Shown one piece after another: positions 1-64,000 of a stretch of DNA of 64,000 bases. Made by a program: the position numbers and the translations under genes. The notes beneath the pieces were generated by a model. It searched no databases, was not told where the DNA came from, and saw only the letters and a program-made list of their open reading frames with translations. How positions within the stretch are numbered: the first letter of the stretch is position 1; every line of letters starts with the position of its first letter. Source of the DNA: Carcharhinus longimanus (taxonomy: Eukaryota); contig JASCQW010000027.1 in the NCBI GenBank assembly GCA_030264375.1, positions 93,546,858-93,610,857 of the forward strand, in the 5' to 3' direction.

Positions 1-3000
1 AGGTTGTAGTATAAAAGCTCCACATTTTATGTCTTGGCTTGTATGATCCAGACAACCAAGCATAAATTTCAATAAAATTGCAGGAAAAATTGTATCCTAC
101 AAGTTTTTTTGAGGGGGGGAACCTAGAACACCTATACCATCCTGATCACCAGTGATGCAGACAACTTTCATTCCAAAGAACACTATTTCAGACACCACTG
201 AAGTAGTGTAAGCCAAGATCTCCCCAAAGCCTCAAGTGCTAGTGCAGGGAATCCAGAACCCACTTGAATAGATCAACAGATTTGTAATCTCTTAAATTGT
301 AATATTTACTTATTGATGTAATCCAATCTGTGCATTTTGTGCAGCACAGTGTACGTAAATCAGATATTGTCAGGAATGTATAAAAAAAATCCTGAATTAA
401 ATCACTAAGATAATAGGATACTCATTTTGAACTCTTCTATAAGCACTTTCTGCCCTGCGTTTCCTCCCACTGCCTTTAATTTTGGTAGTTCAAAGCATTC
501 CTACCAGAAGCTGTCCTGGGATACTCTGGGGTTATGCTTTGCATTTATTATTTATTGGAAACAATGTCAGGCAGATGGGGCCAGAAGGAGCAACACGTTT
601 TAAATGTCAGAGTTCCATGCACAAATGTTGATGGTGGAGACCACGTTTCTTTTCTGAATAATTTAACAAGACTAATTTTTTTTTGCATGTCTGTAATATT
701 GCAGTGAACAGAAATGACATAAAATACCTTCTTTTTGCCTATTCATTTTATTTCATTTCTTTTCTCTTGTCTTTTAATTTTGCAATTTCTATTTTTTATT
801 CTTTTTCACATTCTTTGCTTCTTACATTAGTTATCCCAAGAATTATTTTTGTGCTTTGTCTTGCTTTCCAATTCCTCTCTATCCTTATTCCTGTGGCACT
901 GAATGCTCATTATCCCTGAGTAGTATGGACTCTCTGTGATCAGTTCTATTGATTTTCCTTGCTGCTGGTAATGATAAGGCAGGTTTTCTTACCACTAGAG
1001 TATCCACTGTGAAGCACACAAGGGAATTTTTGAACAAAAGCTAGGAATCTGATGGCAACATATGGACGATAATAAGAATGAGGGAGATAACTGCTAAATT
1101 AACTGTTAAGGTTACAGGTAGCCAGGATAATAGATTTATTTTTTAATGTGTGCCATCAAACAAAGCAATGAATTTAAAAAAAAACATTTGGAATGAAATG
1201 AGGCAGAGCATCACACCATATAAGTATCAAATTAAATGGAATGAACTGCCTGTATGTGGTTAATAGCTAAATTAAAATGTCTGCCATACATTATCTTCCC
1301 AGTGGCTGTAGCAGGTTCAACAGAAAACCGATGCACTCTGTACAGAAAATGTGAGCAGTATCTTAAATATTACCAAGTCATCAGTAGAGATTTTTGAAAT
1401 CTGGTTTTGTCTTTCTATGACTATATCTTACTTTTATTGGCAGGTGGTCAAAAATAGTTAAGATGCTTTCACATCAAAAGCTGAAGTGATGTGTAAATGT
1501 TTACAATGTAAGCCACATCAAACTAAAAATCGATGAGGCGTAATGTTGCAAAAAATTATCTAGAAATGTTAACTCTTGATTTAACTTAAATTTACAATTG
1601 CAAATGCAGAAATAGTTTGTAAAAAAAAACTTACATTCCAATTAATTTAAATTATGCCTTTATTGGACTAAATGAGCATCTCTCAAACGTACAGCAACAG
1701 ACTTTTAAAAATAAATTTGCAACTATTTTAATATTGTAACAAGTGTTACCGCTTTTGTATCTTGTTTGTGGAGAACGTCATACTTGAATCTATTTTTGAG
1801 TTTTTTAAAGTAAATAAGCCTACTTGTAATACATTTTATTTGCAGCTTTATTCCCCAATCGCACCATCCCATAGCTAAGGGAATAGTAGAAAAACCCAGC
1901 TCCAGGCTTCTAGCAATGCTGCTTTTCAGTGAGCTGCTCATGACAGCATTGCGGAATGAGTAGCACTTCCAATTATTTATTTTCTTTCTTGTTGGGAAAT
2001 ATGGTTCACTAAAATGGACTAGGTGAGATTGTGAAACATGGTAAGGTTGGCATAATTTTAAGGTTGACATCATTTTCTACTTTTCCTGTATTGACGTGGC
2101 ACCAAGCTGTGGCAGCACTACTCATATTCTGTCCTGTAATTTTGCTTTAAATAGTTTGACTGGGTAGTGAATGGTAAATTAATTAATCAGCCTGTTGGAT
2201 TATACATTTAGAGGAATATGACTAGCGTTCCTTTCCCTAATCACCTTCCAGTGATCCTGATTTCCCTGACCATCCCCCATTCCCCACCCAAAAAAAGTGC
2301 ATGTGTGCATTTGCAGCAACAAGAGGATCAATCTTAACTGTGATGTCAACATTAATTAAATAAGCTGCTGCTTCTTATTGTCAAGAAGTACCACTTGACC
2401 ACCCAAATGGGTCACTTGAGTATGGTACAGACGGGCTTTTAGGATCTGAGGAATTCGACAGTGAATCAGCAAGATCTTGAAAGAATTGTGGAGGGGAAAG
2501 TAACACAACAAACATCTAAGAAGCAAAGTAAGAATTTTAAAAGTAGACTGGAGTTTTCTCTTACTAAAGGTTTGATTGCCCTTTAAAAGATTGTTTTTAT
2601 GGAAGCAGAGGTTTAACTATATTCACCAGCCTCCACCACAACGCTTTTGCAAGATTTCTTTGAAGATGACTGAATTATAATTAAGCAGTCCACAGTAAAG
2701 ACTTGCTTGATTTTTGCCTTGTAACATGAGGTAAATTGCATCCATGAAGGAAAAATGCAAAAACTCGGAGCTCTTAGGTGTTCCAACAGCCACACCATGG
2801 CTATCACAAGGTTCTTATGAAAACACTCAGGGGGTGACTGGAGCACATAAAATATTAAATTTGTCTCGTCTGATAGGGAGTGTATTCAGAAGCTATTGTC
2901 TGGGATTTGCTGCACAGACGCCTGTGGTTCTCTGAGTGAAATCTGCAGCATCTTCTTTTTGGATTGCTAATTTCAAGGCAGATTCATAAATTCAATAAAA

Positions 3001-4225
3001 AATGTAAACTCTGTATTTGGGCCAATTTAAAAACAGGTCTATCAACAAATTCAAATAATATTGGCAATAAGTTTTCAGGAAATAAAACTGTAAATGAAAT
3101 AATTTTACAAGGAGATCTTTGTATTTTTTCACTGCACTGATTACACCACCAAAATATCATTTCTCGGCAATTTAGAAGCATCAGCTGTAACTTCAAACTA
3201 ACAAATTAAGTTACTATTAGAATAATTTTAGCACATCATTAGTTACTGAGCGAATACCTTTAGTAACATCATTCATGCATCAAGAGTATAAAACATTCTG
3301 ACACAATTGCCCAAAACCAAATTTGGAATGATACAAATTGCATTAAATCATTGTCTGTCTATCTTGTTGATGCCCAGTAGGGAGTCAAAAATCTGTAATC
3401 GGGTCAAAATGCAAAGCTTTCCTTTTTTTGCTTTGACATTGACAGAACTCCAAGATTATATTTTTTCAGTTCGATCAAATGTGCAATCTAATTGCTAAAT
3501 TCAGGCCATTGGACATCTTGGCCAATTTCCTAAGACATTCTGAATATCAGAGTATGCTGACTGTTATCGTTGGTGCAATTAATTTAGTTTATTCCCTTTA
3601 TTCTTTTCCTTTTCAACTCTGTCTCCTTTTCCTATCATTTGGTTCTTGGTACATCTTTCTGTATATGAAGATCATTAAAGTATCACCCTATGGCACTTTT
3701 TAAACTGTCTTGTCTCGAATTATGGCAAAAATACTGGAAACATGCAGAATGATCCATCAAGCTGTTTGATCATTTTTTTTCTGCAAACAGTATAAATATT
3801 TAAAGAGAGGACTGGAAGACCGCTTCTTTAGTATGTCGGCACTGAGACTGATCATTTGTTCCAAATGTTACTTGTAAAAATGTGCTGCAGTGTACAGAGT
3901 TGCATTGCTGCTTAATTAAGATTGCATTTAAACTTCAGATGCACACATTAATAAACATAGAATTGAAAATTTTCCGGGCTTAAGCAGGTATCACCGGCCC
4001 AAACGATGATTGTGGAATAGAATTTGTGCAGTTGGAGTTTAAGTTGTTAATTGTTTCATATGCTTGTAAATTTTACGCCAACTAAACTGCTTATTTTTCT
4101 TTTTAAATAACTGGGTTCTTGTACTTTATGTTCAAGCTGTTTGCATCTGAGAGTACAATGAGTTATATTTTACCTACGTTTATTAAAAGATTTGTTGATC
4201 AATTTACATTGTTGTTATTCCTTAG

Positions 4226-4382
4226 CTTCAGACAGTAAAGTCCTGACATGTGCTGCCGTGTGGCGTATGCCAAAGGAATTGGAATCAGGCAGTCATGAAT
4301 CTCCTGATGATTCATCAAGCAACCCGCAGACACTAGAGCTGCTTTGTCACCTTGACAACACAACCCATGGCAACATGTCCTG
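4226..4382 (+). CDS. EIPR1: EIPR1/TSSC1 internal coding exon (equivalent to exon 4)
   Basis: ttag| acceptor and TG|gtaggt donor; 157 bp; translates [51 protein letters not shown], nearly identical to vertebrate EIPR1 as I recall it. Confidence 0.96.
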
Positions 4383-5469
4383 GTAGGTCGCTCAGTATCG
4401 ATTCAAAAGATTTCAAATGCATCCCTTCAGGATAGAACTAAGTAAAATATTTGTCTGCTAATTAGAGCACCTAAACGAAATAAATCATTTGAAAAAGGAA
4501 ATATTTATTTACAGCCATTTGTATAAGTAGCTTGAATATTGTCTTACACAAGTAAACAAAGAGTTATTATGTTCACGATAATTATCCATCAGTTTTCTAC
4601 TCAGTTTAATAAGTTATTAACTTTAAATTATTCTAACATGTAACTGATTCAAATTTTTATTAATGGGAAATGAGGCCCTCAAGATACAGAATAACAAGAC
4701 TGAAATATATCTAAATAAATAACAAATAATAATTTTGAAATCCTTGTCATTATGCCCAAAATTGACTTCCTTAATAAATCTGCTGTAGCTGTTCAATGAT
4801 TGTAATATTTAGCCAATAGACATCTGCTTTGGACTATATTTTTTATCTTGGGTTTTAGCTGGAAAGGATGATTGGGTATGATTTCAATAAATTGTATGTG
4901 TGTTTCTTTTCATACACACACATGCACACATATGACCTACATGTTTCATTGAAAAATCAAAAAAGTACCTGCAGTACCCATTATTCCTATAGATGGTGCT
5001 ATAATAGGTATTTTCCATGTTGAAGGTCCATACTTTGGTCACACAAGGAGAAGGCTAAATTGGGCTGTACATATTCTATAGGTGTTGTGTGACCTGGATG
5101 TTATTCTTTTGACCTGCCAGAAGAATAACATCCACATTTTTCTATTAATTTTCCTTTCCAGTTAAAGCTTCAAGATAAAATGTATAATGCATTCAAAGCA
5201 AATAGTCATCAATTAGATGTGACAATAATTGAATAGCCAAGATTGCTGCAGATTTATTAACAAAGTAGACTTTGTGTATCATAATGAGGATCTCACAAAT
5301 TACTGTTATTTATTTGGAAAATTTTCTGTTGGGAATTGTACAGGACACGATCTTCCTAAGGAGTTTGAGCACTTGCGCCAAAAGATTGTCATGTGGAGCA
5401 GAGAAGTGATGAAATGAATGAATGAATGTATAATGTTGATTTAAAGCCACGGTTGTCGCACAAAGAAGG

Positions 5470-7290
5470 AGAAAGAGGCAAAGGACATAGTCAGAGGCCA
5501 TATCATTTGAGGGTATTCCGGGAGCAATTCTCTTATCTCGAACTCATCAAGGGACCAGGACGTGAAATGTCTTTGCTTCACAATTTCTGCAGCTCCAAAG
5601 CAGGGCAATGACAGCATTGTCTGGGGCTATCAAAGTGATCATGACTGTTAACCTTTAGTGTCAAGCTGCTTTCAGACTGTTGCTGGAGTTCTAAGCAACA
5701 TATCTTTGTTTGCAATCCATGACTTAATAAAGGAGATTATTGAGACTCTATACATAAACACTTCTGCCTCATTCACTCTGGCAAGAGACCAGCAACCAGA
5801 GAGAGTATGGGTAGCAGCTTCCCCATGCTACAGGATGCCACTGACTACATGCACATTATGATCTCAGGAGGGACCAGTAACGTTTTTATTATTTTTGTTT
5901 GGAAATCCAAAAACTGAGATCCTTACTAAAGGAATGAAGCTGCAAATTTTACTGTTAACTCAAAAGAATTTTACTACACAAGTCAAATGATATGAATACT
6001 AAAACTATACTCTGTCCTAAATAGTCAGTTACATTAAAGCTATTAGAAGTACACTAAACTACTTAACTCAGTTTCCTTCAACAACCCTTGACATGTACTT
6101 AATCAGAAATTGGAATGTTAATCTCTTCCGACTGTCCCGTGGTTATAGACTTCCTATTCAATACAGGTGCAGCTAGCATCTTAAGCGTAGCTACCCTGGG
6201 TCAGAACTCCACAGGTTCTAATGTCTTTTAACTCAACTCATGGTTAGGGATGTCCTTCAGTTCTCAGTTTTTAAATCCATTTAGCTAGTACACAGAATTT
6301 CAACTGAATTCTACTTGAAAGAGATGTTCCCTGCAAGCAGCTTATTCTAAACTTAAAACTAAACTGATTGTAAACAGAACTACAAATAGGAATCTGCTCC
6401 TCCTGAAATTAATTTCTTGATTGCCCATTGATGATTGTTTAGCTCCCAAGTAGCTTAGTCACATGACCAGTTATTGGAAGTGAGTTGGTTTTTAAAGAAA
6501 TCATCTACCAGAGAAGCTTAATTCTTAAAGGGATCATCACCCCAACATAAAATATTTTTGTTTCCCCAAGTCACACATGGGCCATCAAAATATTCCATAG
6601 GAATGGCCTTACATGAACTTGGTAATTTCATAAGCCGTCAGCGTGCAGCAGGTGCACACCACATACAATGCATCATGCTGTTATCATGGTAGCTAGCATT
6701 CATGATTTCTTCATTTTGCACCATTCCTCTGTTCCACATATATTTGAACCAGCATGACAAGTCAAAGACTGGCTACTGGCCAATGAGAGTTACTTTATCA
6801 GGAACCCCCACACGCTTGCACAGCAAGAATACAATAAGAGGTGTGCTGCCAAAAGGAACATCTTAGAGTCAGTAAGTTGTGTCCTCGACTAACAATTACA
6901 ATGCATGGTCTGTTCAGGAGGAGCCCAGAGGTACTTAGGTAAGCTGGTGTTGGTATGCTGAATAACCATACCATAGTAAGGGAAGAGCCCTTGCTGCCAC
7001 AATTCAGATGAAAAACTGAGGGACAGGAGCTATAGGAAAAGGATATGGAGCAGGAGGAAATGTGACAGTAAGTGAAGAAACAGGAAGAGGAAGGAAGGCA
7101 AAACGATAGCACCTTGAAGCCCAGGCTCTATAGGACTCGAGTAACCATAAGTGATTCCAGTAACCTCGACCACATCTCTCCATTTGTCAAAAGTTCCACA
7201 TTCTCAAACTTTCCTCTATCATTGATCATCCCACTGTCCTCTTACCACCAACGCAAAAGTAAAAACCACCAGAAAGCAGTTCAAATCCAA
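5470..7290 (+). mobile_element. Decayed PIF/Harbinger transposase, interrupted by an unclassified insert of about 0.7 kb (approx. 5860-6600)
   Basis: Frameshifted peptides RPYHLRVFREQFSYLEL, FQTVAGVLSNISLFAIHDLIKEIIETLY, FPMLQDATDYMHI and, after the insert, HDFFIL and DWLLANESY resemble HARBI1-type DDE transposase motifs (GDIxNISQ, GFPxVxGAIDCTH, HDAFIL, WLLGDxGY); boundaries approximate. Confidence 0.7.
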
Positions 7291-7789
7291 TTTTAGAATT
7301 TCAATCATTAAATAATGCTTGTGAAATTAAACTACTCACACTGCGTATTCCCTTAGTGTCTCCCTCTTCCAAATAGCTTTGCCTTTTTTAATGCTGCTTT
7401 GAGATGCTTTTTCAGTTTCTGTTGCATTAATGATGGAAAGCAGCTGATCTTCAACTGAGCAGACTGTAGTTGAACTTAGAGGATGAATAAGCCACCATGC
7501 CACCTCAAGGGCAATTAGTGATGAACCATGAATATTAGGCTGGATACCAATATCCACATGCTATTACTGTTTAAAAATAAGTATTATTCAATTTCACAGA
7601 ATAATAAATAAAATTATGAAATTCAATTCCAAAGAACCATTAAAAAATTACACTACAGTTTTATTATAAATTACTTTAACTTATTTAGCCACTGTAAATT
7701 ATTGGTCTTTGTGTTGTCCTGTATATGAAATAATATCTTTGTCATAAAATGGTAACTTCCCTGACATTTTTATTGCATTCTTTCATATA

Positions 7790-8500
7790 ATGTGGGCATC
7801 CCTGGCTTGGCCAGCATTTATTGGCCATCTCTAATTGCTAATTTGATGATATGTCACCCTTTTTGAACTGCTTCAGTTAATGTGATATAGGCACATCCAT
7901 AGGTGCTGTTAGGAAGGGAGTTCCAGGATTTTGACTCAGCGTCAGTTCCAAGTCAGGATGGCTTGAAGAGGAAATGTGGGTGCTGGTGTTCACTGTATTT
8001 GCTGCCCTTGTCCTTCTAAGTGATAGAGGTCATGGTTTTGAGAGATCCACATTGCAACTTGTGGAATGGTACACACTGCCACTGCTTTGTGCATCAGTGT
8101 CTTGCCAATTAAGCGTACTACTTTATACTGGTTGTGTTGCACTTCTTGAACGTTGTTGGAGTTGCATTCATATAGGCAAGTGTAGAATGTACCATCATGC
8201 TTCTGACTTCTGTCTTGCAGGAGGTGGACAGGCTTTGGAGAGTCAGGAAGTCAGTTACTGGCCGCAGAATTCCCAGCCTTTGATCTGCTCCTGTAGGCAC
8301 AGTATTTATAAGGCTACTCCAGTGATTGCCAGGCATTCATGTGATGTGTATGTTACTTGCCATTTGTCAGCCCAAGCCTGAATATTGACCAGGTCTTGCT
8401 GCATATAGCTTTACTATCTGCAGACTCTGAAAAGCTGCTGAACATCTCCACTTCTGACTTTATGATGGAGTGAAGGTCATTGATGAAGCAGCTGAAGTTG
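7790..8500 (-). mobile_element. LINE fragment (CR1/L2 group), 3' part
   Basis: Starts with the ggccagcatttattggccatctctaattg end motif, shared with the copies near 50400 and 62270; degenerate RT-region sequence follows. Confidence 0.55.
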
Positions 8501-8835
8501 GAATATCTACTGGTGTGATCTATTTAAAAGTAAGCCAGTAAGCTTAGATTCTCAAAATAATTTGAATCCTCATGAATGCACACTCTGCTGCCCAACCATC
8601 CTATCTTTCTATTAGGATTCTGTGCTCACTTCAGGATTTCTGAATGCAAATGGCGCTTTGGAAATTTTTATGCGCATCATTTTCTACATTTTTCCCACAC
8701 TTCCACCAGTCTTTGACTGATATTCTAACTTGTAGTCCAGTCTTTTGGAATATCTGGTTTCATTATTATTCCTGAATTGATGAATCATATTGGAAAGCCC
8801 TATTTGTTCAGTTATTGATGGATTTTGCTTTACAG

Positions 8836-8935
8836 TGTACTATGGGAGCCAATGGGAGATGGTAAAAAGATAGCATCATTGGCTGATAACCATGTTCTTC
8901 TTTGGGATTTACAAGAAAGCTCAAGTCAGGCAGTG
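8836..8935 (+). CDS. EIPR1: EIPR1 coding exon (equivalent to exon 5)
   Basis: ttacag| and GTG|gtaagt; 100 bp; (C)[33 protein letters not shown]; phase continues from the previous exon; absent from the ORF track. Confidence 0.96.
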
Positions 8936-9689
8936 GTAAGTAATTTTATAGTTGTGTTTTGTGATTGTCTTTTTTCCTCAGCAGAAATTCTTTTTCTATA
9001 TTGATACTGGAACCAGCCTTCATAAATTTCTCTCACAGTAATTATACCCTTCTGCCACTGTGGTGCTGCAGTGCCAGTATACTGATGAAATATAATTATA
9101 GGGTGACAATTTTTTATTGGCAGTTTTCATTGGAAATGTAGTTGAAAGAACGTATATAAAGCACATGCAAAATCATGACAAATTGTATGGAGATTAAATT
9201 GGGCTACATGGATCATTTTTCAGGTGGTACATGTTCTTCTAAGATGCAAAAAAGGTAAGCAGGGATCATGGACACACCTGTCTAGAGAAAGCCCAGCCTG
9301 CCATATTGGATAATGACCAGCTATTGTTTGCTCTTTGGACATTTGCATATGCAAATCAGGGGTATATTTTATAGTTTCCTTACCAGCAGATTTGCAGGAC
9401 AATCTCGCTAGTAACACCTTGAGGCAGAACTTCTGCCCAAGTGAAGTCCTGTTTCGAGCCAATCAGACGCATACTCGCTGATTCTTTGGTTGGTGTTTGG
9501 GAAACCATGCCATCTGGAAAATCCTGCCCAAGAGTCTAATGCTTGTTTTTGGTCCCTGCTGACTGCTTTTAATAAATCTCTAAATATTACCAAATTTAAA
9601 AAATAGCTAAGTATCTATGTAATTGCTCCCGAACTCAAGATCCCTTCCAAGCAGACCCCAGACCCAATGCCAAAAGTCCAATCCTCAAC

Positions 9690-10530
9690 TTGATGAGCCT
9701 TTATCTTGCACAATACCTTTGTATGGCACCTTATCAAATGCATTTTTGAAATCCAAGGATACCACATCTATTGGCTCCCCTTTATCCACCATATGATTGA
9801 TATCTACAAAAAACTCATAATATCCTTACCAAACACAATTGCCCATTTAAAATTTCCTTAATAGGTTCCAGCATTTTCTTGATGACTGATGTTAGGCTAA
9901 CTGGTCTATACTTGCCATTTTTCCCCACTCTTTTTTTTGAATAGCAGTGTTACAATTGTTATCTTTTAATCCACTGGGACTGTTCCAAAATGGGGGCGAA
10001 TTTTGGAAGACTTTAACAAATGCATCCATTCTCTTAGCTCTATTAGAACTCTAGGATGTGGGCCAGAAGGTGTGGGGCTTTTAATCCCTTAATTTTCTCC
10101 AATATTTCTTGTTCTCTGCTAATACTAATTGTTTTATGTCGCTCAGTCTTATTAGCTCCTTTGTCACCCTCTATTTCCACTATGTAATTTGTGTTTTCCA
10201 TTGTAAAGACAGTCATAAGATTTGATTAATATTTCTGCCATTTCCTCATTCCCCATGACAGTTTCTCCCAATCTGCCTCTAAGGGACAAGCATTTGCTTT
10301 AGCTGCTCTCCTTTTTATAAACTTGTAAAAATGCTTATCCAGTCTACCTGAAGATTAAAGTGTCTTATTATTACACTGTCTTTACTAAAGCACCAAATAT
10401 CTCTTGCTCAAAGCTGTGTCAAATGTTATAACTACTATTAGAAGGCCGACAAACTACCCCCAGTAACATTTTCCGACCATTATTCTTTCTGATCTTCACC
10501 CTTATCCATTCTACTTCCTCGTCTTCTGAA
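9690..10530 (-). mobile_element. CR1-type LINE ORF2 fragment
   Basis: ggcaccttatcaaatgcatttttgaaatcc and gttaggctaactggtctata read on the minus strand as DFxKAFDKVP-like and YRPVSLT motifs. Confidence 0.7.
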
Positions 10531-12198
10531 CCTATATTTGGAATCCTCAGATTTCACCATTTGTGCTCAGATTGTTTAGTAGTCAGAGAAGCCAGTGGCA
10601 ACAGCCGTATTCTATAAATGTGGGGTTGAGTTGAGCTGTCTAGCTTCTCCCTGATTCATATTAAGGCAAATATATTTCAGAAGTTTACCTTGTAATTGCT
10701 GGCTCTCCCAAGGTCTGTTTTTCCCAATGCTGCCTCCTTCTGGACAGACCAATCTTATAGTATGAGACTCAAACAAGCGTCTAACACATATTTCCCAAAA
10801 TAGCACAATGAATGTTTCTTTTTCAAGTACTTATCCAATTATCTTTTGAAAGTTACTGTTTCATCTGCTTTGACCAACTTTTCAGTAGTGCGTTCCCAAT
10901 TATATTAATTTGCTGCATTTAAAAAAAAAACTTTTTTATGCTAATTACTTTGAAACTGTATTCTGCCAGTGAAAGCCATTCTGCCCTTGAAAGCTATTGA
11001 AACATTTCAGTTTTGAACATCTCTGTTGAACCTCCCCATAACTTTCTCTGCCCTAAGACAACAATCTCAGCTTTTCTAGCCTCTCCACAAAAGTAAAGTC
11101 CCTCATCTTTGGTACCATCCTAATAAACCTCCACTACCCCAGAATGTAGTAGTAACATTGGTAAATGCTAATATGATTTCTCAGTGAAGGGTTGAATGTC
11201 AAGTTTCTCAAGATTTCTGGTCATCTGTAATGTATTCTGACCAACTTACTTAGCAGTAACTGTAAATTTGTGGCTGAGTTAGAGCTTTACTGAAAGCTAT
11301 AAAAAATGACAAGTTGGGAGTGGGAAAATTTAAAGCTGAAAAAATAATACAAGGAGTACAATCAATATAAAGTTGTTGGCATTTTCCCACCACAACAATT
11401 GTGGCTTCATGACTCTAGGCTTGTATCACTCATCTTTTCTTCTTTTATTGAGTTATTTTAGGCTGTTTAGCTTACCAAGAATTACAGTATGACGATAAAG
11501 ATGGTTATTTTTGTTTATATGAAGCCCTTGCACATTTTTCAACCAATTTTACAGGCAACTAATTCCCAGTTCATAATTTAATAGATTTTAAGCAGTGCAG
11601 AATGTTGCTGAATTTGGCTATGCTCCATGCATGCCATTAGTTATAGAGCTTGGTAGTCCGGTGACAATGTTATAAAATCATTTTAATGAATTGTAACCAG
11701 CATTGTAACGTGATCAAGAATAGGAACGAGGGTCATGAATAACATAATTGGATTCAAGAGCTCCAAAAACTAATGATTGCGGGACTTGTGAAGTAAATTG
11801 AAATGCTGTTATACCTGTTTTCTACCATCACTGAATTATATTTGCATAGTACATGGGGAGCTCATAGCAGCAGTATTAGGGACAGCAATAGTAAAATGCT
11901 GCTTGATGTGAAATCTGGTAGAAACCTGTTAACTTGAACATTTCTGCAGCATAAGGCCTTGGGCCAGTTTGCAAACAATGTTTTTTCACTTATTTTACTT
12001 ATTAGGATTGAATATATCGGAGTAAAATTTTCATAGTGACCCTTGTTGATATTTCTAAAGATTTACTTGAGCATTTTCTTGTTGACAAGAAACATTATAG
12101 AATTGTTCTTTATAGATTCCTGGAAAATTCATCTATCTGATTTATGAATTGTCACTCGTTATCTCTCCATTCCTGTTTGTTTCTTTACTGTATTTTAG

Positions 12199-12335
12199 CT
12201 CTCAAATTCTGCAACCTTAGAAGGAAAAGGTCAGTTGAAATTTACTTCTGGACGATGGAGTCCCCACCATAACTGCACACAACTTGCCACAGCTAATGAC
12301 ACAGTTATTCGAGGTTGGGACACGAGAACCATGAG
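12199..12335 (+). CDS. EIPR1: EIPR1 coding exon (equivalent to exon 6)
   Basis: ttttag| and AG|gtaagc; 137 bp; [45 protein letters not shown]. Confidence 0.96.
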
Positions 12336-14045
12336 GTAAGCAGACAACAACTCCTATTCCTTTTAGTCAATTCATATTGAATACATAATCAGAAAAAGCT
12401 TGACATTTGAAACTTATTAAAACCCAACTTGTGAAATGACCACCTATTGGCATGTTTAACTTGGTCTTTATAGCTGAGCAGCCTCTTTTGTTAATTATCT
12501 GTCATCATAACTGGGATCACTGTAGATGAATAATCTTTCTATTGTAGGTGACCTTCAAGGCGGTTTTACACCATGTACAAATGCCTTTCTGTAATTATTA
12601 AAAGTGAATTTCCTAACTGATACTCAGTCGACCTCTTGTGTACGTTTGGTTCCACCTTCATAAAGTTTTATTCCACCCTCAATCTTTGATCTGTGTCTCC
12701 GCAAACTTTTAGATTCCATTAGTACTTAATCTCATTCATGTAAAAAAAAAACTCAAAACATGCTTTATGCATTTTTCAGGAAACCAAACTGGTTTATGCA
12801 GATGTTACATTGCGGGTTTACGAAAATACAACTTGCATTCATCCAGCCTACAAATTATTATGCCAGGACCCTCATTCATTTCCTACATTACAAAGTGACA
12901 ACACTTCAAAAGATTTTATACATTTTATATATAAATGAAAGGTCTCTCTTTCAAAGAGACTTATGCAAATCTCTGCTGGGATCTGTTCTACTGAGGCAAG
13001 ACAAGGGCAGAGGAAGGATTATTTCCCTAGGAACACCTGACATAAGCATGGAGACGGATTTTAAGGATCCAGTTGGGGCCTTATTCACCACACCTGTAGN
13101 NNNNNNNNNNNNNNNNNNNNNNNNNNNNNNNNNNNNNNNNNNNNNNNNNNNNNNNNNNNNNNNNNNNNNNNNNNNNNNNNNNNNNNNNNNNNNNNNNNNC
13201 ACCTGTAGAATATTAAAAATCATTAGAACCCTTCAACACAAGTTGAATAATAGTCATTGCAAGCATGAATTAAGTAACAAATAACTAAATTAATATATTC
13301 ATAGGTAAATTATATAACACACTGTCTATAAATTATCTTTAATAGCTTCCTGTATAGAATTAAATCTGTTTTACATTTGATTATTTTTAATAAACATTCC
13401 TTTAATTCATAAAGATCTAAAAATGTTTTGAGACATTTTTCTAAGTACCATAATATTTAATTTTATTTTCTACATAGAATTTCATCTATTTAACATTCAA
13501 CTACTTAGAACAACATACACTTCCAATGGGAGTTGAAATATACCATCGCCATAATGCATTCTGTTTCACATTATATCGTGGTCCTGTACTTTAAAAAAAA
13601 CACTATTCTCTTACTGTGAACAACGCAATGACGCATTCACTAATTTCCACAATTTCTTTCAGATATTTACTGCAAATTACTTGATGGTTATGCATGCTTT
13701 GTTTCATTGGCAGTCGATATTCACGAGTATGATTTATCATGGCTTACTGGCAAAAGTTCTGAGCAGTAATATAGCCTGGGTTATGAATGAATCAGCAGCA
13801 GCAGTAGCAAAGACAAAGCAAAGGAGGTGAAGCCTCATAGCTGATGTCATTGAAATATATGTTTCATAACAAGAGCCTCATTTCCCCCATTAATCCGTCC
13901 AGCACAGGGACTTCCCCACCGCACTCCAAAATACTCAATCCCTTTCAACAAATTGAAACTGCTTCCTGAAAAAGCCCTAACTTAGAAATTAAATTCAAAT
14001 TTAATCATTAAACCAATGGCATCCTCAGCTAATTTTAAAAAAAAT

Positions 14046-14910
14046 GGGTGTGATTTTCCCATCCCCGATGCACTGATTTTTTAGTGGGGCCGGATTAGTG
14101 CAATGTGTGCTGGGCATCCAGCACCAAGTGTGTCTCCCAGCACCAGATTTTTGAATTACCTATGCAGAACTTCATTTAAATATAATTAGCAGGCCCGGGA
14201 CTGAAGTCTCCAGGTCCACTAGCCTCTCAACCCCTTCCCATTCCTCGCCAGGGGGAACTGGCGGCCTGATCTCGCTGAAGCAGAGGGGGGGAAATTGAGG
14301 CCTCTCCAGAGGGTCGGATGGCAAGGTGTCCCCTGGGCATTGGCACCTTGGCAGTGCCAGCTTGGCCCCCTGGCACTGTCCAAGGGGCAAAGAAGCAATA
14401 CGCGGGGGCACCTTGGCACTTCCCTCTGGACATAGGGCCGTGCCATTGGGGTGGGGCCTGATTGGGGTGGCGATTGCTGGGATGAGGGATCTTGCTACTA
14501 CCCTGGAGTCAGGATCAATGGTGAGGGAAGCCAGTGATCAGGCTGGCCATCGGAGTGAGTGGAAGTGGGCAGCCTGCTAGAGGGGGTGGGATCAGGGATG
14601 CAGGTGGGGGGGTGGTGGGATGGTGGGAGCGCCAGCGATGTGGCTGGCCAGCAACTGGGCCACTGCACATGTGCTGATTGCGACACTGACAAATCCGTGA
14701 ACGTGCAGAGGCCCACTCAGTGCTATGCTGCCAGTCTTTCCAGCAGAAATAGGCTGCACCCACAGACTTTTTATATGATTCATGCTAGGGCACTCTGCAA
14801 TGCACAGAGTGTGGGAGATTCTTCTCTGAATTCTCACTAAAAAAAAGTATGACTTACTCCAGTTTTCACACAAATTCAACACTTAGTATTTATTTGGGAG
14901 AATCATCCCC
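14046..14910. mobile_element. GC-rich MITE, probably a Harbinger-type non-autonomous element
   Basis: 16-bp imperfect TIRs gggtgtgattttccca ... tgggagaatcatcccc (13/16 match), flanked by AAT on both sides; internally similar to 27549-28664. Confidence 0.7.
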
Positions 14911-17900
14911 AATATATGTTTTGGTGCACTAGCAAATTGAAGGGGCATCAACATAAAATGGATCATGACCAAGAAGCTTATTTGGGTTAGTTTGGAAGCA
15001 TGTGACAAGAAATCTACAGTGCTTCACAAAAAAAAAGATTCTCCTAAGATTCAATTGTTCTGAAAGTAGCCACGTTTGGAGAAGAACCTGTATTATAAAC
15101 ATCCAGTGAGATGAGGAACAAGGCCCTGTTCCAATCCATACCAGTTCTTTCATCTCTGGTCCCAACAATGCATTATGCTATGCAATAATTTAAACTGATT
15201 TTTCCTTGCCTTTTGAGATTTGTAATGTGACAAAAAAACAATATTTGTTGTTAGGATTTGCATTGCATGAATGGCTACTCTTGTTATCTACAGTAACCAC
15301 TCTTTAAAAGGAGTTCATTGTGGAAAATTCCTCAATATGTACATAGCATCATTATTATGAAAAAGCAGTGGCCAAATTAAAGATATGCACTCTTGGCTAA
15401 GATCAAGCTCAAGATGGGATCCAGTGCCTTGCCTTGTCAGCTTAGATCTTGTATGTCTCTTATGTGGACCATACATTGGATTCAGTTTGCATTTGGTTTT
15501 TGGAACAAGTGAGACAGATTTGGTCTTGCCAGGTCCATTCTGTGCATTAGCTTTGTAACTTTGGAGTAAACGAATGAAGTAAAAATTTTTAAAAAACACG
15601 TTCAGCAAAATCTTGTTACCTAGGCAGGAAATTCCTACAAAATGGCAAAATCTGTGGAATTCACAATTTGAATACTTTAAATACTGAACTGCGTTTTGAG
15701 ATTTTAAAATGCACAATGATCATTTTTGATGATAAAACTTTATATTATGGTTTTCAAAACATGCACAATTCTACAGCTTTCCATGATTCTCAGTATTTTC
15801 AATATAAACTAGGCAGCCCATTGACAATTCGGAAAAAAAGTATGTTCAAAGGGAATAATCATATCATGAAAAGTCCCTCATTTAATTATTCTATCACAAG
15901 GTATGTAACAGTTTAGATTAATTGCAGTGCATCAACTCTCCTCTTAATTACTCCTACGAGTTTCAAATGTATAGTTTTGTTCTGAAAACAAGAAAAACGT
16001 TTATAGAAAAAAGTAATGTAACAGTATGGAAGAATACATTGAGACCACTGAGTACAAAACAAGGAAGTGATATTCAATTTGTGCAAGACTGATTCTGTCA
16101 GTTGGACTACTTGTGTGCATTTCTACTCACCCCTTTGTTGGATAGATATTAAGAATAATGAAAAGAGTGCAACAAAAGATTGAGTAGAATACTGTCAGGA
16201 ATAAGTTGTGAAGGATTACGTAAAAATGGAGCTTCTTAACTGTAACAAAAAGCATTAGATGGAACCTAATGGGGGTTTTCAAAATAATGAAATTATTTAG
16301 AAATAGTAACAAAAAATCCATGAGTTGATAAATCAGTCGCAAAGGGACAGAAACCCAGAATTAATGATGGAAGAATGAAAGAAAAGTTGCATTTGTTTTC
16401 CATAAGCTGCGTTGTTAGCACATGAAATGATAATAAATGTCTCAGTTAAGAGGAATTGGATAAATACTTGAAGATGAAATAAAAATGAATACGGGAAAGA
16501 GCAGAGAAACAAGCTTGAATAGCTGCAGTTGAACAACACCAGCACACTCTTAAAGGGCCAAGTGGTTTTCTTCTATGTCGTAGTTTCTATGAAGTTATAG
16601 TTTCAAACCATTATCTGAATTAAATTCCAAATTCATACTCGTTACGCTGCTTGTGTGGCCTGCTAAAATACAATTTATTGAAAAAGGAGGATGTCTTTGC
16701 CTTTTTCTTTGGGAGATGGCACTCAATTTGCTTAGCACCTTTAATCACAAGTATTACATCATCTTTTGATATACCCTGTGATTTTGATCACTAAATGAAT
16801 TTTGGAGCTATTAAGGCATCTTCAGATTAGCTCAATCTGCAGATTAGTTCTAGTAGAGTTATTTGTGATTCTCCTACATCTGAAGTTCTGCTGTACAGAT
16901 TGATGTCATTGCAAAACATTATTTCTTCATTTTCATGATGGTCCAATTCAGCAGTGAAAGTTACCTATCAGTGACCAATCTAAACGAGGGAAGGATATTG
17001 GTCTAAGCCTCAGTGGCCAGCACAGCCTGACCTCAATGTTTGTGCTGTATATGGAATAGTCATCTTGGTTGAGTATATGATTAGAAGAAACAAGATCTGG
17101 TAGAAAAATGTACTTTGCTATATTAAGGATAGTGGTCATTTTACCATTCAATGCATAAATTATGTCAGCTGAAGGTGACATTTTCATTTCCTATTTTCTC
17201 AACCAAAATATTTTGAAATTCCTAAACTAAGATATTAGTCAATTTATATAAATGATTCCTTTGTTTAAACGGGAAGTATTCATCTCTTTCATTAAAGTTT
17301 CAAACTTTTAACTTATTATTTTCAATTTTAGGCCTGAACTTCTAGTTATTTGCCTCAAAAATCTTTCAATCCCTTCATACCTGTGCAGACAGAATGTGGA
17401 TGGGTGTTGGCATTGTATGGAGTTTTCGGGAGGTTCTGTTGAGGGGTTGGCATGGGGATTGTACAACAGATGCCTAGAAGGTAGAATCCTTCTAACCTTT
17501 TCTAGATAACTATTGATAGTTAGAACCATCCAATATTTGTGATTAAAATCACATTTTCAAATGGTTCCCAGTGCAGGGAATTGCCCAAAGAAGTTTGAAC
17601 TTTCCAGACAATTGTCGTACAAGCCTTATCTGGGAACCTCTGAGGGGTGCGTGGAGGAGGTTCCCCAGTGCATCTTTGTGGTACCGCCAGTACACTGTCT
17701 TGGAGGTTGGAAGGGCCTTTATGAACTATTTGGGACCACTGGCTCAGGCTTATTAACTTTGGGGTTTCAAAGAAAGGATGATTCAAAATTCTTCATGAAT
17801 TTTTTTTGCTGTCTCTGATAAATTCTGCATGACTGCACATATTTTAAAGATTAGGAGGCTGTCGTTTCTGCTCTATGGGATTATAAATTATTGGTCTAAA

Positions 17901-18621
17901 CCTCATAGGTAGATGATTCCTATGTGGGTGAAAACGATGTTGCACATGTTGTATCCAAGTAAAGCTGTTCAAAAATACTTTACAGATGTTTACTAAAAAG
18001 ATGTTTTAAAAGATTGCAACTAGTTCCACATAATCAAAATGTACGTTTTTTTTTAAATTTTGGCCCTATCAACTATTAGCAACATGTTTTGAAAGAAAAT
18101 AGTACCAGGAAAATTATGAAAATTAAAGGCACTTTCGTTGGTGATACCAGTGCTGAACAGTTCCTAATATTTATTTTAAAGTATAAACTGTTTGCATAGC
18201 CTCGAGCTTGAACGATAAAACTTTCTTGGTCTCTGGTTAATAAGAGGTACTATACACATATTATCAATGGAGATGATTCTGTTCAGAGTTCTAAAAGAAA
18301 CAGTTTTATCCCTTCAGTACATACACTTTCATCATTTCAACTCTGTGAAAGTTGCACTAGGTCAATTCTGGTGAAAGGAAGATAATTTGGGACTGAACTG
18401 CACTATCAGTGGATTATTGAAGACATGAATCAAACTTGAAACTCTTAAGTTTCAGCACAATACCACATGTCTTCCTAATACTGTGTTTTAGAGCATAAAT
18501 GCATAGTAATAAAATATTTATTATGATAGTGTTGATTTTCCATTCAATAGCAAAACACCTGCTGCTGTACAAAGTAACAAAAAAAGTTCCCTTTACTCAA
18601 TTTCTAACTTCCCCTTTTTTG

Positions 18622-19615
18622 ATTAGGAACGTGGAAAATAGGAGCAGGAGAAGGCCACTCACCCCTTGATGTTACTACTCAACTACCTTAAAGCCATTTT
18701 CCAACACTATCCTGATATCCCTTGATATCTTTAATATCTAGAATCTTATCAATCTCAGTTGTGAACATAGTTAATTACTGAACCTCCATGGTGTAGGGAA
18801 TTCTAAAGATTCTTGTTCCTCTGAGTGAAGAAATTTCTCCTCATCTAAGTCCTAACCTAAATTATCTACTTCTAATTCTGAGACTATATTCCTGGCTCCG
18901 GTGCCCCTCTCCAGATTAGGAGAACATCCTTCTTGCATCTACCCTGTCGAGCCCTGTAAAAAGTTTGTATGTTTTAGTGAGATCACTTCTCATTCTTCTA
19001 AACTCTAGAGAATATAGATCTAGTTTTCATAATCTCTCCTCAGAGGCCAAACCCATCATTCCAGAGACCAGCCTGGTGAGCCTTCATTGTACTCCCTCTA
19101 TGGTGAGTATAGCCTTCCTTGGGTAAGGAGACCAAAACTGTACAGAGTACTCCAGGCTTGGTGTGATCTCACCAAGGCTCTGTATAGTTGCAGTGAAACT
19201 TCATTATTTCCATACTCAAATCCTCATATAAAAAAGAGTAACAATACCATTTGCCTTCTTAGTGGTTTGCTGCACCTGCATGCTTGATTTCAGTGACTCA
19301 TGAACAAGGACACCCAGGTCCCTTTGGGCATTAATACCCACTGTGCATTTCTGTTTTTCCTACCAAATTGGATAACTTTACATTTTTCTACATTATATTG
19401 CACCTACCATGTTCTTGCCCACTCGCTTAGCTTGTTTAAATCCCCTTGAAGCTGCTTTACATCCTCCTCACAATTCACATTCCCACCTAGTTTTGTATCA
19501 TCAGCAACACATTTAATTCCCACATCCAAATCATTAACATAGATTAGGAATATCTGGGGCTCAGGCACTGATCCTTGTGGTACTCCAACTTGAGAAAGAA
19601 ACATTTATTCCTGTT
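18622..19615 (-). mobile_element. CR1-type LINE 3' fragment (reverse transcriptase to tail)
   Basis: ORF 19404-19604 reads GVPQGSVPEPQIFLIYVNDLD..ADDTKLGG (CR1 RT); 3' tail near 18625-18670. Confidence 0.85.
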
Positions 19616-19635
19616 CTGAGTATTGCTGAAAAAAA

Positions 19636-20780
19636 AGTTTTTTGTCAAAGCTTTTCATCTTGCACTCAGCAGAACATTTGCAGGAATATATTGTAAGGGA
19701 AATCAACAAATTTATACTGTGTGAAAAGAGAGTGCATTGCCATGGAGAATGCACCAGTTGTTGGTTACTCATAGTTAATGGGCAAGCTTTGTTTGAAATT
19801 TAAACCAGGTAGTTTGACTTTGGCCAAAGCACTGCTCTGAGGAATGAGCAGCAATTGCTATCACTTATTTTGTTTTGCTCAAGCACAATGTGTCCCATGT
19901 TTTTTCTGTCTACAAAGAACAAAGCCCTATGTATTGATACATGTAGCATCCAAAACACCCAAATGCACCACACTGTAGGCCCTAACTGACAATCTAAATT
20001 GATTGTCAGCATGGTTCTTATCAGACTGAGGATTATATTTCAAATGTTATCCAGTAGTGGAATCACATCTAATGATGGACATTGCGTTTGGAGTTTTGCA
20101 ATCACAGGCTAATTGGGTAAGTTTTGTATTTTGCCTTTTGTGAACAGTGGAAGGGACATACTGTGTGATTCAATGACTGGAACATATGACCTACATACCT
20201 AACATTATACTGAAATTAATGTACCACATTACTCATTTGTTTGACAGGCAGAATGTCTTTCTGCATGATTACAGCATCTTGTTAGTGGCGAATAACACTT
20301 GTGTTGCTGCTGCGAAGTAGCAGCGCGAAACAGCTAGCCTCATGTGTTCCTCAAATTTTTAAGAGAACTTGCTCGTCCAATGTAATCTGAGGTACTTTTT
20401 TAGGGCCCAAAGTGATGGCCAAAGACTTACTCGTGAGTTCACGATCAGGGTAGCCATTGTCCCGCAGGATACCTTCAATAAGCCCTATTTCAGCATCAAG
20501 CTTGCATGGTGAGAAAATGGCTGGGTCCTATTTATAAAGTAAGGCCAATCTTTTAGTGGATGGAACTGTAAGAATTCCAAAGTGTGTGTTGACGAGTGAA
20601 GGTAGGCTTGCAGTAGACCATGGTAGAGAACTCCCTGGCAGATTTCTGAACTAGTATGTTAAGGAAAGGGAGTTCATTTGACTTCTCCATTTAAAAGGTG
20701 AATTTGAGCACAGAATGGAGCTCATTAAGATGCACGTTGAGATAATTGTTACATACAGCTGCCAATTGGAACCTTATTGA
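19636..20780 (-). mobile_element. Penelope-like element fragment (RT C-terminus, GIY-YIG region, terminal repeat)
   Basis: Collinear with 26560-27150; GIY-YIG C-terminal-like peptide on the minus strand; degenerate hammerhead core CTGcTGA...GAAA at 19653-19672. Confidence 0.62.
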
Positions 20781-21255
20781 GAACCTTTTGGAAGACTTTT
20801 GAAAATCCAAATGCACCAGACCCATTGGTGTTTCTCCTTATCGATTCTGCTAGTTAGATTCTCAAAAAATCTCAATCGGTCAAACATGATTTTCTTTTCA
20901 TAACTGCATGACTTTGTCTAATCCTATCATTTATTTATAAGTTTCACGTTATCATATCCTTTGTAATGGATTCTAGCAATTTCCTTACTGCTGATATCAG
21001 GCTAACAAGTTTGTAGTTCTCCATTTTCTCTGCCCCTCTTTACATAAATTGTGGAGGTACATTTCCTATGTTTGAATCTGCAGGAACTATTCCAGCATCC
21101 ATTGAATTTTGGAAGTTGACCACCAATGTACCCATTATCTCAACAGCCATCTCTTTCCACACTCTGGGATGTAAATCATCAGGTCTGGAGAATTTATCAA
21201 TTTTCAGTCCCTTTGGTTCCTCCAGTAAAGCATTTTTAAAATCAATTCTAATAGT
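20780..21255 (-). mobile_element. CR1-type LINE ORF2 fragment
   Basis: ORF 21040-21264 reads KIDKFSRPDDLHPRVWKEMAVEI..GIVPAD, the CR1 KSPGPDGxHPRVLKE region. Confidence 0.8.
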
Positions 21256-22319
21256 TAATACCATGAATGTACAGATTCGCTTATTTATTCTCCGCAGGGC
21301 AGCATCATAGTTCTACCCTGCCTTCTCAGCAGCTATAGATGGCAGCTTTGTCAGTGTCACCTGTGTCCTGAGAACAAATAAAAAAAAACTAACTATATAA
21401 TTTATTTTGCGAGTGTTGGTTGAACATTGGATATTGTACTAGAGAACTTTGCTCTTCTCCAAAAAGTGCCATGGGCTAGTTTGCAACTACCTAAAGAAGA
21501 AGATGGGATCTGATCTGAAAAATCACACAAACCAAGCTGCAGCAGTCTCTCAATGCTAGATACTGAATACTATTTACCACTTTCCTTTACGTCTGTAAAC
21601 TAATGTAATTCAGCACTTTAACTATTTTTGCTCAAGGAATACAGGTTCAGAATATTACTATTGTGGTGATAGTAAATAGTTGCTATAGATATATATATAC
21701 ATAGGTTTTCTTATGTTTCTATAGAATGTTTAAAATTTCAGCTTTATTCTACAGGGAGTCGGTATGTCTGGTAAACATTTATCTCAAGGATTGTAAAAGC
21801 AAGTTAATTACTTATTTCAGCCAAAATGTGTTACTTTGATACAGCTAATGGACTTTTGTTAACACAAAAGATTGCTTGGGAAGTTGGTTGACAGGATTAT
21901 GTGATTATGTGGTTCGTGTGCAGAGCTGGGCCTGTGGCAGGATGAAATAAGCTTTGGCATTGCTGTTGGAGGGCTGCTAAAGTCAGAGGCATTTCCTGAG
22001 AACTCACTCTCTCTCTCCACAAAATCTCTCTGAAAACTTCAAAACTGTTAATACAACTTACAGCAAAAATGCCTGGTTTTATTAACTATTTATTTAAAGG
22101 TAGTGTTGATCTTTGCATGAATGGGGCTTATTTGGAAATGGAACAGTCATAAGCTAGAAAGTAAAGTTGCTTCCTTTCATTTTAAATATTGTGCAATTCT
22201 TAATGGTTAAGCTGCTTCATTTGTTAGATTTGTATTTAAACAGTGTTATTACATAAAATTTGTTTCACTATAAAAGATCCATACTTTGTCAGTGGAATCA
22301 TTCCTGGAGAGAAATATCT

Positions 22320-22558
22320 TGATGTGGGTATGCCGGCGTTGGACTGGCGTAAACACAGTAAAAAGTCTGACAACACCAGGTTTTAGTCCANNNNNNNNNN
22401 NNNNNNNNNNNNNNNNNNNNNNNNNNNNNNNNNNNNNNNNNNNNNNNNNNNNNNNNNNNNNNNNNNNNNNNNNNNNNNNNNNNNNNNNNNACTAAAACCT
22501 GGTGTTGTCAGACTTTTTACTGTGTTTACGCCAGTCCAACGCCGGCATACCCACATCA
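22320..22558. mobile_element. Young fold-back element: perfect 68-bp inverted arms either side of an N gap
   Basis: 22320-22387 is the exact reverse complement of 22491-22558; resembles an abundant shark palindromic repeat that I recall as Penelope-derived. Confidence 0.65.
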
Positions 22559-24205
22559 TGACTATTTCTTAAAGCAGTATCTTTAAGCAACTCACCACAT
22601 AATGGAGTTGAACAAGAAGTCAGAGCTCTGTGCCAAACATCTGTCCATTTTGCATTATTACTGGAGAAGTTTATTTAAGGATAGTTATAATTAGTTTGAT
22701 ATCAGTTATCAAACTTCCACCTAGGTCTTCACTGTGATATCACAGGAAACGGTTTTCATTGCCACAGATTCAGAAATTATTGCTGTACTGTTGACTTAAA
22801 ATATTGTTAATCAAATCATGAAACTATGTGTTACCATAATACTGTTTTTGGGGTAATGTGTTATGTTGAATGGCCTTCAAAGATTTTCATAACATTTTGT
22901 ATAATCTATCCTAAATATTGTATGAATTATCGAAAGTAAAACACAATTTAAAAAAAAATGGCTATCCCAGTGTCTGCATTTGCAATGTGACAGCTGGTCT
23001 GTGTCAAAAGGGAACAATTCAAACATGGTGAGTATTATCAAACACAGTCCTATCCTGACATAAATTTGAAAGTTTTGGGGCATATTGTCAGTGTTATAAA
23101 TGGAACAATTTTCAATAGCAGAAACAGACAAGAGAAATGGTCATAACCTTTGTCAGTATTGTGGTCAACTTGCATGTCATTGGACTACAATTTAACATTA
23201 AGCATGACTGAAGACACAAATGATGTTGAGTTATTCATACAACTGTGTTAAATATTAAAGTTTGATGAATTATAGAAGCTGGTAGTTGAAGAACAGGATA
23301 TGTAATGTAAGTGATTAATAACAAACAAAACTGGGGGTTTTATTTGAATCTATGGCTAATGAACTTGTTGCACTACTTTAAAGTGTTGCAAACCTAGAAT
23401 GATGTCACAGCAGTTTAATTTTGCCTGTTTCATCCTGATTTTCATTTTAAGTTGTATTTATAAGGACTAGAAGTGGCTTTGGTTTTAAACAATTTTTAAT
23501 TGTACCTTAGCCAGCACAGGGCACTGCAATTAACGTGGAACAATCAAGGTTCCCATTCCCAATTACAGGGATCCCTGCTACAAACAGAGTGAGTAAGTGA
23601 GTGACTAAGTATGTGTTTCTTGATAAACATATGCAGGAAGTGAAAAGAGGGATAGAAACCGCATATTGATGCGGGTTTGGTGGGCCAAAGGATCTGTTCC
23701 TATGCTGGATTGTTCTTTATACTCTCATTGCTCTTTATGTGCACATCGTTAAAGGTGACCTGCAGCACTCAGTCCAGCTCACAGCTCTCTAACCAAACTT
23801 TCACATACTGTGAGGAAACTGGTACAGGTGGATCCATATCCCAATACAAGGCACTGCTTTCAAGACAGTACAGTATTTGGGAAAATGTGTCTTGGTGAGT
23901 GAAGTCCTTCACAACACCTGACAGACCACCAAACATCTGGGGTATTTGAGCAGACTTCCTACTGTATGCTTATAAACCAATTAATTCCTTGTTGAGGCTT
24001 CACTGAACTAGGTTTCTCATAAACGTAATTTTGATAAAAGTTTTAGAAAATTCCAAATCATGAGTATGCTTTTGACTCTTGTCAAATGCAGGATGGAATG
24101 TCATTTATTTATCTCACAGATAATAAGCATTTTCCATGTTTACACTAAGCATGACAAATTGTTGTGTCAAAAGTGAACTACTTTACACGCTTTCTTTTCA
24201 TGTAG

Positions 24206-24373
24206 TCAAGTTTACTGTATGGAAAATGCCCATGGCCAATTGGTACGAGACCTTGACTTCAATCCCAACAAGCAATACTACTTAGCAAGCTGTGGCGATG
24301 ACTGTAAAGTGAAGTTTTGGGACACCAGGAATGTTAATGAACCAGTCAAGACTTTGGAAGAACATTCCCACTG
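24206..24373 (+). CDS. EIPR1: EIPR1 coding exon (equivalent to exon 7), WD40 repeat
   Basis: tgtag| and TG|gtaagt; 168 bp; (S)[55 protein letters not shown]. Confidence 0.96.
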
Positions 24374-25756
24374 GTAAGTGTTTCCTCTGTTCACTTGGTC
24401 AAGGTAGCAGGATTATTTCAATTCAGTGATTTCTTTATGCACATCACTATTGCTTTACGTCCTATCCACCCTGAGCTGTGTTTAAATGTAAGAGACAATT
24501 TTTTCTTTCTTCCAAGAAAGACATGACATTTTTCCATTAGAAACACATGCGTTTTATTTGTAATGTGAATTATAATTTGGGTTGTATGGCTGGGAGCCCA
24601 GCATTCATGCTAAACCTTTGAGACTTTTTTGTTATTTGTTAAAATTTATCTTGCTGGATTTGCTAAGATTCTGATCTGAATGGCAGTGCGCATCTCCATT
24701 CTGTCACTGTCCGATAACGTATCAAACCATTAGTACTTCAATACTTTGGTAACCTGTAACACAGGTTCCAATTTGGGTCCAAATGCAAGATAATAGCAAA
24801 CAAATACACTTGTACACATAGAGTTAGTTCTCTTTGATACCTCAGTGACTAAAATGGGCTTATTCTGGTCTGCTGAATTACGTAGGAATGTTCCAGGTTT
24901 GATTTCTAGCTTGTGTTGAATTTAGTGATAGATCTGCTACAATGAACTTAGCATCTGTGAGTTAATTTGGCACAGTGAGCCTGAGTTTCCATTCATAATT
25001 ACTGTCTTGTATAAGTGGAATGTGTAAATATGCTTGCTCGTCTCTCATAACACATTGGTAGATGAAGCGGTTAGATTTGACTGCGTAAACTAGTTCTTGT
25101 GTGTACTAAAACCACATTTGTGAACAATCAGGCTTTATTGTTGAAACATGATAGGTTAAATAAAATTAATAAATTGTCTTTTATTATGTAATGCACTAAA
25201 ACATACATGTCAAAATATGTACTACAAGGTGACTCCATGCTTTCAGCAGAGAATCACATTTGGATGGAGAGGATCAAAGGGATGAAGCTCCTCATTTCCA
25301 TTCATTAATTCCTGAGATGCAATCATTGCAAGCATTGATCCCTGCTGGGAGCACAAGATTACAGAATTACTCTGTATATATCATTTGATGTAATTTGGAC
25401 ATTTAATGTCAACCTTACATTATAAAAGATCTTTGAGGACTTCTTCGAAGGCTATTCTACATATCTTGGATACACATTAAAATATTTTAGCACTTGGTAC
25501 ATAGAAGATTTAGACAAGTAAAATAGTAGGCTGAGTTAATTAAGTTTTCAGTACCTTTTTTTAAGTTCCAAAAAACAGTGTGTTTTAAAATATGTAGAGT
25601 GTTTCTTCTTGGGCAGAGGGTAGAGGAGTGGGGGAAGTGTTAATAAAGCCTGATAGCGCAACCTGGTGATCCAATGGAAGTACCATCCTTGATGGAGGAA
25701 GGGAAAATGACATGCCACGTAAGTTGCAACCTCCAGGACATCATACTGGACAGAAC

Positions 25757-26041
25757 GGTGGTAGGCGCTGCTACCACTCAATGTCAGGGATATGTTCAAT
25801 TTTGGACTTGGGTAACTGTGTGGAGTTTGCATGTTCTCCCTGTGTCTGTGTGGGTTTCTCTGGGCGCTCAATCCAGAGATATGCAGGTGAGATGAATTGG
25901 CCTTGCTAAATTGTCCCTTAGTGTCACAGGTTATGTTGGTGAGGTGGATTAGGATTATGGTTGTGGATCTAGGGAAGATCTGAGTCGGAACAGGCTCAAT
26001 GAGTCAAATGGTCTCCTTCTGCACTGCAGGGATTCTATGAT
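25757..26041 (+). mobile_element. HE1-like V-SINE, degenerate
   Basis: tgtggagtttgcatgttctccctgtgtctgtgtgggtttc V-domain and CR1-derived tail ccttctgcactgcagggattctatga. Confidence 0.8.
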
Positions 26042-26559
26042 AACAGGGCAGTGCTCCAAGATGTTTCAGGCACTCTCGCCCCTCTCCTCCTCTACCCCCA
26101 TCCCCCCGTCCAGCCAGAAGTCCCCACATAAGGCTTGCGTGGCATTTGCCCAGGACATTTAAACTTCTGTTGAACAAGTACCTTATGCTGGGAACCATTC
26201 AAAATTCCAATTTACATCCCAATCTTTGGCTGGTTTTGTCTTAGCAGAATAATTACCTACGACAAATTAGAAGAATTAAAACCACTCCTTACTCTGGGTA
26301 TCTATACTACAGAACAACCATCCCTACTGCTCAACTTCCTGACTAATCTGAACACATTGACCCCCTCCCATCCCCCGACCTCCCTACTACCCCTCTGACA
26401 AACATCACTCGCCAGCTGCTACCCTCCTGACTGCCCCCTTTTGTCGGAGCTCTTCACTATTTTGACCAAAGTATACTTGTTAATCATGCATTGCTGAGAC
26501 AGAAAAAATTTGAACACATGAAATGGAAGGAGAAAAAGACACAAAGAGGGGCTAATGAG

Positions 26560-27150
26560 GGTATTTTTCTTCATTCCAATTCTAACGTCCAAGCATAGTT
26601 TGATCATTTAAATCAGGAAGCTGAACTTGGGTCAAGGCATTGCCTTGAGGAATGAACCAGCGAATGACTATCAAGTATTTTGTTTAACTTAAACTGACGC
26701 AATGTGTGTAGATGTTCTTTCTGTCTGCAAAAAACAGGGCTCTGTGTGTTAATATATGAAGCTTCCAGTACACACACGTGTCATACTGTGAGCCCAACTG
26801 ACAATCTTAAAATTTGTTCTCAGCGTAATATTTAGCGAACTGAAGATTATTTAGAAAATGTTGTCCATTTGCAGAATCACATCTGATGTTAGGCACTATG
26901 TTTTGAGTTTTACAAGCTCAGGTTGGTCTGTACCTTGTGCCTGTTGTGGACACAGAAGGGATATGCTGTTTGATGTGATCTGCCAGTCTGTAGAATGTGT
27001 GGTTGACATACCTAGCATTATACCATCACTGAAATTCATATACCATGTTATTTATTTGTGTGATACGCAGAATGTCTCTTTGGCTTGATGGCAGCATCTT
27101 GTTAGTGGAGGATATTACTCATGTTGCAAGTGCATAGGTAGCAGTGTGAA
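26560..27150 (-). mobile_element. Penelope-like element GIY-YIG fragment
   Basis: Minus strand reads DSANGQHFLNN, KIVSWAHS and VLEASYINTQSPVFCRQKEH; paralogous to 19800-20330. Confidence 0.65.
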
Positions 27151-27548
27151 AGTGTTTGGGGATCACATTTTTTCTTAACTAATTACCTCAAATGCAGACT
27201 GCAGACATTCATATATTCTTATCCAGTTAAACTCATACTCCTAGTAAAGAAAGAAGTAGTATGATAGAGATGAAAGTAACAGGAAAGTTAAGGGAGATGA
27301 GTGGCAGAGAAGAGAGAAGTAGATTCAGAAGACGAGAAGTAAAGTTAAAATTAGGTAGACAAAGACATCAGAAACTGTTCTTCAACTATATTCCCATGCC
27401 ATTAGAAATCAACCACTTTGATATAATTGTGTAAACAGCAAGAAAATTGAAGCAAAAATTAGTTTTTTGGGGAGGGGAAGAAAAACAGTCACTTGCATCA
27501 GATAAAATTGTAATACGATGAATATTTTAAAATTCTGTCAGAGACTAT

Positions 27549-28664
27549 GGCTGTGATTCTCCCACTGTGACCCGCAACTTTTCTGGCGGGTCACCGTGGG
27601 AGATGTGTGTCTGCAGCCTTGAACAGAGATTTGCGCATGCGCTGGGAACGCATATGCATCTAGCAGAGCAGGTGAACAGTTGCTGGTCAGACCACACTGG
27701 AAACTGGCGGGAAGGCGGGTAAGTCATTTAGATCTTTTCTGCATGTATTTTAAATATGTGTATTTGTCCATTATCAGGACCTGAAAGGACTCTCCCACCC
27801 AGCCAGGAATATTTCATTCCAGCTCCCCATGTTCAGGAGATCCCTGAAGTGAAGAGGGGGAGCAATCAGGCCCCCCCCGGGGGTTTGGTCGCAGGGTGTG
27901 GTTGGTGTCCCCTGGGCATGGGCACTGCCCCCTGGGCATGGTCAATGTCCAAGGGCGGGACCTATGGTGGGTGGGGCCTAGAGGCGANNNNNNNNNNNNN
28001 NNNNNNNNNNNNNNNNNNNNNNNNNNNNNNNNNNNNNNNNNNNNNNNNNNNNNNNNNNNNNNNNNNNNNNNNNNNNNNNNNNNNNNNNNNNNNNNNNNNN
28101 NNNNNNNNNNNNNNNNNNNNNNNNNNNNNNNNNNNNNNNNNNNNNNNNNNNNNNNNNNNNNNNNNNNNNNNNNNNNNNNNNNNNNNNNNNNNNNNNNNNN
28201 NNNNNNNNNNNNNNNNNNNNNNNNNNNNNNNNNNNNNNNNNNNNNNNNNNNNNNNNNNNNNNNNNNNNNNNNNNNNNNNNNNNNNNNNNNNNNNNNNNNN
28301 NNNNNNNNNNNNNNNNNNNNNNNNNNNNNNNNNNNNNNNNNNNNNNNNNNNNNNNNNNNNNNNNNNNNNNNNNNNNNNNNNNNNNNNNNNNNNNNNNNNN
28401 NNNNNNNNNNNNNNNNNNNNNNNNNNNNNNNNNNNNNNNNNNNNNNNNNNNNNNNNNNNNNNNNNNNNNNNNNNNNNNNNNNNNNNNNNNNNNNNNNNNN
28501 NNNNNNNNNNNNNNNNNNNNNNNNNNNNNNNNNNNTGAGATGCCCGACTTGGACCTTTTCGGCGCACAGAGTGTGGAGATTCGGGTGAGCAGCTGAACCG
28601 ATGGAACAGTCAGGATTTGGAACAGTTCTCCTTCCAGTTCAATATTTTTGGGAGAATCACGGCT
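27549..28664. mobile_element. GC-rich MITE of the same group; centre lies in an N gap
   Basis: TIRs ggctgtgattctccca ... tgggagaatcacggct (14/16 match), flanked by TAT on both sides; shares gtgtcccctgggcat and gcacagagtgtgg(g)agattc with the 14-kb copy. Confidence 0.7.
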
Positions 28665-29264
28665 TATATCTCTTCATTGTGTCTCAATCATTTGATATAT
28701 TACTTCAATAAACTTGCTGTATTAGAGTAATGAGTGAATGGTTGTCACATTTTAGTTAAAACAGGACTTAGATAAACATTGGAAACCTCTCACCAAGTCC
28801 TGATAACAGATGAGCAATGAAATGGGAGATGTAGTACTGAAAAATAAATGAAAATTAATCATGGAAAGTATGAGCATAAGTGTTTTTTTTAAATCACTGC
28901 CTTGTAAGTTATTGCAGGATTTGTGAGGTGGTTTTTCTGTAGCTTTTCTTAGCATAGACTAATAAGCAACATTGTAAAATAGTACTTACGTACAAAGATG
29001 AAACCCTTAATGATATAGGGAGAGCAATTGAGCATGCTGGGTGCTAAATGAGTGATGGCAGGCATTATCCCATACATGATTCAGAGTGTCTGCCTGATGC
29101 ATCTGTTTTAGGATCCCACTCCCAAATTTTGCAAAGAGTAGGTGAGTCGCCATCTACAAAAGTTAAATTTTTTTTTAAAACTTGTCTCACTGTAACATGG
29201 AAAGAGCTGCAGTACTGCTCCTAACCCCACAACAGCCATGCAGTCGCTGCCAGCCTAACTCCGT

Positions 29265-29601
29265 GGGCGGCACGGTGGCACAGTGATTAACACTGCTGCC
29301 TCACAGCTCCAGAGACGTGGGTTTGATTCCCATCTTGGGTCACTGTCTGTGTGGAGTTTGCACATTCTCTCCGTGTCTGTATGGGTTTCCTCCAGGTGCT
29401 CCAGTTTTTTCCCACACTCCAAAGATATACAGGTTAGATATATTGGCCGTGCTCAATTGCCCCTTAATGTCATGGGATGTAAGTTAGAAGGATTGTGGGT
29501 AAATATGTGGGGTTACGGGGACAGGACCAAGGTGGGATTGTTGTTGGTGCAGACTCGATAGGCCAAATGGCCTCCTTCTGCACTGTAGGGATTCTATGAT
29601 T
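29265..29601 (+). mobile_element. Full-length HE1-like tRNA-derived V-SINE
   Basis: A-box tggcacagtga, B-box-like gtttgattcc, V-domain, CR1-like tail; aactcc repeated near both flanks. Confidence 0.9.
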
Positions 29602-29976
29602 TTAAACTCCAATATGTCTCAACCTCCCAAAAGCTGCAAGCTGGCTCAGAACCTGAGCTGGCAGATCTTATGAAGGGCCAACTTGGTGTGCTGCCCAATT
29701 GTCATCCATGGTCTGCAGGAATGATGGTAATAAGACCCAAGGTCCAATTTGGGGCAACCCTCAGACTGGTTTCTTCAGACACTAGCCACATACACAAAAC
29801 AATTTCTCACCATAGTAACAAACTTCAATCAAATAAATAATTTGTTGTGCAAACATGGAACAGTACAACTGGCACTCACTCAGATGGTACAGGAACTCTT
29901 TTTGTTTATCAGGATTCAATGGTAGTACTTTGAACTTTATTAATGGACTGAAAACATTTTACTATTTTGTACACAG

Positions 29977-30144
29977 GGTATGGAGTGTCCGATACAATCA
30001 TTCACATGACCAGTTGGTGCTGACTGCCAGCAGTGACAGCAGAGTCATTCTTTCCAACATGGTTTCTATTTCATCAGAGCCCTTCGGCCACCTAGTGGAT
30101 GATGATGATTTAAGTGACCAAGAAGACAATCACAATGAAGAAAA
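29977..30144 (+). CDS. EIPR1: EIPR1 coding exon (equivalent to exon 8)
   Basis: acacag| and AA|gtaagt; 168 bp; (W)[55 protein letters not shown]. Confidence 0.96.
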
Positions 30145-31952
30145 GTAAGTAACCTGTCACAATCTTTTAAAAATGTATTATTATTAGCTACTTATTAATT
30201 TTAAAAACAATGGACAATGTGAGGAGTTCTTGTAGTGCTAACAGACTACTCCATATTGATGATATAACATAATGTGAGTATACTAACCTAGTGACCACGG
30301 GACAGGACCGAAAACCCAGAGGAAACCCTCCTCCTTCTCCAGTTTCTCAGTTAACTATTAATGCTCTCAGGACAATGTAAGATGAGCAATGAGTACTAAT
30401 GGACTTATAAAGAACAAGCTGTACGTTATTGCTGTTTTTCAGTCTACTGTTCAAAGCAGGTTATAAATGTAATTTTAAAGCTGCATTATCCTACTTCAAA
30501 ATACCTGAAGCTCAGTTTGAAAAGTTCAGAGTCCACCAAACACTGATTTCATGTGGACCCGTGCAAACTCTTTGGAGAAACTGCCAATCAATCTATTATT
30601 CTAATATAGAAGTTGGAGGAATTTGTTATTAATTTCACTTGGCATGCAGGTTTGTGTACTGAATTATAATGTTTTCTCCAGAGTTTGGAGAAGCAGAAAA
30701 TGTAGCTTTAAGAACAATACTTTTACCTGGCTCTCCCCCAGTGTGGAGCCTAGCTAGTGAACAAGTTCAAATTGGAAAATCGGGACAGTCCTTTAGCTTT
30801 GTCTCTGTTACTGTGCTCAGAGGCTTCATGCCGGGGTTGAAGGAGCATAAACTTCCCACCATAAACAAACACCTAAAATGTAATGATTCTTAGACAATTA
30901 TTCTTATTTGTAGAGTACCTTTGAATAACTATTGTCATTAACAAAAATATTTAATAAATTTGAGACAGTAATTAACCCACACTTCATCAACTTTACATAT
31001 TTAAGATAGGATAACCAAGAATTGTTCAGTTCACAGAATGCTGACGTCTCATCTCTAGGACTTGTGTTGCACTTCAGTTTGGCTTTCATCTGGTTCTGCA
31101 AGATGAGTTGAGATAGCCTCAACCCAGTCCTAATCGATGCGAGTCCACTGCACAAGATAAAATATTTCATGGGAAAATTTTCCACCACTTGATAAATTAG
31201 TTTTACCCAGGGCATTCCCAGCATGATAAAACCTTGACAAGAGAATTCAGCGTCAAGGATTAATCTACGCTGTTCCCATTTCACTCCTGTTCCTAATTAA
31301 TGTACCTTTACACCCATAGTAGAACCAGAAAGCATTTTGATCCTACTGAATAAATGATTACAGCAGGCACATCCAATATCATAAACAGTTATTTGGATTC
31401 AACTCGAGGATAACTATTTTACTATTGGATCCCAGTGTGTCTTCTCTATTTGACAATTGTTGATTTTCATACATTCGGAAGATAACAGGTGTCGTTATAA
31501 TTAAGGAGTGAAGAATTTGAAACCTTGATGAACCAATTCTTTATGGTTTCAACCTGTGTGCATTTAATGCCTGTTAAATATTTCTATAAATAAGAACATT
31601 TAATTATAAATGAGAAAATTGTAAATGCCATTCTTTGGTAATAGTAATTAGTTCATTGCAGTTTTTCACTGAAGATTTCAATGCCTGAATAACATCACTA
31701 AAGCTGACAATTTCAATTAAAATTTCAGTAAACCATTCATCAATTAACAGTACCATTTCACTGAACTGGACATGGCCTGTATTATTGACAATCACAGTTT
31801 ATTTTTTTAAAAGAAAGACAGTAATCCCATTATAAAATTATCTTGGGAAGTAATTTGCAATTAAGTTCACTAAATTTTGTCCAAATTTTAAAGAATTCTC
31901 ACTTTTACTGCTGTTAATAAAAGTATTTCCAGTATTGGTAATCATTTCTAAT

Positions 31953-32260
31953 TAGAAATCAAAGAAACCTTACAGTACAGAAAGAGGCCATTCGGCCCAT
32001 TGATTCTGCATCGATAACAGTCCCACCCAGGGCCCAACCCCATAACTCCATATATTTATCCCACTAATCCATCTAACCTATGCATCCTGGGACACTAAGG
32101 GGCAATTTAGCATGGCCAATCAACCTAACCTGCACTTCTTTGAACTGTGGGAGGAAACCAGAGCACCAAAAGGAAACACACGCAGACATAGGCAAACATG
32201 CAAACTCCAGTGACCCAAGTCCCTGGAGCTGTGAGGCAACAGTGCTAACCACGGTGCTAC
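31953..32260 (-). mobile_element. HE1-like V-SINE
   Basis: Reverse complement of the same SINE body (ctgtgggaggaaaccagagcacc, ctgtgaggcaacagtgctaaccac). Confidence 0.88.
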
Positions 32261-32409
32261 TTTATCTAATTGTTTAAAGTAGCTTTTTTGTATTATATTT
32301 GGAAATTATGTTTTTAAAATAATTCAGGACTTTAAAAAGAGCATTATGAACTGCAACTATATAACAAGAAGATGGAAAGCACTTCCATTTAACTAACCTC
32401 TTTCATGTC

Positions 32410-32745
32410 TATGAAATGTCCTTACCCAATACATTTCACGTGCTCACTGATGTGATACAGGCACGCAAGATTTCATGGTCTCATTTCAGCAATGAAATGA
32501 ATGACTAGATCCATCTATATTAACATTGTCTGAGGGATAAGTATTGGTCAGAATACTGCAATAATTCTTCTGCTTTTTGAATAGTGCTAAGGGATTGTTT
32601 ACTTCTACATTAGCAGGAAAACAGGACCTTGGCATAATGTCTCATCTGAAAGCCATTATAGCGCTTAAGTCAGTACTATACTGAAACCTTGGATTGTGTG
32701 TTCAGTTTCTGAATTGGTACTTGGAACTTGCCCTTTTGATTCTAC
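32410..32745 (-). mobile_element. Deu-domain SINE (SacSINE1-like), degenerate
   Basis: tgagggataagtattggtcag..gaatagtgctaagggattgtttac is the reverse complement of the Deu core; paralogous to 33300-33635. Confidence 0.6.
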
Positions 32746-33299
32746 ACCTATGCTGAAATATTAATTGACTTGACAGGGCAAGAATTATTTTGCTTTTAAT
32801 ATCTATTATACTGAAGCTACCTTGATTTTATCTCCAACTTACTGGAGATATGTTTGTAGATCGTACTATTACAGTTATACAATCACAATGATTTTTTCCT
32901 TTGGAAAAATAACTCATTTGTTCTTTCCACCATAAAATGGAATACAAAACTTGACCAAAATTGGTCATAATTTTTTATTATCAGACTAATTATGTCAATG
33001 CAATTATAGGTCAGATTTTGTATCCATGTTGTGCCATGTATATGTGAATAGGCAGCCAGAAGTATATGATGAAGTAGGTTGACATGTCTGTTGCTTAGTG
33101 TGTATTTTAAACTCTCTCAATTCAGCAGGACTCTAGCTTTACCTTCTAAAAAAAAATTGAACTATAGTACTCCATTCTTGACAGAATAAAACATGTGACC
33201 AGACAATGTTCCCTTCGTTATTCGTGCATTCCCTGAATAATGATCTGTGAATGATGGTCAATACAACCTACAACAAACTGCTTTTGCTTAAATATACAA

Positions 33300-33635
33300 G
33301 GTCATGAGGTCTGAAACACAATGTTTTGGGTTCAAGTTCCACTTCGGAGCTTGAGCAGAAAAATCAAGATGAACTCTTGTGCAGAACTGAGGGAGTCCTG
33401 TACTGTCAAAGTGCTTTAGAATGAGAACGTGAACCAAAGCCCCACTTGCCTGCTCGGTAGTTGTATAATACCCTATTGCACTACTTTGAAGAAAAGAAGG
33501 GAAGTTATCCCAATTTCCAATCCAATATTTATCCCTCAATCAACATCTCAAAAATACAAATCTGGTCATTGTTGTTTATGGGAATTTGCTATATAAAATT
33601 AGCTTCCATGTTTCCTATATTACAAGATTGACTGC
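33300..33635 (+). mobile_element. Deu-domain SINE (SacSINE1/AmnSINE-like)
   Basis: gcactactttgaagaaaagaagggaagttatccc..ccaatatttatccctcaatcaacatc..ctggtcatt..gtttcctatattacaa matches the Deu domain as I recall it. Confidence 0.72.
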
Positions 33636-33639
33636 ATGC

Positions 33640-34060
33640 TTGGCATAACTTCTCTGTTTTTATACTCTGTGCCTCTATTAATCACAGAGCCGATTTTTTG
33701 TTTTAAACAGTCTTCTCAAATTGCCACCTTCCAAGATTTCTGCACATAAACCTTTCCGTTCCTCCTTAAAAATTTTTATTCTCTCCCATGCTTTCCAAAA
33801 TGCATCACTTCATTATTCTCTACAATAGATTTTATTGGCATGTGTCTTCCCATTTCACCAGTCCATGTAATCCTGATGTCTGTTGCTATATCCTTCACTT
33901 TTTGTTATTTTGGCAAGTGTTATATCCTCTGCAAATTTTGAAATTGTGCCATGTATACTGAAGTCCGTGCATGTCAACCAGATCATTGGTCTTGATACAT
34001 ATCCATGGGGAGGCACCACCGTATACTTTCCTCTGGTTTGAAAAATAACTATTACTATTG
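33640..34060 (-). mobile_element. CR1-type LINE RT fragment
   Basis: tcctctgcaaattttgaaatt reads ISKFAED on the minus strand (FADD motif); degenerate. Confidence 0.55.
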
Positions 34061-34902
34061 CCCTTTGTTCATCTGAACTCCTGAGGCTGACTGATACAAA
34101 ATGATGGTGGAATTGTGAAAAAGATTTAAACTTGCTTGATAAACTTACTTATTAGACTGAACATGGAACTACATTTTATTGTAACTGCTGTAGCAAAGTA
34201 GAATCAAAATTGTATGGAAATTTAATTTGGGATAGGTTGGCACAAGTGTAACCAAAAAAAGCTATGGCAAGGATTAAGGATTGTGGACAAATAGTCTATT
34301 TCCTTCTCCTTTCCTTCTCCCCTATGTATGAATGGTATGTTTTGTCTGTAAGGCAAAAGAGACAATACTTTTCACTGTATCCCAATACACGTGACAGTAA
34401 TAAATCAAATCAAATATTTAATGTAAGACTTTTAACATGATATAGTTATATAAAAGAATAAGAGGACAGTAATTTAACTATTTGTACAAATAATACTTCT
34501 ATCACATGAAAACAGTGGTGACAGATGTTGCACCAAGTGGTGGATACTGAGAACACAAAGGGCTGAAAAATCTGGATTGGGTGGGTCAAGGAGAAAATTG
34601 AATATTGGATTGTGAACGCCTGTTACCATATCAAATCCATCAAGCTTGCGGCTTGATGGATTTAGCCGAGGTTATCCTTTACATTATACAATATATAGTG
34701 AAATATGCTGAGGTTGAAGGGACTTTCCCATTAAATGGTGTTTTANNNNNNNNNNNNNNNNNNNNNNNNNNNNNNNNNNNNNNNNNNNNNNNNNNNNNNN
34801 NNNNNNNNNNNNNNNNNNNNNNNNNNNNNNNNNNNNNNNNNNNNNCATTAAATGGTGTTTTAAATTGCATTGGAGATATCTAATAAGTGCTAAAATAATT
34901 AG

Positions 34903-35094
<192 letters not shown>

Positions 35095-35105
35095 TTTTCT
35101 TGCAC

Positions 35106-36490
35106 AATAAAATCATGGAGTGGGGGGGTGGATTTTTAACATTTTGACATGGTTGGAACAGAGGAAGCCCCATAATGTATGGTAAACTCAGATGTCTGGG
35201 TTTCTTTGCATGCTACGTTGTGTTTTACATTAACTCGTTCTCCTCCTTGAGGTCTTCTTGATCAGCAGGCCTGGCTTCCTGTTAGGTGAGGTGCACTCCG
35301 GAGAAAGCCATATGGATCAGTTAGATAGTATCAGTGACCATGGAGTGAGTAGGCACCTGTCCTGACCCTGGGCGGAAAGGGAAGCGGAGGGAGACGACCA
35401 GTTTTTAACTGTGGGGTGGGTGGGTGGCAGTGGCTTATGTGGAGGTAGGACGAAGCATTCCTGTGAAGGCATTTGCTTTTTCTCTGAGGCTATCCTTCCC
35501 GTGCTCCTGCTGCTGCTTGGGAACCAACTGGCAACAGCGAAACTTGCAAAGTAAGATAAATACAAGGCTTTCAGCCTCGTCAAGATAAAAAATGTCAATC
35601 TGGCTCCTGGGAGTGAGTTTTGTCTCTTGACCTATGACTGCCTGACCTTTGTCCCATTGAAGTCAGTGGATTGTAGTCAGACTCCTGTGTGCTTTTTTTT
35701 TACCCATTTACCCAACTTCAAATTTGACCCCAACCCCAATTTTCCTTGTTTTGAACAATTCATGTACGATTTCTGTTATATGAAATCTGGAATAGAAATT
35801 GGCATTAAGAAATTATAACACATTCCCCACAAAGCTGAGGATCATCAGCAACAATTATCATAGAATGTGTTTCAAAATCTTGATTTGTGCAATTAATAAT
35901 TTAGATAAATGAATAAAGGAATGGAATAATTTTGATGCTACACTTTCATGCACCATGCAGATCCTTCACTATCATGAGACAAACATGTTTTATCTTCTAA
36001 TGAATGGTTTTACTTGTTTCTCCCTGCCCCCAAGATAATTGAGTTGAAAACCAAGATATCTATCTAACCTTCCAAAACGCACACAATCTTGATTTGTCTG
36101 ACTTTTCCGTATTTTGCTTCCTTGGTCTCGGTAGCTTAGGAAACATTGCATTCCATACAGTGTTTAAATATCTCAAAACCATTGATCTTATTTTGTAGAA
36201 GCTATTCATCCAACCTTTAGTTAAATGAATTAACTGGTTACAGTACAATTGTTGGCCTTTTTAATGGGAACTGCAACTTCAGTATTTGAATAAAGAACTC
36301 TAATAAACCATTTGCCTTAACATTTATGTGAACTTTGATTGGATAATTTATAAACTAGATATACTTACACCATTCAGTTGGGACTATACTTCTGAATATT
36401 TATTTGAATATCTCATGTGATTAATAGATCAGATGATGCCAATTTTTTTTAAATGCCTCCTACTTCTCATTCCTGTATATTACAAATAAA
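35106..36490 (+). promoter_or_regulatory. Candidate EIPR1 3' UTR with several AATAAA poly(A) signals
   Basis: AATAAA at 35106, 35912, 36289, 36302 and 36485; the sequence cannot show which is used. Confidence 0.45.
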
Positions 36491-38539
36491 ATGCAAAAAG
36501 CATACCCATTTTATTCTTGAAGTAGGATAGTTTGCTATAAACATTCCTAATTGGAAAATATTAGCTAACATTCTGGTTCTGATATTTCACAGTAATATGA
36601 TTGAATTTACCTTTAAGATTGTCATTTGCGTAACTTCAATAGTGTTCGTGTGTGTGATCTTCAACATGGTTTTGGAGATTATACTTTGATCTAGAGCTGT
36701 TAGACTTGTTAAAGTTCAGGGACGTTGCTGTTTGAGTAATGTACCCAAACTCTACCAATGTATCAGTAGGATTTTCTAACTTTTTATCCTATCATGAGAT
36801 TTCTGACAGACTTTTATATTTCCAAATGAATCTAAGTACACATCTACAAATTCCATTTTATTCTATGACTTATGGCTGACGTAACTTATCTATATTTTAC
36901 CTGAAAGAAAGCTAGACGCACAGTAGCTTTCCTTTCTGTTGGTCACATTTAGCCAGACAATCTGTTTTTCTCACTGAAACCCACGTGTCTCTTTGATTTT
37001 ACAATACTTACGATATGTTGTTCTGAGTTAAAACATAAGCATGAGCCTGGATATTAACGTGGGTGTGTTAAGTAGGCAGTGCAGGGAGTTTTGGATGGAA
37101 AGCCTGTAAGGCCCGGTCTCCCTGTACAATCCGTAATGTGTATCTTTTCCTCTTAATAAGTTCCCTTCTTGGAAGTCCTCCTAATTGACAAGTTTCGCTT
37201 CCAACCATTCAGGAGGGCCTATACAGCAGGTCACAGGAGTGGGTAGATTTGATTCCTGAGCTCAGCAGGAGGGGATGGGAAACATGAGGTTTGACCCCCG
37301 ATCCTGGGTGTTCCTATATCTTTGTATAGGGAGTGGAGGTTTGACTGATGTTGAAAGCATTTGGTTGGGCCAGGAGAAACTACTCCTCCTGCCCCACAAG
37401 CAGTGTGTAAAGGCACTTGACATCACCCCAAAGCTATTACCTCCTTTCAGTTGTTGGCTCTGCTGAAGCTTGGAAAACTTGCCAGTTTCCGTTAAGTCAG
37501 CGAAGCAAGTTAAATCTGAGGTTGCCCAATCTTTAATGTGTTTCACAATGAGGTGTGAAAGTTTAAAGCCATGATTACCCTCTGTACCACCCTCAATTGT
37601 TCATGCTTTTGATGTTCCCTGAAGATCTTGCTTCAGTATAGCACCTCAAGATCCTCATGACCGAAGCGTATGCTCCAAAAGCTGCCTCATGTAAGAGATC
37701 CTGGAAAGTCTGCTTATTATTACCTCCTTACAGGATGGGTGTTGTTGTGATGGACTGGCTTAATTCCTAAATTCCAGTGCAGTTTCCTGCTGCTTCTTCG
37801 CCCTACATGTGCATTCTAAGTAATCAGATTCTTATAGTTGATCCCATGACTGCAAACTTCAGAAGATTGTTGCATAATTTGCCATTTGAGGATTCCATAA
37901 GGTTTCACAAGAACAATGCGCAAAATAAATATACTGCTGTAAGAAATCCCTGTAAGAAATATGACTTTGAGTCTGTCAATGAAACCAAAGCTGCAGTTTA
38001 CCTTTACTAAAACAGTTTTTCCTCAATCAGTTGATTCTGACAAATGTGCCTGATTAATGCAAGTATCCATTTAGAAGATTGAATGGGAAGTTGAAAGTAA
38101 TAAAGTTTGAAATGGATGATATCATGTTCTAATTCTGAGATTTGCATCAGTGCAGTAGAGAGGGCGGACCCTTTTTCAGCCTACACTGTGATGCAGTTAA
38201 TCAGAGCATAAATGAGGTAAGAAAAGTGTGTCTCCATCAGATCATCCCCAAATGACAAGTCTCTATCTCACTGGCTCCACCACACTTCCTGTTGTTATTG
38301 TATGTGTTTGCTTATTTTTTTCCCCTTCTGATCTCGCCTTTTCTATGTGTCTGCCCTCTGTTGGAGTCTGATACATGTGTGTATCCAAAGCAAAACTTGT
38401 GACAGCTACTGGCATAGCCAGGATGCACTACACTTGAGTGAGTAAAACATAGAAGATCAGTCAGGAGTGCATTGAGTTGAGTCTGAAGGTAAGAATACAT
38501 TAATGAAGGGACAATAGAAGATGAATTGGAACAGGTGAA

Positions 38540-39092
38540 GTTGGGCAATGCTACAAGTAAGCAATCTTAGTGATGGCACAAATATGCCATATGTAAGCAG
38601 ACTGGTTTAATTTAAAACTGTTGGCAAGCAGAGGGATGAAGTCAGTCACTAAGGAAGAGTTTGCAATAACGAAACAAAATGATGGTTTCATTTTCCCCAT
38701 GTTTAATTGGAGGAAACCTCTGCTTGTCCACCACTGGATATCACAGAAGCCATCTGATAATTTAGCAGAAGTGGAGGAGTGGGGAGGGGTGCTGGTGAGG
38801 TAAGATGTTGTCAGCATACATGTAAAAATGAATGCCATGCCTTTGGATGATAGTGTTTGAGTGACATTATATAGATGATGAATAGAAGAGGACAAGGATT
38901 GATCCTTATGGGACATCAGTGATAATGGTGCAGAAACTGGAAAGTGATTCATTACAAGTAATTTTCTGGCTCTGATTAAATGAAACCAGGTGACAGCAGT
39001 CACACAACATTGGAACAACAGTGGACAAGCATTGGCGAAGGAGGGTGTTGACAACCTTGTCAGGTGCTGCAGAACATCAAAAAGGATAAGGC
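38540..39092 (-). mobile_element. L2-type LINE RT fragment
   Basis: Minus strand, frameshifted: VP*GSILVL, GIHFYMYADN, DIQWWTSRGFLQLNMGK (L2 RT, PQGS and YADD region). Confidence 0.7.
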
Positions 39093-41466
39093 AACATTGG
39101 CCATAATTTTATAGCCTGCCATGAAGGGGATGGGAGGTAAAATAGGCTGTGCTAAGCACCGATCAGTCTCCATGCGCCAATAGTGATTTTAGCAGCTGCA
39201 GGGGAGGCAATGGGTGGCTCACTCACCCATGGGCTGTTTGAAACTTTCTCCAGCCATGGCCAGGCTTTTACCCATGGCAGGGGAGCCCGATGTTCAGCCT
39301 GCCACGTGAAACATGGTGGCCATGCAAGGAATGGCTTGTCTTATTTCGGCTTTCCTCCAACCAACACCACACATTTAGTTCTCAGACTGTTGAAGTTCCA
39401 GCAGTGACCAATGGCCCTGAAGATGCTGTTGGATCAAGAGAGCTGCCAGCTATTTGATTGGCTGGCAGTCCAGAGTTAGGATTTCTTCCCCAAAAGGGGC
39501 AGATGACCTGACTCAAGCCAATTAATACAAAGAACAAAAACAGCCCGGGAAACAGGCCCTTCGGCCCAACGAGCCCGCGCCGCCATCTCAACACCACCAG
39601 TCCNNNNNNNNNNNNNNNNNNNNNNNNNNNNNNNNNNNNNNNNNNNNNNNNNNNNNNNNNNNNNNNNNNNNNNNNNNNNNNNNNNNNNNNNNNNNNNNNN
39701 NNNCTTTTAAAGTTATCTATCAGTGAGAGAATTTGTTTGGCTGCAATTAAAGATTAATACAATTTTAAAAATGATACTTAGACTAAAACAGAACAGCCTC
39801 ACTTTCTGTGTGAAGGAACTTGTCACTGCTCAATGCATGTGCATGATCAGCCACATAGTAAGGTGTTACTTTCACGCTGTTTACAGAAAAGATGTGAAAC
39901 TTGGGCAACAACTTCCTGATTTTCATGCTTAACTCTGCACGTGTCTTCACCTGAAGTTGCTCTGCAATCTCTGCAGGAAGAGTGGGCTGTTATATTTTCA
40001 ATAAATTCCAGACCAACATTACTGTGACAGTGTGCCCAGTAAAAGAACTGACTTCAGTTACTCTTGCAATATTTTGTTAGCTATGGCAATTTCAAGCAGT
40101 CGCAATTCTGAAAATAATTTCAGTTAGTCACTTTAAAATCTCACTTTACTTAAATAAGGCTTTATTTCTAATGAAAGTGTTTTAAGTTAAAGAAACTACA
40201 GGTGATATATGCTCAAAACATGGTTTAATCACACGACTGAAAAATCCTACAGGAAGCCGTGTTTCTTTACAGAATAGCAGCAATGTGGCGTAAATACTTA
40301 TTTTTGAGAGTAAAATTAATCATTTCAGAAGGGAAGGTCCTTTTCGCAGAAGCCACAAATACTCTGAGCAAGCGCTCTCCTGGGAGATGAATTCAGAAGC
40401 CAAAAACTTGTTTTCTTTCATGTGACTGTAATATTCCTACTTGGCTGAATTTGAATGCAGCTCGCCAATGCCTCAAGGCAAATGGAGAACAAACTGGTCT
40501 TTAGATACAACCTTGATTTGTCAATACAAAAATGGAAAACGCTCAGAACATTCAGCAGGGTGGGTGGCATCATGTTGAGAACAGCCAAATATAAGCCACA
40601 CTGCTATCATTGAGATCTTTCATGTGCAGGCTTGGTATGTAATCTAGTGATACAAGACCAGCAAACATTCTCCTCTCATTTAATCACCCCCACCACTTTA
40701 TCCTCTCCTGCAGTGGCTGCCAATTCTGAATAATTGCAGTTTAAAACTTACCCTTTCATATGCACTTTCAAAATTTAAATGAATACAAAAATGACCATTG
40801 GCACCCCATAGCAGAGTTGCGCATTGGTAAGGAACTGAACAACTCCCATCTGCACAGATTTGATTGCAGTCCCCAAATCAGAGCGTAAACAAGGTATACC
40901 ATTCCTGAGCTTTTTCTTGTACATATCAAGTTTCAGTGAGGTTGCACCGATCTGTGACGAATGCAACACATTGAAGGGCACCACCCCTATCTGAAAACCA
41001 GATCAAGTATCAGTGCTTGCTGAATTGGAACTTATTTAGGGTTAGTCCTCAACTATCCAAAATTGAAATGAAGGAACACACAATTTGCATCTGGTTTTGC
41101 AGACATCTGCCTTGCTGCAGGGTGACTGGAATTCCCCAGAGTGCTTCACATAATGCACAGGATGCTGTTGTGTTATTGCACAAGGGAGAGGGAATATGTA
41201 CTCTACACCCTAAGTTAATGAGATTCTTTTCTTCGTCTTACTGGCCAGGTCAGAAGTAGACATTTCATTTCCAGTGCATCCAGAACAAAACTAGAACTGT
41301 TCCAATTTTAAGAAAGCCAGATTTGGATCAACTGTTAGGGAGTTCATTCCAAACCGCTAGAAATAGTTAAATTTAAACTCATGGAGAATCAAATTGAAGG
41401 TTAAAACAATATCCCAATGACCTGCCTGTTGTACAATAGCAGCATTTCATGGATGAGCCTACACTT

Positions 41467-41698
41467 AGAGTCACAGAATACTTATAGCATGGGAGGAGGC
41501 CATTTGACTCCTTGTCTGTACTGACTCTCTGCAACATCCACCCATTCCCCCACCTTTTGCCCTCAGTCCTGCAATTTTTCTTCTTTACAGGTAATTATCC
41601 AATTCTGTTTTGTAAGCCACAACTGAACCTGCCTTTACCACAGACACACTGGCAGTACATTCCAGATCCTCACCACTCTTCCATTTTTTTGAGCACCT
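41467..41698 (-). mobile_element. CR1 LINE 3' end, interrupted by a SINE
   Basis: Tail ggaggaggccatttgactcc; YKTELDNYL peptide; appears to resume after 42017. Confidence 0.6.
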
Positions 41699-42016
41699 CA
41701 TAGAATCCCTACAGAACAGAAGTAGGCCATTCAGCCCATCAAGCCTACACCGACAACAATCTCGCCCAGGCACTATCCCTGTAACCCCATGTATTTAACC
41801 TCCTAATGGTCCTGACACTCAGGGGTAATTTAGCATGGCCAACCTAACCCGCACATCTTTGGAGCGTGGGAGGAAACCAGAGCACCCAGAAGAAACTCAT
41901 GCAGATACTGGGAGAATGTGCAAACTCCACACCGACAGTGACCTGAGGCCGGAGTTGAACCCAGATCCCTGACACTGTGAGGCAATAGTACTAACCACTG
42001 TGCCATCGTGCCGCCC
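41699..42016 (-). mobile_element. Full-length HE1-like V-SINE
   Basis: Reverse complement of gggcggcacgatggcacagtggttag head, V-domain and ctgtagggattctatg tail. Confidence 0.9.
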
Positions 42017-43099
42017 ACAATCAAATCTCCTCTCAGCTTCTCTTAACCACAATTGCTACCGTAAGTGGTTTATTTTGGCATGTCAAGCTAACAGCCAGAT
42101 CAAAAGATACATTTTAGAAGCACAATATTAAATGAAGCTCTCCAATCAAAACTAAATATATAAATTATTAAAAAGAAAATCACAACCCATGCTTTTTTAA
42201 AAAAATGTGATTAAACAGTCTATTCAGATTTAATCTAAATCAACAACCCCAGTGTAAATCTACGGTAGTATTCCTGGGAAAACTGAAGAGGTTCAGTCTC
42301 CCAAAAAAAAGTACATATACAGCTTTGTATTTTCAGCCAGTCACTGATCAATGCAAGACTATAATGGAACTGCAGTATCTCTCATCTGCTAAAGTACATT
42401 CATTAGGCTATTTAGCTATCAAAGCCTATTTACATCATTTTAAACATGAGAAAACATAACCGAAGGAAAAATATTCAGTCCATCCTCTCAGTACTCTAAT
42501 TGTCCCATTATATCATGGATGCCCCTTACTTTTATTCACCAATATTCATCACTATTCTTTGAGTAACGCTCTTCCTAGTAATCCAATTTAAATGGACTTT
42601 TCACTGACAAATTTATGACCCCTGGCTTTACTTTCGTGACTGAAACTTACTGGTTGCAAAAAAAGGAGTTGCTTAAGACAGGTGGATATTCCACCAGAGT
42701 AACCAGACTAACAGGCTTCCCTCTACTGTGATATACAAACAAAACTTACTGATGTGCATACTGATGCATTTTTAAGATTTACAATGATTTCAAGTAAAGA
42801 TGTATAAATGGCACACAGCCGATTGTTCATCAGAAACAGGTTTCCACCATTTTGGCCCTGCCCGAGTCTCTTCAGTCTTGCGATGCTGCTTGCACTGGAG
42901 GGTTCCCTCATCCACACGCGTTCACCACTACAATTTTTTAATGTTACTTCACTTGCGATATGAAGTGGAAACATCTGTGTGGTGCTGCACCACTCCTCAT
43001 TTCTGTGTCCACCAAGGTTTTAAGTGCTGATCACAACAGCCCAAACAGACATCTCCGTCCTTCCTAATGGAGGATTTCCCTTTATTGCACAATTAGACT

Positions 43100-46000
43100 T
43101 TAACTTATGTGAACCCTGGCATGCCGCTTGAGGTTGGTCATAGAAGCACACGAGTAGTTACACTGGTCACACTGGAAAGTTTCTTTCTTTATATGGTTCC
43201 TCATATGCCGTTTGAGGTTACCCAGTTGGGCAGAGACGTAGTTACACTGTGAACATTTATATGGCCTTCTGTAGTTGTGTATGTTCATGTGTCTTATGAG
43301 GTTGCTCTGGTACTGTGAGGCAAAATTGCACAATTTGCAAGAGAAGACTTTTTGTTCTTTGCTAAGGCTATTCTCAGTCTCCCCTTCCTGCTTTATCTCC
43401 ATCCTTTCCATGTGATTCTGTTTGTGGCGTTTAAAGGTTGCCTTGCTGTCAGATACAAACTTGCAGTGGTTACATTGGTAAGATTCCTTTCCTGCATGTG
43501 TTCGAAGGTGCCTTTTGACATTGACTAACTGGGTGGAAGCATAATTACACTGGCTGCATTTGAAGGGCTTTTCTCCTTTGTGGCTCCTGATGTGTCGATT
43601 AAGATTCCCCAATTCTACAGTTTCATAATAGCAATGTGAACATTTATACTGCCTCTTCCTTTTCAAATTCCTTGAAACGCAGCCGGGCAAAGAACTGCTT
43701 GCCTCACAGGAGGGAGGCTGATCATCATTTTCAAAGTTATCTTCCTGCGCAGACAGACCATTCTCTGACTCTTTTTTAATGCTAATGCTGTCTGATTGCA
43801 CCAGTTCAGCTCCTTCAGAAGAGGGGGAATCCAAATGGCTGGATGCTTGTTTCATGTGTGTTTGCAAATGCCTCTTCAAGTTTGCAAAATTAATGGATGC
43901 ATAGTTGCACTTGTTGCATTTAAATGGTCTTACACCCAAATGAACCTGGATGTGGCGCTTGAAGTTGCCAGATTGCTTGGTGGTATAGTTGCAGTGGGAG
44001 CACTGGTACTCACTTTTGCTGTTGCTGTGTGTTTTCATGTGTGCTTTCATGTGCATTATGAAGTGGTTGGGATACTGGGTGACAAAACTGCACAGTTTAC
44101 AAGAGAAGATGTTTTCACTAGTTTGATGGACAATTGTCTCTTTGGAAGATGGCTGCGGGTCACTAGACGCAGAGCCTGAATTGTGTGTTTTCATGTGTCC
44201 CATTAAATCGTTTAGGTGTTCTGTGATGAAGTCACACAGATTGCAAGAAAAACGCTTCTGAGCATTTTCATTCTCTCTTTCTTCCTTGCACTGTGGCTCT
44301 CCGCCATTGTCCACGCGATTCTGCAAGTGCTCTTTCCAACTGGTTATGCTGCAAGTAGAATAGGTGCATTGGCCACACTGGTAAGACTTTTTACCCGTGC
44401 GAAGCTGTTGGGTCCCCATATTTTTCCTGGCCACCTCTGCATGTGTCTTCATGTGCCTTGCAAGAATACTTGGGTACTGGGCTTTAAAATTACACAACAT
44501 ACAACAATAGGGTTTCTCGGATTTCACCGAACTGCTGCCCTCCCCCAAGGATGTCTTTTCTGTGTGAATTTGCTTGTGTCTCTTCAAGTTCTCCATGCGG
44601 CTACAAGTGTAATTACACTCATCACACCTGAAGGGTTTTTCCCCAGTGTGGATCAATATGTGCCGTTTAAGGTTACCTTGCTGTACTGTTGCATATTCAC
44701 AGTAGTGACACTTATAGGGCTTCTCTGAGTTGTGTGTCTTCATATGCCTCATGAGGTGGCCTGGGTACTCTGAGATAAAGTTACACAGCTTGCAGGAATA
44801 AAGTTCCTGAGCCTTTTCATTCCCATTCTCATCGTCTTCCAACAACAATTCTTTCTTGACATGACTCTCCTTGTGCTCCTTTAATTCCACTGCACTGCTG
44901 CAGGTATAATAACAAATGCCACATTTGAACGACTTGGGCCGAGTATGAGTTAATATGTGACGTTTGAGATTTCCTGACTGATGAGATGCATATTCGCACT
45001 GATCACATTTGAAAGGCTTTTCTCCTAGATGAATCCGGATGTGCCGTTGCAGATTCCCTGATAAAGAAGATACGTAATTACAGTATGTGCATTTGTAAGG
45101 CTTCTTTTCTCCACTTCCAGTTTTCTCAGTGTGGTCTTGCTGGTGCTGCTTTAGGTCAGCCATGCTGTCACAAACATAGTCACACAAGCGACACTTAAGG
45201 GATTTTTTGTGTGTGTGGGTCTGTCTGTGCCTCTTAAGATGCCCTGACTGATAAGTTGCATAGTCGCATTGGTCACATTTGAAGGGTTTCTCTCCCAGGT
45301 GAATTCGAGTGTGCCTTTGGAGGTTCCCCAACAGCAATGACGTATAATCGCAATATAAACATTTGTAAGGCTTCTCCTCCCCGATTTTTGTTGCAACTTG
45401 CTCGGCAGTATCGGTTGAGGCTTCATCGGTGACATTTTGTTTATCTTGCAGGTGCTTTTCCTTATCTCGGTGAAGCTTTTCCTTTATGTGAATCTCTTTA
45501 TGCTGTTTTAAGTCTAATAAGTTACTACAGCTGTAGCCACAGCTCCGGCATTTGAACATCTTTTCACGTGTATGAGTGAGCGAATGACGCTTAAGATTCC
45601 CCATCTGACAGGAAGAATAATCACATTTGTTGCACTTGAAAGGTTTCTCCCCCAAATGAATACGGGTGTGTCGTTGGAGATTTCCGAGCAATGGTGATGC
45701 ATAGCTACAATACAAACATTTATATGGCTTCCCCTCACTATTTGCTTTCATCGTGGTTGCATCCAATTCATTATTTTGCAATAAACTTTTATCGTCTTTG
45801 TGGCTTTGTTTGTGCCGCATCAAGTCCGCCATACTGGCCCCTGTATAGTCACACTGGCTACACTTGAAAGACTTTTTCCTTGTGTGTATCAGCATATGAC
45901 GCTTGAGATTCCCCATCTGACCAGACGCATAGTCACACTGGTTACACGTGAACGACTTTTTCTGGGTATGCGTGAGCTTATGGCGCTTCAAGTTTCCTGA

Positions 46001-46749
46001 CTGGCCAGTTGCATAGTAGCACTGGTCACACTTAAAGGGCTTTTCTCCAAGGTGAATTCGGATGTGGCGCTGTAGATTCCCCATCAGTGATGAGGTATAG
46101 CTGCAATATGAGCAATGGTAAAGCTTCTTTTCTTCACTTCCTCCGGTGGACATGTCACAATCTGCCCGTGAGGGGAAGAGCTTCTTTGAAGCAGCACTAC
46201 CTTTTCGTTCTGACAAAGGTTTATTTTTCATGTGCTTCCTCTTGTGCCGTGTTAGGGCTATCATATGATCACAGGTAAAATCACAGTAGCTGCACCTGAT
46301 GGCCTTCTTCTGGGTTTGGACAAGGGCTTCTAATTGGTCAGATGTATTGTCACACGTCAAAGGCTTCTCTCCTTCATGGCTCAGAAAATGATGCTTATCC
46401 ACGTGATTAGTTTTAGAATTGCTGTCAGAACATTTATTCAGTTTGTCATCCAGTGCTTCGGTTTTGTTCAGACTGTCACAACGCATAGAAGTTTCCTTAA
46501 AACCACAGTTGTCTTCCAACATACTGCCTACACTGCCTTCCATGCTGTTCTGACTGACAAAGCCATTCGTCTGCTGAGGAAAACTGTCACAACAGTCTGT
46601 CAGCATTTTAAGTGGCTTTGGGGTAGATTTTACTTGGTTACCCACCATCGCAATATCATTTTGCTGCTCCTTTCCAGTTTTGCGTCGTTTGCAGCTTGGC
46701 GAAAACTCTCCATTGTCATTTGCATGAATAAGGTCCAAGCTATCAGAAC
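43100..46749 (-). CDS. Large terminal exon of a multi-C2H2 zinc-finger protein (28 intact and 1 degenerate finger; ZNF513-like finger cassettes)
   Basis: 3.6 kb stop-free ORF with CxxC-x12-HxxxH fingers and (T/L)GEKPF linkers. The listed start is TTG, 11 nt downstream of a ttttatttgcag| acceptor (intron ends 46750, phase 1, frame open), so this is a spliced exon. First in-exon ATG is at 46648. AATAAA at 43081-43086 follows the stop. Confidence 0.93.
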
Positions 46750-47499
46750 CTGCAAATAAAAATCAACACAATCAGTTTATTGGGCAGTGCCAGTTGGCAA
46801 GAAACACCAACATAAATAAAGTCTCATTCTACCAACAGAGCTACAGTACCAGCAGTTGTGATGGGCAACAATCGCGATGCAGGATATATTAAATTCAGTA
46901 TTTTACTAACATGGTACATACTTTTCTGCATTTTCATTTCCAATGCCTTTTACAAAAAGCATTGGGTTTAACAAAAACCAAACATAAACTGCAATAATTA
47001 GATGGGGGTGATATAAACTGCAATTCAGTGAAAGTCAAAAAGAAGCCACAAAAAAAAACAGAAAATCTATTCTCCACAGAATAAATGTTGCATTTATTAT
47101 GTATCAAGGTGTGTTAGATCTAAGGTCCTCTGTGACAGAAAACTAAAAGACTTTCATTTTTCTTTCAGGTTTGAGCTTAACCCAGGCAGATAGGATGAAA
47201 ATCTCTGAAGTACATTACGGTAAAAATGACCCACTGGTTATGAAGTGCTTTCAGATGCCCTAAAGGCAATAAAGCAGAATGACAAGGTTTTCTTCTTTGC
47301 TGACTAATAAAAAAAGAAATTGGATAGTCTGCAGTCTTCTTAAAATGCAAATTTTGCCTGTAAAACAACAGCACTCAGAAACTTAAAAGATGGAATTATA
47401 AAGTGCCAGCGGGGAGCGAGGGGCATGTGGATAATATTTCTGCAATAGTAAAGAGAGAGGAATGCCTATAAGGGAACACGATGGGGTGAGGGGAGAAAG

Positions 47500-47551
47500 A
47501 GTGTGTGTGTGTGTGTGTGTGTTTGTGTTTGTGTGGGGGGGGGGGGGGGGT
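47500..47551. repeat. (GT)n microsatellite followed by a poly-G run
   Basis: Seen directly in the sequence. Confidence 0.9.
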
Positions 47552-50095
47552 GGAAGCAGGGGAGAAACAAATCATTCTTTTTGGATAGTGTTAAAAAGAA
47601 CTTGAATCTAGATCTGAGGCATGGGAGAGTTGACCTAAGGATTTTCGTTATAGACATTTGGGGCAAAAAGCCAAGTTCCATACCATCTACATGGACCTAA
47701 CATTTATAAACTCCAAACATCTGAAATATGCAGAACAATTAAAAAGCAAAAAAAAACACAGCAGTTTATATAATGAGTTAAAGCTCCACCTTATTATTTC
47801 GGTCTTCAGTGTTGGCATTCAGAAATGCTTGTCATATGACGAGCGAAATTTCTTTACTGTGAAGTACACATATAAAGTACGTAATCAGAAAATGCCTGAC
47901 CAAGGTCACATTTTAAACTGACAGCATAAAGGAAGGTTAATCCAACTGGCAGCTCAGAACAGAATGTGGCAGACCATGATGAAAACCAGAAAAAAAAATG
48001 CAGGTAGGTAACTATAACTCATTGACTGCCGATTTCAGGAATTTTCACATGAAGGCTCATTTTAGGGAAAGGGCTCAACTGCTATATTTTGCCCAGGACG
48101 ACTTTCCTACAGATATGTTACATCTAGATTTTATAAAAACAAGAAAAAACATTTTTCACTCTCTTCCTGGATTCTGCCTCTTCTCAGTGTGTCATACTGG
48201 TGTACAATTCCATGGGCAAAATCTATCATCTCAGCTAGTGAATGTTAAAAGGTTGTTTGCATGGGTGGAGAGGCAAAGATAATTTTTATTAATTAAATTC
48301 AAATTCCATCAGCTGCTGTGGTGGGATTTAAACGAGTGCCCCCTGATGAATAACCTGGTCAGATGAATTACTAGTCCAGTGACACAACCACTATGCTATC
48401 ATTTTTCTCTCTATATATCTTGTCAGTAGGACTCAGTAGATAATGATCAAGAGCGAGGATCTTTGCTATTTTCTTCCCCCGACCCAAAGATACTGCAGTT
48501 ATACCTCTATACCTGCCTGAATGGAGATCTGCTCTCTGTGCAGGCCACAAACTGAAGTGTGGGCTTTGCTTCTCTGTATGGCTCAGAATGAATATAAGTG
48601 GTCACAGATGGTGAACCAATTGAGAGTGCCAATTATTTTTTAAGTGAGTAAACCCCACAATCAGGAGTGATGCAGGAATGCCAGCATTTCATAAATGGGA
48701 GACTCAAACAAAAATTCAAATCAAATCTTCACAAGCACGTGAATTGCAACATGTTATGGGAAAAATCCTTTTGTCAAATTTTATTTTTAAGATGGCCGTT
48801 CTTTGTTGCCTCTGATGTGTCATGTGGCAAATAGTTAAAGCAGTGGCATCAGCCTTCGTCAGTAAATATTCTGTCATTCCCAAAATCCTAAGGTTAACTG
48901 AACAGGGAAAAACAATGGATCAGAACATGTAATGGGAACAGTGACGTCTACATGGGCTTCATTACAATCAGAAACATATCACTATTGGGCAACATTTGAA
49001 ACAGAAAACAAGGGAAACAATTATCCCCAATCATGCCCCGTGAAAATCACAAGAAAGCATCAACACTTTCATAGAGGTATTAGAGGCTACATTGGTGAAA
49101 TCATTAGCACAGTGCTCAGGTGTGGTAAACATTTGCATTAGCAGGGTACCAAAAATTTGATTGTATTTGCACGTCTGGGACATTGACCAGCTCCAAACTT
49201 TAAGATTAAGTCTGCTCTTGAGCAACAATGAGCAACATCACTTATATGAACAGAAGTTCCGAGAAATTTAAAAACTGTAGCTTTTCTACTTTAGAAAAGC
49301 GAATGCTGTGAATAGCAGTAGCTGAAATATCGAAAGTTGCAAACTTAAAAAAAGTAATTAATTGTTCAGTACCGTGTAGTTTTCACAACCTAAAAGTCAG
49401 GAGTATAGGGGGTAAGAAAGGAAGCCAGATGACTTCAAGTTATTTTCCACCCAAAAGTTGAAGAAAGAATTTAAAAAAGGTTAGGTAAAGAACAACAGTG
49501 TTAATGAGTTGAAGAGACAATTAAATACTTTTCTGGAGGGAGATAAGAAGTAGTATAGGATTTATAAAGCAAGGACTAGGGTATTCGATTAAATTTCTCT
49601 ATCCGTTCCTAATAATTCTAGTATTACAATGTTAATTTTTTGTGATAGAACGGCAAGTCTAGCAACAATATCAATGTAAAACGATAAGTTATACCTCATT
49701 AGAAAAGTAGCAACAGCTGGGTAGACAGTTAAGAACAGGACAAGAAAAATACTTTATATGCAAGAAGATTTGCATGTTGGCAAGATCACAGCTGCAACCT
49801 GCCAGCCATTTTAAAAATATACACCATTTCAAGCTATCAACAAGGTTTGGTGGCTCAGTGGTAAGTTAAACAAGTTTTCAGTCACACAAAGCTAAACCAA
49901 ATCTAAAAAGAAGATGCAGTCATACCTTAATAAAAACTCATGATATATTTAAGAAAACAAGTCATGTTGCCCATCACTGACCAGAAGTAATGCTACTCTG
50001 CTGAAATTTACTGAAAGCAAAACAATTATTTTCACAAACAGTTAATCTGTAAATGCAAATAAAAAAGTCTATTTCTGTGCAGTAGCGCTACTTAC

Positions 50096-50137
50096 CGTAG
50101 CAGATTGGTTTAAGCCCCAAGTATTGATCCAGGGTCA
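50096..50137 (-). CDS. Candidate 42-bp phase-1/phase-1 micro-exon of the zinc-finger gene
   Basis: Minus strand reads tctttgttcttcag|TG ACC CTG GAT CAA TAC TTG GGG CTT AAA CCA ATC TGC TAC G|gtaagt; strong splice sites, no stop, phase matches the 46749 acceptor. Confidence 0.55.
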
Positions 50138-51951
50138 CTGAAGAACAAAGACCAAGTGGATAAATGGGTCATTTTCCTTGCGCAACCAAGTGTGTAGTAT
50201 TGAAAAAGCCATACTCTATACGGTATTAGAATTGCTGCAATAGCATTAGCAGAGTAGAAATATAGAAAAATTCCTCTTTTTAACAGAGGCCATGTAAACC
50301 ACTTCCTTTGGTCAGGTCCAGGGAACCTGACACACATCTCAAATCGATTTATTCTCTTTTTTTAAATAAAGCTCATTCACAGAATGTGGGTTTTGTTAGC
50401 AAGGTCAACATTTATTGCCCATCCTTAATTGCCCTTCAAGTGCTGGCAGTGAAGAACTAATTGCCTTCTTGACAACTGAGGGACTTGCTAGGCCATTTCT
50501 GAGGGCAGTTAAATGTTAATCGCACTGCTGTGGTCCTGAAGTCACCTAGGTAAAGATGGCAGATTTCCTTCTCTAAAGGACACTAGTGAATCAGATGGCC
50601 TTTTCCAATATCCAATAGTTATATGGTCATCTGTAATGATAGAAAACTGAGATATAGAAAATAGGAGTTGGCCATTTGGCCCATTGAGCCTGCTCCACCA
50701 TTCATTTTGATCGTGGCTGATCATCAAATTCAATATCCTGACCCTGCCTTGCCCCATACCCCCGATTCCTATAGAAATATTGCAATGTTATGTTCTTGCA
50801 CATTTTTTAGATTGTGCAAATACATAAGCAATAATAAATTGCATCAAAATTGAAATCATACTAAAACCCATTCGAACCATTGAAAAGTTACAGTGCAGAA
50901 ACAGGCCATTCAGGCCGTCATCCATCATATCTGTGCTGGCCAAAAAGAGAAAAAATGGCACTTGCCAATCATTTTAATCCCATTTTCCAGCACCTGGACC
51001 ATAGCCTCACAGGTTACATCACTTCAGAAGCAGATCCTTTCATTTGAGTTGAGCACTTCGGCCTTAACCACCAATCAGGCAGAAAATTCCAGATGCTCAC
51101 CAACCTTTGGGTGAAAAAGTGCTTCCCCCATGTCCCCTCTAATCCATCTACTAATCACCTTAAATGTATACCAGCTAGGAATTGACCTCTAAGCTGAGAG
51201 AAACAAAGTGCTTGGGAAGCAAAGTAATTAATATTCAGTCATTTAGCATGAAGTGTCACACCCATTAGTTACTACACTGCAGTGCATCAGGATGATGGTT
51301 AACTCTGTGACTGGTTTAAGGACAACTGTGGAATTTTGTTCAGCTCAAAATTATGAGGTAATTAATAGCACAAGAGATCATGGAATGAGCTGCTCCGCAT
51401 AGTTCATGAGGCCTCTTGTTCCACAAGTCACTTCCCATAAATTATGTAATGTGTCATTTTTTAACCAAATGCCCATGGATGTACAGTGAATTCCATGTAA
51501 AAACACTTTTGATCCCAGAATTCTCAACTGTTCCGACTTAGGTCAGTAGATTCCTAAACTCTCTTCAAAAAAACGAGTGCCCTGTCATTATTGAACAATT
51601 TTGTCACTTCAATTGCAAAGTTGACTCCCAGAGCAAATGTTCGTACTTGCTTACTCTCAGAAACACAATATTACTCCTTTCTGTGCCAAGTTATGCCAAA
51701 TTTCATTCACTATTATACAGATTTCCTAGACACAACACAAAACTTTGGCTTTAATTATTTGTACATTAATGCTCAGTGTATGAGAAAGACCAAACTATCA
51801 CCTAATTTGACCCAAAGACAGAAGCACATGATAGTACTCTATAAGAGATGGCGAGTACAAAGATAGCATGGTTTGACATTTCAATTTGTGATGACATATG
51901 GATTGAACTTGAGAGGTTGGAAAAGCTGTTCATACTCCAGCCAGTACGTAC

Positions 51952-52006
51952 CATCATCAAAACACAATCCAAATTCAAGCACAACCTCTCCCGACAAATC
52001 AGACAT
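51952..52006 (-). CDS. Candidate first coding exon of the zinc-finger gene (MSDLSGEVVLEFGLCFDD)
   Basis: ATG at 52006 preceded by an in-frame TGA; 18 codons plus G|gtacgt donor in phase 1; joins in frame to either 50137 or 46749. Confidence 0.45.
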
Positions 52007-52206
52007 TCATTTCTCAGTAAAAAAAAGCATAATAAAATTGCCTCTCATATTGTGTCAATGCTGTTATAACAGTTCACAATTTTTATAATGAAGGAAAACA
52101 AGTAAGAATATCACAGATTTGACAGGGCGCAGTGTTTCTGTATAAAGTCATCCTTAACCCCAGATCACTTGATACATGAAATAAAATAAAAAGGTTACAG
52201 ACATTA

Positions 52207-53210
52207 AGGGGACAATGGTGCGATGGTATTAATGGGCTAGTAAACGTCCTGGGAACACAAGTTCAAATTTGAATTTAAGTAATTAATAAATTTGGAATTA
52301 AAGCACAGGATCAGTAATCAATATCATTGTGGTATAAACCCATCTAGTTCATTCACATTCTTTAGAGAAGCTCTGGGAATCCACAACATTGATTCTAAAT
52401 CCCATGAAGGTTCATGGCATCAAAAAGGGCAAGAAAACTTCCTGCTGATTATCATCTACCACCCTTCCTCAGCTGACCAAGATGAACTCAAATTGGAAAA
52501 AAGCACCAAGGGTGGCGAGAACACAGAATGTATTCTGGGTGGTGAAACTTCAATGCTCATCACCAAGACTGACCCATTAGTACCACTCCTGCCCAAACTG
52601 GCTGAGTCCTGAAGGACATAGCTGCTAGATGGGTCTGCGGCAAATGATAAGGGAACTAACAAGAGCAATAAACCTACTTGACCTTGTCCTCATAAATCAA
52701 CCTGTCACAGGTGCACCTGTCCATGAGAACATCGGTAGGAGTGACCGCCACACAGTCCTTGTAGAGATTAAGTTATAGAACTAACCCACTGTTCTTAATT
52801 GAATAGATTCAGAACTGATCCAGCAGCTTGAAACTAGGCCTGAAGCAGTGTTGGCTATCAGCAGAACTGTATACGGTATTCAACCATAATCTGTGACTTC
52901 ATGGTCCAGCATGAAGTCACTCTACCAGTAGCATCAATCCAGGGGACCAACCATAGTTCAACAATAAGCGCAGCAGCAGCAGCAGCATCAGGCATATATA
53001 AAAATAAAGTGCCAACTTGGTGAATCTACAACATAGGGTGGCACGCATGCTAAACAGCAATATGCAATAGGCAGAATAATGCAATCTTTTACCAACAGGA
53101 ACCAACAGGTTCTACAGTCCTAGCACATCCAGTCATGAATAGAGGTGGATAATTAAATAATGCGCCAAAGGAGGCTGCTTCACAAACATCCCATTCTCAA
53201 GAATTAGTGA
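52207..53210 (+). mobile_element. LINE 5' part (tRNA-like head and APE endonuclease region), CR1/L2 group
   Basis: GQENFLLIIIYHPSSADQ, TRAINLLDLVLIN and IGRSDRHTV resemble APE endonuclease motifs; head shared with 48280-48405, 56520-56850 and 62228-62690. Confidence 0.65.
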
Positions 53211-53216
53211 GCAAAG

Positions 53217-53513
53217 AACAAAAAACAGCCCGGGAAACAGGCCCTTCGGCCCAACGAGCCCGTGCCGCCATCTCAACACCACCAGTCCCCCTCTCCACCC
53301 ACGACCCTTGTCTAATGTTTTATGGCCAACCAGATTGAGGGAAACTGATTTACGGACAATTTATTACTGCCAATCAGCCTAACAGCACATCTTTGGGGTG
53401 TGGGAGGAAACCGGAGCACCCGGATCCAACGACCACCAAGTGGCCGCAAGGGAGCCGGTCAAGCAGGTTAGGCTTGCTTCTGACTTTGATGCTGTGGGGC
53501 GTGGATCCCACCT
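53217..53513 (-). mobile_element. Young V-SINE-related element with an atypical 5' head; second copy starts at about 39528
   Basis: Partial V-domain (gggtgctccggtttcctcccacaccccaaagatgtgc), CR1-type tail (gggccgaagggcctgtttc), gcaaag repeated at both flanks; about 75 bp nearly identical at 39528-39603. Confidence 0.75.
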
Positions 53514-56500
53514 GCAAAGTAAAATTCAGTGACTTTGATGAGAATTGACAGCAATTTTTTTCAGAAAACATTGGGAACACAGCAAATAATGTGTCTACAA
53601 ATGAGACTAGACAGGCATGGGATACTTTAAAAAAAGGTCTAGTTTTGTAGAAAGTACAATTATCTGTAAACATCACACACTATTTCCAACTCCCAAAACA
53701 GAAGGTGCTGCAGAATGAAGTTGATTCATTATCGATGCAAGCCCTAAACTTGATTTATGAAAGAGACTGCTGTAAAGCTTTCATCCAGAAAGCTTTGGAG
53801 GAAAGAGAACATTAATTAATCATGCTGCTATAGCTGGTCTCAGCTCCAGCCTGTATCTGATGCTGTTGTTTCACTCTATGTAGCATAATGAGCACCCTAT
53901 GTAGTAGAAGAGCAGAATGGTGGGTACAGGAATTGTCAATTTGGCAAACTATTGCGAGAATGGGAATTCTCACACTCAGCACATGACAGGGCTACAAGGT
54001 AGGAGGGGAGTGAGAGAGTGGAGCTTTCATCCTGGATTGCTCTTTGAAGAGATATGGGAGAATGGAGCAAGGGGAAAGAGCACTTGGGCCAGGTCACTTC
54101 CGCTGTAAAACTGCGTAGCCTGAGGATGAAGCAAAAAACATTTTGCAGTGCAGAGCTAAAACCTTTCAGGTAGGCCCAGAGGGGAATAACGGCTGATAGA
54201 TTGTCCAGTAGAAAAAAAAACATTAAGAGAAAGAGGTTAGGAAAGTAGCTGATAACTGGTTATATTCTTTTTGATATCTAAATAAATTGTGCCTTGTTTG
54301 ATAGTCTAATCTCTTCGACTTAATCTCTTAGATCTTAGAGTGATTTTTCAGACCCTGTGACTAAATGTCCCTGACTATTTAAATAGCTAGGGACCAATAT
54401 CAGGGACAATCCTGGAACTGGGCCTCAGGCTTACGGCTCTCGTTTATAAACCCAGACAGAAAGGGCCCAGGAATATTGATTTGCATGCACAAATCAAGAT
54501 GTTAGAGACTCACCATAACTTTACAGGATTATTTTTAAAAATTGGGTGTATTTATTTCAATTTATGTGTAGTCCTTAAGGTTGCCAATTCAGGTTGGACA
54601 GTTTCATCACATGACCTCCTACCTTCGTCCCTCTGTCTCCACCCTTGCCACTTCCAACATTCTTCTTCCCAAACCATTTCAAAAATGGATGTGGCATAAA
54701 CAGGCTGCTGGAGTAGGCAGATGAAATTTTGCGCAGTGAAGTGCAAAGTATGGTTTGGCAGGAAAAATAAGGAAAGGCAATATAAACTCAAGGATACAAG
54801 GGCTATAGGAAAAGGGCGGGGCAGTGACTTTTGTTTAATTGTCCTAGAGATGGTGCAGATTCAACAAGCTAAAAAGTTGCTTTCTATACTCGCCATTCTA
54901 CAATAATGGACTCTCTGTTCCTCATTAGATGAATCATAACTGTTTGAACTAATGGGATCCTATTTTCCCATCTCCATTTTCTTTAGAATTAGCAAGTAAG
55001 TATTCAAAAAGAGAAAAATACATAATCTTATTTAATCCCCTATTATTTATCCTTTGGGTTGTTGCAGTGCCCTGGAAATTAATATTTAATTCCAAAAGAC
55101 ACTAGGACAATGTTGGAGGAGTGGAGACCCTAGCAGTCATTGCATTCCTTTATTGTACAGTTGTTACTTGGTCTGAAGTTAATATTGTCTCTTTATGCTC
55201 ATTACCACATTAGCTATTTTACTCCCTTAAGTATCTCATCCCAATTCATTAATTGTATTATTTGCACCCTAATCCTTCTCATCTTTTTACATACTATAAG
55301 GTATTTGTCTCCATCATCTTCCGCCATATTCAGACAGTTTAAATTGAAAGTACCTTCCAAGTGTTGACTTTAATTAATCTACTATATCCAACAAAATAGA
55401 TATCATAAAACATCCATATTAGCATGTTATCTATCATAGTATGTAAACAAGATCAAAGAGTAAATGTTTCTGTGTTACCATTAACAAACTAATTGAGAGT
55501 CACTTTATACATTTAAACATTTAAAACAAATATGAGTCTGAAATGAATGACAAATAAAGTAGCCTGCCTGATCTCATCTATCATCAATTTCATGTGAATG
55601 TACAAATTAAGAATAAGCCATTTCATTAGGCATTTTCTAAAATTGTCCAATTTGATCAATGTGTTTAGCAAAGAACTGATCCAAGTAATAATACTGATAT
55701 ATCAATCTCAATAATGGATCGTATAAAAGCAATTGAAGTGCCTTCATAATTAAGAAGAAAGAGATGTCAGTGAAAAGGATTGAAACCACAACATGATCTG
55801 GAAGGTACTAGAGACATTAAATTACAGATGCTTGGTAGGGTTGATACACAGGGTACAACAACTGCAATCCAGGCAAGTGGAAAGTTTGAAGAAGACCATT
55901 TAAAAGCTGCAGAGGAATGGAATGATAGTTCATGAATTATGTAAAAGAGTTGAAGCATTAGAACAAACCATAAAACTCCAGAGGGAGGAAGTGGTTAATG
56001 TTGCTCATTAAATAAAACCTGTTTGAAACAAGATCAGGAGAAATTACAAGATTTTAAAGTGCTCAAAAATCAGATCGAGCAGGAGTATGAAACTCTTCTG
56101 TGCGAACATAACAGGCACCTCAAATAACATACTTCAAACAATAAAAAGAGAATTTGATCAGAGGAGAAATGATTTGTTAATTCACAAAGATGCTATTTTA
56201 ACCTTATTGTATCAAGATGAAAACTTGTCACGTTTGAATTCAGTGAAGTGAATGATAATGGCAATAAGATTACAGATAGTGGATGATGATTGGGCTGTGG
56301 ACTTAAATGAAATATTCTTTGTTGATATACCAGGAATAAGAGAAAAAAGGAAATGCAAAAATTGAATTACAATAATTCTGTGATATTTAAATTCTGCTAA
56401 TCCTATTTGTTACACACATTGACTTTGTTTTGGTTAAAGCTTTGTATTTTGCTATTGTTGCTTCTAGTGCCTTGGTCAATTCGGGATAGTCCATCGGGTT

Positions 56501-57588
56501 TCATTTATTCAGTAGGCTTTGTTGCAGTTTGATCCAACTGAGTGTCTTGCAGGATAATGTCTGAGGGCAGTTACATTGCTGTGGGTCTGGAGTCACATGT
56601 AAGGCAGATTTCCTTCCCTAAAGGGCATTAGTGAACCAGATGGATTTTTACNNNNNNNNNNTTTTTACAATATTTGACATTAGCTTCATGTTCACCATGA
56701 CTGAGACTAATCTTAATTCCAGATTTTTTTATTAGCTAAATTTAAATTATACCAACTGTTGAGGTGGGATTTGAACTCATGTCCATAAAGTGGTTATCTG
56801 CGCCTCTGAATTACTAGGTCAGTGACATTATCACCATGGCACTAACTCCCTGAAGGAGGAAGTATAATAATTTGCTGATATGCAGAAATAAAAAAAAATG
56901 AAGCTCCCCATCATCAGAGCCATCATTGAAAATTTACCTTACTAGGTCTCCTATCCAAGCTGAAGCCCAAGAATCCTTTTAACCTGGCTAGCTATGACAT
57001 GAGTCATTAAAGAACTCAGTAAAGCCCAAGATAACTACATTCTGTGAAGTGAAGTCTGACTTTTACTTATCAAAATGTAGCCTTTTGATGATTTTTTTCA
57101 ATCTCATTATCAAGATGAGGAATTGCAGTGCTTCAGAATAGAGCATCCACATTTTGGATCCAGTGTCAACATCAAGCTCAGGCTCATGTTTAAGATGCAG
57201 TATCCTCTATTGCAGTGGTATAGTTTGGCTTCATATTCACAGTATTCCAATTACACTAGTAGATTTTCTATTTTCATCCTTGTGGCTTCTGTGAATATAA
57301 TAATTCAGTGTCAATTGGTGCAAAGTTGGAAAGAAAATTGTCCTTGTTAAAAACTCATTTGGGGCTGTACAGATTACTAATATGCTAACTTCAGGTCATT
57401 TCTGGCTGACAGAAAAAAAGCCATTCATTCTCTCTTTTTGTGCTGGATTGAAAATCAGTTCTGAAAGAGCCTACTTTGCTACCAGATCCCTGCAATTCTA
57501 ATGTTATAAAATCTGGTCAAATGGCCTGAAAATCCACTATTAATGGAAAAAAAATGAATCTCTTTCATAAGAACATGTAGCTAAGAAT

Positions 57589-57718
57589 ATGGCTTTGACA
57601 AAGGGTCATCTGGACTCATTGTCAGCTCTCATTACAGATGCTGCCAGACCTGCTGAGATTTTTCAGTGTTTTCTCTTTTGGTTTCAGATTCCTGCATTTG
57701 CAGTAATTAGCTTTTATT
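57589..57718 (+). mobile_element. Short Penelope-derived repeat (copies also at about 61088-61180 and 62542-62640)
   Basis: All three share a cagatgctgccagacctgctgagattt-like core; this copy is flanked by the direct repeat tagctaagaat(a/g)tg. Confidence 0.6.
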
Positions 57719-58399
57719 TAGCTAAGAATGTGATTTTTTTCCAACACATCATTGATGACTGAAGAGAAACATATATTTTTTGTTTTTTATTAAAAGAAGT
57801 TTCAATTTCCCTTCATTTTCAAAGTTTGTGATCATAAAATTAGGTCACTTAATGCCATTCTTTAGAGCCATGAGTGACATTTTGATTCAGAAATGGTGTT
57901 TGCAGCATGTGTGCACATACTTGTGGAGCTGGTTGTGCCATCTGTCATTAGTAATGGAGTTAGAGTTATGTGGGGTGCACCAGCTAGAAGTGAGCACAAT
58001 AAGCAGCTCATGGCATTAATTAGTGTATACCGCTAATCTGAGTTAGCAGTGCCATTTTGGAGCTTAACACTCTTGTCTAATGTCCTTCGTAACTTAAGAG
58101 AGTTGAACATGCATTCAGCAACAGTAATGATCACCCATCAGCGTGATTTAAAGATATATCAACTACTTTTAAGGCTAATTGCTGATTGATTTCTGGTCAT
58201 TGCTATGTTTATGGAAGCATTTGGTGGTTTTAACTGTTACTTTACATTGCTGAAATGTGACAGATAGGGAATGACTAGTCCAATCTTCAGGCTGCTGCAC
58301 AAAACACTTGGTGCCAGACATAGATGTACATCTCATATAGAATACAGCTTGTCAGGAATAATGAGCAGAAGTGATGTAGACAAACTTCTAGAAGAGAGA

Positions 58400-59450
58400 G
58401 GTAGAGGAGAGGGAGAAGTGGCTCCTTCAGGGTGTTCAGGGAGCAATGTTCCTGCTGTTACAATGTGTCAGATATCTCTGCTTCACTAAGGAGCTACTCG
58501 ATGAAATTTGCCGCCTGTTGTAGCCACAGCTGTAAACTCAGCATGGTGAGGATGGCTGTCCTAGGAGTTGTGAACATGATAGTAGCCTGAATCTCTTTGG
58601 GTCTGGTGCATTCTAGGTTGAAGACAATATCTGCAATATCTTCCAATTTGCAGTCCATTGTTAGATAAGATAAGGCACTGAGGGCTCTATGTGCAAACAC
58701 AACTGAAAACATTTTGTTATCTCTTACCAGAGAGGATCAAACAAGATGAGTACATGGCTTTGCAAGGACTTCAGGCTTCCCCATTATGTAGACGTCATTG
58801 AGTCCACAAATGTCATATTGCAAGTACCACATACCAACTGATTCCTGCCCATGTTCCTCCATACTCAACATGTCATGCAGGTTACTGCCTAGTATCCTGG
58901 CTATAGTCATGATTGTTTTCATTCTCTAAACCTTGCCTATTTGACTCACCCTGACCAACTATAGGATGGCTGTTGTGACAAGGGCTATCTGCTGACCACA
59001 TGTCTCATGACTCCAGCAACCCCTGCATATGACAGAAGCCATGAAATTTGATTAGGCAGAACATTTCAAATGCTTAAGTAATCCAATCTCTGGTTGGACA
59101 GTTCTGGAGGAGCCTTGCAGTACTCCACAGCATGGGTATCAAATTTGTGGCGATCTGCTGCATGTTGTAAAACTTTGCTATCGTGAAGGTACAGATCTTT
59201 CCATTAGTTACACAGCAACAAACAAAGGAAGAAGGGGAGAGGCAACCAACACACCCTCTTTCTGGCCGGACTGACAATATTCAACTCTATTGACTGTGAT
59301 ATCAGCAAACACGATACCAAATTCCCCCAATGTCAACAGTCCCAAAATTTAACGTCCCTTTGTTACTGACCATCACAGCATTCACCTGGCCATAATACTA
59401 AAACAAAAACCATCACAAATCAAACATTCCAAACTTGATTTATGAATAAA
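58400..59450 (+). mobile_element. Decayed PIF/Harbinger transposase
   Basis: Frameshifted peptides DNICNIFQFAVHC, GFARTSGFPI, VIESTNVILQVP, YPGYSHDCFH, DKGYLLTTCLMTP, LDSSGGALQYS and ICCML occur in the motif order of a Harbinger transposase; boundaries approximate. Confidence 0.78.
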
Positions 59451-59882
59451 GTCATTCAGTATTTCAATAAAAAGTCAAACGTGAAGGATATTTTCTTGAG
59501 TGATGTGACACACTGCAAATTTCTTTGAACACAGTTACCCACAACTGATATGGCAACAATCTGAACCTGCATGACTTCAGTCTCAGCTTAAACTGCGACA
59601 TTCAAAGGTTGGGTGGCTTCTGTTTGTGCTGCATTGGAAGCTGAGACATTGGCCTTCATACACTGCATCTTGGATGGATTAACAGGTGAGTGCCACTTCC
59701 ATGATAATGACCTTCAAGTGCTGTGCAAAGCCCTGTGTGAAGTTAATGCCAAACTCCAACGTGCTACTTAAATTGTGAGAGGAAAGGAGGGAAACAGGGA
59801 CTTCATGCTTACACCATCTGCTGCTTGTAAATTGGAGAAGGTTTTGTGTTCACTGAGAGGTGATCTTCGCTTCTCAGTGAAT

Positions 59883-60184
59883 GGGCACAGTGGTGGCACA
59901 GTGGTTAGCATTGCCGCCTCTCAGCTTCAGGGACCTGGGTTCAACTCCTGGCTTGGGTCACTGTCTGTGTGGAGTTTGCATGTTCTCCCTGTGTCTGCGA
60001 GGGTTTCCTCCAACAGTCCAAAGATATGCAGGTTAGGTGCATTGGCCAAATTGTGTCTCGGAATGCGTAGGTTGGAGGGATTAGCGGCGTAAATGTGTGG
60101 GGTTATGGGATAGGACCTGGGTGGAATTGTTGTTGGTGCAGACTCAATGGGCTGAATGGCCTCCTGTACCGTAGAGATTCTACG
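59883..60184 (+). mobile_element. HE1-like V-SINE
   Basis: tggcacagtggttagc A-box, gggttcaactcc B-box, V-domain, CR1 tail. Confidence 0.9.
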
Positions 60185-60699
60185 AAGTGGAATGTGAGAT
60201 GGAGGATTAAGCACGAGCATATTGTCTTTGATATTTTTACCCTCTCTAGCTGCTTACAGCCTCACTCACCGCTGTCTCCTCCAAATAGATAAGAACAGGC
60301 AATTGTGTCTGACCCCTACTGATTAGATATTGCTGACTATGATTATGTGCCACCTTGTCCTGTAAAAGAGAGGGAAGTATATCGGTGATAATAGTGCAGA
60401 CCATTGGAATGATGTGACTGTCACAGTTTGTGCAAGTTGTGAGCTGTGGGTGGTAGGCTTGCTGAGTGTGCTTGGTGTGGTGAAACTATGAATATTTGTT
60501 AATGTATCATTATTTACAGAGATTGTTGGTAGGTAAATGATGAGGTAAATGTAACAGTGTGTAAGGCTAGTGGTTTCAATGATAGGATATGACATTTGAA
60601 GTTGCATTCAGTCCTTGAGCATTTGTGTGAGTTCACTGAGTTTTTTTTCCAACACTGCAAGGGGCCTGAGTAATGGCATTGACCATTGATGCTTTCTGG

Positions 60700-60925
60700 T
60701 TCTTTTCTCAAAGGAATCTGTATCTCTGGAATTCTCTACCTCAGAGAGCTGTTGAGGCTAAATCGTTGAATATATTCGTAGCTGAGACAGATGATTCTTC
60801 AATGTCATGGTTATAAGAAACATGCAAAAAGTAGAGTTGAGGCCAAGGTCAGATCAGCTAAGATCATATTGAATGACAGAACAGGCTTCAGGGGCAGAAT
60901 AGCCTACTCCTGCTCGTGTTTCTTG
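60700..60925 (+). mobile_element. CR1 LINE 3' end
   Basis: ctctggaattctctacctcagagagctgttgaggc (LWNSLPQRAVEA) and tail gaatagcctactcctgctc. Confidence 0.75.
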
Positions 60926-62227
60926 CACTTTTACAACTCATTGCCCCTGCAATGTCTGGCTGAAGGTACTATTCCCCACTGACTGGAGGATATCCATCCT
61001 CCTCTACAACTCGTGCATCAAAGTATGCAGCTTAGAACATTGGAGCACACTCTCCCCTGTTGCAGCATCAGTCACTCTTCTTGAAAAGCTTTGACAAAGG
61101 ACTCAAAACATCAGTTCTTTTCTCTCCTTACAGATGCTGCCAGACCTGCTGAGATTTTCTAGCATTTTCTCTTTTAGTTTTCTTCTCATCCTTTGAGGCA
61201 TACAGCCACCCAACAGCATGTTTAACACTAGGATGCAATCTACTAACTTAAATGGACAGGCAGCATGGAGTTTGCGTGTTGCAAAATTCATGGTGCCTGT
61301 ATCAGAAATAACAGTTACAGGTTAGTTGTACATGGTGATTTTCGAACCTGTTCTCAGGAGCTATGCATTTCTTCCCTTTGTATTTATTGTGCACAAAGCA
61401 AAAATAAGAATGGCATCTGTACCACCACTAGATGTCATCGTGCAGATTCCTACACCATGTTTTCTGGGGACACACTTGAGACTGCACAGTTGCTTGATCT
61501 GAATTGCCAGGAGTGTAGCATTATCCATGCCTCAGAGAAGTAATGCAATTTTACCAAATTTGTATCGTGTCAGGACCAAAATATTAAGTTCACAACTGCA
61601 ATACAGGACCGATTCTTGATCATGCACTGACACAAATAAGCAAAATAATGTGACACAACAGGAATTGATGAATTGAGCTGGAAGGTGAAAAAGCCTAATC
61701 AGTCAATTTAAGGACTGGGTTCTGGTTGTAAATCTCAAAACAAAGTGACCTTGAATCAAATTATATTTATTGCATTTAGTAAAGGAGGATTATAATCGGG
61801 CCCAAAATCGTAAAGTTATGGATGTAACTTATTCTAATGTACGTAAAGGTGTTAGTAAGTAACACGTTAGATACATGAAAATGAGATTTAAGTGATTGAA
61901 CCTAATCTAAGCAACCCTTCTGACACATCAAACTTGACAATGTCTAGCTCTTTTTCATTGGCAGATAGGTATAAACCTCACAGAGGAGGACACAGACATA
62001 GAAAAGAGTAGCTAACTTAATGAAGTAGGCAAAGTCCTGACTAATCCATGGGTTGATTTACAAAAATTGCCTTGTTAGCTGAGAACTTATTTTAAATTTG
62101 TCCTCCCTTACATCGAAAGGGCCTCATAATCAACAGCCGAAATAAGAGTTATGCAGATAAGGCAGGAAAATGGATGTCCTGATATTAGATCAGCTATGAC
62201 CTTACTTAATAGCTGAACAAGCTTGAA

Positions 62228-62690
62228 TGTTTTTTTTAATTCTTTCATGGGATGTGGGCATCACAGGTTAGGCCAGCATTTATTGCCCATCCCTAAGGGA
62301 AGAGTCAACCACATTGCTGTGGATCTGGAGTCTCTTGTAGACCAGACTGGGTAAGGACAGCAAATTTTCTTCCCTAAAGGACATAAGTGAACCAGGTGGG
62401 TTTTAATGACAATTGACAATGATTTCATGGTCATCATTAGACTTTTAATTCCAGAATTTTCTTGAATTCAAATTTCACCATCTGCCATGGTGGGATTTAA
62501 ACCTGTGTCCCCAGAGCATTACCCTGTGTCTCTGGATTACTCACTCTGACGAAGGGTCAGCTAGACTCAAGATATTGGCTCTACTCTCTCATCACAGATT
62601 ATGTCAGACCTGTTGAGATTTTCCAGCATTTTTCTGTTTTTGTCTCTGGAATACTAGTCCAGTAACAATACTACAATGCCACTCTCCCTG
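62228..62690 (-). mobile_element. tRNA-headed SINE-like repeat, inserted into a CR1 tail and carrying a nested insert
   Basis: Same family as 48280-48405, 50355-50650 and 56520-56850 (ggtgggatttaaacc, tagtccagt, ttccctaaaggacataagtgaacc). Confidence 0.65.
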
Positions 62691-64000
62691 TGAATGGCAT
62701 ACCCTTGTTCCTATTTCTTATGGTCTTACTTTTGATCATTTGAAATTCAACACGCCAAGAAGTTAAATTAAATTGTTAATATTGGAATTTTTTTATATCT
62801 TGTCAGAAAACTCTTTCAAATGCCTTTATATATTCTAGACATAGAAAAATAGTTACTATAATAAAAGGGTCTCCAGTAAAAGATGACACTCTCATGTTGA
62901 ATTAAGGGCCTTCTGACAACAGGGTAAAATTATGAGTGCTGGCCATCTCTGGCAAACCAGCGGCTATTGTTGGATTAGAACAATACAACACAGGAACAGG
63001 CTGTTAGGGCCACCAAGCCTGCACTGATACTAGGATTGCTTAAATTTTGGAGTAACTGAAATGCCCTAATTTATCATTTTTGATTGTAGCCGTTAAAGTT
63101 GGAAAGATTTGTGTCTAGAATATATAGTGAGGTCAAAAGAATGACTTTGAATTAGTGCTAAATCAGGCGTAATCTACTTCCTAATTTCTTTTCTGCTGGG
63201 CCATTTGCTTGTGGGGAAATTATCTTGTTAGGGAATACTTGCATTTGAGTTCATATATCTGTTTTGGGATATTTAAAAATCATCCCAATTACAACAGGAA
63301 GTACTTGAACAATAAAACAAAATCCGGAAAAGGGATTGGTTGGAATTATTGACATGTTAAGCTACGGTTTTCTAAACCTTAGAAACCCAGTCAGGCTCTT
63401 CATTGGACTACATCTTGTTTTGTGTTTGCATTGCAGTTTTATGTCTGTAAATTGAATAAATTAAAAGTTTGGATTGGGGGCAGTAGGTAGGTGTGTAATT
63501 CCAGAGGTGAATCCTCCTGATATTCTTATTCGTGAGCTGAATTTGAATTGCACAGTCAGAAAATGTGTAGTGAACCTCATTTGCCAATATGTATTAGTAC
63601 TGTTCTATCAGCTGATTAATTGAATATTCAAGGTAAATCAAGGTCTGTCCAGTTTATGTTAAATAACTGTATGGGGAATTTTCTTAGGGTGTTCCACGAG
63701 GGAGTCTTGTATTCAGCCGAACCCAGCTAACACAAAGACTTGTGAAAGACAGTATGCAGTTAAAGATGCTCTTTATTTGACTCAAACATATCGAGAGAGA
63801 GATGGTCAGAGGATTCTAACCTCTCTCTGATGTTCCATCACGTGAGTCCAACAGATATACATTTCTGAAGATTTGATCTTTCTGTCCCACCTGTCATCCA
63901 AACTCGATGGTCTAATTACTTTAGTTACTTCATTTACTTCGGCCAATAACATTTTACCCTCTTGTAGAATTAAGAGTTCGTTGGTCAACCAAATCCATGG

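Follow-up and report, generated by a model that had tools for sequence, protein, structure and literature searches.

ZNF513 is the described gene to which the exon analysed here stands closest. The human protein binds promoters, as found by ChIP (PMC10522663), knockdown of the zebrafish gene affects photoreceptors (PMC5793174), and human ZNF513 has been linked to both retinal and gingival disease (PMC10522663, PMC5793174). In the human gene list, SNX17, ZNF513, and PPM1G are consecutive (PMC2570409). A DNA motif for ZNF513 was not found in a literature search. The finger architecture is nearly constant outside the elasmobranchs: among the 42 non-elasmobranch ZNF513 records of at least 460 aa, 41 carry eight or nine fingers, compared with 28–30 in the elasmobranch middle exon. 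The arrangement is 4 + 5 in 39 of these records, two have eight fingers, and one sturgeon record has 16, made up of literally repeated exons; the chimaera record shows 4 + 5 fingers. Two other described systems bear on the present locus. One is the N-terminal NuRD motif RRKQxxP, carried by the multi-finger proteins FOG-1, SALL1/4, BCL11A, ZNF296, and ZNF827 (PMC11602157); of 23 human proteins that carry this motif, 19 have NuRD evidence according to a preprint. Neither source mentions ZNF513 in its main text, and a literature search on ZNF513 and NuRD yielded nothing related. The other is the Drosophila lola gene, in which alternative last exons, each with its own zinc fingers, follow a common set of 5′ exons (PMC10551640).

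The window, i.e., the whole stretch of 64,000 nucleotides of Carcharhinus longimanus DNA that was analysed, contains a giant zinc-finger exon at positions 43100..46749 of the minus strand, which is very probably the middle, finger-bearing exon of the one ZNF513 gene of this shark. It is a real, conserved, lineage-specific remodelling of the known ZNF513, and neither a new gene nor a new protein class. No published account of an expanded elasmobranch ZNF513 was found in literature searches, and ZNF513 does not appear in the paper on the whale shark genome. The explanation as a whole, which joins the assignment of the exon, its expansion, its misplacement in the assembly, and the products proposed for the gene, is considered probable.

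Structure of the finger exon

The exon occupies the exon-3 position of ZNF513, starts in phase 1, and comprises 1,215 codons within an open frame listed at 46762-43100 (minus strand). The splice acceptor TTTATTTGCAG (46760-46750) places the first exon base at 46749, and the reading ends at a TAA stop (43102-43100) two residues past the last finger; the same 11-letter sequence is also located 5′ of the ZNF513 last exon and of a decayed exon-3 copy found elsewhere in the genome. The product of this single exon, which has no start codon, is 1,215 residues long and contains 28 intact fingers of the form CX2CX12HX3H as well as a degenerate one. An earlier, sequence-only reading of this DNA had reported an intact exon of about 1215 codons with 28 intact fingers, and the open frame, acceptor, and translation confirm this; the three ZNF513-like peptides quoted there are present in the translation. 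Its statement that no KRAB, SCAN, or BTB domain is visible agrees with Pfam, in which only zinc-finger families scored above the cut-off for the finger exon. A member of a tandem cluster of KRAB/SCAN/BTB ZNF genes was also considered and does not fit, given the absence of such a domain, the single copy found among the best 150 candidates scored, and the conserved contact residues.

A finger-free leader (46376..46747, minus strand) shows weak homology to the beginning of exon 3 of the chimaera gene, with an E value of about 1e-4 in a 10-sequence comparison; the terminal finger of this leader is degenerate here and intact in Stegostoma, Chiloscyllium, and the rays. Behind it, the finger listing and the tree delimit, on the same strand, four "A" cassettes (fingers 2-5, 6-8, 9-11, and 12-14; 44861..46120) and a "B" region (fingers 15-28 plus a degenerate one at about 44383-44315; 43109..44800). 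Each A cassette opens with the helices LxGNLQR / QxG(N/H)LKR, and the four share 72–74% DNA identity with one another. Unlike the corresponding exon of bony-vertebrate and chimaera ZNF513, the shark/ray middle exon has no CxxC...CxxC motif in its leader and is closed by a stop. In place of the canonical 4 + 5 fingers in one frame, this gene has 28 fingers and a stop, which is a derived feature.

Probable place of the exon within ZNF513

A whole-protein search bore out the ZNF513 ancestry proposed in the sequence-only reading, in that the top clusters were elasmobranch (Stegostoma, 80%; Hemitrygon, 67%; next match, 26%) and carried ZNF513 N-terminal exons; look-ups of these clusters added Chiloscyllium, Hypanus, and Scyliorhinus torazame. 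In the models of Stegostoma (P0002, 80%) and Scyliorhinus (P0307, 91%), ZNF513 exons 1-2 are followed by the giant exon, and in the rays Hemitrygon and Hypanus, exon 1 is joined directly to it. The N-terminal exons that precede the finger exon in these models read MPRRKQ..PQPVK and ..GQ(D/E)LEF..GFEKDS, and the first two exons of Stegostoma and Scyliorhinus are the same as those of the sturgeon, gar, lungfish, and chimaera records named ZNF513. At the other end, Chiloscyllium P0122 and Scyliorhinus P0307 pass from the giant exon to the ZNF513 last exon. The linkers in these two fusion models look artificial, that of Chiloscyllium being a read-through of an intron and that of Scyliorhinus a run of 167 unrelated residues, and the models are therefore taken to show linkage and order rather than a real protein with 33–35 fingers; an origin of the Scyliorhinus linker from a LINE ORF1 was considered, and nothing scored above the Pfam cut-off. 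The junction evidence consists throughout of automatic gene models of other species. As to a giant relative outside the elasmobranchs, only a ray protein matched the full N-terminal 264 residues among 1.84 billion representatives, and the ZNF513 N-terminus occurred in no further protein among those matches.

The automatic RefSeq names hide the membership of the giant exon in ZNF513. The elasmobranch records XP_048386199 ("ZNF729-like"), XP_043531163 ("ZNF208-like"), and XP_059839068 ("ZNF836-like") are orthologues of the giant exon, and XP_072911882 and XP_072356681 ("uncharacterized") as well as XP_078068723 ("znf513a") are orthologues too (67–91% identical), the name "znf513a" having been given to the last exon alone. 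The annotation can thus be corrected, as the database names ZNF729-, 208-, and 836-like cover the giant exon of ZNF513.

Searches of the C. longimanus genome, in which the best 150 of more than 3,200 candidates were scored, found one copy each of exon 1, exon 2, and the last exon. Exon 1, which reads MPRRKQSHP, is located in a CpG-rich kb at C27:41,582,755, and exon 2, recognized by sequence comparison, at C27:41,598,220-348, both on the same scaffold as the finger exon, 52 Mb apart from it, and on the opposite strand. The last exon, intact, with five fingers and the helix HWDNYKR at its end, lies on another scaffold (C139:9,997,304) and is 61–72% identical to that of bony-vertebrate and chimaera ZNF513, with related finger helices. 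Phase 1 is found at the ends of both exon 1 and exon 2 as well as at the starts of the giant exon and the last exon, and exons 1-2 together with the giant exon encode 1,272 aa, compared with 1,270 aa in the Stegostoma model. Measured against the single catshark model P0307, the exon 1-2 piece (39/42), the giant exon (1101/1215), and the last exon (227/252) are all about 91% identical. SNX17 is found about 110 kb past exon 2 on the opposite strand, i.e., exons 1-2 have the neighbourhood of ZNF513. In human, the two genes are presumably oriented tail-to-tail. No PP2C match that could represent PPM1G was found near exons 1-2 among the 25 matches examined. The first two exons, the phase-1 junctions, and the SNX17 neighbour are the same as in ZNF513 of gar (XP_006626159) and Callorhinchus (A0A4W3K3N2).

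In the assembly, the neighbour of the finger exon is EIPR1, recognized by sequence comparison from a frame with its last coding exon (34903..35094, plus strand). The EIPR1 stop at about 35094 lies 8.0 kb from the finger exon on the opposite strand, so the tail-to-tail arrangement at about 8 kb described in the sequence-only reading is correct as far as the assembly goes; a 100-N scaffold join (39604..39703) separates the piece with EIPR1 from a 38.6-kb piece that carries the finger exon, and "convergent with EIPR1" is therefore true of the assembly only. EIPR1 as a true neighbour is not supported, since ZNF513 exons 1-2 adjoin SNX17 and the models of relatives join the finger exon to ZNF513 exons. 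The assembly is fragmented into 68,774 contigs, and the SNX17 locus contains 23 100-N joins in 280 kb. No end overlap was found at the 39604-39703 join, which is weak evidence because such overlaps occur at just 6 of the 38 joins examined. Neither did end overlaps place the 38.6-kb piece into a gap of the SNX17 locus, and this search was uninformative because many piece ends lie in one shared repeat. There is good reason to regard the position beside EIPR1 as a scaffolding misplacement, with high though not complete confidence, and on the simplest reading, a single ZNF513 gene would have been scattered by scaffolding. Gene neighbours across the 100-N joins of this assembly are unreliable and have to be treated with caution.

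A separate ZNF513 paralogue or old ohnologue adjoining EIPR1, as supposed in the sequence-only reading, would fit the assembled distances (8 kb to EIPR1, as against 52 Mb to exons 1-2), and the decayed exon 3 at the SNX17 locus does mean that exon 3 was duplicated. Such a gene is nevertheless very improbable: only a single exon 2 and a single last exon turned up among the 150 top-ranking candidates that were scored, no upstream ZNF513 exon is present in the window or in the 40 kb that follow it (about 57 kb upstream of the finger exon), the 100-N join stands between the finger exon and EIPR1, and the divergence from P0307 is the same for all three pieces. The models of other species, moreover, join the finger exon to both ends of ZNF513, which assigns it to the orthologous gene. 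The dispersal of the pieces over three places on two scaffolds could also mean that the gene was truly broken by a rearrangement in this species and that the pieces are relics or are trans-spliced, but as all of them are intact and share about 91% identity with the catshark model, and with 68,774 contigs and such a density of joins at the SNX17 locus, this is hardly credible.

Growth and conservation of the finger array

The fingers were also scored singly: for 20 of the 28, a ZNF513 finger gave a higher score than did each of the 4,751 control fingers, and eight do not beat the controls, which were taken from 221 proteins after those with ZNF513-type motifs had been removed, a step that favours this result. 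In the cassette tree (44 rows, 79 columns), each of the eight cassettes is paired with its counterpart from the rays, the A cassettes make up a single group of four (support 98/95), and the cassettes of fingers 15-17, 20-22, and 26-28 group with the ZNF513 exon 3/4 clusters (99/98). The finger phylogeny thus ties three of the eight cassettes to ZNF513, whereas the four A cassettes and the cassette 23-25 stand apart from the ZNF513 group that has support.

When sturgeon exon 3 was used as a query (best 150 of 3,331 candidates), the only close matches were the last exon and the giant exon, and no intact short exon 3 was detected in the genome. A decayed, chimaera-like exon-3 copy with stops and frameshifts is present 18 kb past exon 2. 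The tree, the homology of the leader, and this decayed copy suggest that exon 3 was duplicated, after which one copy decayed and the other grew. The growth, about sevenfold, probably started from four fingers and proceeded through repeated duplication of cassettes of three to four fingers before the shark–ray split, and from the protein models, with one chimaera species among them, we infer that the expansion would have followed the split from chimaeras. The idea of a chondrichthyan-specific expansion therefore holds in that the gene is expanded in cartilaginous fish, but the group has to be narrowed to sharks and rays, as the chimaera record has nine fingers.

Between four sharks and two rays, 22 of the 28 fingers have identical residues at positions -1, 2, 3, and 6, and the contact positions are 87–96% identical compared with 49–83% for the spacers. 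This conservation of contact residues indicates purifying selection and not an arms-race pattern.

Possible products of the gene

The last exon is 89–97% identical to that of three other sharks (97% in Mustelus), 81% to that of Chiloscyllium, and 78% to that of chimaera (BLASTP); being intact and conserved, it is likely still translated. The similarity to Mustelus also marks the animal as a ground shark. The evidence leans towards two products of the gene, a giant and a short protein. The giant product would arise by splicing of exons 1-2 to the finger exon, termination at its stop, and polyadenylation at AATAAA (43081..43086, minus strand), a candidate proximal poly(A) signal 14 nt 3′ of the stop, giving about 1,272 aa. 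For the short protein, the route ranked first, which is possible rather than established, would use the predicted splice donor GTAAGT (42744..42749, minus strand) at the end of the 350-nt stretch behind the stop (42750..43099, minus strand). This stretch ends in ATG CAC ATC A (42759-42750), and joining the donor to the last exon yields a protein of 256 aa beginning Met-His-Ile-Asn-Ser-Asp-Val, which is both the start and the length of Mustelus XP_078068723 (znf513a), the Mustelus junction being deduced from three residues, phase, and length of the protein alone. The site is the only ATG-His-Ile-A|GT in the 401 kb examined, where 0.45 would be expected by chance (about 0.001 per kb), and its ATG is the one among the eight of the 350-nt stretch that is in frame with the last exon. 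The match at this site therefore ties the tail of the giant exon and the last exon together in one transcript. The route ranked second, tentative as well, would skip from exon 2 to the last exon and give 309 aa; a teleost skip model exists (P0244), and the lack of a shark exon 1-2-last model among 83 matches counts against skipping.

An exon junction 350 nt behind a stop normally triggers nonsense-mediated decay, and this argues against the Met-His-Ile route on the full-length mRNA, as does the absence of a CpG island near the end of the finger exon. The 3′ UTR splice may accordingly be a poison event that directs read-through transcripts into decay and sets the level of the giant protein, with the short protein made by skipping alone. 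The distance of 350 nt from stop to junction, three upstream out-of-frame ATGs that stay open to the donor together with one 10 nt before the Met-His-Ile start, the phase 1 shared by all exons, and the teleost model P0244 speak for it, and the gene identity would be unchanged, but the missing shark skip model tells against it as well, and we regard it as an unlikely, though serious, competitor. A single full-length protein of about 1,525 aa with 33 fingers, made through a donor before the stop, which would then be used only upon intron retention, is more doubtful still. With it, no second product would be needed to account for the conservation of the last exon, two models do fuse the exons, and a phase-1 GT is available in the last codons (TAA|GTTAAA at 43104), from which the join reads His-Ile-Asn-Ser-Asp-Val. 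However, this donor ranks 61st of 91 phase-1 GT sites by a rough matrix, the fusion models have no clean join, the Stegostoma and both ray models end 2–9 residues past the last finger, and the starting Met of the Mustelus protein is present only at the downstream donor. Two products, one giant and one short, remain the preferred reading.

The effector that is absent from the finger exon is probably supplied by exon 1, outside the window, where MPRRKQSHP fits RRKQxxP and thus resembles the N-termini of FOG-1 and the other multi-finger proteins named above. A model of human RBBP4 with residues 1-30 of the Stegostoma protein scored 0.82 against 0.15 for the best control, with at least 54% of contacts shared between runs and a partner pLDDT of at least 54; the mark is reached by 51 of 78 solved versus 2 of 108 mismatched microbial pairs (71 of 105 versus 2 of 126 for eukaryotes). 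Since this model uses a human stand-in and a peptide, and its pass may reflect memory of the solved complexes of RBBP4 with FOG1, BCL11A, and ZNF827, it speaks for likeness but is no demonstration of binding; the 22 N-terminal residues, compared with the sequences of the PDB, gave no match. Docking of the N-terminal RRKQxxP on RBBP4 of the NuRD complex is predicted as likely. With regard to DNA binding, Asn at +3 and Arg at +6 occur together in 17 of the 28 fingers, and in seven of nine in canonical ZNF513. In the zinc-finger recognition code, this combination favours GAN triplets, and the cassettes of the giant protein would likely read purine-rich repeats of the GAN type.

If both products are made, a nine-finger regulator may, tentatively, have been split into a NuRD-recruiting giant with 28–30 fingers and a five-finger form without the NuRD motif. 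It is equally tentative that the choice between polyadenylation and splicing in the 350 nt behind the stop would decide between giant and short protein, possibly with a two-ORF mRNA. Such an organization would recall lola, with which shark ZNF513 has in common that duplicated finger exons, any of which can terminate the protein, lie behind shared first exons (PMC10551640). There is no homology between the two genes, and shark ZNF513, unlike lola, has no BTB domain; it has two live finger exons and one dead one compared with 20 in lola (PMC10551640), and their alternative use in the shark is putative.

Growth in finger number is mostly observed in fast-changing, clustered ZNF genes, whereas here it took place in a single-copy, deeply conserved factor, with about 24 fingers gained in one exon of a factor tied to retinal development. 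The near-constant contact residues across sharks and rays point to a fixed, elasmobranch-specific function, and the gene offers a clean case for testing how added cassettes alter the targets of a zinc-finger protein.

ZNF513 exon 1 and the decayed exon 3 on scaffold C27

The peptide MPRRKQSHP, specified by exon 1 of ZNF513 in this shark genome (G000:C27:41582755-41582794, plus strand), agrees in full with RRKQxxP, the N-terminal NuRD motif, and this start of the product is common to bony-fish, amphibian and bird records. The literature search found no publication connecting ZNF513 with NuRD. Upstream of exon 1, in divergent orientation, lies a RING-finger exon (C27:41536566, minus strand) that resembles RNF19. 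The ancestral exon 3 of ZNF513 is present as a decayed copy 18 kb downstream of exon 2 (C27:41616213-41616710, plus strand); this copy carries stops and frameshifts, lacks some fingers and still has an intact splice acceptor.

At the 100-N joins, one 70-75-nt repeat is found at the ends of many scaffold pieces in all three regions examined, and this shared end repeat is a likely cause of misjoins in the assembly.

Array edges of the giant exon and other finger loci

The fingers at window positions 46441-46376 and 44383-44315 (minus strand) are degenerate in C. longimanus and intact in the sharks Stegostoma and Chiloscyllium and in rays, whereas for finger 1 of the giant exon it is the rays that carry a degenerate version and the sharks an intact one. 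This pattern indicates that the array is losing fingers gradually at its edges.

Elsewhere in the genome, dozens of tandem C2H2 finger ORFs are densely clustered at C81:81.7-85.6 Mb, and an open frame of 2,580 codons at C191:369712 (minus strand) includes a finger match with 52% identity to sturgeon ZNF513 fingers.

Kinship of the two finger exons

In chimaera (protein records P0305 and P0256), the helices of fingers 3-4 are identical between exon 3 and the last exon, which suggests conversion between the two exons. The 311-aa chimaera record, which switches between them, may be a chimeric assembly. Exons 3 and 4 are mutually homologous in all ZNF513 records, the CxxC...CxxC leader included, so that ZNF513 itself originated by exon duplication.
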